Below, piece by piece: positions 1 through 64,000 of a stretch of 64,000 nucleotides of DNA. The DNA lies in the NCBI GenBank assembly GCA_045046875.1, contig JASFYY010000022.1, forward strand, positions 1-64,000, in the 5' to 3' direction. Both the position numbers and the translations under genes were made by a program. The stretch comes from Verrucomicrobiota bacterium. GTDB lineage: Bacteria > Verrucomicrobiota > Verrucomicrobiia > Verrucomicrobiales > DEV007. The notes under the pieces are model-generated. The model searched no databases and was not told the origin of the DNA. It saw nothing but the letters and a program-made list of their open reading frames with translations. The number at the start of each line of letters is the position of its first letter. Within the stretch, counting starts at the first letter, position 1.

Positions 1-1
1 T

Positions 2-631
2 CTGGCGGAAATCACCCCCTACATTGCCCGCCAAGTCGGACTCACCCGTATACAGGGCGGCCTCGTCACCCGCATCGCAGAAAACTCTCCGGCAGCCAAG
101 GCCGGGTTGCGTCCGGGAGACGTATTACTCGCCATCGACGGCCGCGCCAGCGCCACCGCTACCGATTTGATCAACAAAATCCGCAGTAAAGATGCCAACT
201 CCACTCTCTCATTGGAAATCCTACGCGATAAAAAAATCCTCAAATTAAAAGCCACCGTTTCCGACAAACCCGACAACACCTCCATCACCATGCGAGGGGA
301 CACCTCCGCCTCCGGCCAAAGCCTGACCGCCCAACTAGGCATCAAAGTGCGTAACTTAAACGAAAAGGATAAAAAAACCTTCGGTTTGGCAGCAGGGCTC
401 AGCGCCGTATTGATCACCGAAGTGGATCCCAAAATGCCCGCCGCCACCCGCCTGCGCAAAAACGACCTCATTCTAGGTATCAACCGCAGCCCCGTTCGCA
501 ACGTCGACGAACTCTATCGATTACTCGGCTCACTGCCCAAAAAGCAACAAACCGTCATGACCCTCGCCCGCGACGGAGCCCGCTTTTACGCCGTGCTCAA
601 TCCTGACAAACGAAGCCGCCCAACAGACTGA
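2..631 (+). CDS. C-terminal tandem PDZ domains of a DegP/HtrA (Do-family) serine protease, 5'-partial
   Basis: Frame open from position 2 (LAEITPYIARQVGL...GGLVTRIAENSPAAKAGLRPGDVLLAIDG); second PDZ LITEVDPKMPAATRLRKNDLILGINRSPV. Confidence 0.75.
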   Translation: MAEITPYIARQVGLTRIQGGLVTRIAENSPAAKAGLRPGDVLLAIDGRASATATDLINKIRSKDANSTLSLEILRDKKILKLKATVSDKPDNTSITMRGDTSASGQSLTAQLGIKVRNLNEKDKKTFGLAAGLSAVLITEVDPKMPAATRLRKNDLILGINRSPVRNVDELYRLLGSLPKKQQTVMTLARDGARFYAVLNPDKRSRPTD

Positions 632-634
632 CAA

Positions 635-1555
635 TCACTTCACCAGACTGATCTCCCCCTTAGTCGGAAAGTTCGCCGCGATCGGCAAAGTTACCTTGCC
701 CGTCGCCGCCCACTCGCAGGAACGCTCGATGATATTCATCGTGCCGGCACAGCGCAAACCCAGCATCTTATCCGAATCGTTACGCCCCACGTGGCCTAAC
801 AAACAGGTCACAGTGCGTCCTTTTCCATAAGGGATCCACCACAACATCGGCTCATGATCCCCCGTCCCTTTTTGATCGGGTGACGAATACGCCGTCGCTA
901 GAATTGTCATATTTTCAGCCGGCCCACGCTGACCATGATAAAGCTCGTCCAACGAATGCTGCCACTCTTTGGGCATGCCTTTGGTGATCGGATGTTTGGC
1001 ATCACGAATCACCACTTCAAACTCATGCTGCGGCCCATGCCCGGAATTAGGTCCCTCCCCCACCGCCACCAGCTTCTCTTTGCCCTCTGCATCCAAGGCT
1101 AAACGTTTGCCGTCCTTGTTGCTGCGCCAAAGCAACCCTGTCATTTTTTCGAACTCCCCCCACCCCTTGTGCGCATTATTCGCCGCGTGCACATTCACCA
1201 AACCCACTCCACCCTCAACCGCCTTTTCAAAAGAGCGCTTCACCTCATCCGGCCACTGCGACCCCTTTTCGTTATTATAATTGCTCAACAACACATCGTA
1301 TTCAGAAAAATCAGGATGCCAAGCCGACCACGCTGCCGCATCCCCGTCAGGACGCGGGGAAGTCGTCACCTCAACCGAAAAACGTCCACTCTTTTCCAAA
1401 TGCTGCTTCATAAATGGAGTCGTCGCCACCCAATTGTGATTGTTCTGACCATCAATGATCAGCACCTTGATTTTGTCCGCCGCATCAGCGCTCACTGCTT
1501 CGGCAAAAATCCCCGCAAGCAACATTCCTAAAAAAAAACTCCTTTTCATCATCAT
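635..1555 (-). CDS. ThuA-like (trehalose utilisation, class I glutamine amidotransferase-like) secreted protein
   Basis: Signal peptide; KVLIIDGQNNHNW, HPITKGMP, DELY, EPMLW, YGKGR..LLGH motifs. Confidence 0.8.
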   Translation of the reverse strand: MMMKRSFFLGMLLAGIFAEAVSADAADKIKVLIIDGQNNHNWVATTPFMKQHLEKSGRFSVEVTTSPRPDGDAAAWSAWHPDFSEYDVLLSNYNNEKGSQWPDEVKRSFEKAVEGGVGLVNVHAANNAHKGWGEFEKMTGLLWRSNKDGKRLALDAEGKEKLVAVGEGPNSGHGPQHEFEVVIRDAKHPITKGMPKEWQHSLDELYHGQRGPAENMTILATAYSSPDQKGTGDHEPMLWWIPYGKGRTVTCLLGHVGRNDSDKMLGLRCAGTMNIIERSCEWAATGKVTLPIAANFPTKGEISLVK

Positions 1556-1608
1556 AAGAGAAGCAGTCTAGACCTTGCCAATGATCCTGTAAAGGCATCC
1601 TCTGACCC

Positions 1609-2697
1609 TCATTCAATATTCAAATCCGCCATGTAAATCGCAGTGATCGTTTTACCATTCTCATCTTTTTCGTGACTCGAATACCAAGACAAAAGCCCCT
1701 TCTTTGGACTCAATTCAATAAAACCGGGATACGAATTATCACCACCGCTGGGCAATACCGCTATTTGCTGCAAGCTGTCGTCTTTCTTCAACCAATACAA
1801 TACCGTCCTGGCTTGGCGACCTTTGCCCGTTTGATCAAAATCCATTTTGCGCCCTCCCACCAAATAACGACTGCCCCAAGCGGTCAACAGCGGTCCTCCT
1901 ACATAAACTCCCAAATTTTTCCTCTCCCACCTCTTATAAGGAAAGCGCGAACGGTTGATGGTTGACTCCTTATTGCGTACCAAAGCCACCACTTGCCCGT
2001 CAGGCTCAAACAAAAAATCTGTTTCATCGCCTTTTTTATCCTGAAACAAACCTGTGTAACGCCACCGCAAACCATCCTCACTTTCTAACATAGCCGACTC
2101 GATCCAACCTTTCTCCCCTTCCTCATCGGCATAACCATGCCGACGTCTGGCACACAGGTAAGCCTTGCCGTCATGCGCAGCCGCCCTCCAAATATAATGC
2201 CCATACGTCCCCTCTAGTTGTTCTGCATCGGACCACTTTGCGCCATCCTCAGTCCAAACGGCAAATCCTAAATGGGTATTCATGTCATAATCCTCCCTTT
2301 TCGGCGCCGAGTCCCCACAATACCACGTACCGCTATAAATGAACAACTTGCCTTTAAAATCCAGAAAATGAGGATCGCGCGTATCTCGTTTAGGCACACT
2401 GAACTCATGTATTTTTTTCCAAGACTTGGCGTCATCACTAACCAGAACCAGGATTTTAGCTGTTGGATACACCATATGCCCGTCAGGGCAGCTACGGAAA
2501 GTCAGATAAAAACGCCCTTTCCAACGAATAAGGTCGGTAAAAGCATTGTGCTCCCCATTCCAAAAAACCCGCCGCACATTCTCCACCTTCACTTTAGGCA
2601 ACGGCTCCTCCGCATCTTTCGCTAACACTTTTGCCTTCGGAAAAAGTGCCATTAACAGCAAAACGAGCATCCCCAGCGAATTTAAAAAAGTCTTCAT
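1609..2697 (-). CDS. Secreted sialidase-like / BNR beta-propeller glycosidase-like protein
   Basis: Signal peptide from ATG 2697; HNAFTDL, SDDAKSW/SEDGLRW Asp-box-like repeats, RDP, GGDNSYPG, SWYSSHE. Confidence 0.65.
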   Translation of the reverse strand: MKTFLNSLGMLVLLLMALFPKAKVLAKDAEEPLPKVKVENVRRVFWNGEHNAFTDLIRWKGRFYLTFRSCPDGHMVYPTAKILVLVSDDAKSWKKIHEFSVPKRDTRDPHFLDFKGKLFIYSGTWYCGDSAPKREDYDMNTHLGFAVWTEDGAKWSDAEQLEGTYGHYIWRAAAHDGKAYLCARRRHGYADEEGEKGWIESAMLESEDGLRWRYTGLFQDKKGDETDFLFEPDGQVVALVRNKESTINRSRFPYKRWERKNLGVYVGGPLLTAWGSRYLVGGRKMDFDQTGKGRQARTVLYWLKKDDSLQQIAVLPSGGDNSYPGFIELSPKKGLLSWYSSHEKDENGKTITAIYMADLNIE

Positions 2698-2996
2698 CCC
2701 ACTACTCTCGCCACAGCCCACCCCAAGGCAAGTTCAAATATCATCCCATTATTGGCTCACACCCCACTTACTTCCCCTCATTCAACAATCAAATCCGCCA
2801 TAGGATGAGTTTAAATAGGGTCAGACCTCACTCATTTATTATTGTTGTGTCACCTTGGATGCCTGACACCGCTCGATCTGTCTGTTTTTTCCGACTTCAC
2901 CATTTCAGTCAACGCCTCCTTTTTCTGTTATAAAATGACAACCCCTTCTCATCTGCTTCTTGACCATGACTCCACGCATCCCTATCCTCTGACATT

Positions 2997-3524
2997 ATGA
3001 AATACCTTGTCTTCGCCTGCAGTCTGAACCCTGAAAGCAAAAGCCGTATCATGGCCCAATCCGCGTTTGAGTCACTCAAAGCTAAAAAGGCCAATGTCGA
3101 ACTGATCGACCTCGCCGAGCTCAAACTACCGCTCTGCGATGGCGGAGCTGTTTACGGCGATGCTACGGTTCAAGAGCTCGCTGCCAAGGTCGAAGCCGCT
3201 GATGGCATCCTCATAGCCACTCCAATTTACAATTTCGACATCAATGCCGCTGCCAAAAACCTCATCGAACTCACCGGGCGTGCCTGGACCGAAAAAGTCG
3301 CAGGTTTCCTCTGTGCCGCCGGCGGCCAAGGCAGTTACATGTCGATCATGTCGATCGCCAACTCGCTGATGCTCGACTTCCGCACCGTGGTGATCCCTCG
3401 TTTTGTTTACGCCACCGGCGACCAGTTCCAAGGCGGTGAAATCGCCCACGAAGACCTCGGTGAACGTATCGAACAAGTTGCAGACGAGCTGATCCGTTTC
3501 ACCAACGCCCTACGCAGTGATTAA
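2997..3524 (+). CDS. NADPH-dependent FMN reductase
   Basis: SLNPESKSR, ADGILIATPIYNF, AKNLIE flavodoxin-like motifs. Confidence 0.85.
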   Translation: MKYLVFACSLNPESKSRIMAQSAFESLKAKKANVELIDLAELKLPLCDGGAVYGDATVQELAAKVEAADGILIATPIYNFDINAAAKNLIELTGRAWTEKVAGFLCAAGGQGSYMSIMSIANSLMLDFRTVVIPRFVYATGDQFQGGEIAHEDLGERIEQVADELIRFTNALRSD

Positions 3525-3536
3525 TTTACGCCTGTC

Positions 3537-4184
3537 TCACCGGCAAAGCTCACGCGCCTCACGCGCATTTGCCGCAATCTGATCCCAGTTTTTTGCCGCA
3601 ATCAAATCCCGCGGCGCGATCCAGCTACCGCCAATCGCCGTGACCAATGGAGAATCAATATAATCCATCATATTTGACGCCTTGATTCCGCCCAGTGGAA
3701 TAAATTGCAGACCCAGGTGCTGATATGGCGCTGCTATATTTTTCAAATGCTCCAACCCACCTGACGATCCGGCGGGGAAAAATTTCAGCAGCTCGCATCC
3801 CAAAGCCACGCTCTGGTCGATATCCGTCGGAGTCATGATACCCGGCCCAAAAGGCAAACCCTTGTCCTGAGCGTAGCGAATCACCTCGGCATTCACCCCT
3901 GGAGCCACTCCAAAAGTCGCTCCCGCATCCACCACTTCGTCCACCTGCCGGGTATTCAGAATCGTGCCGATCCCCGCTGCCATATCCGGCACCTCGGCGC
4001 ACACCTCCCGCAATCCATCCAACGCTGCAGGGGTGCGTAAAGTCAATTCCATCATATCCACTCCCCCACGTAACAAAGCCTGTGCGGTTGGCACCGCATC
4101 CTCCACCTCATCGATCACCAACACCGCGATGATTTTAGACGTCGCTATTTTTTTCCCCAATTCCGAATCCAAACGAATACTCAT
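3537..4184 (-). CDS. eda: KHG/KDPG aldolase
   Basis: ELTLRT, GIGTIL, GIMTPTDI, LKFFPA, FIPLGGI, GGSW motifs. Confidence 0.9.
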   Translation of the reverse strand: MSIRLDSELGKKIATSKIIAVLVIDEVEDAVPTAQALLRGGVDMMELTLRTPAALDGLREVCAEVPDMAAGIGTILNTRQVDEVVDAGATFGVAPGVNAEVIRYAQDKGLPFGPGIMTPTDIDQSVALGCELLKFFPAGSSGGLEHLKNIAAPYQHLGLQFIPLGGIKASNMMDYIDSPLVTAIGGSWIAPRDLIAAKNWDQIAANAREARELCR

Positions 4185-4268
4185 AGCGCAGGGTTTCACC
4201 GACCTGGCTCTAAGTCAAATTTGAGAAAAAAGTTGAGCCCCATGCCACAGGAACGATGGTGTGCGATC

Positions 4269-4985
4269 ATGAAAAAAACCACCATCTCTGTTACCTTGTT
4301 TGCCCTGATTCTCTTCGCCGCTCTTTGCCCCTCGGCAGAAGCCCAGAAAAAGAAACGCAAACCCAATCCCGCAATGCAACCGATCGAGGATGTCGCGGGA
4401 CTGCCGCGAGTGCTACTCATCGGCGATTCGATCTCCATCGGTTACACTCTGGCCGTCAGAAAACTACTGCAAGGCAAAGCCAACGTTCATCGCCCCCTGA
4501 CCAATTGCGGCCCGACCACACGCGGACTCAGTGGAATCGATCAGTGGCTCGGAGACAAAAAATGGGACGTTATCCACTTCAACTGGGGCCTGCACGATCT
4601 GAAATACATGGGTTCCAAAAATGAAAACCTCGCCGACCCAAAAGCCAGCAGCAGTCATCAACAAGTGCCACCCACCGAATATGAAAAAAATCTCCGCACC
4701 CTGGTCGCCCGTTTGAAAAAAACCGGTGCCAAATTGATCTGGTGCTCCACCACCCCGGTTCCCGAAGGAGCCGGTGGACGGGTAGTTGGCGACGCGGTGA
4801 AATACAATGCCATCGCCGCCAAAGTCATGGCGGACAATAACATCCCCACCGACGATCTCTACAGCTTCGCCAAAGCCCGCCTCAAAGAGATTCAAAAACC
4901 CGCCAATGTTCATTTTTCCACTGAAGGTTCGCAAGCCATGGCCAAAGAAGTCGTTTCCAGTATAACAAAGGCCCTCGGCAAATAA
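4269..4985 (+). CDS. Secreted SGNH/GDSL hydrolase
   Basis: LIGDSISIGY, FNWGLHD, NVHF motifs; signal peptide. Confidence 0.9.
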   Translation: MKKTTISVTLFALILFAALCPSAEAQKKKRKPNPAMQPIEDVAGLPRVLLIGDSISIGYTLAVRKLLQGKANVHRPLTNCGPTTRGLSGIDQWLGDKKWDVIHFNWGLHDLKYMGSKNENLADPKASSSHQQVPPTEYEKNLRTLVARLKKTGAKLIWCSTTPVPEGAGGRVVGDAVKYNAIAAKVMADNNIPTDDLYSFAKARLKEIQKPANVHFSTEGSQAMAKEVVSSITKALGK

Positions 4986-5020
4986 TCTCTATCACCTGCC
5001 ACCCCCTCTTTTATTTCTGG

Positions 5021-7636
5021 ATGAACCTTCCCTTCCCTAAAACCAGCCTTCTGCTCCTGATCTTGAGCGTAGCGCTACCGAGCTATGCTCAAAAAGGCGA
5101 CCGCAAGGGCCACGTCATGCAACCCCCTCCTGCGGAGTGGAAAATACCGCCCGCTCCGGTAATTCCCCCCGAACAAGCCTTGGAAACCTTCCAGCTTGAA
5201 CCCGGCTTCACTCTGCAAACCGTAGCCGCCGAGCCCCTGCTCAACGACCCGGTAGCCATTGCCTTTGACGGCAATGGCCGAATCTGGGTAGTGGAAATGC
5301 AAGGTTACATGCCCGACGTCGACGGCAAAGGTGAAGACACACCCAACGGACGCATCACCATCCTCGAGGACAGCGATGGTGACGGCCAAATGGATCGAGT
5401 AAAAGTTTTTCTAGATAAACTGGTGCTGCCGCGCGCCCTCGCTCTGGTCGAAGGTGGCATCCTCTACGCTGACCAAAACCAGCTCTATTTTGTCGAAAAC
5501 AAAAATGACCAAGCTGGCAAAATAGAAATTATCGATGACAAATGGTCCGGCTCCGGCAACGTCGAACACAAACCCAACGGACTGATGCCCGCCCTCGACA
5601 ACTGGATCTACAATGCCAAATCCAACTACCGCTACCGTAAAATCAAAGGCCAATGGGTGAAAGAAAAAACTGAATTTCGTGGCCAATGGGGAATCACCCA
5701 GGACGATTACGGCCGCCTCTACACTAATACCAATTCCAACCTCATCAGCGCCGAATCTCTTGCCCCCGGTACTCGCGACCGCAACCCCCATCACAGCTTC
5801 CGCACCCGCACCAACTTCTCAATGGACAACGCCGTCTGGCCAGCCCGCATCACCTGTGGCATCAACCGCGGTTATCAGCAGGATATGCTCACCAAACAAG
5901 GTTTTCTCACCAAAGTCACCGCCACCTGTGGCCCCGTGGTTTACCGCGGAGACGCCTACCCCGAAGCTTATCGTGGCAATCTATTCATCCCTGAACCCTC
6001 TGGTTTACTGGTCAAACGCGCTATCATCACAGAAAAAAATGGCGATTTCAGCATCAAAGCCGCCTACCAAGGACGTGAGTTTCTCACCTCCACCGACGAA
6101 CGCTCGCGTATCGTCAACGCCTACACCGCCCCCGACGGAACCCTCTATTTTGTTGATTTCTATCGCGGTATTCTCCAACATAAAGACTACGTCACTTCCT
6201 ACCTGCGCGCCCAAATTCTGGATCGCGAACTGGACAAACATCTCGGCCGTGGACGCATATACCGGGCGGTGCACCAAAGCGCAAAACCCGGCCCACAACC
6301 CAGTATGCTCGGCAAAACAGCCAACCAACTGATCCCCTACCTTTCACACCCCAACGGTTGGTGGCGTGACACCGCACAAAGGCTGATCGTACAAAGCGGC
6401 GATACCTCCGTAGCTGACAACTTGCGCGAAATCATCAACAAGTCAAAAAATCCTCTCACCCGCATTCACGCGCTGTGGACTCTGGAAGGTTTGCAAATCC
6501 TGACTCCTGCCGACATCGCCAACGCACTTGAATCAGATCACCCTAAAGTAGTAGCAAACGCCGCCCGCGTCGCTGGCCTCTTGGCTACGGGTTCACAAGC
6601 CAACGAAACGCTCGCCGCGCTGAAGAAAATCCAATTCAACAGTTCCCCCGACGCAGACCGACAACTAGCCGCGACCCTCGGACGCTTCCGAGGCGAATCG
6701 CAAAAAAACGCATTCATCCTACTCGCTAAGCTAGTCGAACTGAATAAAAAATCCCCTCTCTACCTCGATCTCGCGATGAGTGGAGTGGCCGGCCAGGAGT
6801 TGGCTCTATTAAAAACGGACAAAAACAACAATCGCCTCGGTGAACTGCTGATTGCCGCAGTCGTGAAATCAAAAAACAAAGAGCAAATCTCCGCTCTGGT
6901 GCAATTTATCAAAAATAGCGATCAAACGGAACTCCATCAAACTTTAGCCACCGCCACTATCAGCAGCCGCCAGCCTCAATTGAGCGCTGACCTCCTGACC
7001 TATCTCGACAACAGCGACACCTCCCAAAAAATACGTATCGCCATCATCAAAGGAATGCTCCATGGCAAAAGCCGCACCAAAAACTACAAAAGCATCGCTT
7101 TAAAAAACAAACCTTCATTCCTAAACGACGACACCCAAACCGAAGGCATCACCAGCAAACAGAAAAACGAACTGGCCCGCTTATTCGACTTCTCCGGCAA
7201 AGCTCCCGTCAATTACCTCAAAACCAAGAAACACAAAAAACTCTACGCGGAAGGAGCCAAAGTTTACGCCACCATCTGCATCGCCTGCCATCAGCCAAAC
7301 GGCCAGGGAATGAAAATGATCGCCCCGCCACTGGTCGATTCTGAATGGGTGCAAGGCTCTGAGCAACGACTGATCGCCTTGGTCTTGGATGGCATGACCG
7401 GCCCGATAACCGTGAACGGCAAAACCTATACCGTGCCCGAAGTACAACCCGTCATGCCCGGGTTGCGCATCAATCCCGAAATGGACGACAACAAAATCGC
7501 CGCCATCCTCACCTACGTGCGCAACACCTGGGGCAACGGAGCAAAACCAGTTTCTCAAAAAGCGGTCGCAGACTACCGCAAACAGCACCAGGCACGCCTA
7601 CCCTTCACCGAAGCCGAGCTGAAGAAGGTCAAGTGA
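5021..7636 (+). CDS. PVC-type membrane-bound dehydrogenase-like protein (beta-propeller + HEAT + C-terminal cytochrome c)
   Basis: VAAEPLLNDPVAIAFDGNGRIWVVEM, GRIYR, HPNGWWRDTAQRL, RIHALWTLEGL, CIACH heme motif, LTYVRNTWGN. Confidence 0.85.
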   Translation: MNLPFPKTSLLLLILSVALPSYAQKGDRKGHVMQPPPAEWKIPPAPVIPPEQALETFQLEPGFTLQTVAAEPLLNDPVAIAFDGNGRIWVVEMQGYMPDVDGKGEDTPNGRITILEDSDGDGQMDRVKVFLDKLVLPRALALVEGGILYADQNQLYFVENKNDQAGKIEIIDDKWSGSGNVEHKPNGLMPALDNWIYNAKSNYRYRKIKGQWVKEKTEFRGQWGITQDDYGRLYTNTNSNLISAESLAPGTRDRNPHHSFRTRTNFSMDNAVWPARITCGINRGYQQDMLTKQGFLTKVTATCGPVVYRGDAYPEAYRGNLFIPEPSGLLVKRAIITEKNGDFSIKAAYQGREFLTSTDERSRIVNAYTAPDGTLYFVDFYRGILQHKDYVTSYLRAQILDRELDKHLGRGRIYRAVHQSAKPGPQPSMLGKTANQLIPYLSHPNGWWRDTAQRLIVQSGDTSVADNLREIINKSKNPLTRIHALWTLEGLQILTPADIANALESDHPKVVANAARVAGLLATGSQANETLAALKKIQFNSSPDADRQLAATLGRFRGESQKNAFILLAKLVELNKKSPLYLDLAMSGVAGQELALLKTDKNNNRLGELLIAAVVKSKNKEQISALVQFIKNSDQTELHQTLATATISSRQPQLSADLLTYLDNSDTSQKIRIAIIKGMLHGKSRTKNYKSIALKNKPSFLNDDTQTEGITSKQKNELARLFDFSGKAPVNYLKTKKHKKLYAEGAKVYATICIACHQPNGQGMKMIAPPLVDSEWVQGSEQRLIALVLDGMTGPITVNGKTYTVPEVQPVMPGLRINPEMDDNKIAAILTYVRNTWGNGAKPVSQKAVADYRKQHQARLPFTEAELKKVK

Positions 7637-7668
7637 GCTCCAAAATAATAGCGGCTAAATCCTAACTG

Positions 7669-8688
7669 CTACTTTTTAAACTCCCCCGCATCATACTTCG
7701 GCCAGAACTGCGTTGGTGGCAGCAGGGTATTCAGATCCTGCTCGAACTTGGTGCCGATCTGGGTCATCGTGGTGATACCGCGAATACCATCGATACCCTT
7801 AGTGATCTTGGCCGGATCAAAAACCAATCGAGTCAAAGGCAGACCCGCCAGTGAACTCAAATCCGTCACCGGTGTTTCCCCTATATGAATCCTTTGAATT
7901 TGAGTTTTTGCCAGTGGGCTCACATCCTCAATCTTGGTGCGGTGCAAAGTCACACTGACCAATGGACTACCTGCCAAAGCAGAAATATCCTTCACCGGTA
8001 AATCCGTCAGCCACAACATTTTTAGCGGCATGCCCTTCAGCGCAGAAATGTCTGAAATTCGCGTTCCCACTAAATTAAGCTCCTGAATCGGCAGACCTTT
8101 GAGCGGGGTGAGATCCTTCACATTGCTTTTATCAATATAGAGTTTTTGCAAATCCTTCATTCCCGCCAATGGCGATAGATCTTCTACACCAGTGCCGTCG
8201 AGAAACAGCTCAACCATCGGCATGCCTTTCAGCGCACTGATATCAGTGATCGGACAAGCCTGCAGATCGATCATCATCAGTTCCATGCCTCGCAAAGGCT
8301 CTATACTGGTGATGCCACACTGCGACAAGCGCATCGCGATCACCCGGCCACCTTCAATCTTGAACTCCCCGTTGCCACTGTAACCCGGATTCGCTGCCCG
8401 CAGAGCTTTGTGCAAAGCCAGCTCCGTCCACACCTTTGGTGTTTCGGCTTTTTTTTCCGCTGCGGGTGCCATCGCCGCTGGTTTTGCTTCGGCTGACTTG
8501 GCTTTCTCTTTAGCTTGCCCCTTGCCCTTCTCAGCATCTTTATTTTCTCCCGCCACTTCGGGCGTTTTGCCCTGCTCCTTCTTTTCCACCTTGGGTTCCT
8601 CGGCTTTCACTTCAGACTCCGGTTTTTTTTCTCCACAGGAAAGTATCAAAACCGCTGGCAAAATTCCGCACACAAATATCTTCTTCAT
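7669..8688 (-). CDS. Leucine-rich-repeat (internalin-like) lipoprotein
   Basis: Lipobox LILSC, Ala/Lys/Glu-rich linker, repeated ~21-aa units (xxDISALKGMPLxxLxL). Confidence 0.8.
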   Translation of the reverse strand: MKKIFVCGILPAVLILSCGEKKPESEVKAEEPKVEKKEQGKTPEVAGENKDAEKGKGQAKEKAKSAEAKPAAMAPAAEKKAETPKVWTELALHKALRAANPGYSGNGEFKIEGGRVIAMRLSQCGITSIEPLRGMELMMIDLQACPITDISALKGMPMVELFLDGTGVEDLSPLAGMKDLQKLYIDKSNVKDLTPLKGLPIQELNLVGTRISDISALKGMPLKMLWLTDLPVKDISALAGSPLVSVTLHRTKIEDVSPLAKTQIQRIHIGETPVTDLSSLAGLPLTRLVFDPAKITKGIDGIRGITTMTQIGTKFEQDLNTLLPPTQFWPKYDAGEFKK

Positions 8689-8825
8689 GCCGATGACCTT
8701 GCTGCCTCACCTCACAAATTGCAAGCAAGGCAGCAACTTTCCTAAAACATGCCGTTCTAGTCGAACAAAACCACGCCCTTCCCTATTAGAACAAACACAA
8801 CCAAGTAAAATATCACCCCACCAGT

Positions 8826-8863
8826 GTACCGAAAAAATGTCCGCCCGGACATTTTTTCGGTAC
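8826..8863. repeat. Perfect 18-bp inverted repeat in a divergent intergenic region
   Basis: GTACCGAAAAAATGTCCG-CC-CGGACATTTTTTCGGTAC. Confidence 0.85.
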
Positions 8864-9018
8864 CGCATACGCCATAATTCACTTACACATAGAAAGTTAC
8901 GCATTTTATATTTAATAATTAACTTTAGAAAAATTTCATTTCACACCTCAAATCAACCTTTAAAAAATCTTCCCCGCACCTCTTTCTAGATCCCACCTCA
9001 TGCGAAAAAGCTTTGATG

Positions 9019-9037
9019 AGCGTTACAATTTAACGCT
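9019..9037. promoter_or_regulatory. Candidate operator dyad upstream of the aldolase-oxidoreductase-kinase operon
   Basis: AGCGTTA-CAATT-TAACGCT, overlapping or next to TACAAT boxes (9024, 9045). Confidence 0.35.
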
Positions 9038-9171
9038 TCATTGATACAATAGTCCTTAAATTTGAGACTGAAGACCTAGTAATATCTTCCAACATATTTA
9101 TACTTTCCCATCGATTTCACCCAATCTGACTGCAAACTAGCAGTGCAATCCAAACCAACAGGAAAACAAAC

Positions 9172-10005
9172 ATGAAAGACTTTCGCCTCAAACGCCTCTT
9201 CAACGCCCGCTCCAACCGCTGTTTCGATGTTGCCGTCGATCATGGCTTTTTCAACGAACCCGGCTTCCTCAAAGGCATCGAGCACATGCCGACCGTGATC
9301 AAAACCCTCGCTGACGCCGGCCCCGATGCGATTCAGTTGACCATCGGTCAGGCGCGCCACTTGCAGTCTTTACCCGGTCGCCAGAAACCCTCCCTTGTTC
9401 TGCGCCTGGATACCGCAAACATCTACGGCAAAAAACTGCCCGAAGCACGTTTTTCATCCGTCATCGAAGAAGCGGCACTGCAAGCGGTGCAACTGGATGC
9501 CGCCTGTGTTTGTGTCAACCTTTTCCAAATCCCCGGTGCTCCGGATATGACCGATCAGTGTGTGGAAAACATCCTGCGACTCAAACCCGAGTGTGACCAC
9601 TACGGCATGCCGATGATGATCGAGCCGTTGGTTTTCCGACCGAATTCTGAAGCAGGTGGATACATGGTCGATGGCGACGAAGTTAAAATCATCCATCTCG
9701 TTCGTCAGGCAGTTGAATTGGGAGCCGACATCATCAAAGCCGACCCCACCGACGATGTCAGCGTTTATCATCAAGTGGTGCAAATCGCTGGTGACGTGCC
9801 GGTTTTGGTTCGTGGCGGCGGCAAAGTCGATGACCGCACCATCCTCGAGCGCACAGCAGGGTTGCTCGAACAAGGTGTCGCCGGCATCGTTTACGGACGC
9901 AACGTGATCCAACACGACAACCCCAAAGGCATCACCCAAGCCCTGATGGCCATGTTGCATGACGATGCCAGTGTTGAAGACGCACTCGCCATCGTAAGCA
10001 AATAA
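9172..10005 (+). CDS. Class I aldolase (FbaB/DeoC/LacD-like)
   Basis: VAVDHG, YGMPMMIEP, AVELGADIIKA (Schiff-base Lys), VLVRGGG, YGRNVIQH. Confidence 0.85.
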   Translation: MKDFRLKRLFNARSNRCFDVAVDHGFFNEPGFLKGIEHMPTVIKTLADAGPDAIQLTIGQARHLQSLPGRQKPSLVLRLDTANIYGKKLPEARFSSVIEEAALQAVQLDAACVCVNLFQIPGAPDMTDQCVENILRLKPECDHYGMPMMIEPLVFRPNSEAGGYMVDGDEVKIIHLVRQAVELGADIIKADPTDDVSVYHQVVQIAGDVPVLVRGGGKVDDRTILERTAGLLEQGVAGIVYGRNVIQHDNPKGITQALMAMLHDDASVEDALAIVSK

Positions 10006-10039
10006 ACTCAATCGACAGATAACACTTATACTTACTATC

Positions 10040-11188
10040 ATGTCAGATTCATCCACTAAACCCACCGTGCGCGTCGGCATCATCGGCGGCGGCCTGATGG
10101 GCAAAGAAGCCGCCTCCGCGTTTGGACGCTGGTTCGTGCTCAACGATTTCCCTGTCAATGCTGAACTCGTCGGTGTAGCCGACTTGTCAGAGCCCGCTCT
10201 CGAGTGGTTCAAACAAGTGCCCACCGTGCGCCTGTTGACCACCGACTACCACGAGTTGCTCGCAGACCCGGATGTGGACGTGATCTACTGCGCTATCCCG
10301 CATCACCTGCATGAAAAAGTCTATCTCGACGTATTAGCCGCCGGCAAGGATCTGCTCGCCGAGAAACCTTTTGGCATCGATCTGGCCGCCGCTGAGAAAA
10401 TTGCCGCCGCCGCCAAATCCAGCGGCTGTTTTGTGCGCTGCAGCTCGGAGTTCCCCTTCCTGCCAGGCACGCAACGGGTGATCGATTTTGTCAAACAAGA
10501 CCGCCTCGGAGTGCCGATCCAAGTAGTCTGCGCTTTCCATCACTCCAGTGATCTGGATCCCAACAAAACAATCAACTGGAAACGCCAAACCCAATTCTGC
10601 GGAGAGATCGGTGTGATGGGCGACCTCGGCATGCACGTCGCCCATGTGCCGCTGCGCCTCGGTTGGAAACCCAGCCAGGTCTACGCCCAACTGCAACAGA
10701 TCTACACCGAGCGCCCCGACGGCAAAGGCGGCAGCGCCGCCTGCGACACCTGGGACAACGCCCTGCTGCACCTCGATGTCGATATCAATGGCAAAAGCAC
10801 GCCGATGCGCTGGGAAACCAAACGCCTCGCACCCGGCGAAACCGATAGCTGGTCAATCGAAATTCTCGGCACCGACGCTGGCATTCGATTCTCCACCAAA
10901 AACCCGAAAACCCTGTGGACCTTCCAACGCGACTCAGAAAGCGGTAAACAGGAATGGGTGCAGGAAGATCTCGGATTCGAAGTGCCTTTCAAAACCATCA
11001 CCGGCGGTATATTTGAAGTCGGATTTCCCGATGTGCTGCAACAAATGTGGGCAGGCTTCATGGCTGAACGCGCAGGTGAACTCAAGGGCCGTTTTGGCTG
11101 CGCCACTCCTGAGGAAGCCGTTGCCAGTCATCAGGTTTTTGCCGCAGCACTGGAATCACAACAAAACGCACGCGCCGTTTCGCTCTAA
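10040..11188 (+). CDS. Gfo/Idh/MocA family oxidoreductase
   Basis: VGIIGGGLMG, AGKDLLAEKP, GVMGDLGMH. Confidence 0.9.
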   Translation: MSDSSTKPTVRVGIIGGGLMGKEAASAFGRWFVLNDFPVNAELVGVADLSEPALEWFKQVPTVRLLTTDYHELLADPDVDVIYCAIPHHLHEKVYLDVLAAGKDLLAEKPFGIDLAAAEKIAAAAKSSGCFVRCSSEFPFLPGTQRVIDFVKQDRLGVPIQVVCAFHHSSDLDPNKTINWKRQTQFCGEIGVMGDLGMHVAHVPLRLGWKPSQVYAQLQQIYTERPDGKGGSAACDTWDNALLHLDVDINGKSTPMRWETKRLAPGETDSWSIEILGTDAGIRFSTKNPKTLWTFQRDSESGKQEWVQEDLGFEVPFKTITGGIFEVGFPDVLQQMWAGFMAERAGELKGRFGCATPEEAVASHQVFAAALESQQNARAVSL

Positions 11189-11200
11189 GCTTTTTCCATC

Positions 11201-12214
11201 ATGGAACGCAAGGGAATCCTCGCCGCTGGCAGCTACATCGTCGATCATGTGAAAATGATCGACGCCTGGCCGCCTCAGGATGCCCTGGCGACTATTGTAA
11301 GCAAAGAAAGCAGCAACGGCGGAGGCCCTTACAATCTCAGCAAAGACATCGCGCGACTTTTCCCCGACGGTCCACCTTTTCCTTTGGCTGCCGCCGGATT
11401 AGTTGGCGACGATGCTGACGGGCGTTGGATTCTCGCCGACTGCCAAGCGCACCAGATCGATACCGCCCAACTGAAAACCACTGACCAGGCCCCCACCTCC
11501 TACACCGATGTGATGACGGTGGAAGCTGACGGACGGCGAACTTTTTTTCATCAACGCGGAGCCAATGCTCTTTTCAGTGAACAGGATCTGGATCTCGACC
11601 GAGTTGATGCCCGCATCTTCTATCTCGGTTACCTCTTACTGCTCGACACACTCGATCAGCTAACTGACAAAGGAACCCGAGCATCCTCCCTGCTTGCCAA
11701 CGCGCGCAGCCGCGGGTTGCTCACCGTGGTCGATCTGGTCAGTGCGGAGGGAGGCAACTTCACCGACATCGTCAGTCCCTCACTGCCTCACATCGACGTT
11801 CTGCTCACCAATGAATTTGAAGCCTCCCGCCTGTCCGGGATAGATCTGCACCAGGAATTTTCTGCAAAAAATGCACTCAAAGCCGCCCGCACCATTCTCG
11901 ACATGGGCGTGCAACAGCGAGTGGTCATCCACGCCCCACTCGGTGCCGTCGCGATTGATCGCAAACAAGGAGCCTTCACCGCAGGCTCCGTCGCCATGCC
12001 CGATAAAGTCATCCGAGGAGCCGTTGGTGCCGGTGACGCCTTTGCCGCGGGCATCGTTTATGGCTTGCACGAAAATTTGAGCATCGAGGAATCCCTCACC
12101 ACTGCCAGCTGCATTGCCGCCAGTTGTTTGTTGCATCCCACACCCTCCGGCGGCATCCGTCCACTTGACGACTGCCTCGGATTAGGTGAACAATGGGGAT
12201 TCCGCGATTTCTAA
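11201..12214 (+). CDS. PfkB/ribokinase family carbohydrate kinase
   Basis: GGGPYN, GLVGDDADG, NEFEA, GAGDAFAAG. Confidence 0.9.
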   Translation: MERKGILAAGSYIVDHVKMIDAWPPQDALATIVSKESSNGGGPYNLSKDIARLFPDGPPFPLAAAGLVGDDADGRWILADCQAHQIDTAQLKTTDQAPTSYTDVMTVEADGRRTFFHQRGANALFSEQDLDLDRVDARIFYLGYLLLLDTLDQLTDKGTRASSLLANARSRGLLTVVDLVSAEGGNFTDIVSPSLPHIDVLLTNEFEASRLSGIDLHQEFSAKNALKAARTILDMGVQQRVVIHAPLGAVAIDRKQGAFTAGSVAMPDKVIRGAVGAGDAFAAGIVYGLHENLSIEESLTTASCIAASCLLHPTPSGGIRPLDDCLGLGEQWGFRDF

Positions 12215-12228
12215 AAGGCGGAGCGGCC

Positions 12229-12873
12229 ATGTCCTCCTATCAAGAAAAACTCAATACCGACATGCAGCGTTTGGAAAAAATGCTGCAACGGGTTGTTGGG
12301 CCGCAAAACAAAGCTCAAACGCCGGATTCCGATAACAGCACACGCATCCTCAACCTCGCCTGCGGTTCATGCAACGAAGCCGAAACCTTGACGGATTTTT
12401 TCGCCAAGATGAAAAAACCGGGTACAAGCGATGGCTTGAAAAAAGTCGAACTGCTCGGTGTGGACGTACGTGCCCGCGAGATCGCCGACGCCCAACGGCG
12501 CTTCCGTTCAGGAACCCATACTGAACAAAATATTCAAAAAGACTACCAGTTTCTGACCGGAGACGCCTCCAAGCTCGACAGCCACCGCGCCCTCGACGAG
12601 CACTTTGACGTGGTTTTCATGCGTCACCAGAATTTTTACAACGGTGGTCGGGTGTGGGAGGAAATTTTTGAGCAAGCCCTGGCCAAACTCAAAGACGATG
12701 GCCAACTGGTGATCACCTCCTATTTTGACGAGGAGCACCAACTAGCACTCAACGCGATCCAAAAACTCGGCGGCCAGCTCATCGACAGCCAACAAAACCT
12801 GGAGTCCAGAAAGCTGCCCACCATCGGTAAATCCGTCGACCGTCACGTAGCCGTCTTCCGGCGAAAAAAATAG
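12229..12873 (+). CDS. Class I SAM-dependent methyltransferase
   Basis: ILNLACG, LLGVD, GDA, FDVVF, LKDDGQLVI. Confidence 0.7.
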   Translation: MSSYQEKLNTDMQRLEKMLQRVVGPQNKAQTPDSDNSTRILNLACGSCNEAETLTDFFAKMKKPGTSDGLKKVELLGVDVRAREIADAQRRFRSGTHTEQNIQKDYQFLTGDASKLDSHRALDEHFDVVFMRHQNFYNGGRVWEEIFEQALAKLKDDGQLVITSYFDEEHQLALNAIQKLGGQLIDSQQNLESRKLPTIGKSVDRHVAVFRRKK

Positions 12874-12989
12874 TAGCTGCCAAAGCAAGAGGATTGCCCA
12901 TTCGTGCATCTCTCTCGTTTATCACCAGAGCCCACGCAATGCCATTGCGTTCCACAATTTTCACCACGCATCCACTGCTCATCGTGGCG

Positions 12990-13086
12990 CGGATTGGCAA
13001 TCCGCGGATCTCTTCGTGGTCCGGATTGGCAATTTGCCTTCGGGTAGTTTCCTCCAGCTGTCTCCGCTTCGCTACGGCTGCGGATC
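12990..13086. repeat. REP-like palindromic units (CGGATTGGCAATCCG) between convergent genes; second unit interrupted by a 44-bp insert (13037-13080)
   Basis: Unit 12990-13010; second unit 13022-13036 + 13081-13086; insert homologous to 28656-28698. Confidence 0.6.
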
Positions 13087-13121
13087 CCCTTGTGGCACCC
13101 GTATTTCAACGAGCGCGAAAA

Positions 13122-13406
13122 CTATCGGCGGCGTGGTTGACCACGACCCGCGCCCGGACGACTGCCACCCATGCGAGGGGGACGATTGCCCATGCGGTAA
13201 ACGATACGTGCTTTTTCCGTATCGTAAGGAGACATCTCCAACTTCACCCGGTCGCCTGCGACCAAACGAATGAAACGCTTTCTCATTTTGCCCGAAATAT
13301 GACCCAATACCAAGTGACCATTCTCCAACTCCACCCGGAACATCGTCCCAGGAAGAACCGTGTGAATAGTTCCCTCCAACTCTACCGTTTTGTCATTTTT
13401 CGCCAT
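13122..13406 (-). CDS. infA: Translation initiation factor IF-1
   Basis: [50 protein letters not shown]. Confidence 0.97.
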
Positions 13407-13614
13407 GATTCCAGAACCCAGCGACCATCGTTCACCGGGTCGCTATGAGGAGCACTTGCTACAATCGTTCATTTTAAAAAAAATTCAAGCTGGCATTTTG
13501 AACTTGGCTATTTGGACTTAAATATTTGAAATTGTAAAAGAAGCCCCCTACTTCCTACTTGCAAAATTTCACAAATACTGAATTCTGAATACATATTTCT
13601 AACTGCTTCCGCCC

Positions 13615-14226
13615 ATGTCTCGCCGATCATCTCGCCCCAATCGTCCCCGCCCGCCCGCAGGCGGTTCCCACACCGCCCGCCAGAACCAACACGACCGGGG
13701 CAGCGCCTTTCTCGCCGAGCTTTCCGAAAGCGAACTTTACGAACTCGCCGAGAATAAACCCGACGTCTTATTTCTCATTCTCGATGGAGTCCAGGACCCG
13801 CACAACCTCGGCGCCTGCCTGCGCTCGGCCGACGGTGCCGGAGTGGATGCCATCATTATTCCAAAAAACAAAGCCGCCAAAATCACCGACACCGTCCGCC
13901 GCATCGCCTGCGGCGCGGCCAGTCACGTGCCAGTGGTCCCCGTTGGCAACCTCGCCCGCTGCATGACCAAACTGCGCGATGATCACCAAGTGCGTATCGT
14001 CGGCACTTCCGACCAAGCCACTGTCGATCTCTACGACACCGCCCTCACCGGAGCACTCGCCATCACCCTCGGTGCGGAAGAGAACGGCATGCGCCGTCTC
14101 ACCAGCGAACAATGCGACCAACTGATCCGCATCCCCATGGCCGGCAAGGTCGAGTGCCTCAACGTCTCCAACGCCACCGCCGTCTGCCTGTTTGAAGCCG
14201 TGCGCCAGCGCCGGGCAAGTGAATAA
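13615..14226 (+). CDS. TrmH/SpoU family RNA 2'-O-methyltransferase (RlmB-like catalytic domain)
   Basis: LDGVQDPHNLGACLRSA, GAEENGMRRL, IPMAGKVECLNVS. Confidence 0.9.
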   Translation: MSRRSSRPNRPRPPAGGSHTARQNQHDRGSAFLAELSESELYELAENKPDVLFLILDGVQDPHNLGACLRSADGAGVDAIIIPKNKAAKITDTVRRIACGAASHVPVVPVGNLARCMTKLRDDHQVRIVGTSDQATVDLYDTALTGALAITLGAEENGMRRLTSEQCDQLIRIPMAGKVECLNVSNATAVCLFEAVRQRRASE

Positions 14227-14349
14227 ACTTGCTCCACAACTCATCCCCTGTTAATTTCAAACAAAGCTGATGCACCGTTGCGCTTCAACATAAGCCAGCG
14301 CTAATTCTCCACCTTTTCAAAACCAAACATAACTAACACCTTTATAATT

Positions 14350-15033
14350 ATGGAATACGCCAACCCTTACGTCGTCGCCAATGCGAAAGCCTCCGAACGC
14401 ACCCTGTTCATCCGCCGCACCTACATCCACCTCGCACTAGCCATCGCCGTTTTTGCCGGACTGGAAGCCTTCATCCTCAGCCAATCCTGGGCCGGACAAC
14501 TTGCCCAAACCTTATCCAGTAGCTGGATGCTCGTATTGGGCGCCTTCATGCTGGTATCGTGGCTTTCAAACAGTTGGGCCATGTCCAGCACTTCAAAGGG
14601 CGCTCAATACCTCGGACTAGGAATATTTGTCGCTGCCGAAGCCTTGCTATTCCTGCCACTGCTCTACATGGCGCAAAAATACGACCCAGCCGCCATTGGT
14701 AAGGCAGGAGTCATGACCGGCTTCCTTTTTGGCGGAATCACCCTTGTAGCCTTCACCACCAAGGCTGATTTCTCGTTTCTGCGAGGATTCATCACCGTCG
14801 CCTCATTTGTCGCCATGGGCTTCATTGTAGTGAGTTACTTTTTCGGCTACAACCTCGGCACTCTTTTTTCTGGAGCAATGGTGCTGCTCGCCGGAGCTTC
14901 CGTATTGTATTCAACCTCCAATCTCATCCACCAGTACCGCACGACCCAGTACGTCGCAGCCGCCCTCTCTTTGTTCGCCGGAGTAGCGCTGATGTTTTAT
15001 TACATCCTCAGCATCTTCATGAGCCGCAGATAG
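14350..15033 (+). CDS. Bax inhibitor-1/YccA family membrane protein
   Basis: FIRRTYIHL, seven hydrophobic segments, DFSFL, YVAAALSLF. Confidence 0.85.
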   Translation: MEYANPYVVANAKASERTLFIRRTYIHLALAIAVFAGLEAFILSQSWAGQLAQTLSSSWMLVLGAFMLVSWLSNSWAMSSTSKGAQYLGLGIFVAAEALLFLPLLYMAQKYDPAAIGKAGVMTGFLFGGITLVAFTTKADFSFLRGFITVASFVAMGFIVVSYFFGYNLGTLFSGAMVLLAGASVLYSTSNLIHQYRTTQYVAAALSLFAGVALMFYYILSIFMSRR

Positions 15034-15102
15034 AACAAATTGACCAGAGGCTTCAGCTACCGCCGGGCCTCCTACAACCCCTCCCTCTGAGCTTTTGTCC
15101 CT

Positions 15103-15480
15103 ATGGAAACCCTCAAGCTCATCGCCAAACTCGCCATTTCAGCGGGCACGGTGTATCTGGTCAGCGAGGTCGTCGTCCGCCACAGCCGCCCCTGGCTCGG
15201 CGCACTGCTGGCTTCACTGCCGCTGCTCTCTGTGCTGACTTTTTTCTGGATCTACTACGGCATCAGCGATCCCGCCGAGCGCACACAAAAGCTCGCCCAA
15301 CATTCCACCGGAGTCTTCTGGTGGGTGCTGCCTTCGCTGCCGATGTTCCTGATCTTCCCCTACCTGCTACGCCGGGGGCTCACCTTCTGGCCCGCACTCA
15401 TCATCTGCTGCCTGGTCACCATGGCTCTTTACGCCCTGCTCGCGGTGATCTTGAAACACTTTTTCGGCATCGAGTTTTAA
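15103..15480 (+). CDS. DUF3147-like small membrane protein
   Basis: LVSE, GALLASLPLLS, VFWWVLPSLPMF. Confidence 0.7.
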   Translation: METLKLIAKLAISAGTVYLVSEVVVRHSRPWLGALLASLPLLSVLTFFWIYYGISDPAERTQKLAQHSTGVFWWVLPSLPMFLIFPYLLRRGLTFWPALIICCLVTMALYALLAVILKHFFGIEF

Positions 15481-15502
15481 CCCATCACCCCCAAAGCTGC
15501 CA

Positions 15503-16084
15503 ATGCGCGATCAGCACTCAAACCCTATCCAAGATGCTTTAGTGCAACTCGGAACCCAAGCCGAAACACTCAAGCTTCCTTACTTACTCATTGGTGGTAA
15601 TGCCATAATTAGTTACGGCATCATCCGCCTCACCCGCGACATTGATTTCCTCATTCCCGAAACCGCCGTCAAAGAATGGCGTACTTTTCTCGAAAATTCC
15701 GGCTACCAGTGCTTCCACGCCACCCCCGCCTTCTGCCAATTCCATTCACAAGGTGAGCCACATGCACTTAACCTGGCCCCAGTCGACTTGATGATCGTTG
15801 ATACATCAACCTGGCAAAAATTGTCAGCAAAAGCAGAACGTAAAGCCATTACTAGAACCTACAGCCCCCATCTCCCAGCCGCCACCCACTTAATCGCTAT
15901 GAAACTTAAGGCTTGGCAAAATCCTCACCGCCGAGAAGACGCCCAAGACTGGAATGATATTGTGAAACTGATTCAAAAACTTGAAATAGACATCAAAAAG
16001 CCTGATGTTGCTGAGCTAATAGTCTCCTACGGAGGAAACGAAGCGCTGATTCAACTGGAAAACGCCCTATCCTCCTCCCCCTAA
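15503..16084 (+). CDS. Nucleotidyltransferase-fold protein (AbiEii/DUF6036-like)
   Basis: YLLIGGNA...RLTRDIDFL, VDL, LIAMKL, R...D..DI motifs. Confidence 0.75.
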   Translation: MRDQHSNPIQDALVQLGTQAETLKLPYLLIGGNAIISYGIIRLTRDIDFLIPETAVKEWRTFLENSGYQCFHATPAFCQFHSQGEPHALNLAPVDLMIVDTSTWQKLSAKAERKAITRTYSPHLPAATHLIAMKLKAWQNPHRREDAQDWNDIVKLIQKLEIDIKKPDVAELIVSYGGNEALIQLENALSSSP

Positions 16085-16107
16085 GCCCCGCAAAGCCATG
16101 TCGAGTC

Positions 16108-16314
16108 ATGCCTAACACGATCAACATAGACAAAGGAGACTTGGAATTAAATTTCCCAGACCCCGAAATGCCTTTGAAGGAGCCTCCATGCTCTCAATTG
16201 AGTTGGGAGCAATGGATGATGGAGACTGCTGATCGAACACGTTATTTTCTACTTCATCACGACTCCCGCGAACAACGCAAACGCGACCCCAACGAAGAAC
16301 GTTTTGTGCTTTAG
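16108..16314 (+). CDS. Small hypothetical protein, possible partner of the nucleotidyltransferase
   Basis: 68-aa ORF 24 nt downstream of the NTase, same strand, ends ERFVL. Confidence 0.5.
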   Translation: MPNTINIDKGDLELNFPDPEMPLKEPPCSQLSWEQWMMETADRTRYFLLHHDSREQRKRDPNEERFVL

Positions 16315-16391
16315 GAGGAATAAGTTAGGAGATAGAATACTTTTCAGCCAGGTGAAAGAAACCGCAGCTCCTCAACGTATAGCTAGGTAAG

Positions 16392-17240
16392 ATGAAACTT
16401 TTCACCAGACGCGCCGCCCTCAGAACCGGCTTACTCGGAGTCGCTGGAACCGGCTCGCTCGCCTACGGCAACTTGATCGAACGCCACCAACTGACCGTTG
16501 AACAAGTCAATTGCCCGCTTAAAGATGAACACTCCGACCTCGCTGGCCTGCGCATCGCCATGGTAGCCGATTTTCATTTTGACGAACTACAGGAAGGCGA
16601 GTTGGTCGACCGCTGTGTCAAACTGATCAATGCCCAGAAACCCGACCTGGTTGTATTGTGTGGTGACTATGTCAGTCATGACCGCGAACCGATCGAGCGC
16701 CTGTCACAGCATCTTGCCCAACTCAGCGCCCCGCCCGGCGTATTTGCCGTGTTAGGAAATCACGACCACTGGTCCGGCGCCGGTCACATCACTCGCCAAC
16801 TCAGCTCCTCCGGAATCGAAGTGCTGCGCAATCAAGCACCCACCCTGACTTACCGCCACAGCCCCTTCCAACTCGCCGGCCTCGGCAGTGCCTGGGCCGG
16901 TGCCGCCGACTACAAACACGCCCTGCCCGCCTCGACAAAACCCCCGTCCAGCAGTCCGCCCGTCATCCTCGCGATTCACGAACCCGATTTCTTCGACCGC
17001 ATCTGCAAAGACCCCCGCCTCGTCCTGCAGCTCTCCGGTCACACCCACGGCGGACAAGTCTGCGCCCCCTTTCTCGGAGCCATCCGCCTACCCTCATGGG
17101 GCAAAAACTACGTATCCGGTCTCTACCAGCGCCACGATAGCCACATCTACGTCACCCGGGGCGTCGGCACCCTCTTCCCCCACGTCCGCTTCTGCTGCCC
17201 CCCGGAGATTTCATTGATCACCCTGAGCGCAAACGTTTGA
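16392..17240 (+). CDS. Calcineurin-like metallophosphoesterase (YkuE-like), Tat-like signal
   Basis: TRRAALR; ADFH, GDY, GNHDH, HEPD, SGHTHGGQ, RGVG motifs. Confidence 0.9.
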   Translation: MKLFTRRAALRTGLLGVAGTGSLAYGNLIERHQLTVEQVNCPLKDEHSDLAGLRIAMVADFHFDELQEGELVDRCVKLINAQKPDLVVLCGDYVSHDREPIERLSQHLAQLSAPPGVFAVLGNHDHWSGAGHITRQLSSSGIEVLRNQAPTLTYRHSPFQLAGLGSAWAGAADYKHALPASTKPPSSSPPVILAIHEPDFFDRICKDPRLVLQLSGHTHGGQVCAPFLGAIRLPSWGKNYVSGLYQRHDSHIYVTRGVGTLFPHVRFCCPPEISLITLSANV

Positions 17241-17389
17241 GGCTCACTAAAGTCCAAACACCACTCCACAGGAGAGCGGGTTTTCCTACCCGCCGTAACA
17301 CCAATTTCCCTTTTGGCTCTTTTCCCCCTCACCATTCCGGATCTCAAATTTCAAATTGCCATCCTCCCCCATAACTCCCTTGCTCAAGG

Positions 17390-17406
17390 TGTAACACTGT
17401 GTCACA
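17390..17406. promoter_or_regulatory. Probable antitoxin operator palindrome
   Basis: TGTAACAC-T-GTGTCACA (7/8 dyad) 8 nt upstream of the antitoxin ATG, between TTGCTC and CACATT boxes. Confidence 0.5.
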
Positions 17407-17414
17407 TTAACCTC

Positions 17415-17648
17415 ATGCACAGTATTTCCATTCGAGAGCTCCATCAATCTACTGGAAAAATAGTCCGCTACGCTGCAACCCAATCGACCATCGTGACTGA
17501 TCGAGGGCGTCCCATAGCCATCATTAAAGCTATCACGGAGGCCGACCTGCCGGGCAAAGCATTGCCGCCTTCTCATTGGCAATCACAATCAAGGCCACGA
17601 ATCAAAACTGATTCGACCGCTACGGTTTCCACTGACCGAGACCGCTAA
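17415..17648 (+). CDS. Phd/YefM family antitoxin
   Basis: MHSISIRELHQSTGKIV...IVTDRGRPIAII; directly upstream of a PIN gene. Confidence 0.8.
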   Translation: MHSISIRELHQSTGKIVRYAATQSTIVTDRGRPIAIIKAITEADLPGKALPPSHWQSQSRPRIKTDSTATVSTDRDR

Positions 17649-17662
17649 GAGCTAGCTTGCTG

Positions 17663-18097
17663 ATGATCTATCTCGATACCTGTTATATTCTAAAGTGCTA
17701 CCTCACCGAGCACGGATCAGAGGAAGTCCGCCAGCTCACCCAGTCGGCCAACGGCTTGGCTTCCTGCGAACTCGCACGAGTAGAGTTCTCCGCCGCCGTT
17801 CACCGTCACCGGCGAGAAGGAAAACTCTCCGAAATCGACGCAAAAAAAGTATTCACCCATTTTCGAGCCGACGAAAAGTCCGGACTCTGGAAATGGTATC
17901 CTCTCACTCGAACTTTATTGGACGATGTGTTCAATGATTATCAAAACCTGGACTCCTCAGTATTTGTTCGAAGCAATGACGCCATCCACCTGGCTTGCGC
18001 CCGCCAGCAGGGTTTTAGGGAAATTCACAGCAACGATCGCCACCTGTTAAAATCAGCAGCAGCATTTTCCCTCCAAGGAATCAATGTCATCCCTTAA
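17663..18097 (+). CDS. vapC: VapC/PIN-domain toxin
   Basis: MIYLDTC..LK.YL.EHGS, RVEF, RSNDAIHLACA, SNDRHL. Confidence 0.85.
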   Translation: MIYLDTCYILKCYLTEHGSEEVRQLTQSANGLASCELARVEFSAAVHRHRREGKLSEIDAKKVFTHFRADEKSGLWKWYPLTRTLLDDVFNDYQNLDSSVFVRSNDAIHLACARQQGFREIHSNDRHLLKSAAAFSLQGINVIP

Positions 18098-18245
18098 GCC
18101 TCAGGCCGCCGTAACACAAATTTCCATATTTGTTCTTTTCTCTCACAATCTCAATTTTTAAACCCCCTCCCCCTGCTGGTGTCCCACCCTATGAGGTATA
18201 AATGAAGCCTTGATACCAATTCAGATTTCGAACACTATCCGCCGG

Positions 18246-18734
18246 ATGCCATTTTACGCCCATACTAAAGAAAATACAGATGGTTCTCCTGCTGCACAAA
18301 GCGAGTGGGAACTGTTGTTTACTCCTTTTGGTGACGGCGATAAAGAATGCCAAGGCAAGAATGGCGATTCTTGCCAGAAGTGCCATGACATGGATCCTCA
18401 GCATGGGCATCTGAATAAAGTCGCTTATTGGTCAGGGAAATTTGCTGCAGAGATGTTCCCTGAAGAAGCAGATCGGGAATCCGCTCGTCAATGGGGATAC
18501 CTCGCAGGGCTATGGCATGATTTGGGCAAATTCTCAGAAAAATTTCAAAACTACCTGACCAAGGTATCAGACATTCATTGTGATGAAATCCTAGAGCGCA
18601 TTGATCACACAAGTACCGGGGCAAAGCTATCCGCATCAAAATCCTTTCCCTTAGGACACTGCATCAGCACCGCCATTGCCCACAAAGCCTCTCTGGACCC
18701 AAAATGCCGATTTCAAAGGCCTGCCGTAGGTTAA
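18246..18734 (+). pseudogene. cas3: Truncated Cas3 HD-nuclease N-terminus (type I-C-like); similarity stops at ~18681
   Basis: FYAHT...HLNKVA...LAGLWHDLGKFSEKFQNYL...DHTSTGA...IA, then unrelated sequence where GHH and the helicase are expected. Confidence 0.8.
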
Positions 18735-18796
18735 TTATTTCCCTAAGCAGTAGTCTATTAGGCTATCCAATCAGCAATTATGATTCTCCTTCAATC

Positions 18797-18825
18797 TTGT
18801 TTTTACCCACATTTCCCCATAAGAT
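18797..18825 (+). promoter_or_regulatory. Sigma70-like promoter for the upstream sgRNA-like RNA
   Basis: TTGTTT-N17-TAAGAT; predicted TSS A18832 at the 5' end of the first hairpin. Confidence 0.55.
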
Positions 18826-18831
18826 ATCAAC

Positions 18832-18920
18832 ACTCCAGTCACGTTACTGGAATTTTTTTGGGTTCCGCTATCACCCAAACATCGTTGAGATGAAGCGGTA
18901 TTGTAAGCAAACGATAAATT
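18832..18920 (+). ncRNA. Putative natural single-guide RNA for Cas12b (fused tracr-like scaffold + repeat-like end + guide); 3' end approximate
   Basis: Hairpin TCCAGT/ACTGGA; stem TTTGGGT/ACCCAAA with 9-nt loop TCCGCTATC; hairpin CATC/GATG; A-AGCGG pairing with loop CCGCT; same layout as the tracrRNA+repeat with compensatory changes. Confidence 0.6.
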
Positions 18921-19050
18921 TCATTTAACTACACCAGTTATTCATTTCATTGATTACAATAGATTAAATTAAACCTTTACTCTCCCAAAACCTCTAATAT
19001 TGTGACATTCTCACCATTTTCTATCAAAGTATCAAACCCCACCACACATC

Positions 19051-22000
19051 ATGTCACTCAATAGGATTTTTCAGGGGCGCATCTCATCTTTCGCGCTACA
19101 AAATGATCAAGGAGAATTCGACGAGCTCAGCAATTTTGCAGCAGAAACTTCCCCGCTTTTCCAACATCATCGAGTTTTTCAGGATGCCGTGAACTACTAT
19201 TTGCTGGCCATAGTTGCCCTTGCTGACCGTAATAAAGACACTCCCCTGGCACAACTCGCTTCGCGAATGGAAGAGGTATGGTCACCCTTTGTAAAACGAA
19301 ATCACCATTTTTCAGGGCTATTAGCATCGCTGGCGCCTTGGTTGGAACTCGATTCCAAAGCCACGTTGCCGGATGCCTTTAACAAAATTCTCGCCGACAA
19401 CCCGGCGGATAAGGAATTGCTGAATCTAGCAGCTGCATCCCTGCTCCTCGACCTGGGAGGCGACTCGGCCATCCAGCAGGGAGGGAGAACTTATTTCCCG
19501 CTACTTTGCGACCCGAAATCAAGTGCCAACTTCCCGCGCGGTTCTGTTAATCGCTTGAAATCGAAAGGCAAAGCCATTCTCGCATCCATCTTGTGGGCTC
19601 ACGACATCGATAACAAATCCCCGGAACTTGGCAAAAAATTACACTATGATTATTTTGCCAATCCCACTACCGACGGGAAAAAAATCGAAGGAAAATTTGC
19701 CCGAAGAAAACTAACCGAAGCACTGGCACATGAGCATGCAACCCTGGTTCTTCCTCCGCAGCTAAAAATCGAATTGGAACTCAGTATCCAGCAATTACCT
19801 GAAGACTACTCCTTCCCTAATTACACCGGCGGTAGTGTTAATAAAGACGCTCTTAAACGCCGCTTTTTTCTTTATCTTCTCACTGCCCACGTTTCACCAG
19901 ATCCTAAACTTTACCAACGCCTCCGTGACACCTTCCAACAGCCAACGACGCTCGTCAGTGAATACATCCCCAAAGAAGCGGAATTACCCTTCCTCAAACT
20001 CGACGACGATCCGATCAAACTGGCGCGATGTAAACGAGGCTATGTCTTCCCAGCTTTTACCGCACTTCCTCTATGGACTGATGTGAAGGGCCGTCGCGCC
20101 ACGTGGAAAGAGTTCGACATTGCCGCTTTTAAAGAAGCACTTAAAACCATCAACCAATTCAAGGCAAAAACAGCCGAGCGAAAAGCGCGTATGGCAGTCC
20201 TCGCGACTTCCATCGATTACATCAAGGGCGCTACAAGCAAGAAACCTAAAATCACTGACGAAGAAACCGATGAAGTTCCAATTCACACCTTCAAAAAAGA
20301 TGCCCGCTACCCACTTTTGACTAAACTACGGACTGATTTAGGCATCACTGACGAGGAAGAAGAATTCCATGAGCGAGGGATTTCGCGGTCCGGCATACGC
20401 GGCTTTAGAGATATCCGAAAGCAGTGGGATGCCCTGTTCAAAGAAGGTCGACCAAATCCAAGCGAAACATTGCTTGTCGACATTGCTCAGCAATATCAAA
20501 AAGATAACTCCCGAAGCATCGGAGATGCCACGCTCTTTCAAAAACTTGCTCAAGCTGAATTCCACATACTTTGGAGAAATCCCTGTGAGAAAGAAAAAAT
20601 TGAGCGTATTCGCAGCAACCACGCAGTGGATGTTTTTTCCGCCTATATCACCTTGGCTGATTTTGAATCCGAGCTCAAACGCTGTGCCGACCCCATCAAG
20701 TTCACGCCTGCCGATCCGATCCACTCGCGCAGATTATTCATGTTTTCAGACATGACGGGTAGTACCAAAGCCAAGATTGATTTGGAGAAAGGTGAAATCG
20801 CATTGTCAATAGTGTGCCAACAACAAGGCACGTGGCTGACACGCAAAGCTAGACTCACATTCTCAGCCCCCCGCCTCAAACGGGACGGACTCATCGCCCG
20901 ATCAAATGCGCCCTGGCTACCTCCTGTTATGGGTGGACTGGAACTGGATTCCCAATACGCCGTCATGGATAAGATTGCCCTGAGTTACATGCCCACAACC
21001 CGCGCCGACGGGGGCATCACCCATTTGTTGAACTTTCCCGTTACCTTCGATGAAAGCGCACTGCTCGAGGCGATCGGCAAAAAAGCTATCTGGGATGGCA
21101 ACTTCAACGGCACAAAGAACACTAAACTCCACCTGCTGTGGCCGAGTATTAGCGAAGCCAAAGGAAAAAAATCTCTTTCTTGGTGGAAAAATTCAACGGT
21201 CATTGCACAGGGCTTTCAAGTCATGGGGGTTGATCTTGGACAACGTGCAGCCGCCGCATGTTCGATTTTGGATATTCGCTGCGACAACCGTTTCCATAAG
21301 AACCAAAAACCATTCACCTTGGTTGGTAGAACAGACGGTCATGACTGGAAAGCAAGTTTGCGCGCGCAATTCACCCTGAAATTACCTGGCGAGGGAATGT
21401 CCATCCTTGGGGAAAACGGCAAATTTTCCAAGGAACCCGGAGGCAACCGCGGTCGAAAATCGACCGAAAGTGAATGGCAAGAGGCTTGTGCCGCTGCGGC
21501 TGTATTCATTGACGAGCCGTCTTCGTGGCTCGGAAAATCATTTAAGCAACTCACCTACCCTGAACAAAACGACAAGCTTGTAAAAATTCTCCGCCGTTCA
21601 AACAGCCGTTACCGCTCGCTTTTTCGGGCGTCCTGGATGTTAGACACCGATCTGGAAACCGCGCTTGAAATAGTGAAATCATTCCCCTCAGCAACTAATC
21701 TGACGGGCTTGGCTGAGAGTAAAAATATAGGTAAATTAAAAATATCTCTGCAAGAGCAATTAGAAAGCCTTTCTACAGGAGTCATCAATTTTATTGAAAT
21801 AATTGCCAATCGAATCCTGCCTCAACGTGATTACATTTGGGAATGGGCTCCGCATTCAAGCAGTTCGTTTGGCGACGACGGTTGGCATGAATTGAAACGC
21901 AAGCCTTCTAAAATTCACCCAAAAATAAATCCACAGAGACAACGTGGGATTTCCATGGCGCGCATCGAACAACTTGATATTTTTCGTCGAACACTGCTCT

Positions 22001-23127
22001 CATTCAATCGCAGCCAACAAGAAAAATTCGGGGTGAAACCAACATCGGGAGCTGCTCGTCGGGAACAACCCACTCCAGAAGTCTGCCCTGAGATATTGGG
22101 GAAAATCAACAATATAAAAACCCAACGAGTTAACCAAACAGCGCACATGATTCTGGCCCAGGCCCTGGGTGTCAAACTCACCAGCAACAAGACCAGCAAG
22201 GCTGAACGTCGAGATCATGACATTCACGGGGAATACGAAGCCATTACTGGTAGAGCGCCCGTTGATTTTATCGTCCTCGAAGACCTCCGTCGTTACACCA
22301 TGTCCAGCGACCGCCCTCCTTTTGAGAACGGACGCTTGATGAAATGGTGTCACAGCGCAATCACTGATAAAGTGAAGGAACTCTGTGAACCTTACGGAAT
22401 CACTGTTCTGGAAACATTTCCCGCCTATACCTCGAAATTCCATTCTGTTCTGCACTGCGCTGGATTCCGAGCCCGTCAAATCACCCGCACGGATGCATGC
22501 AGTTCCTATGCAATGATGCTGGCAGAGAAAGTCAAACTCACGCCCATCGAAACTCTAAAAAACAGCCTCTTCGCAAAACTCCGGGAAGCAGCTAATAAAA
22601 ATATTTTCATGCCAGGACTATGGCTTCCGGAAAATGGTGGTCCTTATTTCATCGGACTAATGAAAACACAAGATGGATACCGCCCTACACCACCCCATCA
22701 CGCAGACTTAAACGCATCAGTGAATATTGCTCTCAACGCTATAGCAGCGCCCGATTCAACTCACCTCTTACGCAAAATACGTGCCGAACACAAAGCAGGA
22801 AAGCCCGTCCTAGTTAAATCGAATAAACGGGAAAAAGCCGCCTTTGGGAATAACCCTGACATCACATTCGCTACTAAACCTGAAGCCGCGTTTATTGCAA
22901 AAAACCGTTTTAATATTTTTGCCGACATGGGCAAGCTAGCAACCTTTGACTCCATCACCATCGAAGGAATAACAGAGCCCCTAGCAACTGCACGAGGCTT
23001 GTTCAAAGCCGTAAAAAACGAGAAATGGGCCGTCTGTGAAGGACTCAATCACAACATCCTGAAAAATGCCGGATTGGCACCAAACAGTTTACATATAGAT
23101 CCCGACGACGATCAAATCCCCATGTGA
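19051..23127 (+). CDS. cas12b: Type V-B CRISPR effector Cas12b (C2c1), 1358 aa, long Opitutaceae-like form
   Basis: MSLNRIFQGR N-terminus and DDDQIPM C-terminus resemble Opitutaceae C2c1 as recalled; RuvC-I GVDLGQR, RuvC-II IVLEDL, RuvC-III HADLNASVNI; next to cas4/1, cas2 and the array. Confidence 0.92.
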   Translation: MSLNRIFQGRISSFALQNDQGEFDELSNFAAETSPLFQHHRVFQDAVNYYLLAIVALADRNKDTPLAQLASRMEEVWSPFVKRNHHFSGLLASLAPWLELDSKATLPDAFNKILADNPADKELLNLAAASLLLDLGGDSAIQQGGRTYFPLLCDPKSSANFPRGSVNRLKSKGKAILASILWAHDIDNKSPELGKKLHYDYFANPTTDGKKIEGKFARRKLTEALAHEHATLVLPPQLKIELELSIQQLPEDYSFPNYTGGSVNKDALKRRFFLYLLTAHVSPDPKLYQRLRDTFQQPTTLVSEYIPKEAELPFLKLDDDPIKLARCKRGYVFPAFTALPLWTDVKGRRATWKEFDIAAFKEALKTINQFKAKTAERKARMAVLATSIDYIKGATSKKPKITDEETDEVPIHTFKKDARYPLLTKLRTDLGITDEEEEFHERGISRSGIRGFRDIRKQWDALFKEGRPNPSETLLVDIAQQYQKDNSRSIGDATLFQKLAQAEFHILWRNPCEKEKIERIRSNHAVDVFSAYITLADFESELKRCADPIKFTPADPIHSRRLFMFSDMTGSTKAKIDLEKGEIALSIVCQQQGTWLTRKARLTFSAPRLKRDGLIARSNAPWLPPVMGGLELDSQYAVMDKIALSYMPTTRADGGITHLLNFPVTFDESALLEAIGKKAIWDGNFNGTKNTKLHLLWPSISEAKGKKSLSWWKNSTVIAQGFQVMGVDLGQRAAAACSILDIRCDNRFHKNQKPFTLVGRTDGHDWKASLRAQFTLKLPGEGMSILGENGKFSKEPGGNRGRKSTESEWQEACAAAAVFIDEPSSWLGKSFKQLTYPEQNDKLVKILRRSNSRYRSLFRASWMLDTDLETALEIVKSFPSATNLTGLAESKNIGKLKISLQEQLESLSTGVINFIEIIANRILPQRDYIWEWAPHSSSSFGDDGWHELKRKPSKIHPKINPQRQRGISMARIEQLDIFRRTLLSFNRSQQEKFGVKPTSGAARREQPTPEVCPEILGKINNIKTQRVNQTAHMILAQALGVKLTSNKTSKAERRDHDIHGEYEAITGRAPVDFIVLEDLRRYTMSSDRPPFENGRLMKWCHSAITDKVKELCEPYGITVLETFPAYTSKFHSVLHCAGFRARQITRTDACSSYAMMLAEKVKLTPIETLKNSLFAKLREAANKNIFMPGLWLPENGGPYFIGLMKTQDGYRPTPPHHADLNASVNIALNAIAAPDSTHLLRKIRAEHKAGKPVLVKSNKREKAAFGNNPDITFATKPEAAFIAKNRFNIFADMGKLATFDSITIEGITEPLATARGLFKAVKNEKWAVCEGLNHNILKNAGLAPNSLHIDPDDDQIPM

Positions 23128-23139
23128 AACACAAACAAC

Positions 23140-24798
23140 ATGACCGAACAACCCCTCATCCCCGTTCGTCGCCTACACAACTACGCCTACTGCCCCCGCC
23201 TTTTTTATTATCAGTGGGTGGAAAACCTCTTTGTTGAAAATGCTGATACCATTGCAGGAAAGTCTGTTCATCGCAACGTCGATAGACCCAGTTCTTGGAA
23301 AGACGACCTCGACCTCTCCGAACGCGCATCCCTACGCTCGCTTCATTTATCCAGTGAAAGCCTTGGCATCGTAGGGGTCATTGATCTGATTGAAGATACC
23401 GACTCTGGTCATGAGTTACTTGACTATAAAAAAGGTGCCTCACGTAAAGACGAGAACGGCTCGCGAATTCCTAAAGAAAATGACGCCCTACAAATAGCAG
23501 CTTATGCCTTATTACTCCGAGAGCACGGCATGGCTCCATCCAAGGCCTCCATTTATTATGCCCAAGAGCGTCGTCGTGTTCCTGTAGAATTGATCAAACA
23601 ACTTTATGAACAATGCCAACAACTCATTAAGGCAGCACAACAAACAGCGGGATCAGGCAAATGTCCTCCACCGCTCCACAACGATCCACGTTGCCTTCAT
23701 TGCTCCGCCTACTGCATTTGCCTGCCCAATGAATCAGCATTTTGGGGAGGAACCCTAGAATCGCCTCTCACGGAAAAAGAACCTCCTCGCCCACCTGGAG
23801 ACGAAGGCGAAATCCTTATTGTGCAAGAACCTCGAGCCTACGTGGGTAAAAAAGCAGGCGAAATCACTGTGAAACTTGAAAAAAAAGTAATTTCCAAACA
23901 TCCCATCGAACAGCTTCAAGCCGTTTACCTTTACGGAGGGATACAGGTCAGCACTCAAGCTCTACATTCCTTGTTAGAGAAAAACATCCCCGTTGCTTAT
24001 TTTTCACCTGCCGGAAGGTTTTTGGGGCTAACTGCTGGACTCCCTACATCAGGGATAGATGCGCGGCTTGGTCAAGCCCGCCTATTTAACTCACTCGAAC
24101 ATCGCCTAGCACTAGCACGAGAAATAATCAGAGCTAAAATAAACAACCAGCGAGTGCTACTCATGCGTAACGGGCAAGCCCCCGACCTTGCGCTCAAACA
24201 ACTCGCGACCTTGCGCGACAAAACGATACACGCTTCCGACCTCGATGAACTACGCGGATTAGAAGGAAATGCTGCCGCTCATTATTTTTGCCATTTTGGG
24301 ACAATGCTAAAAGGCTCCGCCTTTGAGAATTTTGATTTTGAAGGGCGCAATCGTCGGCCACCCCGAGATCCTATCAATTCGCTACTCTCCCAAGGTTACT
24401 CTATCCTCTCCAAAGAACTCACAGGTATGTGCCATGCCGTAGGCCTTGATCCCTTTATCGGCTTTTTCCACCAACCACGCTACGGTCGCCCCGCCCTAGC
24501 TCTGGATCTCATGGAAGAATTCCGTCCTCTCATTGCGGATTCCGTTGTTATTTCTCTACTCAACCGCCGCGAACTTGAGCCTAATGATTTCACTCAAACT
24601 TCACGCGGCACCTTTCTCACAAACGAAGGTCGGCGGCAATTTTGGCGTGCCTGGTTTCGCCGCATGGATACAGAGGTCAAGCACCCCCAATTTGGTTACC
24701 GCATGACTTACCGCCGGATGCTTGACGTGCAAACTCGGCAACTCTGGCGCTACCTCCGTGGAGAGACCGAAACCTACCATGGGTTCACCACCCGCTGA
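23140..24798 (+). CDS. cas1: Cas4-Cas1 fusion
   Basis: Cas4: YCPR, GVIDL..DYKKG, QIAAY, CLHC...C. Cas1: GLEGNAA, RNRRPPRDPINSLLS, GFFH, LDLMEEFR. Confidence 0.96.
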   Translation: MTEQPLIPVRRLHNYAYCPRLFYYQWVENLFVENADTIAGKSVHRNVDRPSSWKDDLDLSERASLRSLHLSSESLGIVGVIDLIEDTDSGHELLDYKKGASRKDENGSRIPKENDALQIAAYALLLREHGMAPSKASIYYAQERRRVPVELIKQLYEQCQQLIKAAQQTAGSGKCPPPLHNDPRCLHCSAYCICLPNESAFWGGTLESPLTEKEPPRPPGDEGEILIVQEPRAYVGKKAGEITVKLEKKVISKHPIEQLQAVYLYGGIQVSTQALHSLLEKNIPVAYFSPAGRFLGLTAGLPTSGIDARLGQARLFNSLEHRLALAREIIRAKINNQRVLLMRNGQAPDLALKQLATLRDKTIHASDLDELRGLEGNAAAHYFCHFGTMLKGSAFENFDFEGRNRRPPRDPINSLLSQGYSILSKELTGMCHAVGLDPFIGFFHQPRYGRPALALDLMEEFRPLIADSVVISLLNRRELEPNDFTQTSRGTFLTNEGRRQFWRAWFRRMDTEVKHPQFGYRMTYRRMLDVQTRQLWRYLRGETETYHGFTTR

Positions 24799-24816
24799 TA
24801 TTAACATATTTTTCTC

Positions 24817-25101
24817 ATGGCTAGAACTCGCTACCTCGTTTCTTACGACATCTCTGATCCAAAGCGACTGCGGCACGTCGCCAAAACTTGCGAATCATTT
24901 GGTACGCGTATTCAATATTCCGTTTTTGAATGCCCTTTAGATGACCTACGTCTAGAAAAACTGAAACACGCTTTGCTAACAACTATCAATCACGATGAGG
25001 ACCAGGTTCTATTCATCTCACTAGGCCCAGAGCACTCCCCTTTTCGCATCGTAGCACTTGGACAGCCTTACACCGAGCGCTCTCGAGTCACTATTATTTG
25101 A
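24817..25101 (+). CDS. cas2: CRISPR-associated endoribonuclease Cas2
   Basis: YLVSYDISDPKRL..V.K...FG.RIQYSVFEC. Confidence 0.97.
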   Translation: MARTRYLVSYDISDPKRLRHVAKTCESFGTRIQYSVFECPLDDLRLEKLKHALLTTINHDEDQVLFISLGPEHSPFRIVALGQPYTERSRVTII

Positions 25102-25109
25102 GTTTCCTC

Positions 25110-25138
25110 TTGCCAAAAAGTTAACAAACCTTTATTTT
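25110..25138 (+). promoter_or_regulatory. Sigma70-like promoter for the tracrRNA
   Basis: TTGCCA-N17-TATTTT immediately upstream of the predicted tracrRNA. Confidence 0.5.
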
Positions 25139-25140
25139 GC

Positions 25141-25205
25141 AGTTAGCTACGTGCTACTTTTCGCGAACCACCGCCTTCGGTTTCGCCAAGCTTGTTCTTT
25201 AACAT
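25141..25205 (+). ncRNA. Predicted tracrRNA (split anti-repeat); ends approximate
   Basis: CCGCCT (25171-25176) complementary to repeat 3' AGGCGG; CAAGCT-tgt-TCTTTAA (25187-25202) complementary to repeat TTAAAGAAGCTTG; enclosing stem GCGAACC/GGTTTCGC; 5' hairpin; lies between cas2 and the array as in V-B loci. Confidence 0.75.
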
Positions 25206-25408
25206 TACAGTAAATAAAATCTTTAAGGTCTTTTTGTGTGCGAGCACGTAAATGCCAACAGGTCTCCTAGATGCACGCTCGCACACCTGATAAATGCGAG
25301 CTAAATCTCTTACATTCTGTGAAAACTGATTCTAGAGGTTGTGAAATTTTGTTGCGCTCGCAAAGCTACCTTGGAGGCCAAGTATCATCTTGCCAAACAA
25401 AGGGCGCA
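25206..25408 (+). promoter_or_regulatory. CRISPR leader with two inverted TGCGAGC/GCTCGCA motif pairs
   Basis: Non-coding, directly before the first repeat; GTGTGCGAGC 25236/GCTCGCACAC 25277; TGCGAGC 25295/GCTCGCA 25356. Confidence 0.7.
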
Positions 25409-27320
25409 GGTTCATCCGCTAGGATTTAAAGAAGCTTGAGGCGGTAGGGCGTCCAGGGCCTCTGAGGTATCAGGGGCGGGTTCATCCGCTAGGATTTAAA
25501 GAAGCTTGAGGCGGCCCTTCATAGGTGGTGGTGAACGTGGAGCATCGTGGGTTCATCCGCTAGGATTTAAAGAAGCTTGAGGCGGCTGGCGACCGTGGGC
25601 ACGGACTCGTTGAGGTGGGGTTCATCCGCTAGGATTTAAAGAAGCTTGAGGCGGTTTCAAGGTGAATTGAGCCCTCCTGGTGGGCACTGGTTCATCCGCT
25701 AGGATTTAAAGAAGCTTGAGGCGGATAGCCACCCAGGATGGACGAGGAGGCAATAGGGTAGGGTTCATCCGCTAGGATTTAAAGAAGCTTGAGGCGGAGA
25801 AAATGAGTTGCCGGAAAGCGTGCAGATTGCGGGGTTCATCCGCTAGGATTTAAAGAAGCTTGAGGCGGCGTATACATATCGCAATCAGATTCCCGTAGTT
25901 CGGGTTCATCCGCTAGGATTTAAAGAAGCTTGAGGCGGTGGAGGCTGCGTCGGCTACGGTGACTCGGTTTTTGGTTCATCCGCTAGGATTTAAAGAAGCT
26001 TGAGGCGGAGTAGGAGGCTTCTCAGCAAGAGCCGTTGCCGCAGGGTTCATCCGCTAGGATTTAAAGAAGCTTGAGGCGGTCCTAATCTCACGCCCGAGGA
26101 AATTTTTAAAAGCGGTTCATCCGCTAGGATTTAAAGAAGCTTGAGGCGGCCGAAACTTATCGGTCGATTATATCTGACAATGTGGTTCATCCGCTAGGAT
26201 TTAAAGAAGCTTGAGGCGGAATCAAACTATCCCTTAATTGGTGCTCGTCCATAGGTTCATCCGCTAGGATTTAAAGAAGCTTGAGGCGGTTTACTCATAA
26301 GCATTTGTCCGCGAGCGTGTAAAAGGTTCATCCGCTAGGATTTAAAGAAGCTTGAGGCGGTCAGCTTCAGGTGGATATACTGGAGAACCCGTGGTGGTTC
26401 ATCCGCTAGGATTTAAAGAAGCTTGAGGCGGTCATCCATGGCTTTTAATACAGCGTCTCTTATCCGGTTCATCCGCTAGGATTTAAAGAAGCTTGAGGCG
26501 GTCATCGGAGACATTTACAAAGCTGCCGAGATTGTGGTTCATCCGCTAGGATTTAAAGAAGCTTGAGGCGGATGGATGAAGAAATAGGCAAATGCGATTA
26601 CTTGGGGTTCATCCGCTAGGATTTAAAGAAGCTTGAGGCGGCTTCGTCAGGGTGAACGTATGCAGATTGTGGTCTGGGTTCATCCGCTAGGATTTAAAGA
26701 AGCTTGAGGCGGCGAGAAACCTACAGGGGGCAACGCTCGAATTTGAGGTTCATCCGCTAGGATTTAAAGAAGCTTGAGGCGGTCAACTTCACACTCTCCT
26801 TTTTTCGCGGGTGCTTGGTTCATCCGCTAGGATTTAAAGAAGCTTGAGGCGGTAAGGAAATTGAAATGTTTGTTCTCATTTAATAAAGGTTCATCCGCTA
26901 GGATTTAAAGAAGCTTGAGGCGGGCCGTCGGCAGCAATGTAGGGCTCATTCGTAGCTGGTTCATCCGCTAGGATTTAAAGAAGCTTGAGGCGGGCTAGAT
27001 TGCGGGAACTTTTCGCTAATCAAAAAAGGTTCATCCGCTAGGATTTAAAGAAGCTTGAGGCGGAGATGAAAGAACTAATGGAGGGGCTGAAATGAGTGGT
27101 TCATCCGCTAGGATTTAAAGAAGCTTGAGGCGGAAGGCACAATTTTCATGATGGAACTAAAAGCACAAGGTTCATCCGCTAGGATTTAAAGAAGCTTGAG
27201 GCGGCTTAAATTATCGGTTCCTGTGTTGATCTCAGTAAGGTTCATCCGCTAGGATTTAAAGAAGCTTGAGGCGGCCGTTCCAAACGATGCAGATGCGTCT
27301 GGCTGCTCGGTTCATCCTCT
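25409..27320 (+). CRISPR. Type V-B CRISPR array: 27 identical 36-nt repeats GGTTCATCCGCTAGGATTTAAAGAAGCTTGAGGCGG (25409-27274), 27 spacers of 33-37 nt, truncated terminal repeat at 27309
   Basis: Counted directly; orientation from the leader side, the degenerate distal repeat (GGTTCATCCTCT) and the tracr anti-repeat. Confidence 0.98.
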
Positions 27321-27517
27321 CGACCGACCAAGTAAACGACCTAGTAACCGTCCAAGTAAAAAAACTTCTCCGAATACTGTGCCCACTAGGAAAATCTACT
27401 ACCGAAGATCTCATGCCGGTTTTAAAACTCAAGCACCGCTCCACTTTTTGCAACAACTACTTGTGCCCAGCGATGGATCAAAATCTCGTCACCATGACCC
27501 AGCCCAATTCCCCAACA
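27318..27517 (+). pseudogene. Fragment of a Fic-associated C-terminal HTH domain
   Basis: STDQVNDLVTVQVKKLL...LKLKHRSTFCNNYLCPAM...VTMTQPNSPT; no start of its own; begins inside the truncated CRISPR repeat. Confidence 0.6.
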
Positions 27518-27520
27518 GCC

Positions 27521-27748
27521 CTGCTCAACCACCTTCATAGATTCCTCCCACTGCTCCCTTTCCTCATCAGACTCAAAAGGCATACAGCCTGCAAATTTTT
27601 CCAAGCCATTGCTCTTTTTTTCATCCACCCCCAAGCCTCTCGCCAGAGCATCCACCAACACCTGATTTATTGAAACCCCCAGATCCTTTGCCTCGGCTTT
27701 CGCCCGCTTGATCCACTCATCCTCCACCCGTCTGATCGTTACCTGACT
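27521..27748 (-). pseudogene. Degenerate ribbon-helix-helix (FitA-like) antitoxin
   Basis: SQVTIRRVEDEWIKRAKAEAKDLGVSINQVLVDALARGLG...LEKFAG; no in-frame ATG; 3' end runs into the Fic fragment; no toxin partner. Confidence 0.55.
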
Positions 27749-27809
27749 TGTGCATACATTTTAATGTGAACACTGCATGGAATCAAACAACTCGTTTTCA
27801 GCGTCTAAA

Positions 27810-27842
27810 ATCGCCCCCTTCACGGGGGGCGCGGATTGAAAC
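27810..27842 (+). CRISPR. Solo type I-C-like CRISPR repeat
   Basis: ATCGCCCCCTTCACGGGGGGCGCGGATTGAAAC: GC hairpin plus GGATTGAAAC 3' end typical of I-C repeats; single copy. Confidence 0.75.
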
Positions 27843-27919
27843 CTCGTCTAAATCCTTACCCGCTCGCTCTAGTAAAACCAAATAGCTTTACATATCATAT
27901 TAAGCACCATAAAGTTAAT

Positions 27920-28135
27920 ATGATGGACATTTCTACTTTATCCCCCAAATATCAAACCGTCATACCAAAGAAGATTCGTAAAGAGATGAATCTCCAACCG
28001 GGACAACAACTTCAATTCACTGTCAAAGACGGCCGCATTGAAATCCAACCCATCCTCTCTGGCCAAGAGCTCATCGGATACCTCAAAGAAACCAAACCAC
28101 TTGAATTTAATCGCGATGCTGACCGCAAACTTTAG
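27920..28135 (+). CDS. AbrB/MazE-type antitoxin
   Basis: TLSPKYQTVIPKKIRKEMNLQPGQQLQF...GRIEIQP. Confidence 0.85.
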   Translation: MMDISTLSPKYQTVIPKKIRKEMNLQPGQQLQFTVKDGRIEIQPILSGQELIGYLKETKPLEFNRDADRKL

Positions 28136-28173
28136 GCCCCTGTAAAATAGCCTTTGCCAACCCACCTAAGTCC

Positions 28174-28557
28174 ATGCTCCATATCCTTGATTCTTCAGCG
28201 TGGTTGGAATGCCTCGACAACGGCCCCAACACGTGTCACTTCGAACCCATTTTACTCCAATTGCCCTCCTTGCTCGTCCCCAGCATCATACTTACAGAAG
28301 TGCGCAAAGTTGTGCTATCACAACGAACACAGGAACAAGCAGAAAGTGTCACCCGCAGCATACGTTCGGCTCAAATCATCCCCATCGACGCCCAAATTGC
28401 CAGCTCTGCCGCCGACCTATTCATCCAATACGGACTCCCACTCGCCGACTCCATCATCTACGCGGTCACCCTCTCTCACAATGCCACCCTTTGGACACAG
28501 GATGCTGATTTCAAAAACCTGCCTCACGTTAACTATTTCCCAAAACGTAAAACCTAA
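28174..28557 (+). CDS. vapC: VapC/PIN-domain toxin
   Basis: ILDSSAWLE, ILTEV, LPLADSIIYA, LWTQDADF. Confidence 0.88.
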   Translation: MLHILDSSAWLECLDNGPNTCHFEPILLQLPSLLVPSIILTEVRKVVLSQRTQEQAESVTRSIRSAQIIPIDAQIASSAADLFIQYGLPLADSIIYAVTLSHNATLWTQDADFKNLPHVNYFPKRKT

Positions 28558-28630
28558 GGGCCCATCCACCATGTTGATTGCTCCCCACAAGCTGACACGA
28601 CTGTTTCACATTCTCGCCCAGTCTTATCCT

Positions 28631-28704
28631 ATTCGTGTTTATTAGCGTTCATTTGCCTTCGGGGTAGCTTCCTCCGGCTGTCTCCTTTCAGTCGGCTGTG
28701 GTTC
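28631..28704. repeat. 31-bp dispersed repeat (ATTCGTGT...CATT.GTGGTTC) interrupted by a 43-bp insert (28656-28698)
   Basis: Removing the insert gives 26/31 identity to 32947-32977; third copy inverted at 52988-53018. Confidence 0.7.
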
Positions 28705-28828
28705 AAAATCCCATTTGCTCCTGCCCGCTTTCGCCTTAAGATTACTACCCTGCTGCTCGATGATTTTTTGATCAAAAGGCAGATTGCTGAAACCTCAATT
28801 CAAACTAAACAACAACCCATATCATACC

Positions 28829-29443
28829 ATGGCACACACATTACCTGAACTCCCCTACGCGCACGACGCACTGGAACCCACCATCGACACCCGGACAATG
28901 GAGATCCACCACGGCAAACATCACGCTGCTTATGTCGCTAATCTCAACAAAGCACTCGAAGGCAACGCCGAGCTGGAAGCCAAATCTATCTGCGACTTGG
29001 TCAGAGACCTCGACGCTGTGCCAGAGAATATCCGTGGTGCGGTGCGCAACAACGGTGGAGGACACTGGAACCACTCCTTTTTCTGGACCATCATGGGACC
29101 CAACGCCGGCGGAGCTCCTTCAGGCGACCTCGCCGCAGCCATCGACAGCGCTTTTGGCAGCTTCGACGGACTCAAAGAAAAATTCGCCACTGCCGGCATG
29201 ACCCGCTTTGGCTCAGGCTGGGCATGGCTCAGTGTGAAAGACGGCGCATTGGTCGTCTCATCCAGCCCTAATCAGGACAATCCCTTGATGGACGGATCAG
29301 GCACACCAGTCCTCGGAGTTGATGTGTGGGAACACGCTTATTACCTCAACTACCAGAACCGCCGTCCCGACTACCTCGGAGCCTTCTGGAACGTGGTCAA
29401 CTGGGATGCCGTTGCCGAACGCTTTGCCGCAGCCACTGCCTAA
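28829..29443 (+). CDS. sodA: Superoxide dismutase, Mn-type signature
   Basis: [38 protein letters not shown]. Confidence 0.93.
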
Positions 29444-29501
29444 AAAGCAGTTAAATACGATAGACCGATCTACTTGATCTCTATCAAAAGCGATTGAATA
29501 T

Positions 29502-29539
29502 AAAGGCGCGCTCCGCATCATGCGGAACGCGCCTTTTTT
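29502..29539 (+). terminator. Intrinsic terminator after sodA
   Basis: AAAGGCGCGcTCCGCA-TCA-TGCGGAaCGCGCCTTTTTT. Confidence 0.8.
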
Positions 29540-29821
29540 CATGCCATTATTATGTCCTACCGCCTAAACACCTACCGCCTTCACGCCGCCACCTCCTACA
29601 GGCCAAGGCACTATTTCCTGCATTTAAGCCTTTCGGCTTGCCCTTCCTCTCATCGTCTCGTATGATTGTGTCGGAAATGTAACACTGCCTTGATTTCTGT
29701 AAGGCATCTGTTTTTCAGGGTATCGTCCCTGAATGGAGGAAAGTTTATTGAGCTGCGGTCGTCGTGGTATTTTTTACCACACAAAACTGGGGCCGCCCCC
29801 TTGGACTCAGGACAATATAAT

Positions 29822-30742
29822 ATGAATAAAAACGCACTTCCTCGACTTGCTCCCACCAAAGCACGCGCCCCCCTCCCGATCACCCCTAATTCTGTTACCC
29901 CAGCTTCTCAAGCCCCGCAAGATCAGCCACTTCGTTTTCACATAGGGACTCAAAAAACCAAAATCACTTGTGCGCTGCTGTTGGCTGCTGGCACCGGATC
30001 CCGCCTTCAGCCCTTAACCACGGCCGCCCCCAAATGCCTCACTGAAATCAATGGCGTGTCCATCCTGAAACGGCTGATCGGTAATTTGCGTGATCAGGGA
30101 TTCAAACGTTTGATCGTGGTGATCGGACACTTGAGCGACCAGATCGAGGAAGCCCTTCAGCTCTACGCTGGGGACATGAAGATTGATTACGTCTTCAATC
30201 CCGTCTATCGCAGCACCAACAATCTTTACTCCCTGTGGCTGGCTCGCGAGGTGATCGATGAACCCTTTTTACTGGTGGAAAGTGATCTTATTTTTGAAAC
30301 CCAACTGCTAGACCGCATGCTCTACCCTGATAAAATGGCGGTCTCCAAAATGCTACCTTGGATGAACGGCACCACCGTCGAGCTCGATTCAAGTCAGCAA
30401 GTCACCGCTTTTCGCATGGACGATGACGCCCATCTCGAAGCCCACCAGTACAAGACTGTTAATGTCTATAGCTTGTCCCTTGCTTCGTGGAAAAAAGTCG
30501 AAGCCCGATTAAGTCGCTACGTAACCAATAAGGAATTGGGTGACTATTACGAAATCGTATTTGCCGAATTGATCGCCGACGGCACACTTTCTTTCGAAGC
30601 CGTCTTTTTCGAAGCTGACCTATGGTACGAAGTTGATACCGGAAAGGATCTGCTCGCCGCCGAAATTTTGTTCGCCAATACCCCCTCCATTCCCCACCGC
30701 TCAGCAAGCGACGCCGCATTGAATCAATTGTTACCTAGGTAA
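29822..30742 (+). CDS. Phosphocholine cytidylyltransferase-like (LicC family) NTP transferase
   Basis: LLAAGTGSRLQPLT..PKCL, FNPVYRSTNNLYSLWLA, LLVESDLIF, WYEVDT..DL; start uncertain. Confidence 0.8.
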   Translation: MNKNALPRLAPTKARAPLPITPNSVTPASQAPQDQPLRFHIGTQKTKITCALLLAAGTGSRLQPLTTAAPKCLTEINGVSILKRLIGNLRDQGFKRLIVVIGHLSDQIEEALQLYAGDMKIDYVFNPVYRSTNNLYSLWLAREVIDEPFLLVESDLIFETQLLDRMLYPDKMAVSKMLPWMNGTTVELDSSQQVTAFRMDDDAHLEAHQYKTVNVYSLSLASWKKVEARLSRYVTNKELGDYYEIVFAELIADGTLSFEAVFFEADLWYEVDTGKDLLAAEILFANTPSIPHRSASDAALNQLLPR

Positions 30743-30759
30743 AAAAACCAGACAGTTAC

Positions 30760-31443
30760 ATGGAGAAAGCCCAGGGAAACTTTGTCTATCGAAATCTGGC
30801 GAATGCCGCATCGATCTTCGGCGTATTGCCGATTGGCTTGCTGTTCCTAGACGGAGGTTATGTTTATCTAATTCCCTTTCTGGTTTTCAACAATTTTATG
30901 GACGACCTCGATGGCGTGCTGGCGAGGAAGTTGAAAATTGGTAGCCTACTGGGAGCCCACCTCGACAATGTCTGCGACACCGTTGTCCATGTAAGCTTAG
31001 TCCTGATAGTCAGCGCTCATTATGGAATAGGGATGTTGCTCATCGGCATGATCCCTGCGACCGCCATCATTATCCGTCTAACAGGTCGCTTAAACCCTGA
31101 CGAAGTATCAGGCAATGGCACTCCGACCAACGAACTTATGCGCCACATGATCTTCGTTCTGCTGCTGGCAGGATTGTATGAAGTGGATCCCCAGCCTTAT
31201 CTGGTGCTGATATTTATTTTCCACACCGTGACGATGTTGGTGCCATTCAAATTCACCTTCCTCATCCGGGGACGCGCAAACAGCGCCACAGCCATTGCTC
31301 TGGTCAACGTCGTATTGATAGCGGCATGTCTCGTGCCAAAACTTGCCCCATTGATCGCAGCACCCTTCTTCGTCACTTACCTTTATTCATTTGCCCTTGG
31401 CGGAACACAGTATTTAAAAGAGCGGAATCACCAGCGAAATTGA
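30760..31443 (+). CDS. CDP-alcohol phosphatidyltransferase family protein
   Basis: DDLDGVLAR......S.LGAHLDNVCD signature; multiple TM segments. Confidence 0.85.
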   Translation: MEKAQGNFVYRNLANAASIFGVLPIGLLFLDGGYVYLIPFLVFNNFMDDLDGVLARKLKIGSLLGAHLDNVCDTVVHVSLVLIVSAHYGIGMLLIGMIPATAIIIRLTGRLNPDEVSGNGTPTNELMRHMIFVLLLAGLYEVDPQPYLVLIFIFHTVTMLVPFKFTFLIRGRANSATAIALVNVVLIAACLVPKLAPLIAAPFFVTYLYSFALGGTQYLKERNHQRN

Positions 31444-31593
31444 TCGCCGCCGTTGCTGAGTAACTTTACCGCAGCGATTACTTGATCTACGAGAAAATCG
31501 ACTGACTATAAAGGCGCTCCGTAACCCACAGAGCACGCCTTTTCCCATGCTCACCCTAAAGCCTACAGCCTTACTACCTACAGCCTTCTTCCC

Positions 31594-32838
31594 ATGCCAC
31601 AAATCAATCACAACTACCTGAAACTCAAAGCCGGCTACCTTTTTCCTGAAATCGGCCGCCGTGTCACGGCTTTCACTGAAGCCAATCCCGAAGCCGCCAA
31701 AACCCTGATTCGTTGTGGCATCGGTGACGTAACCGAACCGCTACCAGAAGCCTGCCGCGAAGCCATGCATGCCGCCATCGATGACTTGGGAAGCCACAAG
31801 GATTTCCACGGTTACGGTCCAGAACAAGGCTACGCTTTTTTGCGCGAAGCCATCGCTGACAACCAATTCCAAGGAATCGACATCAGTGCCGATGAGATCT
31901 TTATTTCCGACGGAGCCAAATGTGATACTGGCAACATTCTTGATATCTTTGGAGCAGGCAACCGCATCGTCATCACCGATCCCGTCTATCCCGTTTATGT
32001 CGATACCAATGTGATGGCCGGCAATACAGGGGATTCCGATGAAGCCGGCAATTACGACGGCCTTCTCTATCTGCCTTGCACCGCAGAGAATAATTTTGTG
32101 CCAGCTATCCCAAACGAAGAAAAAGTCGATCTGATCTATCTTTGTTACCCCAACAATCCTACCGGCACAACGATCAGCCGGGAACAACTCGCCGCCTGGG
32201 TGGCTTTTGCCAAAGAGAACGACGCCATCATCCTCTACGACGCCGCCTACGAAGCATTCATCCGCGAAGACGACGTACCTCATTCCATTTTCGAAATCGA
32301 CGGCGCGCGTGACTGTGCCATCGAATTCCGTTCCTTTTCAAAAAATGCTGGTTTCACAGGGGTGCGTTGCGCCTACACTATTATCCCAAAAAGCCTGATG
32401 GGCAAAACCAGCGACGGCAAAGAGCAAGCGATCCACCCTTTGTGGTCGAGACGCCAAAGCACCAAATTTAATGGAGCCAGCTACCCCATCCAACGCGGAG
32501 CCGAAGCGGTGTTTAGCGATGCGGGCAAGCAGCAGGTCAAAAATCTAGTCGACCACTACATGAGCAATGCTGACCTCATCCGCGAGACCTGCGTGACTGC
32601 CGGACTCACCGTATACGGCGGAATCAACTCACCTTACGTGTGGGTCGCCTGTCCTGACGGGGTCGATTCGTGGGGCATGTTCGACAGAATGCTCAACGAG
32701 CTCAACGTAGTCGTCACCCCCGGATCCGGCTTTGGCGCCGCCGGCGAAGGTTACTTCCGCATCTCGGCCTTCAACTCGAAAGATAACGTCGAAGAAGTCT
32801 GCCGCCGCATCAGCGAAAACCTGAGCCAAGCAAACTAA
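31594..32838 (+). CDS. dapL: LL-diaminopimelate aminotransferase
   Basis: [52 protein letters not shown]. Confidence 0.95.
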
Positions 32839-32856
32839 AGGCCTGTTTTTACTACC

Positions 32857-32887
32857 GGCAAACCCGCAGGGAAGCGGGTTTGCCTAC
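32857..32887 (-). repeat. GTAG-type REP-like palindrome, possible terminator after dapL
   Basis: Minus strand GTA-GGCAAACCCGC-TTCCCT-GCGGGTTTGCC. Confidence 0.6.
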
Positions 32888-32946
32888 CCGCCTTGCCAGC
32901 CCAAGATTTCGGCTGATTGAAAAGTCCCCCCCTATACCTCTCCCCC

Positions 32947-32977
32947 ATTCGTGTTCCTTAGTGTCCATTCGTGGTTC
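32947..32977 (+). repeat. Uninterrupted copy of the 31-bp dispersed repeat
   Basis: ATTCGTGTTCCTTAGTGTCCATTCGTGGTTC. Confidence 0.65.
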
Positions 32978-33059
32978 CCCATTCTTCCCCCTTACCCATA
33001 TTCATAGCGTCATCACGTAGCTTGTTAAAACGCCGTCCATCCATTTCAATCATCACTAT

Positions 33060-34562
33060 ATGAAAATCTCGAATTTTTGCTTTTTCGCCCTGCTGCTCTT
33101 ATCGGCAGTATTCTATCTCGCCCCCGCACCTGCCACCGCACAGAACCCAAAAAAACCCAACATCATCTTCATCCTGGCTGATGACCTGGGTTATGGCGAC
33201 ATTGGTTGTTTTGGCCAGAAGCTGATCAAAACCCCCAATCTCGACCGCATGGCCAAAGAAGGGCTCAAGCTCACCAACTTCTATGCCGGATCGACCGTCT
33301 GCGCCCCTTCACGATCCGTCCTGATGACCGGACAGCACACCGGACGCACGTGGGTGCGCGGCAACGCTGGACGTAAAGGCATGCAAGCACAAACCCTGCG
33401 CGATCAGGATGTCACCGTCGCCGAAGTCCTGAAAGGCGCCGGATACAAAACCGCGCTGATTGGCAAATGGGGGCTCGGCGAACTGAACTCATCAGGCCAT
33501 CCCAACAAACAGGGCTTTGATTACTTTTTTGGTTACCTCAACCAACGTCACGCCCACAACCACTACCCTGAATTTCTGATCCGCAACTCGGAGATCGTCA
33601 AGCTGCGCAACATCACCGATCCGGCTTACACCGCTTTGCGTAAGGAAAAAGGCCTGCCCGACGACGGTGCCGGTTGGGCCACCCCCGAAGGTCGCATTGA
33701 CTACGCCCACGGACTTTTTGCCCAGGAAGCCCTGGACTACATCGGCAAAGCAAAAAACGACGAACCTTTCTTTTTATATCTCGCATTCAACGTGCCACAC
33801 GCCAACAACGAAGGCACTCGTGGCACAGGCAACGGTCAGGACGTACCTGACCACGGCATTTATTCCGACAAAGACTGGCCGGATCCAGACAAAGGGCAGG
33901 CAGCCATGATCACTCTGATGGATCGCGACATCGGCCGCATCGTCACCCTCTTGGAGCAGAAAAAAATCGCTGACAATACCCTGGTGATCTTCACCTCCGA
34001 CAACGGCCCGCACAAAGAAGGCGGCAATCACCCTGAGTTTTTCCAAGCCAGTGGCCCCTTGCGCGGCATCAAGCGCGCGCTCTACGAAGGCGGCACCCGC
34101 GTCCCTACCATCGCTTGGTGGCCCGGCAAAATCGCCCCCGGCCGGATTTCCCAGCACCCCGCTTATTTTGGTGACTTCATGGCCACCGCCGCAGAGCTGT
34201 CCGGCGGCAAAGCCCCCGGCAACATTCAATCCATCAGCCTCGTGCCCACCCTCTTAGGCAAAAACGGTCAGCAGAAAAAACACCCCTACCTGTATTGGGA
34301 ATTCTACGAACAAGGCAGCAAACAAGCGGTGCAATTTGGCAAATGGAAAGCCATCCGCAAACCCATGTTAACTGGAAAAGTAGAGCTCTACGACCTCTCC
34401 AGTGACCTCGGCGAAAATAAAAACGTCGCCAACGAACATCCTAAAATCGTCAAGCAGGCGGTGAAATACATGAAAGAAGGTCACCACCCCGACCCCAAAT
34501 GGAAAATCCCCGCTCCCAAGAAGAAAAAAGGCAATAACAAAGGCAAACCCAACAAAAAATAA
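33060..34562 (+). CDS. Secreted Cys-type (formylglycine) sulfatase
   Basis: [46 protein letters not shown]. Confidence 0.95.
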
Positions 34563-34571
34563 ACCCCTATT

Positions 34572-34595
34572 GTAGGGCAAGCGCTCCGCTTGCCC
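34572..34595 (+). repeat. GTAG-type REP-like palindrome between convergent genes
   Basis: GTA-GGGCAAGCG-CTC-CGCTTGCCC. Confidence 0.6.
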
Positions 34596-34634
34596 ACGTC
34601 ACCTTATTCTGCCCGCCCGCTCTTCCCAACTGCG

Positions 34635-35039
34635 CTATTTTTTACCCAGCTCGATCACCTCTTCCCGCCCATCCACTTTGAGCTGCCAAGTGTCGTAGCT
34701 CCAAACTCCCCCAGCTTTAGTACCTTTGACGGTAATGGTTCCGCTGCCTTTTGGTCCTGACACCGGAATTGAGAAAGTCACGTTTCCACCGTCATTCTCA
34801 ACATTAATGCTGCCCGACAGCATGAACCCGGGTTTGATCGGTTCGCCCAAAGCTTCAATCGCCACCTGATTCGCCTGAACGGCAACGATGGAATCTTTGT
34901 AAGGAGCATTACTCTTCAGCGCTTTTCCTATACCCAAACCCACCACCACCATCCCTATCACTCCCACCACCACCAAGCTCAGGCAGCCACAACCAATATA
35001 TTTCAAAACAGGAGATTTTTTTTTGGCTTCTTGATTCAT
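34635..35039 (-). CDS. Coa1-like (cytochrome oxidase assembly factor family) membrane-anchored protein
   Basis: GCGCL TM anchor; EALGEPI..G...SGSIN...G......IPVSGPKGSG. Confidence 0.7.
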   Translation of the reverse strand: MNQEAKKKSPVLKYIGCGCLSLVVVGVIGMVVVGLGIGKALKSNAPYKDSIVAVQANQVAIEALGEPIKPGFMLSGSINVENDGGNVTFSIPVSGPKGSGTITVKGTKAGGVWSYDTWQLKVDGREEVIELGKK

Positions 35040-35088
35040 AGTTCGAACACTTTGCCATCGTCTTGTCCAACTAGGCAAGCTAAAAAAA

Positions 35089-35964
35089 CTACTCCCTCTC
35101 ACGCCACGACAGCAACCTCGGTGTGCCGTCGTCTTCCTCATTGGAATCCAAAAACCCCTGCTCCACTAAAAACCGATCCGCGGCGCTGATGGTTCCTTCA
35201 TAAGCCACCACATCGACATTCATATTATAAAAACTGTGGTCGTGGCCCTCGAAATCCACTAACTCGCAGACATTGCGCCGCCACTTCATCTTGCTGACAA
35301 ATTTTTTCACCCCACTGAACGGCACCATCCGGTCAGCCGTGCCATGAAACAAAATACACGGCGGCAGCTTTTTCTGCATGTGACGAATGGGACTCGCCTT
35401 GCGAGCCTCCGTGGCGTCCTTGAAATGATCCAAGCCATAACCCTTCTTTGAAATGTCCACAATAGGACTGAACAGGATCATCGCATTCGGCACGCAACTG
35501 AGCTGCACATCGGTCTCATCATCTGCAAAATCCTTGATCATTGCTGCGGTCAACACCAGGTGGGCACCTGCCATACCACCTGCTCCCACAATTTTAAACT
35601 CGTCGGCGCCAAAATGCTCCTTGTTGTAGCGCACCCAGCGAATCGCCGTTCGAGCATCAGCCATCGCTTCCATCGGCCCCGTACCGTGAGTAGAACTCAC
35701 CCGATACTCAATCAGCATGGTGATCGCCCCACGATCGGCAAAATACAAACAATGCGGGCCGAACTGGGTGACTTCCCCTTGATCCCAAGAGCTGCTATAA
35801 AAAAACATCACCACTGGGCGATCCGTTCCCTTCCTTTCCCCTTTGGGGTAATAAACGTGGGCGTGAAGATCCTGACCGCTCTCGATCTTCTTATAAACGA
35901 AACTCTCCGCTTGGGAGAGCAGTTCGTTTTGCCGGTCTACAACTGCGTTGATCGCCGGTCTCAT
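35089..35964 (-). CDS. Alpha/beta hydrolase (HSL/esterase-like) lacking the canonical nucleophile
   Basis: EYRV, DARTAIRWVR, GGMAGAHL (S to M), FHGTADRMVP, GHDHSF. Confidence 0.8.
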   Translation of the reverse strand: MRPAINAVVDRQNELLSQAESFVYKKIESGQDLHAHVYYPKGERKGTDRPVVMFFYSSSWDQGEVTQFGPHCLYFADRGAITMLIEYRVSSTHGTGPMEAMADARTAIRWVRYNKEHFGADEFKIVGAGGMAGAHLVLTAAMIKDFADDETDVQLSCVPNAMILFSPIVDISKKGYGLDHFKDATEARKASPIRHMQKKLPPCILFHGTADRMVPFSGVKKFVSKMKWRRNVCELVDFEGHDHSFYNMNVDVVAYEGTISAADRFLVEQGFLDSNEEDDGTPRLLSWRERE

Positions 35965-36121
35965 ATAATTTTCTGGAACAAAATAAGCAAAATTTAAAAA
36001 GGTCTATATCAATCAGATCAAAGCAAAATTCAAGCCAAGGGCGAAAGGTTTTCGTACTTCCTATATACTCTATTGAGCACAATGCAAAAAACTGTGCCAT
36101 GGTATCCAGACAACTCTGATC

Positions 36122-37006
36122 ATGAAGCCTCGAATCACACTCACTCTTCTTGCCCTCTGCTGCCTGCTGCCCAGACTAACTCCAGCCGCTGACGCAACCA
36201 GCAAATCCAGTCCCGAGCTGCAAGCCACTCTGGAGACCGCCTACGCTGCATGGCGCACGGCCATGATCAATAAAGATTACAAAAGCTGGCAAACAAGCAC
36301 GGCCGCTTACCGCCAAATGGATACCCGCAACCGTATCATCTCGCAGCGCTTGCGTTTCCCCGATGCCATGTTTGCCGTTCCTCTCCAAGCTCCCGCTCTA
36401 ACCCAACTCACCCTGCTGGATATTCTGGTCAAAGGCGACACCGCCAATGCTGTCTATTTTGGTAAAGCCGACTTCGGCCTTGGCGGCAATCAAGTTATCA
36501 GCGACAATTTCATGGTGCTCAAATATGTGCGTGAATCCAATCAGTGGAAATTCGACAACCTGCGCATCATCAAATTTGGCAACGACCCCGATCTGTTACT
36601 AAAAATTCGCAACGCTGATTTCTCTTTCCTGAAAAATCCCGCTTTCCAACCCATCGGTCTGGCTCCCCTCGTCGCCAAACCTGTCGCCCCCCCGGCTTAC
36701 TTAGCTGAGTTATGGATTGCAGCCAACGGCTTCGACGTCACCGTCAACGTCAATCGGGGCAACCACATAAGCCGGCTCAAAAATGATGACGGACGGGACC
36801 TGATCATCGGCGGACTGATAAAAGGAAAAAACACCATCAGCCTTTCCATCACTCCTGTGGACACTGAGAGCACCCTTCCCAAACGACTCGAAGTCGGCAT
36901 CTATGCCGCCGAATCTGCAGGCAAGCCCGCCAAACGTGTATTTCACTACGCCCCCGATCTCGCCAAGGTTCCATTGAACCATGCGGTGAGCATCATGGTG
37001 CGCTAG
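36122..37006 (+). CDS. Secreted hypothetical protein
   Basis: 294-aa ORF with signal peptide and genome-typical codon usage. Confidence 0.7.
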   Translation: MKPRITLTLLALCCLLPRLTPAADATSKSSPELQATLETAYAAWRTAMINKDYKSWQTSTAAYRQMDTRNRIISQRLRFPDAMFAVPLQAPALTQLTLLDILVKGDTANAVYFGKADFGLGGNQVISDNFMVLKYVRESNQWKFDNLRIIKFGNDPDLLLKIRNADFSFLKNPAFQPIGLAPLVAKPVAPPAYLAELWIAANGFDVTVNVNRGNHISRLKNDDGRDLIIGGLIKGKNTISLSITPVDTESTLPKRLEVGIYAAESAGKPAKRVFHYAPDLAKVPLNHAVSIMVR

Positions 37007-37013
37007 CCTCCCT

Positions 37014-37391
37014 TCAAAAACTCACATGTACCGATAAACTCCCACCGCCATGATGGTATCGGTGAATTGGGTAGGAATAGCTATGCGGCACATAATAATA
37101 AAAAGCCGGCGCATAGAGCGGGTAGCGATAGCCATAATCAATGCCACGACCGCGGCGCCCATAGTCCCTGCGTCCTCCAAAAACTGAATTTGATCTGCGC
37201 GGGCGGCGCTGATAAGAACGCCCCGGCTGGAAAACATAACCGCTAACGGTTTGCCCCTTGCTGTTTTTACCCAGCTCGCGAGTGACGATCTCGGCTTTAC
37301 CGGATAGCGGCAAAACCACGCACCCCACATACAGCAAACCCGCTAATAACAAGCCCCTGGCAATACGATTTTTTTCTTTCCCGCTGTCCAT
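37014..37391 (-). CDS. Small secreted Arg/Gly/Tyr-rich hypothetical protein
   Basis: Signal-like hydrophobic stretch followed by a low-complexity R/G/Y/H tail. Confidence 0.5.
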   Translation of the reverse strand: MDSGKEKNRIARGLLLAGLLYVGCVVLPLSGKAEIVTRELGKNSKGQTVSGYVFQPGRSYQRRPRRSNSVFGGRRDYGRRGRGIDYGYRYPLYAPAFYYYVPHSYSYPIHRYHHGGGSLSVHVSF

Positions 37392-37453
37392 AGCCGACAA
37401 TATACCATCCAAGCACCTCAATTGCAATCATCGCAGAAATGGCTAACCCTTGG

Positions 37454-37873
37454 TCACTCTCCCATCACCGTGACCGCAATCCGGCGAGTGTGTGGTGCGC
37501 GACGGTGTTCAAACAGAAACAAACCCTGCCACGTACCTAGAGCCAATTCCCCTTGCAGCACTGGGATATTTTTATCGACATCGGTCAGGCACATGCGGAT
37601 GTGAGACGGCATGTCATCGGGGCCTTCATAGGTGTGCACAAAGTAAGGGGTGTCTTCTGGCACCAAATGATCAAAAAAAGCATGCAAATCCGTACGCGCA
37701 GACGGATCTGCATTCTCCATGATCACCAAACTACAACTTGTATGACAGACAAAAACCGTCGCCACTCCATTTTCCACCCCGCTCTCATCAACCACCCGGG
37801 CAATCTCATCACTTATCTCATAAGTTCCTTTTCCACTGGTGGAAACAGAAAAACTATCGCTGAAAACTTTCAT
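37454..37873 (-). CDS. yjbQ: YjbQ/UPF0047 family protein
   Basis: HTSCSL...ENADP, HTYEGPDDMPSHIR, LGTWQGLFLFEHR. Confidence 0.9.
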   Translation of the reverse strand: MKVFSDSFSVSTSGKGTYEISDEIARVVDESGVENGVATVFVCHTSCSLVIMENADPSARTDLHAFFDHLVPEDTPYFVHTYEGPDDMPSHIRMCLTDVDKNIPVLQGELALGTWQGLFLFEHRRAPHTRRIAVTVMGE

Positions 37874-37916
37874 AATATCTGCAAGCAACCTCGCATCAAA
37901 ATTCTCCAACAACCGA

Positions 37917-38522
37917 CTAAAAACAACCCTTCTTCCCGCCGTCCAATACCCGTCCCTCTATTTCCCCGCGGTATTTCCCCACCCTGATCTTACGAGCGAT
38001 TTTTTTCTCCACCCGGTCAAGAGCCTCCCGCTCACTCTCCGCCGAACGTATCGTCGTGCTCTGCTTACCACACAGGTTACATATAAAACGAACCCCCAGC
38101 CCACTGTCCCCATCGGGAACCACTTTGGGCTTCATCACTTCCGCACACTTATCGCATTCGCACCACAAATTAATCACTTTGCCCTTCCACGAATAATCCC
38201 ACTGCCACTCTACCCAAAAAAAGGTGTCTATTCGGTACTGACGCCAAACCTCGCTTTTGCCAAAAAACTTGCGATACAAACATCGCCCGAACAGAAAAAC
38301 CAGGCCGAGTGTTCCCAGCAAGAGCAGATAAAAAACCACTAGCGGGGCGCTGAATGGTGACCACAGATGAGTCGCCACCACGCCATAAACATGCAAGCCA
38401 CCTTCCACCAGTTCATGACTACTCAATGCAGCAAGGAGGACACCCACTGCTACCAGTCCTACGACCAGCACCATGCCAAGAAATATCCAGGTACCACGCC
38501 CCTTGTTCTGCTCATTCGCCAT
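37917..38522 (-). CDS. Membrane protein with a putative Zn ribbon
   Basis: Two TM segments, then CDKC...CNLC. Confidence 0.55.
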   Translation of the reverse strand: MANEQNKGRGTWIFLGMVLVVGLVAVGVLLAALSSHELVEGGLHVYGVVATHLWSPFSAPLVVFYLLLLGTLGLVFLFGRCLYRKFFGKSEVWRQYRIDTFFWVEWQWDYSWKGKVINLWCECDKCAEVMKPKVVPDGDSGLGVRFICNLCGKQSTTIRSAESEREALDRVEKKIARKIRVGKYRGEIEGRVLDGGKKGCF

Positions 38523-38605
38523 AGTTTTTACTCTTTTTCAAATGAGTGTAACGCGCAAGTGATAAGCCTGGTATTTTCACCGTTTTTTGTAAATCTCTTA
38601 ACATA

Positions 38606-41329
38606 TCACTGCATAAGCTTCGCGACAGAAACTGCCACTTGCCCTTCCTCCGCTTGCACCTTCGAAAGCACACAACGAAAACCATACAATCCTTCCCTGA
38701 TCGTTGGAGGTACGGCATTGCGGTAAGAACTCAGCAACAAATCCCGCTCAGACACGTTCCACGCCCCACCCCGCACCACTTGCAAACCGGTATCGCCGCT
38801 ATAAGCATCACTCACCCATTCCCACACGTTGCCCGCCAAATCGTAAATGCCAAGCGGGTTCGGTTTGTAATGGCCTACTGGTGAAGTTTTTTCAAAACCA
38901 TCATCATAGCCTTTCAACACGTAGCGCCCCTTGGCACTTTTATCCGCAAAATTTCCACTGCCCGGTGGTGGTGGCCACTCTGCTCCCCAGGGAAAATGTT
39001 TACGGACTTTGCTGTCCCGTCGCTCAGGGGTCGCCCCAGTCTCTCCAGCCAATTCCGCCATCCGGCTCCACTCCAAATCGGTCGGCAAGCGATACTCTTC
39101 ATTTGATTCGATCTTTCCTGAAGTCCGCTCAACTTCCGTCAACCATTGACAGAAATTCTCAGCATCCTTCAAGCTCACTCCCACCACCGGATGATCCGGG
39201 TCCTGAGTGAACCCCACCGCTGGTTTCCCTCCCGCCGGAGGGGCGTCAAGCAAGTAAGCATCAAAATCCACCACCCGGGTTTCATAGGCCGATGCCATCA
39301 GATCCTTATCCACTGGCACAAACTTCATCCCCAGACTGTTTTTCCAAGTCTCCCCGAAAATCACACTGCCATCCCTTTGCAAATCCACCTCGACCTGGAG
39401 TTCACGGTCTTGCTGGATCATACCACTACGAATTTGCTCCCCATGCCCCTCTTTTTTCAAAGTCACCGTGAATGGTCCCGCACGTACCTCGCGCAGCTCC
39501 ATCGGCGTACGGCCGATCAAATGCCCCCGCCGATACACCCCGGCACCGGAAGGGTCACTGCTCACCAAAGCACCACCAAACACATTGCCGATCACACAGA
39601 AAAAAGTCCCGTCCCGTCCCGGTGTGCCAGAGATCTGGGGCCGATGATACTGGCTCTCTCCCAGATACCCCTCCATCTGATCCTGAGCCGTCATCCAATC
39701 GCAAAAGGCCCACTGACTCTCTTCATTCGCCAAAACCAATCCCTGCTTGCCCGCCACCGCAAACGGTCGCTGGGTTTTTTCCAAAAACGTCCCGAATTGG
39801 TCACGGGTGATTTCACTCGAAACATGCGTGCCATCTCCCGCCTCAAACCGAATCCCCAAATAATTCACCCACGCCGAACCATCCTTCGGGCGACGGTCAC
39901 GGATTAAAGTCGTATTATCGTACTGGCGCCCTGCAATCAGCTCCCGTATCAACACCTTTTCCTGATAACCCGGAAGCTTCAATACCAGCTCCACCTTACC
40001 GGGAGGAAAGGTCAAAAAGCGCGTCGGTGTTCTGCCAAGCTCCTTGCCATCATGCATCACCACTGCCCCAATCGGGTGACTGAACACTTTAAACTCGGCC
40101 AGCTCCACTTCCTTTTCAATTTTATCCGGCGGCATATCCGCACTTTCATCACCATCTGCAAAGGCCGCCTCCTGTTCTTTCTCTTTGGCTGCCGCAGCCG
40201 CCATTGCCTGCATTTCCTTGGACATCACGGAAATCGACAAATCCCCCACTTCCGGAAAAAAAGAATCCACAATGACAGGAGTGCCCCCGCCTCCAGGCAT
40301 CGTGGCCCGCCCGATCGCATCTCCATTTTCACCGTCCTCCCTGTTACCCTCTTCCACACTACTTAGCTCCAAAGGAGGCGCCGTTGCCGGAGGGATACTG
40401 TAATAAACCAAGCCAATCGCTCCCGCCAAAAATAAAACAAATATTGCCGCCACAGCCATCCACGCCCGGCCATGCCATCGCGCTTCAGATTTCTCCTCCT
40501 GCTCACGAATGTTTTCCAGAGCCACCACCAGCGACTCAGCACTCGAATAACGCTTGCGGGCATTAGGCGCCCCCGCGCGACAGATCACTGTATTCAGCAT
40601 CCTCCACTCGTCCCGGTTCACCGTTGGCGACAACTCCAGATTGGTCGGCAATTCCGGGAAATCCAGCCGATCCTTCCCGGTCGCCACCTCATAGAGCACC
40701 ATCGCCAGACTATAAAGGTCCCCGGAAGCCGTGCCGGGCCCTTCCGGCGGCATATACCCCTCGGTGCCGACAAAAGAACGCTGCCCACTATGAGCCACCA
40801 AGCCGATATCCGCCAATTTGGCCTCGCCATTGACAAAAATAACATTGGAAGGCTTCACATCCCGGTGGGTCAAGCCATTCTGATGCAAATGCCCCAGCGC
40901 ACCCGCAATGCGAATACCCAAAGTAACCCCATTCTGCACGTCCGTGCTCTGGCGAGCACGCAAATCCGAACTCAATGTGCGTGGTTCATACGAATCCGGA
41001 TCAATCTCCTGACCGTGAAAACAGTCATCACCCAATTCCATCACGTAAAAATAAAATTGCTTTGCCCGGTTCCTGCCAACATGCAGCACATCCACCAAGG
41101 CCGGATGATCCTTGGAAACATTCTCATATTTCTTGATCCCCTCGAACTCCCTCTCATAAGTGCGCTCCAGATCAAAATCCTTACGCTGCACCACCTTCAC
41201 CGCACGCAAGGACCCCGTCACGCTGCGAGCCATCCACACCTCACCGTATGACCCTCCGCCGATTTTGCGCAGAATCTCATAATCCGGAATTTCCGGTCTG
41301 TTGTCTTTTCCTTCGATAAGCCTGTTTAT
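38606..41329 (-). CDS. Membrane Ser/Thr protein kinase with PEGA and FGE-sulfatase (SUMF1) domains; start non-canonical or uncertain
   Basis: IGGGSYGEVW P-loop lies upstream of the ORF-track start; AVK, HRDVKPSN, ADIG, GTEGY.PPE; TM; PEGA (SDPSGAGV..G.TP); FGE (RLPTDLEW, YDLAGNVWEW, RGGAW, GFRC). Confidence 0.85.
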   Translation of the reverse strand: MNRLIEGKDNRPEIPDYEILRKIGGGSYGEVWMARSVTGSLRAVKVVQRKDFDLERTYEREFEGIKKYENVSKDHPALVDVLHVGRNRAKQFYFYVMELGDDCFHGQEIDPDSYEPRTLSSDLRARQSTDVQNGVTLGIRIAGALGHLHQNGLTHRDVKPSNVIFVNGEAKLADIGLVAHSGQRSFVGTEGYMPPEGPGTASGDLYSLAMVLYEVATGKDRLDFPELPTNLELSPTVNRDEWRMLNTVICRAGAPNARKRYSSAESLVVALENIREQEEKSEARWHGRAWMAVAAIFVLFLAGAIGLVYYSIPPATAPPLELSSVEEGNREDGENGDAIGRATMPGGGGTPVIVDSFFPEVGDLSISVMSKEMQAMAAAAAKEKEQEAAFADGDESADMPPDKIEKEVELAEFKVFSHPIGAVVMHDGKELGRTPTRFLTFPPGKVELVLKLPGYQEKVLIRELIAGRQYDNTTLIRDRRPKDGSAWVNYLGIRFEAGDGTHVSSEITRDQFGTFLEKTQRPFAVAGKQGLVLANEESQWAFCDWMTAQDQMEGYLGESQYHRPQISGTPGRDGTFFCVIGNVFGGALVSSDPSGAGVYRRGHLIGRTPMELREVRAGPFTVTLKKEGHGEQIRSGMIQQDRELQVEVDLQRDGSVIFGETWKNSLGMKFVPVDKDLMASAYETRVVDFDAYLLDAPPAGGKPAVGFTQDPDHPVVGVSLKDAENFCQWLTEVERTSGKIESNEEYRLPTDLEWSRMAELAGETGATPERRDSKVRKHFPWGAEWPPPPGSGNFADKSAKGRYVLKGYDDGFEKTSPVGHYKPNPLGIYDLAGNVWEWVSDAYSGDTGLQVVRGGAWNVSERDLLLSSYRNAVPPTIREGLYGFRCVLSKVQAEEGQVAVSVAKLMQ

Positions 41330-41403
41330 AGTGAACCCACTCTTCTTTTGTAGACGATCAAGTCATCTGCTTTATTCATCGTTGCCTCTGCACCCGACAT
41401 TGT

Positions 41404-42081
41404 TCAAAGTTTCTGCTCGTCCAATGACTCAAGCTCCTTCTTCATCAGAGCCCCCACCCGGTGTTTTGCCAGATAAACTTGAGCCATACTGACTCCCAGT
41501 TCCTCCCTGACTTTTGCCGCCGACCACTCCTTTATGACATAACAATCGAAAATCTGAAACTGTTTTGGCGATACTTTTCCTATCACATTGGCCCGCGCCA
41601 CCCGCGTCAGATTTTCACTCCACTCCGCATTCCACACCTTTTCAAGGTCATCATTGGGATCTGCAAAACGCTCGATCGTGGCGGTGCCACGACCCGATGA
41701 TTCTTCATCCGAAAAACGAAAGCCGGTAGCCACCGCCTGCGCCGCTGGATTTTTCCCCCGCTTCCTGAACTGATCCGCAATTCTCCAGCGAGCCACGTTC
41801 ATCAACCAGTTTTTAAACGATCCTTTCTCCGCGTCGTAAGTCTTCCCCTTTTTCCACTGCTTGGCGATCGTCAGGATCGTTTCCTGCACCACATCAAAAG
41901 CCTCGTCATTCGGCAAACCCGCTTTCATCGACACTCGATGGATCAAGCGCCAATAAGTCCGGTAAAACTCGTTCCAGGCGCCTTGATCCTCCCAATCATC
42001 CAGCCGGTCGATCAGACTCTTGCGCGTCCGCTCGTAACCGACCTCCAATGTTTGTTCCTGCTGTGACTCTTCTACTGGCAT
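41404..42081 (-). CDS. ECF-type RNA polymerase sigma factor
   Basis: DQGAWNEF...Y...I, AFDVVQET, GSFKNWL..VAR.R..D..R, VREELGVS..QVYLAKHRV. Confidence 0.9.
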   Translation of the reverse strand: MPVEESQQEQTLEVGYERTRKSLIDRLDDWEDQGAWNEFYRTYWRLIHRVSMKAGLPNDEAFDVVQETILTIAKQWKKGKTYDAEKGSFKNWLMNVARWRIADQFRKRGKNPAAQAVATGFRFSDEESSGRGTATIERFADPNDDLEKVWNAEWSENLTRVARANVIGKVSPKQFQIFDCYVIKEWSAAKVREELGVSMAQVYLAKHRVGALMKKELESLDEQKL

Positions 42082-42213
42082 TTAGTCCACACTCTACCAC
42101 GAATCTCAAAATTCGGGAACTCTTTCAACTTTTTTGAAAGATCCCCGCCCACCCTTCCGTATTCCACACACAAGAAGACCCATCCATCATTTTCATCCGC
42201 AAAAAAACATCCA

Positions 42214-45200
42214 ATGAACCTTGCCACCATCTGCCACCTCCCCTCCAGAAAACCTCTGCTCATACTCACAGCTCTGGTCTCGCTGTTTTCTCCCCCACAG
42301 CAGGCAAAAGCAGAAAAAAATGCCGAGCCCCAACTCCATTTCGAACGCCACCCCTCCTACTTTTCTTCCTACTCAACTCCGCTCACCCCCACACCTTCGA
42401 TCCTGCTGCGTTTTAATGCGCCCATCGATATCACCCAGGCAGCCAAAAAAATACATTTCTCCAATCAAGCTACCAAACCACTCACCATTTCAGCAAAAAT
42501 CAGTCGCCCCTCGGCGCAAAAAATGCTCAAACTCCAACCCTACCCGGATCAAGCCGGGCACCAACAAAACTTCGCTGCCGATCACTTCATCCTGGTTCAA
42601 GCCCTGACCCAACTCCCCGTCGACCATCAATGGAGCCTCGTCATCCCCAAGGGTTTCACCAGCAGTGATAAAAAAACCAAAACCTCAAGCAAATTAGTCA
42701 GTCGGCTCGGATACCTCAAATCTTTCAAACTGCGTAGCGCAGTGGCTCAGAACCCCTACGATGGCACTCGCAGTATCGCGCTGAACTTTAACAAACGCCT
42801 TCACCCCGTTATCACCGAAGATACCATCGCTCAATATGTGAAAATCTCACCGCAACCGGACGAGCTCAAATTCCACCGCAACTACTCGGGCATCAATATC
42901 AGTGGCAAATTCCATTATGGACTCGAATACAAAGTTTCAGTCACCGCAGGCCTGCCGGCCTTCGATCAGACCTTCTGCCAACAAACGGCTCAAAACGCGC
43001 TGCGTTTTACACCCAACGCCCCTTTTGTCCACCTGCCCGCATTTAATACCGCACAGAATCTCTCCGGCAAAAAAGACTTTTCCATCATCGTCGGCAATAC
43101 CAAAAACACGGCCGTGCGAATCAAAAAACTCGATGGAGACAACTTGATTTTTGCCCTGCGTGGTTACGGCGCTTATTCGCAACGAAACAACGGCATCCCC
43201 TTCGAAATGGTCCCAGGACGCACCATTTACACTCATACCTGGTTACAGAACAAAGTGCTCGATGACAGTGAAAGCATCAACTTGAACTGGGGCACCTTGC
43301 TCAAAAACAAAAACCCCGGTGCCTACTACCTCTGCGCCGAAGCCGAAGCGCAAACCCGCAACGAACAAGCTGTAGGCGCGCAAGCCTTGATCCAGCTCAC
43401 CGACATCGGCTTGGCATGGAAAAAATCCGGTCAGCAAGTCCTGCTCTATGCCTTCTCCCATCTCAGCGGTCAGCCCCTGCCCGAAGCGAGCCTCACGCTC
43501 TTTGATAACGATGCGATTGCCCTGCAACAAATTCAAACCGACCGCGAGGGGCTCGCCTCCATCAATCTTGACGCCCCGCCATTAAAAGACCAAGCCCAAT
43601 GGCTCGAGGTGCGTTTTAAGGGTGACCGCCACGTCATCGAAATCGACAACGATATGGATACCATCAGCCTTTGGCGCTTCGACGTTCCCTACCGCTATTA
43701 TGATCTCGATAAAAATAACAAAACCCAACGGCGCACCCTCATCTTCACCGACCGTCCCGTTTACAAGCCGGGAGAAACGGTGCAATTGAAATGCCTGACC
43801 CGTCTCACCGATCAAACCCAACTGCTCGATCCTGCCTCGGATCAGGCCGCTGCAAAAATCACCGTGACTGACAGCCGCCACCGCACTATTCTCACCCGCC
43901 AGATCAAAGTCTCACCACACGGCAGCATCGATCAGGAAATCAAATTGCCCGAAAATACTCTCGGTCGTTTCCAAGTCCTGATCGACTTCAATCCCGCCGG
44001 TTCGTCCTCACGCCACAAGTGGCGTAATGTTTTCAGCCACTCCTTCCAAGTCGCCGACTACCGGCCAAACACTTTTGAGATCAAACTGACCAATAAAGAT
44101 CACTACCAACTACCCACCCAGGACAGCCCTGATATCAGCGTCCCAGTCTCCGCGCACTACTTCATGGGTAAAGCCCTGTCATCAGCACGGCTTAGCTGGC
44201 ACGCCAGCGCAAATACCAGCTACCCCCGATCAAAAGAATTTGAAGATTATATCTTCGGGGACCGCACCCTGAAATCCAGCGTAAGCATTAACCTCAGTGA
44301 AAGCCTCGACCTCACTCCACAAGGGAACGGGAATATCCAACTCACCTTGCCCGGTAACAACGAACAGCCCTTGCCTCTACATTTGTATCTCAATACGGAG
44401 ATCACCGACATCAATCAACAAACCGTAGCCGCCAGCACTTCCTTCACCGTCCACAGCTCGGACTTCTATCTGGGTATGTCATTTCCAGAAAACACCCTGC
44501 GCAGTCACCAACCCTTCCTGCTATCTCTGGCCAGTATCGGTCAGGACGGAAAACCCTACTCGCCAACAGTTAAAGCCGACCTCAAAATCGAACGGCTGGT
44601 TTGGAACACCGTGAAAGTCCGTGGCGCAGGAGGCACCATCAGCCACCGCAATCAAAGTCACACCGTACCAGTGCTGGAACAAAAGCTCACCATTCAAATG
44701 ACGGAACATCCGGAAACCGGCATGTTTTTACCAAGCAGCACCGAGCTGCAATTAGATCAAGCCGGCGACTACATTTTCACCCTCACCACCGAGGATGCCA
44801 GTCACCGCCCCGTCATCAGTAAAGGGAAAATCTACATCTATGACGAAGAGCAATCCCCCAGTTGGTCCCGTCACGACGGCACCCGCATCGATGTCATCGC
44901 AGACAAAATCAGTTACCGTGCGGGAGACACCGCCAAACTGCTGATCAAAAGCCCCATCACCGGCCACGCTTTGATCACCGTGGAGCGTGAAGGCGTGCGC
45001 CGCAGCTTCACCAAAAAAATATCCAGCCAGCAAAGTGTGATTGATATCCCCATCGAAAACCAGGACGCGCCCAACGTATTTGTATCCGTGCTTATCATCC
45101 GTGGCATCCAAAATAGCAGTCATCAACACCCCGATACCGAATACCGACTTGGTTACGCCCAGTTAAAAGTAGATGACCCCTCTTCCAGACTCACCATCGA

Positions 45201-47715
45201 TCTCGCAACTCCAAGTGGAACCGTGCAGCCTGGGCAAAACATTGAGCTCAGCGCCCAAATCACCGACCATCAGAATAACCCTGTGCGCAATGCGGAAGTA
45301 ACGCTTTATGCCGTCGATGAAGGCGTGCTCAGCCTGACCGGTTATGCCACCCCTGACCCTTCATCCGTTTTCAACGCACCTTACCCGCTATCCGTATTCA
45401 CCGGTCAGTCGGTTTCCGCCTTGTTGCCCGAAAACCCCAATGATCTGGATTTTGCCAACAAAGGTTACGTCGTCGGAGGCGGCGGTCCTGGCGGAGAGAA
45501 TGGCATTTCGAGGATCCGCAAAAACTTCAAAGCCCTGGCCTACTGGAACGGCTCCCTGATCAGCGATGACGATGGCAAGATCCACGCCTCCTTCCCCGCG
45601 CCGGACAGTCTCACCGAATACCGGGTCATCGCCGTGGTCAATCAGGGGCAACGTTTTGCTTCCACCTCTGGCAAAATCATTATTCAAAAACCGCTCATCA
45701 TCGAACCCTCACTGCCGGTTTTTGCCAACGTCGGTGATCAAATCGATCTGCGCGCCGTGCTGCACAACAATAGCAAACAGGATCTGGATCTGGAAATCCG
45801 TGTCGAACTCGACCAGCGGGCCAAATTCCTCACCGCACAGCCGAACATCATCCCCACCGCAGCCCCTCTCACTCCAGTCGAAAGCAGCAACGCACAAAGC
45901 ACCAAACGCTCGCTGCACATCGCTGCAGGAAAAACCTACGCGCTGCAATTCCCCGTTATCTTCACCGCTCTCGGCGATGCCAAGTGGACCTGGAGCGTCC
46001 GCGCCCTCAACAACGATCAACTCCTCGACCGCGTCGAATCAACGATCCCCGTGACCTATCCCCTGCCCCTGTTGCGCCACAGCCAGCAACTAACCCTGCA
46101 CAACAACGATATTCGCAATGGGTCTGCCCCCCAATCAAATAAATCCTTCGATCTGCTTGCAGGGGTCGATCCCGCCCTGCTCAAAGGCGACGGCTCCATC
46201 CGGGTCTCTTTTTCCAACTCACGTATGATCGAAGCCCTTGACGCCGTGGATTATCTACTCAAATACCCCTACGGCTGTGTTGAGCAAACCACCTCCAGCA
46301 CCCTACCCTGGCTGTCCACACAAAATCTGCGCAAGGCCCTGCCTTCACTCAAACGCAGCCCCGAAGAAATTTCCGAAGCGATTGCCTACGGTTGCCAACG
46401 ACTCTTATCGATGCAAACCCAGGATGGCGGGCTCGCCTATTGGCCCGGGTCCTCTGATTCGATTCTCTGGGGCAGCGCCTACGGCGGCATGGCGCTGGCT
46501 TTAGCTGAAAAAAACGGCGCCGACTTACCGGCTAACAGCCTGCAGGATCTATGGAAATACCTTTCTTCCCAACTGCGAAACTCAGGCAAAATCACTAGCC
46601 CTTACTCTCTATCCCAACGTTGCCTGACCGCCTACACCCTCACCCTCGCCGGACATCCGGAGAACGCTTACCACGATCTGTTATTCAATAAACGCCATCA
46701 ATTACCTCTCGAAGCCCGCGCTTTACTCGCGCTGGCCATGCTCGAATCTGACAACTCTGCTAACAACCAATCGCGGGCTCGACAGCTGCTCGGCGGTGAT
46801 CCTGAAAATGCCCCCAACAGCCAAGTCGTCTGGTATGGCAAACCATATACTCTGGCCACCCAATTGCTCGCCTGGTCAAAACTGCAACCGGGAGGGGATC
46901 GTGCCGATCAACTGGCCGGGCAATTGTTAAAACTAAAACAAGGCCCTCATGTCTGGGGCAGCACCTACAACAACGCCTGGCCGATGCTCGCCATAGCTCA
47001 ACTCAGTCTGGCCAACCCCCAACTCAATCAGCCGCAAAATTTCGAGATCCAATTCGATCACAAAAAACAAACCGCAAAATTTGCTGAAGGTCCTAACAGC
47101 CTGGAATTCCAATTTCCATTCAGTAGCGAACACAACGGTCTGCCCTTGCTGGTCACGCCTCAAAACAAAGGCCGCATCTACGCCCAGGTCGAAGTCTCCA
47201 GCCAACCTGCCTTGATCCCCTTCGCTGCGCAGGATCACGGTTTCTCGATCCGCCGCAGCTACCAGCGGATCCAAAACAATGGCGCCCTCAGCCCGCCAAA
47301 ACAACTCAGTGTGGGCGACCTTATTCTGGTCACCCTGCATACCACCATCGATGACAAACAACACTACCTCGCCATCGAGGATCGCTTGCCTGCTATTTTT
47401 GAAGCCATCAACCCCTCCTTCAAATCTCAAACCAAACAATCCGCGCAACACGGTAAATGGAAACGTCTCTACCCCAATCACAGCGAGATAAGAAAAGACC
47501 GCGTGCTCTTTTTTCAAGACTACCTCTATCAAGGTGGCAACTACACCATCCAATACCTCGCCCGGGTCATCGCACCCGGTTCCGCCACGGCTCCTCCGGC
47601 TAAAATCGAAGCCATGTATGAACCCCAACGCTACGGCCTCTCGGCTACCGAACGCCTGTCAGCCTCTGCCAGCATCGCCCCCAACGAAGCCAAATCCCCG
47701 ATTGCCGTCCGATGA
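42214..47715 (+). CDS. Bacterial alpha-2-macroglobulin
   Basis: FTDRPVYKPGE, AVDEGVL, PDSLTEYR, thioester YPYGCVEQ, EAMYEP; followed by pbpC. Confidence 0.95.
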   Translation: MNLATICHLPSRKPLLILTALVSLFSPPQQAKAEKNAEPQLHFERHPSYFSSYSTPLTPTPSILLRFNAPIDITQAAKKIHFSNQATKPLTISAKISRPSAQKMLKLQPYPDQAGHQQNFAADHFILVQALTQLPVDHQWSLVIPKGFTSSDKKTKTSSKLVSRLGYLKSFKLRSAVAQNPYDGTRSIALNFNKRLHPVITEDTIAQYVKISPQPDELKFHRNYSGINISGKFHYGLEYKVSVTAGLPAFDQTFCQQTAQNALRFTPNAPFVHLPAFNTAQNLSGKKDFSIIVGNTKNTAVRIKKLDGDNLIFALRGYGAYSQRNNGIPFEMVPGRTIYTHTWLQNKVLDDSESINLNWGTLLKNKNPGAYYLCAEAEAQTRNEQAVGAQALIQLTDIGLAWKKSGQQVLLYAFSHLSGQPLPEASLTLFDNDAIALQQIQTDREGLASINLDAPPLKDQAQWLEVRFKGDRHVIEIDNDMDTISLWRFDVPYRYYDLDKNNKTQRRTLIFTDRPVYKPGETVQLKCLTRLTDQTQLLDPASDQAAAKITVTDSRHRTILTRQIKVSPHGSIDQEIKLPENTLGRFQVLIDFNPAGSSSRHKWRNVFSHSFQVADYRPNTFEIKLTNKDHYQLPTQDSPDISVPVSAHYFMGKALSSARLSWHASANTSYPRSKEFEDYIFGDRTLKSSVSINLSESLDLTPQGNGNIQLTLPGNNEQPLPLHLYLNTEITDINQQTVAASTSFTVHSSDFYLGMSFPENTLRSHQPFLLSLASIGQDGKPYSPTVKADLKIERLVWNTVKVRGAGGTISHRNQSHTVPVLEQKLTIQMTEHPETGMFLPSSTELQLDQAGDYIFTLTTEDASHRPVISKGKIYIYDEEQSPSWSRHDGTRIDVIADKISYRAGDTAKLLIKSPITGHALITVEREGVRRSFTKKISSQQSVIDIPIENQDAPNVFVSVLIIRGIQNSSHQHPDTEYRLGYAQLKVDDPSSRLTIDLATPSGTVQPGQNIELSAQITDHQNNPVRNAEVTLYAVDEGVLSLTGYATPDPSSVFNAPYPLSVFTGQSVSALLPENPNDLDFANKGYVVGGGGPGGENGISRIRKNFKALAYWNGSLISDDDGKIHASFPAPDSLTEYRVIAVVNQGQRFASTSGKIIIQKPLIIEPSLPVFANVGDQIDLRAVLHNNSKQDLDLEIRVELDQRAKFLTAQPNIIPTAAPLTPVESSNAQSTKRSLHIAAGKTYALQFPVIFTALGDAKWTWSVRALNNDQLLDRVESTIPVTYPLPLLRHSQQLTLHNNDIRNGSAPQSNKSFDLLAGVDPALLKGDGSIRVSFSNSRMIEALDAVDYLLKYPYGCVEQTTSSTLPWLSTQNLRKALPSLKRSPEEISEAIAYGCQRLLSMQTQDGGLAYWPGSSDSILWGSAYGGMALALAEKNGADLPANSLQDLWKYLSSQLRNSGKITSPYSLSQRCLTAYTLTLAGHPENAYHDLLFNKRHQLPLEARALLALAMLESDNSANNQSRARQLLGGDPENAPNSQVVWYGKPYTLATQLLAWSKLQPGGDRADQLAGQLLKLKQGPHVWGSTYNNAWPMLAIAQLSLANPQLNQPQNFEIQFDHKKQTAKFAEGPNSLEFQFPFSSEHNGLPLLVTPQNKGRIYAQVEVSSQPALIPFAAQDHGFSIRRSYQRIQNNGALSPPKQLSVGDLILVTLHTTIDDKQHYLAIEDRLPAIFEAINPSFKSQTKQSAQHGKWKRLYPNHSEIRKDRVLFFQDYLYQGGNYTIQYLARVIAPGSATAPPAKIEAMYEPQRYGLSATERLSASASIAPNEAKSPIAVR

Positions 47716-50102
47716 AAAAAGTATTCACCACCTTACTCAAGTTTACGCCGAAAACACTGCTCCGGCAGCGCGCCTTGCTGTTCAGGACAGCCCTCACCTT
47801 GTTACTCACCGCTTTCGTCGCCCTCTATATCGCTCCACTGTTTTTCAGCCTACCGGAAAAGCTCGGCAAAGACCCGCAGCCCGGTCAATATTTCACCGAC
47901 CGTCACGGTGCGCCACTGCGCCGCCTGCTCAGAGCGGATCTGGCAATTGATGCTCCTGCCACTTTGCAAGAAATTCCCAGTCACTTGATCGAAGCCACCC
48001 TGGCCGTTGAAGATGCCCGCTTCCGGAAACACGGCGGCATCGACTCCATCGGAATCATGCGCGCCCTCTACGATTCACTTCGCGCCCGCCGCCTGGTTTC
48101 GGGAGCTTCCACCATCAGCCAACAACTGATCAAGATCACCTCCCCGGCCAAACCTCGCACGGTGCGCAATAAGATCATCGAAAGCCTGGGCGCTCGAAAA
48201 CTCGAAATGTCATGGGGCAAAAACCAAATCCTCGTCGCCTACCTCAATCGCTTGCCCTACGGCAACCTGCTCACCGGTTGCCGCGCCGCGGCAAGGGGCT
48301 ACTTCAACAAACCACTGTCCGATCTCTCGCTAGCCGAATGTGCCCTATTGGCCGGACTGCCCAACCGCCCCAGTCAGCTCAATCCCCATCGCCATCTCGA
48401 CAAAGCAGTGAAACGTCAACGCTGGGTGCTCAAACGCATGCTCAGTACAGGAAAGATCACCCCCGAAGAATATCAACACGCGCTCGGCCAGACGCTGCAA
48501 ATACAAAACTCCCACAGCTCTTCTTTTCAAGCCCCCCACCTCGTTGATCTGATTATAAACAAAACCCAGCCCTCGACCCTCGCCCCCTCCCCCTCCACTG
48601 CCATCAAGACCACCCTCGACCTTCCCCTGCAAAAATTCGTCGAACAAAGCATCAACAAACAGTTGCAAAAGCTGGAGCAAAACAATCACCACTCTTCCGC
48701 CCTGCAAGCCGCCGCCGTGATCATCGACAACGCCAGTGGAGAAGTCCGCGGCCTGGTAGGATCACGCAGTTATTTCAACTCCACCAGCGGCCAGATCAAC
48801 GGTGCCTGGACCGCCCGCTCCCCCGGCTCGGCGTTAAAACCCTTCACCTACCTATTGGCGCTTGAACGCGGCCATTCCGCCGCCTCCCGCCTGGATGATC
48901 TGCCGCTCGAATACATGACCCCCACCGGAGCCTACCGACCAGTCAATTATGACCGTCGCTTCCGTGGCCCTGTCACCCTACGCGAATCACTAGCGACGTC
49001 CCTCAACGTACCCGCCATCCGCCTGCTCGACGAACTCGGCGGCCCCGCTCCACTGCATGCAACCCTGATTGATCTTGGTCTGACCAGCTTAGACAAAGAT
49101 CCCGGTTTTTATGGCCTCGGCCTAACCATCGGCAGCGCCGAAGTGCGCTTGCTGGAACTGACCAACGCCTACGCCTGTCTGGCTCGCCTCGGGCGCTACG
49201 CCGACTACCGTCTCATCACATCAGCAAAAGAACCGCCTCTTAACACCCGCGAACTATTCTCCCCTGACGCCTGTTACATCCTCGCCGACATTCTCAGTGA
49301 TCAACAGGCCCGCACTTCAGCCTTCGGTTTGAACTCTCCCCTCAACCTACCTTTTAAAGTAGCCTGCAAAACCGGCACCAGCACGGATTACCGCGACAAC
49401 TGGACGGTCGGCTTCACCCCTCGTTACACCGTTGGTGTCTGGGTCGGCTGTTTTGACAACCAGGCCCTGCCACAGATATCAGGAGTCATCGGTGCCGGCC
49501 CCATTTTCCACGACATCTTCACCCATCTCTACTCCAAACCAAATGACAAAGCTGAATGGTATACCCGCCCCAATCACATCGTCACCGCACGCATCGATCC
49601 CCTCAACGGCAAACGTCTACCCCCGACGGAAAACCAACTCGCTCCACACCGTCCGAACCACACTCGTCTGGAAATTTTTCGCCAAAATAACCTACCCCCG
49701 CTCGCTCTCGAATCAGACTACGATCAACAAGGACGCACCCTGCTGCCCGCCCACTACCAAACTTGGTTTGCTAAAAATAATCACCAGCTTCAAAACCGGG
49801 CCAATCTGGTTCAGCAACCAACTCTACACAGCAGCAACAACCAACCCTTTCAGATCCTCAGCCCGCTCACCAATACCGTAGTCTATCTCGATCAGGATCT
49901 GCCGCATGGAGGCACGATATTCTCACTCAAGGCAAGCATCCCCGCAGCCAAACTCCGCTGGGCTTCGCCAAGCTTAAAAATAAGCACCACTGCAACCGGC
50001 TCCCCCACAGCTATCCTCAAACCCGGCATTCATCAAATAATTGCCACCGATATTCTCAGCGGATACAGCATCTCGGTCGCCGTGCAAGTGGATGCTTTGT
50101 GA
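47712..50102 (+). CDS. pbpC: Penicillin-binding protein 1C
   Basis: EDARF..H.G.D, GASTISQQL, SPGSALKP, SLN, KTGT; 4-nt overlap with the alpha-2-macroglobulin gene. Confidence 0.9.
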   Translation: MKKVFTTLLKFTPKTLLRQRALLFRTALTLLLTAFVALYIAPLFFSLPEKLGKDPQPGQYFTDRHGAPLRRLLRADLAIDAPATLQEIPSHLIEATLAVEDARFRKHGGIDSIGIMRALYDSLRARRLVSGASTISQQLIKITSPAKPRTVRNKIIESLGARKLEMSWGKNQILVAYLNRLPYGNLLTGCRAAARGYFNKPLSDLSLAECALLAGLPNRPSQLNPHRHLDKAVKRQRWVLKRMLSTGKITPEEYQHALGQTLQIQNSHSSSFQAPHLVDLIINKTQPSTLAPSPSTAIKTTLDLPLQKFVEQSINKQLQKLEQNNHHSSALQAAAVIIDNASGEVRGLVGSRSYFNSTSGQINGAWTARSPGSALKPFTYLLALERGHSAASRLDDLPLEYMTPTGAYRPVNYDRRFRGPVTLRESLATSLNVPAIRLLDELGGPAPLHATLIDLGLTSLDKDPGFYGLGLTIGSAEVRLLELTNAYACLARLGRYADYRLITSAKEPPLNTRELFSPDACYILADILSDQQARTSAFGLNSPLNLPFKVACKTGTSTDYRDNWTVGFTPRYTVGVWVGCFDNQALPQISGVIGAGPIFHDIFTHLYSKPNDKAEWYTRPNHIVTARIDPLNGKRLPPTENQLAPHRPNHTRLEIFRQNNLPPLALESDYDQQGRTLLPAHYQTWFAKNNHQLQNRANLVQQPTLHSSNNQPFQILSPLTNTVVYLDQDLPHGGTIFSLKASIPAAKLRWASPSLKISTTATGSPTAILKPGIHQIIATDILSGYSISVAVQVDAL

Positions 50103-50130
50103 AACAATTTTTCTTTGTGAAACAATTTTT
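50095..50130. repeat. Perfect 18-bp tandem duplication spanning the pbpC stop
   Basis: CTTTGTGAAACAATTTTT x2. Confidence 0.85.
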
Positions 50131-50199
50131 AAATTAGTCACATCATCCGCTAGCTTGTTGACAATTCTACCCAACCATTAGAATCTATCAAGCCAAGCC

Positions 50200-50898
50200 A
50201 TGAAAAAACGATTCTTCCTCACCACCATTCTGAGTCTGCTCATAACCAGCATCATTTCTTTGTCTGGCAGTGTAGCGAATGACGAAAGTTTGGATAAATT
50301 AACTAAGCTTAAAAAAGCTTATCGCTCGGAAATTGAAAAAGCCACCACTCCTGTTGACGAAAAATATCTCAAAGCTCTTGAAAGACTGCAAAAGTCATAC
50401 GCTTCCGCAAACAAGCTCGATGAGGCCATTCTTGTTAGGGAAAAAATCGCCTTGTTTAAATCTCCATCCCCAGCAACTGGAGCCGGGGAATCCCCTAGCC
50501 TAAAGGATTCAAGCCCAATTCTAAAAAAGTGGACAGGCGATGGCAACCTATTAGTCAAAGATGGCGAGGAAATACTCCATATCTCAACCGACTTAACCCT
50601 TTCAAAAAAATTAGAATACCTCTTTAACGTCAAAGATTACCCTCAAGGGTTTCGTTTACACGTTTATTACCGATCCGATAATTATACAGGCACCGGATTA
50701 AAACTAAAAAGCTACTACACTTCCAGAGACTATATTTTTAGATCTGTTGCACTCATTACCGATGGCAAATGGCATGAATACGTCTGGAATTATTATGCCG
50801 ACAACTACCGAACCGCAGCCGATGTTAGATTACAAATCGAAGTGCTGGGAGGGAAAGGGGAAATCGACTTCAAGGGGCTGACGATCAGCCACCTTTGA
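50200..50898 (+). CDS. Secreted hypothetical protein (paralog A)
   Basis: Signal peptide; helical KYLKALERLQKSYA..LDEA; C-terminal DGKWHEY. Confidence 0.75.
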   Translation: MKKRFFLTTILSLLITSIISLSGSVANDESLDKLTKLKKAYRSEIEKATTPVDEKYLKALERLQKSYASANKLDEAILVREKIALFKSPSPATGAGESPSLKDSSPILKKWTGDGNLLVKDGEEILHISTDLTLSKKLEYLFNVKDYPQGFRLHVYYRSDNYTGTGLKLKSYYTSRDYIFRSVALITDGKWHEYVWNYYADNYRTAADVRLQIEVLGGKGEIDFKGLTISHL

Positions 50899-51589
50899 TA
50901 CTCTTCACAAGCTCGAAGCCTTTGAAATTGACGCTACCCTTGCCTGAAAGAATCTCCAGCACCATTCGAATCTCCGTTGCATTCAGATATTGAGCCGAAG
51001 GGTAGGGCCATGTGTATTCATGCCATTTACCATCTGCGTTAAAATTTATCGTTCTGTGGTGGTAACCCAATTCGGTATTATACCCCTTTAATTTCAACCC
51101 CTCCCCTACATAATCCGATGTTTGGTAACTAAATTTCAAATCCATTCCATCGGGAAACCCCTTGACCTCAAATGTATTTTCAATTTTCGAACCTGCTGAA
51201 TTCGCCTTAATTTGAATCGCAAATTCGTCATCAACGGCAATCAATCGACCGTCCCCCTTCCAACGCCGCAAAGCCTTCTTCGCCTCAGCGCTGCCACTAC
51301 CACCTTCTTCTTTAGGGGTTTCAACATCCACTTTTTTTGAAGATTTTTTCTTTGCAAGAAAAGCATTCAATTCCGTCCGAACCGCCAGCGCCTCATCCAG
51401 CAAATTTGCAGTTGCATATGTTTTTTGCAAGCGTTCCAATGCTGTTATGTATTTTTGGTTAACTGGATCCGTGACTCGCTTAATCTCCTTGTTATAAAGC
51501 TTGTCCAGCTTTTCAAGCTCCAAAAGATCTTCAGCCCGGGCAGGAACGACCAAAACCAAAACCATAGCTAACAGATAATATTTCATCAC
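50885..51589 (-). CDS. Secreted hypothetical protein (paralog B)
   Basis: Signal peptide; KYITALERLQKTYA..LDEA; DGKWHEY. Confidence 0.75.
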   Translation of the reverse strand: MMKYYLLAMVLVLVVPARAEDLLELEKLDKLYNKEIKRVTDPVNQKYITALERLQKTYATANLLDEALAVRTELNAFLAKKKSSKKVDVETPKEEGGSGSAEAKKALRRWKGDGRLIAVDDEFAIQIKANSAGSKIENTFEVKGFPDGMDLKFSYQTSDYVGEGLKLKGYNTELGYHHRTINFNADGKWHEYTWPYPSAQYLNATEIRMVLEILSGKGSVNFKGFELVKSIKGG

Positions 51590-51734
51590 TCTTCAAGCTT
51601 GCCCCGACTTCCCATTCTCTCAACAAAAAATATTCGCACCTCTTGAGATAGGCAAGCGTCTACTCTAACATTTTTTTTGGCCTTTATTATAAAAAACTTG
51701 CCCGCGCCCCCGCTTTCCTGTCTAGCTTACCCGT

Positions 51735-52982
51735 ATGATTCGTATAGGCATAGTAGGCTGCGGCAGGATTTTAGCTGCCCATCTCCAGGGGTATCGACTT
51801 CTTCGTGAAGCCGGTATCAACGACTTTGAAATCACCGCCCTCTGCGCCCGCAAAGCAGATGACGCTCAAAGTTATGTGAAACGTGGTGAAGGCCCGCCAC
51901 AACGCAAAGCCGTCAGCAACATGCCCGGCGACCCACTTGCCATCGACGACGAATATTTATCCGACTTCCAGGCCGGAGTCGAAGTCGAAGTCTTCACCGA
52001 CTATGAAGAAATGATCGCCAAAGGAAACATTGATGCGGTCAACGACTTCACCATCCACTCCCTGCATCACAAAATCGCCAGCCTCTGCTTCCAGCATGGC
52101 AAGCATCTATTGAGCCAGAAACCGCTCGCCATTACCATCCAAGCCGCCTGCCAGATGTGCGAGCAAGCCGATCAGGCCGGGGTGACTTTTGGCGTTTTTG
52201 AGAATGTGCGCTTCAGTGCCAGCACCCGCCACCTTCACTGGGCATTTTCTCCCGACGGCCCCGCCGGCGATTTCCAAATGGCTCTGCTCGGCAATATCGG
52301 CACCTGGTGGGCTCCGGATCTCATTGTCGCAGAAACCCCATGGCGCCACGAGCTTATCCAAGCCGGGGGTATCGCCCTCGATCTCGGCCCCCACATGTTC
52401 AACCTCATTCGCTATATCTCCGGCGACATCAAAGACGTCAGCGCGCGCACGGAGGTGGTCGAACCCACTCGTTACATCCTACGCGATGGCCAACGCATCG
52501 ATCCCATCCACTGTGACGCCGACGATACTTTCTACGCGTCCTTTGCCACCGAATCCGGAGCCAGCGGAACCGTCTTTGGCGGTTGGTCAGGTCACGGAAC
52601 CCATACCGTCGTTGGCGATGGCCCGGTTTTTTATGGCAGCAAAGGTCGGGTCAGCGGTGATCACATCCACCTCGACGGACAAAGCTGCGCACAATCTCTC
52701 TCCGATCTCTATCATAAGCACGCCTCTACCGAACTGACCGAAAAATATTTTCCCCACGGCTTGGATGACGACTTCGCGCTCAATCAATATGACTGGCTGC
52801 AAGCCATCCGCGAAAAACGCCAACCGGAAACCTCAGGCCACGAGGGTCTCGTCGACCTGGCCTGCGCTTACGCCATTGTCGAGTCAGCCAAAGCCGGACG
52901 CAGCGTCACCATCGAAGAAATCCTGTCCGGCGACCTGCGCGACTACCAACGCCCCATCGACCAACATCATGGGCTGATTTGA
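51735..52982 (+). CDS. Gfo/Idh/MocA family oxidoreductase
   Basis: IGIVGCGRI, GKHLLSQKPLA, GGIALDLGPH. Confidence 0.9.
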   Translation: MIRIGIVGCGRILAAHLQGYRLLREAGINDFEITALCARKADDAQSYVKRGEGPPQRKAVSNMPGDPLAIDDEYLSDFQAGVEVEVFTDYEEMIAKGNIDAVNDFTIHSLHHKIASLCFQHGKHLLSQKPLAITIQAACQMCEQADQAGVTFGVFENVRFSASTRHLHWAFSPDGPAGDFQMALLGNIGTWWAPDLIVAETPWRHELIQAGGIALDLGPHMFNLIRYISGDIKDVSARTEVVEPTRYILRDGQRIDPIHCDADDTFYASFATESGASGTVFGGWSGHGTHTVVGDGPVFYGSKGRVSGDHIHLDGQSCAQSLSDLYHKHASTELTEKYFPHGLDDDFALNQYDWLQAIREKRQPETSGHEGLVDLACAYAIVESAKAGRSVTIEEILSGDLRDYQRPIDQHHGLI

Positions 52983-52987
52983 TTTGA

Positions 52988-53018
52988 GAACCACTAATGA
53001 ACACTAAAAGACACGAAT
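52988..53018 (-). repeat. Inverted copy of the 31-bp dispersed repeat
   Basis: Reverse complement ATTCGTGTCTTTTAGTGTTCATTAGTGGTTC. Confidence 0.65.
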
Positions 53019-53958
53019 GACTGAGATGATAAATCCGATCATTCTAGAAATTCTTAAGGATTCCGGTGGGACCTTTGCATTGGAAATCACCAAGTGGACT
53101 ACTATCGGCGTTACTTGCGGGGTGATTCTGATGCCCTTGGTATTTTTCCTATTAAAAGCATTGAATGCTTACCGTCTGAATTGGATTCACTCCAAAATGT
53201 GCAAAATCCTAGTTTTTATATTAACCCTTATCCTTTCAGCCGTCCTTTCAGGATTCATAGGTTTCAATCAAGGGTTTTATGTGGCTGTCGAACGCTCGCT
53301 TGGAAATGAAAAATTCAAACAAATCGTTTTACCCTCTATCGGTTCGACTGGCGCAGACCTATTGGCCCACATTTATATAATGGTGCCCCTATATGAAAAG
53401 CCTTCAAATCAGAGCGAAAACGATGTTAGCTCGGTTAATCCTGAAAAAAAAACCAGCGCCCGATTAGAGGAATTTCGAGAGGGTAAGTGGGAGCTTGATC
53501 TCAATGTGCTTAGCGAAAGGATAATAAGCGCAAAAAAGGCATTCATTCATGATGTGATCACTCAAATGAACAGTGAGCTGAGCCGTAATCATCCTAATCT
53601 CAGTGAAGAAGTCGGAGATAAACTTTTTGATTGGATAAGTGAACACTTCGTCGAATGGATTATTCAAGACGATCTAGAATCGAGCGGCCTCATGTACTGG
53701 ATCAGAGCCGGCGCTGCCCGGTTTGAGGAAATCTCCCAAAATGATCCGCAATTAACTTACAGTGAATTATCCGCTGTGATCGGCGATATCCTGATTAAAA
53801 AAGGAATTATCACCCCTGTCCGCACTGCTGTGCGCATCAATCAAATAAGCCTTATTATGGCTCTTTTCGCACTATTCGCAGCGCCGCCCCTGATCTTCCG
53901 CACCGTCAATTTTGTAAGATCTCACAAAATTGTTGAGCAAGCTCTGGAATCATCCTGA
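53017..53958 (+). CDS. Hypothetical membrane protein (AT-richer than its neighbours)
   Basis: 313-aa ORF with about three TM segments. Confidence 0.65.
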   Translation: MTEMINPIILEILKDSGGTFALEITKWTTIGVTCGVILMPLVFFLLKALNAYRLNWIHSKMCKILVFILTLILSAVLSGFIGFNQGFYVAVERSLGNEKFKQIVLPSIGSTGADLLAHIYIMVPLYEKPSNQSENDVSSVNPEKKTSARLEEFREGKWELDLNVLSERIISAKKAFIHDVITQMNSELSRNHPNLSEEVGDKLFDWISEHFVEWIIQDDLESSGLMYWIRAGAARFEEISQNDPQLTYSELSAVIGDILIKKGIITPVRTAVRINQISLIMALFALFAAPPLIFRTVNFVRSHKIVEQALESS

Positions 53959-54018
53959 AATTGGAGATGCGGCAACTCGTGCTTGCTCTACGGTTAGAGC
54001 CCGCCAACACGAAATATC

Positions 54019-55113
54019 CTATTTCTCCGGCTTCTGCCCTCTTAACATCGCTTCGATGAAACCGTCGATATTGCCGTCCATCACGTCTTGAATGTTACCC
54101 ATTTCATGCCCGGTTCGGTGATCCTTGGCCATTTGATAAGGCTGGAAAACATACGACCGGATCTGACTGCCCCAGGCGATTTCGCCTTTCTCTCCATACT
54201 GACGTTCCATTTCTGAACGTTTTTTGTCCTCCTCGAGTTTGAACAACTTGGCTTTGAGCAATTTCATCGCCAATACCCGGTTTTTGTGCTGACTGCGCTC
54301 GGCACTACAACGAACAATAATACCGGTTGGAAGATGCGTCAGGTGAACGGCCGTCTCAACCTTATTCACATTTTGCCCGCCCTTGCCTCCACTGCGTGCG
54401 GTAACGATTTTCAAATCCTTGTCCTCAACCTCAATCTCATCGTCGTCGTCCAACTCAGGAACCACATCCAGACTGGCAAACGAGGTGTGCCTGCGCGCTT
54501 GTGAATCAAAAGGGGATATTCTCACCAATCGATGCACCCCGTTTTCATTATTTAAATAGCCATAGGCATTCTCCCCGGCCACCTTCAAAGTCACCGAACG
54601 CACCCCCACTTCTTCACCTCCTTGAAAATCCACGATCTCCACGCCAAACCCCCGACGCTCGCCCCAGCGCTGGTACATACGCAATAACATGTCCGCCCAA
54701 TCACAAGCCTCCGTGCCACCGGCACCCGAGTGAATCGTCACAAAGGCATTCTCCGAGTCATGACGCCCACTGAGCAAAGTCTGTAACTCAAACGTATCCA
54801 ATTCCCTCATCAACACCTCATATTCTGTAGCCGCCTCGCCAGCACTATCCTCATCATCCGCGGCCATCTCGAGCAATACCTCCAGATCCCCCATACGGCT
54901 ATCCAAGGCCCGCATCGGAGTCAGTCTCGCTTTGATTCGCGAAACATCCGCCACCGTTTTCTGCGCGGTATCCTTATCATCCCAAAAATCCTGGGCAGTC
55001 ATTTTTTCTTCCAAGCCAGACAGCTGGGTCTCCAACTTAGGGAGATCCATGAATTTTTTCAAGCCGTCGAGACGCTCCTTCAACTTGTCGATATCTATTT
55101 CCTGCCAATCCAT
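54019..55113 (-). CDS. prfB: Peptide chain release factor 2, single uninterrupted frame
   Basis: [21 protein letters not shown] (SPF), [11 protein letters not shown]. Confidence 0.97.
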
Positions 55114-55244
55114 TTTTTTAAAGCCAAACGAAGGTTATTGTTCCCACTCTGCCGATTCGTCCCTACTGTTCGGCACGGAATCAAATTCTGCAAATCGTAT
55201 TCACTGCCAGCCCCTGTCAAGCTGCCGATAAACCAAACAAACCA

Positions 55245-55778
55245 TTGGAAAAAACCACCGCCAATCTCATTCGCCGTTTCCCGCTGACCGAGACCAGCCT
55301 GATCATTCACTGGTGCTCGGACACCCAGGGCTTGATCAAAACCGTCGCCAAGGGCGCCCGGCGGCCCAAAAACCGCTTTGCCGGCAAGTTGGATCTCTTT
55401 TTTCACTGCGAAATCGAAATCGTCCGCAGCCGCAAGAGCGACCTCCACATTCTGAAAGATATTTCCGTGCTGCGCACCCGTCTCGGCATCCGGGGCTCTT
55501 ACCTACAAACCCTCGCCGCTTCTTATTTCGTGAAATTGATCGAACGCGTAGCCGAATCCGCCACCCCCATCCCGGATCTCGCCGATCTTCTCGAACGCTC
55601 CTTGGAATACCTTGACCAGAACCAACCCACACGACGTGCGGTGCTGCATTTTGAAAAAGAACTTGCCCGCCACCTCGGCGTCGCCCACCCCACCTGCACC
55701 CCCGCCACCAGCATTTCCAACACTTTTGGCCATCTGCCCAAACAACGTGAAGAGCTGCTCGACATGACTGCCGACTAA
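55245..55778 (+). CDS. recO: DNA repair protein RecO (short form)
   Basis: ETSLII.W.....GLIKTVAKGARRPKNRFAGKLDLF; FEKEL..LG. Confidence 0.85.
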   Translation: MEKTTANLIRRFPLTETSLIIHWCSDTQGLIKTVAKGARRPKNRFAGKLDLFFHCEIEIVRSRKSDLHILKDISVLRTRLGIRGSYLQTLAASYFVKLIERVAESATPIPDLADLLERSLEYLDQNQPTRRAVLHFEKELARHLGVAHPTCTPATSISNTFGHLPKQREELLDMTAD

Positions 55779-55926
55779 GAACCTCGACCCCGGAGATTCC
55801 AGAGAACCATGCAGAACCTTGTCTGACCTCGCGCTTTTTCCAACAAGCACTTGACCCGATGCCCCCGCTCGCGCACCATTCCATCTCATTTGGTGCTCGC
55901 AAGCTGCACAACAGCTACACCGCTCA

Positions 55927-57717
55927 TTGAATGCGATGGTTAACCACGCAATGATCAAGAAAATTCTAAAACATCCTATTATTGTCCGCTTGACCAAGCT
56001 CTCTTCCAGCTTGGTTCAACGCACGCAAACATGGAATTTTCGTGCCCTGTGGTTGCAACTCAGCCTTAGCGTGATCCTGCTGGCGATAATCTCATTCAGC
56101 ATCGACTCCTGGAACATTTATTCCGATCTACGCGAAGAATACCAGCAAAAACTGAGCGTGGGGCAAGTCCACCCCAGCGACACCCCTCCCATCAGCATAG
56201 CTCTTGCCCAAACCCTGGGTGCGCTCATCGTCGCCCTAGGGCTGTCCATCTCTTTCTATAACCAGCGTAAAAGAAAAGTGTCATCCATACGTCGTGGCCG
56301 AAGCACCCAACTGGTTCTCTGGATCGCCGCCATCGGAGTGCTGGTCGCATGGCTGCCAACAGATTACACCATCAATTTCCGTTCCGTATTGGTCAGCCGC
56401 ATCGGCGAGGACCCTTCGGTGGCCGCTTATCTCGGCAAACTGTTCTTGATCGCCACTCTTATTCTCAGTTTTCCACTAATGGCCCGTTTGCACTTCCGCT
56501 CCAGCATCATGGATCAATATGTGGTGCGAACCTTTCTCCTGCCCTTCACCTTCACCCTCATCGGCTTTATTGCCATCTGGCTGATTTCCGATCTCACCAA
56601 TAACGGCCCCGATTTTGTCTCAGCCAAAGCCAGTCTCGGCACCATCCTGGAATTTTATTTGATCCAACTGCCCCAGGTCATTCTTTTTGTCCTGCCGGTC
56701 ACGCTGCTGCTATCACTGCTCTACGCCCTCAGCCGCATGTCCGCCTCCAACGAATTGATCTCGATGCTGGGAGCCGGGCGCAGCATGATGCGTATATTAC
56801 GCCCTCTTTTCATCATCGGCCTCTATGCCTCGCTGATCTGTCTGGTATTCAAGTACGACTGGGCACCCAGATCCGAAGGCAGCAAAGTAGCTTTGCTACA
56901 AGCCGTCCGTGATGGCAGCTTCCAAGAAGACAATCAGGGTAATAGCAAAAAAAAGAAAAAGAAAAAATCTGCCCGCTGGTCCAAGCTAGGCTGGATGTAT
57001 GTCAATCCTGTTGATCGCCGCACTTGGTTTGTCGGTCGCGTACCTCTCGATTTCACCCAAAAAACCATGGGCTCTGTAGCCATCTGGCAGTTCGACAAAG
57101 AGCAGAACCTGCTCACCAGTTGGCGCGGCAACTCCGCCACTTGGTTTTTTGGCAACCGCACCTGGAAACTCTACCGAGGCAAGACCTACACCTACGGTCC
57201 TGACGGCATCCCTAAAATCCAATCGTGGGAATCGATGGAAATCCCCGGCTGGCGCGAAACTCCGTGGAAAGTAGTCAGCGCCTCCCTCAATCCCGAGCAT
57301 ATGGGCATACCGGGACTTACCACCTATCTAAGAACCAACGCTGATTATGACCGCAAACAGCTGGCACCCTATCGAACCAACTGGTGGTATTGCTGGGCCG
57401 AGCCACTGAGTTGTCTGGTGATGGTGCTGGTCTCAGCACCACTAGGCATCGTTTACTCCCGCCGTGGAGTGCTCGGCGGAGTGGCCGCGTCGATATTCAT
57501 TTTTGCCAGTATGTACCTTCTGCGTGGCACTTTTCTAGCCTTTGGCCAAAACGGGCAACTGCCCCCTTTCATCGCCGCTTGGGCCACCAACTTTATCTTT
57601 GCTATCATCGGCGCCATGCTGCTCTACTACCGATCACAAAATCGACAGCCCCCCACCATCAAGTCTATATTGAACGGCAGTTATTTTCGCAAACTTTTCA
57701 ATCTAAAATCAGCTTAG
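55927..57717 (+). CDS. LptF/LptG family LPS export permease with an N-terminal membrane extension
   Basis: IMDQYVVRTFL, LPVTLLLSLL..LSRMSASNELISM..AG.S..RI..P, LPPFIAAWATN; start uncertain. Confidence 0.85.
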   Translation: MNAMVNHAMIKKILKHPIIVRLTKLSSSLVQRTQTWNFRALWLQLSLSVILLAIISFSIDSWNIYSDLREEYQQKLSVGQVHPSDTPPISIALAQTLGALIVALGLSISFYNQRKRKVSSIRRGRSTQLVLWIAAIGVLVAWLPTDYTINFRSVLVSRIGEDPSVAAYLGKLFLIATLILSFPLMARLHFRSSIMDQYVVRTFLLPFTFTLIGFIAIWLISDLTNNGPDFVSAKASLGTILEFYLIQLPQVILFVLPVTLLLSLLYALSRMSASNELISMLGAGRSMMRILRPLFIIGLYASLICLVFKYDWAPRSEGSKVALLQAVRDGSFQEDNQGNSKKKKKKKSARWSKLGWMYVNPVDRRTWFVGRVPLDFTQKTMGSVAIWQFDKEQNLLTSWRGNSATWFFGNRTWKLYRGKTYTYGPDGIPKIQSWESMEIPGWRETPWKVVSASLNPEHMGIPGLTTYLRTNADYDRKQLAPYRTNWWYCWAEPLSCLVMVLVSAPLGIVYSRRGVLGGVAASIFIFASMYLLRGTFLAFGQNGQLPPFIAAWATNFIFAIIGAMLLYYRSQNRQPPTIKSILNGSYFRKLFNLKSA

Positions 57718-57773
57718 TAATTCCGCTCTTCCAAGCCACTTACGTTATATTTTTTCATTTCAGACCTTGCACC

Positions 57774-58454
57774 ATGGCCATTCAAAAAGACTGGAAAATC
57801 AGCCGCCGGCACAGCAAATGCACCCACAGCGGGGAGAAGTTTGCTGATGGCCAATCCTTCTACACTTGTATTTTTGACGATCCGGAAAATGAAGGTTTCC
57901 TGAGAAAAGACTTTTCTGAAGCCGCCTGGGAAGAACTCAGCGATACCCTGGAGCCCTTCTCCTTCTGGAAAACCACCTGCAAATACCCCAAAGAAGATAC
58001 CTCGCCCGAAGTGCTTGGCAATGAATCGGCTGAAACCATGCTGCGCCGCATGATCGAAGAAGACGAAGCAGGCACAGAAAATGCCCGTTATATCCTCACT
58101 CTCATGCTCGAGCGCAAAAAGGCCCTCATCCCCGTGGGAGTAAAAGAAACCGAATCCAGCCGATTGTTACTCTACGAACACCGCGCCAGCGGCGACGTGC
58201 TCGTCGTCCGTGACCCGCAACTCAAACTCGATGAAGTCGAGGCCGTGCAGCAAGAGGTGTCCCTCTTGCTCGACCAAAACAATACTCAACAGGAAAACAA
58301 CCACTCCGACTCAGAGGTTGGTGAGCAAGATGCCGCTGCTGCAGACTCCGAAACCACAGGAGACCAGGCTACCGACGATGACTTAGCAGAATCTGATACC
58401 GAAGAAATTGAAGTCGAAGTTGAAGCGGAAAATGAAGAAATCACTTCCAGCTGA
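57774..58454 (+). CDS. Conserved-looking hypothetical protein with acidic tail
   Basis: ATG 57774; WKISRR..KC, R.DF, FSFWK, LMLERKK.L, DPQL. Confidence 0.7.
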   Translation: MAIQKDWKISRRHSKCTHSGEKFADGQSFYTCIFDDPENEGFLRKDFSEAAWEELSDTLEPFSFWKTTCKYPKEDTSPEVLGNESAETMLRRMIEEDEAGTENARYILTLMLERKKALIPVGVKETESSRLLLYEHRASGDVLVVRDPQLKLDEVEAVQQEVSLLLDQNNTQQENNHSDSEVGEQDAAAADSETTGDQATDDDLAESDTEEIEVEVEAENEEITSS

Positions 58455-58477
58455 TTCAACAAAATAAACCAAGCTCC

Positions 58478-59431
58478 CTACTCAACCTTTTTAGCCTCCA
58501 CCTTCGAAGCCTGCTTCACTTTGACCGTTTTTTCCGTCTTCGTTCCAGCCAAAAATTTCCGCTCGACCAAAGTCGCCGCGACATAACCCACAAAGATGTC
58601 GGCGCGCAGTTCCAAAGGCAGGCGATACTCATCCTCACTCACCCACAATGTCGCAGTTTTCATTTTTTTGTATTTTTTCAAAGACAAATCCTTGTTGATC
58701 TTCTGTACCTTGACCCCCAACCTGATCGTATCTTTTTTCTCTCCCAAATAGTCCCGTTTCTCTCTACCCTGAACTTCAAAACTCACTAGGTAAGGCGTAT
58801 CAAAAGGTTGTACCACGCCAGTCAAAGTTTCTCCATTTTTTAACGGCAGGCTGCGTAAGCACAAAATGGAAGACAACAAATCAAATACGTGAGGGTATTT
58901 AAAAGTGCGTTTTTTAGTTTTCAACTTTCCCGTTTCTGCATCGGTTTCATAACTTAAAGTCACCACCCGGTCCTGTTTGAAATCCGTTCGATAAGACACC
59001 GTCTCCTTATTCTCCGTCTCAGAATGCTCGAACCACAGAGGACGCAGAGTCGCTCTGTCCACCTTGGATTTCAACTCACAGTCATATGCCCATAACAAGC
59101 GCACAGCCCCCGAACTGCGTGCGCTTGCCTCTCCCGTCAAAATCTCACTCGACGGCTTGCCTGAAGGATCTTCATCACGCATCACAATGGCCACCTCGCC
59201 GGCATTGATCAAATTATTCCAACTCAAACTATAACCCAAACGACAGGGTTTCAGCGCCGGCTCATTGCCAGCTTTCAACAAAGTGACCGTCTTCAACCAA
59301 GCTGGAGGCGTTTTGTCCTTTTTTTTACTCGTCGTTTCCTCTGCCAGACAGGCCTTCCCCCACGGGCAACAAACTACCGCCAGCATGATCCCCATCACGC
59401 CGCATCTCACCGATCCAATAGTCATCCACAT
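58478..59431 (-). CDS. DUF3108-like secreted protein
   Basis: YSLSW..I.AG, DLLS...LR, W.S.DEYRLPL......VG. Confidence 0.7.
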   Translation of the reverse strand: MWMTIGSVRCGVMGIMLAVVCCPWGKACLAEETTSKKKDKTPPAWLKTVTLLKAGNEPALKPCRLGYSLSWNNLINAGEVAIVMRDEDPSGKPSSEILTGEASARSSGAVRLLWAYDCELKSKVDRATLRPLWFEHSETENKETVSYRTDFKQDRVVTLSYETDAETGKLKTKKRTFKYPHVFDLLSSILCLRSLPLKNGETLTGVVQPFDTPYLVSFEVQGREKRDYLGEKKDTIRLGVKVQKINKDLSLKKYKKMKTATLWVSEDEYRLPLELRADIFVGYVAATLVERKFLAGTKTEKTVKVKQASKVEAKKVE

Positions 59432-59621
59432 GCTTGCAATCTAAGGGTAGCGGCAATTAATAGATACCCCAAAATGCGCAGAATTTTTGATTTCCATCAA
59501 GGCGAGATTTTCGATAATAGCAAGCTATTTGAGAAAATTTGAACGCAGATGGAGATCAAAAAGGCAAGTAATTTGGGGTGTTTTATTTTTGTCGCGGCCC
59601 TAACTCACTGATGACAAAAAA

Positions 59622-61049
59622 TCACCTAGCAGCTGGCACAATTTTAATCCTTACCTTTTGCCCGTCCTCGACGGATGGTTTCTCACTTTTTTTCAAAGTG
59701 ATCAAACCGCTCACCCGGGGTCGATCTCCTCCCAATCGCAGCGCCGCTGCCTTCACCTGGCTACTGTCAATTTCCAACCATTGCGGATCCGGTAGCCACA
59801 AAACGACATCCTCAGCCAGATGCAGCTCAAGCTCACATTGTCCGCCCACAATCAGACGAATCGTCTGCGCTTGATCCGGACGAGGCAATTCAAAAGTCAT
59901 CTTGCCCGACTCCGCTTCAAGTAAAAAAGACTCCACCCGCCGCCACGGCACCGTCACCTTCAGCTGCTGACCGATCTCAGAAAACCAACCACTCAGACGT
60001 TGTTTGTAGCGCAGCACGTACAACTCTCTGTCATCTTCCTCCCGCCAACTCTCAGTTATACCAGCAGTCGGAACTCCGTGTCCAAAAACCTTGCCCTTGA
60101 TCGAAAAAATATTCCCGGTAACAAAATGTACGTCCCCCGCATAAGTCGAAAAAGTCACTCTCAGATTTTTCTCTCCCTCCGAATCATAAAGCGCGACCCG
60201 ATCCCGGTCCGCTTCATAAGGCGTCGCCACCAAAACCGCCACCACCATTCCCAACATCACACACACACCACCCAACTTAACCCCCAAAGGAATACGCCGC
60301 GCCCCCTCCTTCTCCAAAAAGGGGTCAGGCAACAATTCTTGACTCAGCCCCATCAAGTAAAACAAACCCGCTGCGGCAAAATAAGTCATCGCCCCCGCCC
60401 ATAACACATCCGTGGCAAAATGTCCGCCCTGTAGCATCCGCATATAACCCACTACGCCCCCCAAAACCAAGCTCCCCAGAAGAAAGGTGAAGGCCCAGCC
60501 ACGCCGCCGCTTTCTCAAAATAAACCACCCGGCGACAAAATAAAAAGCCATACTCGCGTGGCCACAGGGAAACGATTTACCATCACTTTCGGGATTCGGA
60601 TCAAGCACCGATTCAAAAGCGTAGCGGCCACCAAAGTCCGTGATTTCCCTGGGCCGGGGGCGTCCCCAGTGTTCTTTAAAAACCAAATTCACCAGCAAAC
60701 CCGGAGCCACTGCCACCAACAAAATCAAATACAGCGAAACCTTTCGATAAGGCCCCCAACTCCTCAGCTTAAAACTGCCCACATATAGCGCCGCCGCCAA
60801 GATCACCACGATTAAGGCAGGGATCGAGGACGCTCGATACAAAAATTTCCAAAAGTCCGCGTCACCATAGAGCCAACTTTGTTGATCAAAATCATAAAGC
60901 GCCTTATGCCAAGCCAACTCGCGATCCCCCATGGCCATGAACAGGGTCAAAATCACCACCAGCCCAAATGGCAAAACAAAATCCCAAGCTAATGCCCGTG
61001 ACCAACAGCCGCACGCCTGCTGCTTTTTATTAGCAAGCTGCTCACTCAC
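59622..61049 (-). CDS. PAP2 family phosphatase (LpxE-like) with C-terminal extension
   Basis: KEHWGRPRP, SFPCGHA, RMLQGGHFATDV. Confidence 0.85.
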   Translation of the reverse strand: MSEQLANKKQQACGCWSRALAWDFVLPFGLVVILTLFMAMGDRELAWHKALYDFDQQSWLYGDADFWKFLYRASSIPALIVVILAAALYVGSFKLRSWGPYRKVSLYLILLVAVAPGLLVNLVFKEHWGRPRPREITDFGGRYAFESVLDPNPESDGKSFPCGHASMAFYFVAGWFILRKRRRGWAFTFLLGSLVLGGVVGYMRMLQGGHFATDVLWAGAMTYFAAAGLFYLMGLSQELLPDPFLEKEGARRIPLGVKLGGVCVMLGMVVAVLVATPYEADRDRVALYDSEGEKNLRVTFSTYAGDVHFVTGNIFSIKGKVFGHGVPTAGITESWREEDDRELYVLRYKQRLSGWFSEIGQQLKVTVPWRRVESFLLEAESGKMTFELPRPDQAQTIRLIVGGQCELELHLAEDVVLWLPDPQWLEIDSSQVKAAALRLGGDRPRVSGLITLKKSEKPSVEDGQKVRIKIVPAAR

Positions 61050-61800
61050 TCTCCTTTTCCCTTTTCGAATCGAGTCCCTCCATGTGGCAGTTCACTAGAG
61101 TAACATCGATATCCTTACCCGTGCAGGTTCCCACGATGGTCACCGGCTGCCCCACCGTCAATAAGGTCGTGCGGTCATTGCGGCTCACCAACCTACCCTG
61201 ACTGGCAACCACTTCCACATGGAAATTATTATCACGCTTAAAGCTGCACTTCACTCTGGAATCCGAACTGTCCGCTCGCAAAAAAATCACAATCTCCTTA
61301 GCTCCCGTTTCAAAACTCTGTATCGCTCCCTGCACCTTGAGATAACGTTGCTTGAAATTCTGCTTGGCAGATACACTGTCCTCCGCAAAAGCGGCCACCA
61401 ACTGCTCTGCCGTCACCTCCTGCACTTGCAAAGCCGATACCCCGGTTTTAATTTCCGAAAGCTGAGATTTTTTCACCTGAGCCTGTTCTTCCCGCAAAAC
61501 TTTCACTTCCTGGCGCAAAATTTCGACTTCCTTCTGCAGCTCTTCGACCGTTTTTACTGTCTTCAAATAAGCATCTTTCAACTCCTTTAACTGCTCTGGA
61601 AATTTGGCCACCGAATCCGGCACCTTGAGATCTTTCAGGCTATCCAAAAGCCCGCCCAACGAAGATCCTTTGTTTTTATCTCCATCCGCCGCCCTTGCTG
61701 CTGGTAGCGCAAGCAAACAAGCCAGCCCCAACACCGTGACCAGCGCCCACAGCGTTCCCACCCCAAATTCTCTCCTGTAACGAACCTGTCCAATTTTCAT
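61042..61800 (-). CDS. Secreted coiled-coil + OB-fold (tRNA_anti-like) protein
   Basis: VTAEQLVAAF..D...A...F....LKVQG.I; GQPVTIVGTC.G....L.NC. Confidence 0.6.
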   Translation of the reverse strand: MKIGQVRYRREFGVGTLWALVTVLGLACLLALPAARAADGDKNKGSSLGGLLDSLKDLKVPDSVAKFPEQLKELKDAYLKTVKTVEELQKEVEILRQEVKVLREEQAQVKKSQLSEIKTGVSALQVQEVTAEQLVAAFAEDSVSAKQNFKQRYLKVQGAIQSFETGAKEIVIFLRADSSDSRVKCSFKRDNNFHVEVVASQGRLVSRNDRTTLLTVGQPVTIVGTCTGKDIDVTLVNCHMEGLDSKREKESE

Positions 61801-61904
61801 CCTGCCAGAGTCTCCCACGCCCCGCGCCTTCGAGCAAATGACAATTCATCTTTCCTCCGCCAATGGATTCTTGTAATCCTAAAGCCTCGCGCTATGAATT
61901 AAGC

Positions 61905-64000
61905 GTGAACCTATCCATCAAACCCTACTTTCGCCGTTCCAGTGTCGATCTCTCACTACTCGCGGTCACACTGATCACCATCTCCGGCATCGCCGCCCCG
62001 GATCAAGCCGATCGCCTGGCGCGCAAACAAGCAACGGTTCCAACAGGCTACACTGAAATGCCTTTTGTCGAAACCGCTGCCAAACCCACCGCCAATGCAG
62101 AGGAAAAAAAACGCGGCTACAAGCTCTTCACCCGCCCGATCACCGAACCCGTTCACGCCAATACCCGCCCTCTACCCAGCGAACGCCTCACTGACAAACT
62201 AAGCGCATTTGCCACACCCGGAGAATGGGAGCCCGTTACTCTCAGCATATACCCGCTGCGGGAGCTTAAAAACTTCCGCCTACAGGTTTCCGAACTTGTT
62301 AGCCCGGATGGCAACAAAATCACATCCTCTCAAATCACCGTAAGATTGCAGACCTATTGGAATATAGGCTACCCGCGTTACGCATCCCGCGAAACCTACC
62401 GCCGGGTGCCCGAGCTGCTCGAAAAAGTCAGCTCCCACAATTCCCCCGCCTTCGAAAGCCAACGTTGGTGGCTTCAAGTCCACGTCCCCAACGACACCCC
62501 AGCCGGCATCTACAGCGGCAAATTAACACTTCAAGACGACAGCTCAGACCAAATAGTCACCATCCCTCTCGATTTCCGTGTGCTGGGGTTCACCCTGAAA
62601 AGTGATCCTCAAAAACACTATTCTGCTTATTACCGAACCCGCGATCGCCCGACCTACCAAGGCAAAGACGAAACTTTTTACCAAAAAGCCAGCGCCAATG
62701 AATTCCAGGCGATGCGCGACTACGGCATCGACCAATTCCCCACGCTCTATCTGGTCACTAACAAGGATGCCAGCAAAATCTTGATCCAAAATGAAGAAGA
62801 GATCCCTCGTTTGATCGCCAATGGAATGAAAGGCCGCATCCCTGTTCTAGGCGGCAATGCCATCGCCCAGATTTACCGGGCCACCACCCCCGATGGAAAA
62901 AGAGAGCCTCACTGGAAAATTGATAAAATGCCACCACCAGAATTTTACCAACGCTTAACTCAATTATTCAAGGATTTCGAAAAAGACCGCATCGCCCGAG
63001 GCCTACCTTCGATGATCTGTTGCCCACTCGATGAAGTGGCAGCTTCCCACAAGGAGTTCGGTATCAAAACGTATCAAGCGGTTCACGATGCAGGCATCCC
63101 CACCTACATTACCAAATTTCCCACCGCCCCCGACGCCCTCGACTACGCCCCCTATGTCGATGTCTGGTGCTCCCAACCCTACGCCATCCCCTACGAAAAA
63201 ATCATCACTCAAAAGCGTCACGAATACTGGAGCTACCCCAATCACAATGCCGGCGAGCGCAAAAACCGCCTGGTGATGTGCAAAGGCGGGCGCATGACCT
63301 ACGGCTTTGGCTTTTGGCGCAGTGGTTACACCACCCTCATTCCCTGGCACTGGTCGTGGACCATGACTCCAGACCCCTTTGATTATCTGCGCAGCAAACA
63401 GTCGGGCTGCGGCATGCGCATCGATGAAAATGCGGAAATCATTCCAGCGATTTACTGGGAGTGTTTTCGTGAAGGACGTGACGACGCACGTTACCTTTAC
63501 ACTTTGCAGCAGGCTGTATTCGAACGCCAAGGTTCAAGCGACCCCGCATGCCAACAGCAAGTCAACAAGGCCAAAACCTTATTACAGGAAAACTGGGACG
63601 CCATCCAAGTGCAGCAACGTTACCTGTCCGACGGCATGTGGCCTTCAGAAGAATTCACCGCCCGCCGCTGGCAACTGGCAACCGCCATCCAAAACCTCAT
63701 TGCCTACCCGGCCAGTAAAAAAGGCAACGCTCCTTCTGTTCTGATCAACAAACCACAGGCCAAAACCATCGCTGCCACCAAAAACATCCTCGATGAAGCG
63801 TTCAAAAAAGGCATCGTTACTTCTCGTGATATAGGCGAAGATTTCACCCTGTGGAAAAATGGAACCATCGAGGGCAAAACTGAAATATCAAAAGACGCCT
63901 CCCCCGACGACAAACCCGGCCTGCGCTGGAAGATCAAAGTTGACCACAACGAAGGTGGCGACGCCGCCTACCCGGTGGGATGGCCAAGAATTCGTCGCAT
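61905..64000 (+). CDS. Secreted GH123/DUF4091-like glycoside hydrolase, 3'-partial (absent from the ORF track because it has no stop in the window)
   Basis: GTG 61905; translated by eye: FATPGEWEPVTLSIYP, PLDE, WECFREGRDDARYLYTL. Confidence 0.6.
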   Translation, partial: MNLSIKPYFRRSSVDLSLLAVTLITISGIAAPDQADRLARKQATVPTGYTEMPFVETAAKPTANAEEKKRGYKLFTRPITEPVHANTRPLPSERLTDKLSAFATPGEWEPVTLSIYPLRELKNFRLQVSELVSPDGNKITSSQITVRLQTYWNIGYPRYASRETYRRVPELLEKVSSHNSPAFESQRWWLQVHVPNDTPAGIYSGKLTLQDDSSDQIVTIPLDFRVLGFTLKSDPQKHYSAYYRTRDRPTYQGKDETFYQKASANEFQAMRDYGIDQFPTLYLVTNKDASKILIQNEEEIPRLIANGMKGRIPVLGGNAIAQIYRATTPDGKREPHWKIDKMPPPEFYQRLTQLFKDFEKDRIARGLPSMICCPLDEVAASHKEFGIKTYQAVHDAGIPTYITKFPTAPDALDYAPYVDVWCSQPYAIPYEKIITQKRHEYWSYPNHNAGERKNRLVMCKGGRMTYGFGFWRSGYTTLIPWHWSWTMTPDPFDYLRSKQSGCGMRIDENAEIIPAIYWECFREGRDDARYLYTLQQAVFERQGSSDPACQQQVNKAKTLLQENWDAIQVQQRYLSDGMWPSEEFTARRWQLATAIQNLIAYPASKKGNAPSVLINKPQAKTIAATKNILDEAFKKGIVTSRDIGEDFTLWKNGTIEGKTEISKDASPDDKPGLRWKIKVDHNEGGDAAYPVGWPRIRR

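Follow-up and report, generated by a model that had tools for sequence, protein, structure and literature searches.

Positions 18832-18918 of the window (the whole 64,000-nt stretch of verrucomicrobial DNA analysed here) would encode a separate natural single-guide RNA for the adjoining Cas12b, and it is likely that this dedicated RNA makes the active nuclease repress its own operon, as tracr-L or CreR do. The anatomy of the element, its recurrence in other loci, the co-variation of guide and target, the flank common to the targets and the intact RuvC motifs are seen in the sequence; what we infer is that the RNA is transcribed and loads into nuclease-competent Cas12b. A single strand would fold as a tracrRNA joined to a processed crRNA, which would make both the tracrRNA and processing dispensable; 8-11 PAM-proximal bases of the guide would pair with positions 18961-18950 beside an ATC PAM, binding the site through a match too short for cutting, and the bound Cas12b would block transcription of cas12b-cas4/1-cas2, taken here to form an operon. 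The resulting negative feedback would relax once crRNAs occupy Cas12b or Cas12b is inhibited.

A complete type V-B system is encoded on the forward strand of the window. The cas12b gene (19051..23127; NF033949, 610 bits) encodes a protein of 1358 aa with three intact RuvC motifs, and it is followed by a cas4-cas1 fusion (23140..24798; NF049935, 622 bits), cas2 (24817..25101; TIGR01573), a tracrRNA promoter, TTGCCA-17-TATTTT (25110..25138), the canonical tracrRNA (25141..25205, the 3' end being approximate) and a CRISPR array of 27 repeats of 36 nt and 26 spacers (25409..27274). The tracrRNA consists of a hairpin, a stem-loop carrying CCGCC (25171-25175) and an anti-repeat from 25187, and the repeats end in GAGGCGG, which is the layout that an earlier note on this DNA, made from the sequence alone, had proposed for tracrRNA and repeat. 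The window Cas12b has no relative above 40% identity among 308 proteins; the named loci with the closest Cas12b belong to Verrucomicrobiota, and no guide element was found upstream of cas12b in L024 and L025, the closest at 39-40%, or in the same-genus locus L550 (for L549, just 250 nt upstream of cas12b were available to inspection).

Toxin-antitoxin genes lie on both sides of the window's CRISPR locus (15503-18097 and 27836-28557: AbiEii-like, Phd-like with PIN, and AbrB-like with VapC), and a truncated cas3 HD fragment at 18210-18760 runs into a stretch which is 79% like the 3' end of vapC (28489-28544); by eye, cas3-like starts seem to precede cas12b in L542, L549 and L550. In L113 (951-2068 region), L024, L025, L065 and L171, cas12b is preceded by arrays and a tracrRNA, on one strand or the other, an unusual layout, and inverted or truncated remnants of a further cas12b adjoin the main gene in L545/L553 and at L141:340-520. 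Canonical tracrRNAs in three loci (L069:8990, L086:11432, L147:7706) have a downstream TG-C-GGCGG, which could fold onto the tracrRNA's own loop as a possible long isoform or switch, and L057:1817 has, just upstream of cas12b, a second anti-repeat-like stretch with high complementarity to the repeat.

The window element itself, at 18834-18898 on the forward strand, is a compact fusion of the 5' part of a tracrRNA with the 3' end of a repeat. It begins with a hairpin (18834..18851; -6.2 kcal/mol) which is the counterpart of tracrRNA stem 1, and an A followed by seven U (U7, 18853-18859) makes this hairpin also terminator-like. A 7-bp stem (18857..18879; arms 18857-18863/18873-18879) encloses the 9-nt loop T-CCGCT-ATC, in which CCGCT (18865-18869) is the anti-repeat; the hairpin CATC-GTTGA-GATG (18880..18892), with 4 bp and a 5-nt loop, stands for the long repeat:anti-repeat duplex; and a linker A with the repeat-like end AGCGG (18893..18898, AGCGG at 18894-18898) leads into the guide (18899..18918, with a provisional 3' end). 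A pseudoknot between CCGCT and AGCGG is predicted from their complementarity, and this layout is common to 16 elements. The earlier note had placed promoter, hairpin, U7 tract, stem-loop, 4-bp hairpin and AGCGG exactly where they are found in the sequence, and the three helices it drew are those of the minimum-energy fold (RNAfold).

Taken alone, the window element is weak and unremarkable. Its fold stability is ordinary (z -1.67, with 13 of 200 shuffles equally stable), Rfam at the gathering score gives 0 matches in the 64-kb window (the best E within 18700-19060 is 4.5), and there is no second copy elsewhere in its genome. One DNA sequencing run leaves 18814-19427 uncovered. The candidate promoter, TTGTTT-17-TAAGAT (18797..18825, forward strand, with hexamers at 18797-18802 and 18820-18825), is the best local one and is weak: it has 7 of 12 consensus bases, falls below the threshold of the promoter scanner, and scores 3.6 in a promoter model derived from 59 tracr promoters, for which the background has a median of 1.6 and a 75th percentile of 4.1. 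The scanner also scores the 5' hairpin with U7 as terminator-like, and a tract of this type is absent from the other 15 of the 16 elements compared. The element is missed by an HMM of tracr sequences, and a covariance model trained on seven other compact elements returned it with the exact bounds 18834-18898 at a low score (8.1 bits, E 3.8, rank 11 of 20); the same model also misses the window's real tracrRNA. That tracrRNA diverges as the element does, in its ACGT loop and pyrimidine linker, and likewise the tracrRNA of a same-genus genome.

Such fold and covariance-model figures would suit chance hairpins in AT-rich intergenic DNA, unrelated to the family of the relatives, as would the loosest structural descriptor, which gives 10-13 matches per shuffle compared to 22 rows observed. 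The strict descriptor (CA...TG closing), however, has a single match in the window, which is this element at the expected place, and 4 matches in 2.25 Mb, and the guide has an 8-nt match at the exact register beside an ATC flank, a length which none of the 182 swapped guide-locus pairs described below attains. Chance is in our view an extremely improbable explanation; the window element stands above it because the rule relating guide, target and flank is held in common with the relatives.

These relatives were sought in cas12b loci drawn from genomes and metagenomes, with two scans of which the best 80 of 180 and the best 80 of 241 were kept. The N-terminus was present in 149 of 191 cas12b loci, and 119 remained after redundancy removal; the element search combined an HMM of 59 tracr 5' parts, structural descriptors and inspection. 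A fused guide lies upstream of cas12b in at least 14 of the 119 non-redundant loci, the window included (13 of 100 among loci with at least 700 nt upstream), and this count is a lower bound because the HMM misses divergent copies such as that of the window. In the 14 loci the second tracr-like unit precedes cas12b by 150-680 nt and ends in a hairpin and a repeat-like end, and the RuvC motifs of Cas12b are unbroken in all 14. The structural conservation in homologous loci on which the earlier note had staked its natural single-guide reading is present, and the reading gains support from 13 further cas12b-linked elements of the first set, three found later and two in phages.

CCGCC:GGCGG is altered with pairing kept in 4 of 16 elements, a co-variation which for the window and L358 is partly selected because their descriptor demands the pseudoknot, and the distance from the -10 end of the best promoter to the loop motif is 32-34 nt in 13 of 16 elements and in 44 of 59 tracrRNAs. 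On a FastTree tree of 101 rows the 14 elements need 11 changes, compared to a shuffled mean of 13.3, and this patchy distribution implies repeated gain, loss or transfer. Among the loci, L043/L142 and L058/L060 are kin, and L358 is misaligned by MAFFT. Among the 17 compact matches of a loose descriptor (1, 1 and 5 in shuffles), seven rows are array palindromes (L139, L157), three are chance-like and seven are elements, so that counts from this descriptor overstate the signal. A candidate in L051/L120 was rejected for having no local guide match, and a hairpin in L369 was rejected by eye for having no repeat end.

The guides of the 14 loci are all different, and each matches 6-11 nt within 300 nt. 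When, regardless of PAM, the longest perfect match to the 5' end of each guide was taken from the 330 nt that lead towards cas12b, the cognate matches summed to 117, compared to a maximum of 75 across 73,364 derangements; the 182 swapped guide-locus pairs give matches of 3-7 nt, and none reaches 8. An ATC flank accompanies 12 of 14 cognate sites and 5 of 182 swapped best matches; the non-ATC flanks are TTC once and ATT once, and a flank of the form A/T-T-C/T is found at 14 of 14 cognate sites and in 17 of 182 swapped pairs. When the start of the guide is displaced by -4 to +8 nt in 12 elements, the match sum falls from 102 to 30-51, the signal being already lost at a shift of 1 nt, in a control that used an A/T-T-N filter picked after the data had been seen. 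Three of five later candidates fit the same rule, with matches of 6 nt (L540), 9 nt (L542, where the target sits between TTGACA and TATAAA) and 9 and 8 nt (L551), every flank being CATC. Under the strict rule L554 fails, as its ATC-flanked site, noticed by eye and not reported by the script, is mismatched at position 3; L555, a broken cas12b locus with a 7-nt match flanked by GGG, fails too.

In the window, the first 8 nt of the guide are identical to the minus strand at 18961-18950, and 11 of 12 nt agree overall. This predicted target (18950..18961, minus strand), 90-101 nt before the ATG, lies in the cas12b promoter or leader beside a 5'-ATC (18962..18964, minus strand; AATC with 18965), and it is the best of the ATC-flanked matches of the guide genome-wide. 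Candidate -35 hexamers inside the target, at 18954 and 18950, score 6.6 and 3.4 in the promoter model; a further candidate promoter at 18901 scores 7.1, and its use would place the target in the leader.

If the RNA loaded Cas12b mainly as a decoy or buffer, or had its true target elsewhere, other sites would come into question: a longer match, 13 of 13 nt, is found 7.6 kb away at 11293-11305 (plus strand) in a pfkB-family kinase gene, two other genomic sites, on other contigs, match in 11 of 12 nt with TTT flanks, and the guide of the phage record L420, discussed below, is self-complementary and has no local target. The 11293 match, possibly a chance one, has however a GAC flank, which occurs at 0 of 14 cognate sites, and 13 of 13 relatives have their match locally, before the operon. 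We consider a decoy or a distant target very unlikely, and take the site before cas12b as the one that the guide would address.

The cognate flanks suggest ATC as the candidate PAM of the window Cas12b, an assignment which draws on the same target sites; the PAM published for Cas12b is TTN and not ATC in the available text of PMC12204704, and no convincing match for protospacers that would give the PAM was found in phages, plasmids, the organism's own genome, the collected loci, 320 stretches of viral DNA or 134 genomes of the family. A match of 6-11 nt would plausibly let Cas12b bind without cutting, since, in the parts of the papers available, ChCas12b is reported to require at least 20 nt for cutting (PMC12204704) and the seed of BthCas12b is 5 nt (PMC6546406). 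Binding of a short match without cutting has been shown, again in the available text, for Cas9 with tracr-L (10.1101/2020.05.21.102756) and for Cas12a with a 10-nt phage guide (10.1101/2024.10.29.618823).

Guide-loaded Cas12b would, we infer, repress the operon. The targets occupy varied positions between the -35 region and the start codon, and RNA-guided activation is reported, in sources seen in part, for Cas12f homologues, both of which would suit a Cas12b that, instead of repressing, acts on transcription by activating or positioning it, or on the site by nicking it. An activator should nevertheless hold a fixed distance and strand, and the sites lie on both strands (11 opposite to the guide and 3 the same, in 14 loci) and their distances vary, which is what steric blocking would give; nor is any sigma-factor gene seen between element and cas12b. 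Activation, positioning or nicking is given hardly any credence here, and repression is the role that we retain.

Between target and cas12b, 10 of 14 loci carry an orphan ORF of ~85-110 aa (the L043 copy is truncated), and none of the ten has a Pfam match. A model of the L116 protein (L116:9719-9991; pLDDT 83) resembles RelE/ParE/HigB toxins, with Z 10.9 and an rmsd of 2.6 over 80 aligned positions of RelE 9g12_B, and an Atlas search concurs; the ORFs would share the RelE/ParE fold, which was assessed on this one protein. Similar ORFs are also present in L540, L542 and L554. Six of the 10 ORFs, or 7 of 13 with these three added, end in AA, which we take to resemble the ssrA degron. No antitoxin gene is seen between guide and ORF, and a profile of these proteins, which is weak and built from themselves, matched no upstream ORF in element-free loci. 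The toxin-fold gene of a CRISPR-repressed toxin module is found in these relatives and not in the window, which has no ORF between target and cas12b. The window, L069, L358, L365 and L551 keep guide and target without the toxin-like ORF, and the circuit there would be plain autoregulation.

The absent ORF, the gene fragments directly upstream, the weak promoter, the terminator-like hairpin with U7 and the low covariance-model score could mean that the family is functional and the window copy a silent or decaying relic, whose transcripts mostly end at U7 or are never made and whose match is inherited from an ancestor bearing the toxin-like gene. Every helix is nevertheless preserved, with both strands changed; no fault is seen in seed, register or flank; the tracrRNAs of the window and of the same-genus genome have diverged likewise; and the four other loci without the small ORF still keep guide and target. 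A relic is, in our judgement, unlikely, and self-repression by the window RNA is the reading that we prefer.

The elements appear to have arisen by duplication of the tracr-leader-first repeat, followed by shrinkage. In the compact forms the closing part measures 13-16 nt, in six elements it measures 57-83 nt, and L365 has upstream of cas12b a near-complete tracr-linker-repeat copy of 228 nt, compared to 242 nt for the native tracr-leader-repeat; this duplicate has a 7-nt target flanked by CATC, and it looks like an intermediate stage in the origin of the guide. Two complete phage records of IMG/VR, both bounded by direct terminal repeats and lacking a cas12b match, also carry complete compact guides on the minus strand, L328 (2971-3037; HMM E 5e-8) and L420 (2501-2569; HMM E 6e-8). 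These RNAs are candidates for anti-CRISPRs or for borrowed regulators. Within the L328 genome the guide has a single flanked match of 7 nt, located at the promoter of the guide itself beside AATC, which is no more than suggestive because part of the match is a -35 motif; no relatives of the L328 phage gene were found. Loose-pattern viral scans, which covered the flanks of 80 out of 120 stretches in one case and of 80 out of 111 in the other, gave mostly chance matches, and the loose pattern matched 6 of 401 genomes, none of which scored with the tracr HMM.

The chances are about even that these elements form a minimal sgRNA family, originating by duplication and shrinkage, through which Cas12b represses its own operon and, mostly, an orphan RelE/ParE-fold toxin gene whose product often has a degron-like AA, as a module for RNA-antitoxin addiction or with an anti-anti-CRISPR role within a type V system that depends on a tracrRNA, and whose phage copies hijack or sequester host Cas12b.

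The nearest known systems, compared here through the available parts of the papers cited, differ from this arrangement in several respects. The tracr-L RNA of type II-A Cas9 (10.1101/2020.05.21.102756) is likewise a natural single guide that turns an active nuclease into a repressor through a short match of 11 bp beside a PAM in the cas promoter, with a patchy distribution and guide-target co-variation; like it, the window guide has, in its predicted structure, a tracr scaffold and a repeat mimic in one strand, and a short target match in the cas promoter region which co-varies across loci. An identity with tracr-L proper was rejected, as the guide locus is separate from the tracrRNA and the nuclease is Cas12b: tracr-L is the tracrRNA itself in a long isoform, whereas the window guide would be a separate gene ~6 kb from the tracrRNA, of type V, with a 3' guide, a 5' PAM, a pseudoknot and a ~65-nt scaffold. 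The CreR and crRNA-like RNAs of types I and V-A (10.1101/2023.03.10.532045, 10.1101/2023.03.03.530964) also have a stand-alone guide gene upstream of the effector and a partial cas-promoter match, but they are degenerate repeats or mini-arrays of tracrRNA-free systems, processed by Cas proteins, whereas the window guide has ~8 nt of repeat left and a tracr scaffold of its own, for which reason a CreR/CreA crRNA-like identity was rejected.

In CreTA/CrePA (10.1101/2024.01.05.574328, PMC12737573), as in 10 of 14 loci here, a guide is directed against the beginning of an orphan gene of toxin fold in a cas locus, but those systems combine Cascade with an RNA toxin or a KilA-N protein, whereas the relatives combine Cas12b with a putative toxin of RelE/ParE fold directly before cas12b. 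The phage Cracr/Racr RNAs (10.1101/2024.10.29.618823) are likewise phage-borne mimics of host regulatory guides, but L328 and L420 carry full single-guide scaffolds, and Cas12b and V-B are absent from the accessible text of that study. The engineered ChCas12b sgRNA (PMC12204704) also has two repeat:anti-repeat duplexes and pairs the last five repeat bases with the tracr loop, and duplex 1 is ordered for 5 bp only in the structure, as far as the available text describes it, which fits the natural 4-bp hairpin; it is, however, man-made and longer, belongs to another Cas12b lineage with a TTN PAM, and carries a full-length guide for cutting. A full-text literature search, with supplements, journal versions, subscription papers and patents outside its scope, found no type V-B regulatory guide; in their available portions, 10.1101/2023.03.10.532045 and 10.1101/2023.03.03.530964 do not mention Cas12b, and neither the tracr-L preprint nor the CreTA/CrePA text mentions Cas12.

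If the proposal is true, RNA-guided self-repression extends to type V-B by another device, namely a natural sgRNA gene dedicated to this role. The range of linkers, from a 4-bp hairpin through 57-83 nt to a near-complete tracr-leader-repeat copy, would trace a route from a two-RNA system to a single guide, and the relatives would connect the natural sgRNA to a toxin fold and to phage mimics. The evolved 65-70-nt Cas12b scaffolds and the predicted ATC PAM, for an apparently uncharacterised clade, are both directly testable.

Follow-up and report, generated by a model that had tools for sequence, protein, structure and literature searches.

A predicted single-guide RNA upstream of cas12b in a type V-B locus, and its partial match to the putative cas12b promoter region

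The type V-B locus and a second tracrRNA-like module

The window, i.e. the whole 64-kb stretch of DNA that was analysed, carries a complete type V-B locus, comprised of cas12b, a cas4-cas1 fusion, cas2, a tracrRNA and a CRISPR array:

19051..23127, plus strand: cas12b, encoding a protein of 1358 aa (NF033949, E 9.8e-183; PF22126)
23140..24798, plus strand: cas4-cas1 fusion
24817..25101, plus strand: cas2
25140..25205 (ends approximate), plus strand: canonical tracrRNA, with stem 1, stem 2 (loop CCGCCT at 25171) and a second anti-repeat at 25187-25202
25409..27274, plus strand: CRISPR array of 27 repeats of 36 nt, with the repeat end GAGGCGG

The orientation of the array was confirmed at the level of the clade from protospacer flanks. 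The encoded Cas12b contains the RuvC triad (D728, E1077 and D1219), which is invariant among 33 homologues; with this triad intact, the protein is predicted to be an active nuclease and not a dead repressor. Its relatives (from genomes and metagenomes; the best 80 of 196 and the best 80 of 254 stretches) show ca. 28-44% identity and mostly bear Verrucomicrobiota labels. In a 110-row Cas12b tree the protein forms a long branch, with at most 40% identity to any row. Both the repeat end and the 5' module of the tracrRNA are strongly conserved in this clade, the latter consisting of a small stem 1 and a stem 2, whose CCGCC loop is the complement of the repeat end. Among 69 distinct sequences, 98.1% of the cells of stem 2 are paired and two-sided changes occur at all six of its pairs. 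A scan of the window against Rfam returned no matches.

Upstream of cas12b, at 18834-18898 (plus strand), there is a complete Cas12b single-guide scaffold of ca. 65 nt, as judged from its predicted structure. This scaffold, its guide and the site matched by the guide are composed of the following features:

18797..18825, plus strand: putative promoter of the single-guide RNA, TTGTTT-N17-TAAGAT, the best local sigma70-like match (7/12), below the scanner threshold
18834..18851, plus strand: stem 1 of the scaffold (6 bp), equivalent to that of the tracrRNA
18857..18879, plus strand: scaffold stem 2, 7 bp, its loop containing the anti-repeat CCGCT (18865-18869), able to pair with AGCGG
18880..18892, plus strand: short repeat:anti-repeat-like hairpin, 4 bp
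18894..18898, plus strand: repeat-like end AGCGG (the array repeat ends in GGCGG)
18899..18918, plus strand: guide, whose first 12 nt match the target; no terminator was found
18950..18961, minus strand: target, a protospacer-like site with an 8-nt seed and an 11/12 match
18962..18964, minus strand: flank ATC in the position of a PAM, identical in 10 of 12 relatives

The predicted scaffold duplicates the 5' module of the tracrRNA in diverged form and is joined to a repeat-like end. Loop and end have changed together, from CCGCC:GGCGG in the tracrRNA and array to CCGCT:AGCGG in the element, with the pairing kept. Likeness to the array repeat is confined to the last 8 nt (7/8), and the element does not stand out by its folding energy alone (z -1.04). 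A structural descriptor designed with the window element already known (a stem of at least 6 bp around a CCGYY loop, with the complement of the loop downstream) matched this element only in the 64-kb window and had 30 matches in 11.2 Mb (both strands of the genome), of which a single one, again the element, is compact and combines a stem 2 of at least 7 bp with a stem 1 of at least 5 bp. Neither a covariance model of 70 clade tracrRNA modules (E up to 10), in whose training set stem 1 was poorly aligned, nor the clade tracrRNA HMM matched the element. The canonical tracrRNA was the best covariance-model match in the window, yet it scored 11.1 bits (E 0.51). Since both models miss the element, it is assigned to the family described below by its structure, position, seed and flank.

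The guide starts with TATTGTAAGCAA (18899-18910, plus strand), directly after AGCGG, and the target TATTGTAATCAA lies at 18961-18950 (minus strand) with the 5' flank TAATC. The first-pass annotation had reported this match and we confirmed both strings, the flank and the pattern of eight perfect bases, one mismatch (position 9) and three further matches; overall, 13 of 20 positions agree. The distance to the cas12b start codon, estimated there as ca. 90 bp, was measured as exactly 90 bp from the first target base to the ATG at 19051. Spanning -101 to -90 from this ATG, the window target is a positional outlier compared with those of the toxin-bearing loci described below (-32 to -2). The 292-nt intergenic region (36% GC), from which the guide had been taken out, was resampled 100,000 times with a first-order Markov model; the chance of such a site was 0.0011, falling to 0.00002 when the ATC flank was included. 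Of 2000 shuffled guides, 2.2% attained an 8-nt seed. The seed occurs at 88 other sites in the genome. Nine sites, including that in the promoter region, reach at least 11/12, and among three seed sites with an [AT]TC flank the promoter-region site is the only one above 9/12. A longer perfect match to the guide (13 nt), which surpasses the promoter-region site, was observed at 11293-11305 (plus strand) inside the ORF 11201-12214; given its GAC flank, it is probably not bound.

The element and its associated gene in related cas12b loci

The same element, with twelve different guides, is present in 12 related cas12b loci (protein identities of ca. 30-35%). The layout was first seen in L029, L078 and L095, on scanning 106 upstream regions, and the module in these three loci clearly duplicates the tracrRNA. 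An HMM of the tracrRNA only, blind to guide and target, then identified nine more loci (L044, L046, L047, L058, L067, L107, L124, L132 and L143). All 13 guides (window and relatives) differ from one another. In each of the 13 loci the best seed match, searched for from 300 nt before the element up to the cas12b start, begins at guide base 1 and lies upstream of cas12b; seeds are 6-11 nt long (those of L047, L124, L132 and L143 continue past a bulge, as read by eye) and the distance from guide to target is 58-297 nt. The covariation of guide and target in homologues, which the first-pass annotation had named as a check, was thereby found in all 12 relatives that carry the element.

The target is flanked by ATC in 11 of the 13 loci, by TTC in one and by ATT in one, while guides swapped between loci gave an ATC flank in 4 of 156 cases and [AT]T[CT] in 19 of 156. 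The nine later loci provide a fair test of the flank, because they were found after the pattern had first been seen; eight of them have ATC and one ATT. In 11 of the 13 loci the guide has an antisense orientation relative to the downstream transcript, and in L046 and L107 the targets are located on the same strand as the guide (direct repeats), with the AT[CT] flank kept. The scaffolds of the relatives reach up to about 130 nt. In seven of 11 relatives examined, a TTG-N17/18-TAnnnT match precedes the scaffold by 11-12 nt, and the position of a putative promoter of the single-guide RNA itself looks conserved.

On a quick 110-row Cas12b tree the 13 loci occupy ca. 10 separate places; three pairs are close kin, and related loci are not independent. 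The element is present in ca. 13 of 97 non-redundant loci with at least 700 nt of upstream sequence, and must therefore be considered optional. The observation is real, non-random and family-wide, and the relation of guide, target and putative PAM in the family is, as far as sequence can tell, far more secure than a function in the window genome.

In 11 of the 12 relatives a gene encoding 84-111 aa (split over two frames in L029) is located between the target and cas12b. It mostly ends within 50 nt of cas12b, and the seed lies at most 32 nt from its ATG in all 11 loci. None of 11 proteins matched Pfam at cut-off and none of three matched NCBIfam. The predicted fold (pLDDT 86) resembles RelE (Z 12.2, rmsd 2.1, 80 aligned) and ParE (TM 0.78); by this fold the small protein is toxin-like, and we infer its role as a toxin, a common fold not being proof of function. 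Among the loci searched, members of this toxin-like family were found only beside the single-guide RNA. The window genome contains none (best E 0.42), and both the window and L058 lack such a gene before cas12b.

Eight of 39 representatives of the toxin-like family are predicted to be extended at the N-terminus by sequence resembling a translation of the RNA module, three (P0070, P0078 and P0081) begin with the N-terminus of Cas12b, and in L047 and L067 a 5' fragment of cas12b precedes the RNA-toxin unit. The cas12b fragments before the RNA and the Cas12b-like N-termini suggest that a cassette may have been inserted at the cas12b start, duplicating the start of the gene. A C-terminal AA, often LAA, is present in 27 of the 39 representatives (P0043-P0081) and in 7 of 10 aligned proteins, and small ORFs with this ending were noted in L044, L047, L067, L078, L095, L124 and L143. 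We take this ending to resemble an ssrA-type protease degradation tag.

In L058, the second toxin-free locus (9-nt seed, ATC flank), the element (position 2421, minus strand) faces away from cas12b, shows CCGTC:GACGG pairing and has its target 205 nt before cas12b. A likely 14th element, listed apart from the 13, occurs in L300 (1061-1489), with a seed of 7 including one G:U pair and an ATC flank; it is followed by a 101-aa ORF with no match to a RelE-like profile and no placement in the Atlas. L043 has a single degenerate repeat ca. 157 nt upstream of cas12b (minus strand), and the 9 nt after this repeat match a site, flanked by AAC, that also lies upstream of cas12b. It may represent a variant akin to CreR or scaRNA that relies on the normal tracrRNA, or a product of chance; its layout differs and it was left out of the 13. 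L164 and L053 were rejected as carriers of the element, their true tracrRNAs being in other positions and having no fused repeat end. The tracrRNA of L164 and a solitary repeat are found upstream of cas12b on the minus strand, facing away from the gene. Four loci in which no cas12b start was parsed (L109, L161, L100 and L022) and four duplicates (L120, L125, L131 and L297) were also left out. An earlier AGCGG in L107 was rejected as a repeat end, as it yields no target, and loose motif scans of whole loci were too noisy. A search for near relatives added nine new loci: seven without the element (two of them without a parsed start), one duplicate and L300.

Target flanks, promoters and the downstream unit

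Characterised Cas12b proteins are described as using a TTN PAM (PMC11423069, PMC12204704). The first-pass annotation had listed the departure of the TAATC flank from this motif as a caveat. Seven spacers were scanned in viral contigs, of which two had true protospacers, and following one phage added two more. The phage protospacers of three L088 spacers (33-35 matches of 35-36) have the flank TTC and that of one L036 spacer (first 25 nt perfect, 29/37) has ATC; the flank ends in TC at all four of these phage protospacers, which stem from two relatives, and at 12 of the 13 regulatory targets. ATC fits the PAM predicted for the clade, the phage evidence for ATC itself being one spacer from the relative L036. 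The first-pass annotation had seen a PAM strictly incompatible with ATC as an outcome that would speak against its reading; instead, ATC is the commonest flank (11/13) and is also found at a phage protospacer of one relative.

Five of the seven spacers, including the one scanned out of 26 in the window array, had no real match in viral contigs. The window array compared with phages gave two weak records, which were not used, and 3202 pooled spacer entries (redundant, both strands) yielded no convincing protospacer in all loci and the window genome. No usable protospacer was found for the arrays of L169 (phages and 151 genomes of the genus), L124 (plasmids) or L015 (four phage records). ChCas12b, which belongs to another clade (E 7e-11 only), was rejected as a guide to the PAM. 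At least three, and probably four, of the eight spacers in the L088 array (16847-17450) are directed against one phage lineage (G528-G530); one further L088 match, with a gap, was noted (L286).

The first-pass annotation had assigned the target to the cas12b promoter region, pointing to a TACAAT box within it and to a second candidate just downstream:

18976..19003, plus strand: promoter candidate TTTACT-N16-TATTGT; a rival, GTGACA-N17-CAAAGT, scores equally

Both sequences are present (TACAAT at 18955-18960), but neither is supported as a specific promoter element: scores are weak, TACAAT has no good -35 partner, a consensus scan of 18100-19100 returned no plus-strand promoter, and -10-like hexamers are not enriched within target plus PAM (5/12 versus 3.1 expected from control windows). 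Several candidate cas promoters lie near the window target, all of them weak. The 87 nt between the window PAM and cas12b contain no ORF, and the only unit downstream of the target is the cas operon. Taking into account that the position of the single-guide RNA's own putative promoter looks conserved, blocking of read-through and promoter occlusion would be equally possible.

Possible autorepression, rival readings and known systems

The best explanation for the window genome, and one that we consider quite probable, is autorepression of the cas12b operon by its own single-guide RNA. The duplicated, diverged tracrRNA module with its repeat-like end would be expressed under a promoter of its own to give a single guide ready for use, which would load Cas12b without array or tracrRNA and lead it to the PAM-flanked site 62 bp downstream, in the region driving cas12b-cas4/1-cas2. 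With ca. 8-12 bp of pairing, the intact nuclease would bind and not cut. Cas12b orthologues are reported to need 19-20 bp for cutting (PMC12204704), and 10 nt to allow binding of Cas12a without cutting (10.1101/2024.10.29.618823). The bound Cas12b may block either initiation at the operon promoter or read-through from the promoter of the single-guide RNA. This would create a negative feedback, in which the operon is shut by spare Cas12b and opens when crRNA becomes more abundant or when Cas12b is lost or inhibited. In most relatives the repressed unit would start with the RelE/ParE-fold gene, the single-guide RNA acting as an antitoxin, and the window would represent the version without this gene. 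Autorepression had already been put forward in the first-pass annotation: the idea gains from the guide-target covariation, the ATC flank and the fit of the phage protospacers, it loses the promoter elements named there, and we infer the repression itself.

Alternatively, the window element may be a relic of an RNA-plus-toxin cassette that lost its toxin gene, with an RNA that binds weakly or a site that lies off the working promoter. The lack of any gene between target and cas12b and of a toxin family member in the genome (best E 0.42) would agree with this, as would a scaffold diverged beyond the clade models, the mismatch at position 9 and the unusual distance to the ATG. We nevertheless regard a relic as unlikely: the helices, the matched change of loop and end, the 8-nt seed and the ATC flank are all intact together, the true tracrRNA of the window is equally diverged from the model (11.1 bits), and L058, also toxin-free, retains a 9-nt seed and ATC.

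Pairing at the RNA level, as a stem in a read-through leader or as antisense near the mRNA start, with no DNA binding, is very improbable. If 18833-18966 is read through, guide and target do pair in its lowest-energy fold (-28.5 kcal/mol), and the antisense orientation of the guide in 11 of 13 loci, adjoining the start codon in the toxin loci, would suit such a role. However, the targets of L046 and L107 are direct repeats that cannot pair as RNA, yet have an AT[CT] flank, and the start at base 1 and the PAM-like flank of all 13 loci would be needless for RNA pairing. The RNA stem raised as a caveat in the first-pass annotation thus fails as a general explanation, and on the same grounds recognition of DNA by Cas12b appears the economical reading. 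There is even less to be said for an RNA that mainly ties up or stores spare Cas12b, with the target match secondary; viral single guides are reported to sequester Cas9 (10.64898/2026.06.01.729453), but a decoy needs no target, and all 13 loci keep one with a PAM-like flank. A chance match in AT-rich DNA, for which one could cite the 36% GC of the region, the 2.2% of 2000 shuffled guides with an 8-nt seed and the better 13-nt match elsewhere in the window, is largely refuted and of negligible probability, because the joint probability with ATC is 0.00002 and the pattern recurs with other sequences in 12 of 12 relatives.

RNA-guided self-repression has been described for Cas9, type I complexes and Cas12a. 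By analogy, the element would work like tracr-L and CreR, and in the relatives like CrePA, but it lacks defining features of each. In the case of Cas9 (II-A and II-C), tracr-L is a natural single guide whose guide is on the 11-nt scale and by which an active nuclease is led to the promoter of its own gene, as proposed for the window element; the distribution of tracr-L among relatives is patchy, as is that of our element (10.1101/2020.05.21.102756). Scaffold, repeat-like part and short guide are united in one RNA in both cases (in the window, by predicted structure). The effector here is Cas12b, with a 5' PAM and the guide at the 3' end, in contrast to Cas9. Moreover, the window RNA has its own gene next to cas12b, at a distance of 6.3 kb from that of the tracrRNA, whereas tracr-L is a long isoform of its own tracrRNA, and the at least 11 perfect bases applied to tracr-L compare with 8 in the window (11/12) and 6-11 in the relatives.

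CreR (I-B, I-E, V-A) is also an RNA gene upstream of the effector and matches in part a site with a PAM, located in CreR systems at the cas promoter; in M. bovoculi this site adjoins the -35, which is where the promoter candidate of the first-pass annotation would place the window site (10.1101/2023.03.10.532045). CreR, however, consists of a degenerate repeat and spacer and belongs to systems that lack a tracrRNA (10.1101/2023.03.10.532045), whereas a tracrRNA scaffold is built into the window RNA. CreTA and CrePA are toxins repressed by type I Cas proteins (10.1101/2024.01.05.574328, PMC12737573); comparably, in 11 of our 12 relatives the guide is directed at the start region of a small, toxin-like gene within the cas locus. 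The relatives differ from these in their class 2 effector, in a putative single-guide antitoxin and in a protein of predicted RelE/ParE fold encoded directly upstream of the effector gene; in the window no protein toxin gene lies under the targeted region. Phage vsgRNAs and Cas9-regulating scaRNAs are compact natural single guides that silence an effector promoter, as the window element is proposed to do, but they are Cas9-specific and phage-borne or tracrRNA-dependent, whereas the elements described here reside in bacterial cas12b loci (10.64898/2026.06.01.729453). One motif scan of viral contigs gave no copy of the element.

Neither self-repression of Cas12b nor a natural Cas12b single guide was found in the full-text literature, preprint supplements (which could list V-B candidates), subscription journals and patents lying outside this search. 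In the text available to it, V-B does not occur in 10.1101/2023.03.10.532045 and 10.1101/2024.10.29.618823, nor Cas12 in 10.1101/2024.01.05.574328 and 10.1101/2020.05.21.102756, and 10.1101/2023.03.03.530964 names V-B once, for its tracrRNA only. Within this searchable literature, self-repression is not described for Cas12b, nor via a stand-alone chromosomal single guide derived from a duplicated tracrRNA.

On a wider scale, we lean slightly towards a mobile cassette of a single guide and a RelE/ParE-fold toxin that inserts at the 5' end of cas12b across a PVC-type Cas12b clade, placing toxin and cas operon under one switch held by Cas12b. This would be a class 2 addiction and anti-anti-CRISPR device with a single-guide antitoxin, of which the window would contain a toxin-free, purely autoregulatory form. 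If true, (i) an untapped Cas12b clade with a WTC-type PAM would come with guides already provided by nature, on scaffolds that can be as short as ca. 65 nt, (ii) the layout of the engineered Cas12b sgRNA would exist in nature, (iii) Cas-repressed protein toxins would extend to a class 2 system, and (iv) 13 natural sets of guide, target and PAM would make the rules of binding without cutting, and the PAM of this uncharacterised Cas12b clade, directly testable.

The neighbourhood of the window locus includes a remnant of a type I locus, namely a truncated Cas3 HD-domain ORF (18210-18734) that ends 100 nt before the scaffold. The flanks of the CRISPR locus (17313-18097, 27836-28557 and 15503-16084) encode Phd-PIN and AbrB/MazE-PIN pairs and a nucleotidyltransferase (weak AbiEii match), and parts of the locus lie between diverged direct repeats (17290/18106 and 18691/28489).
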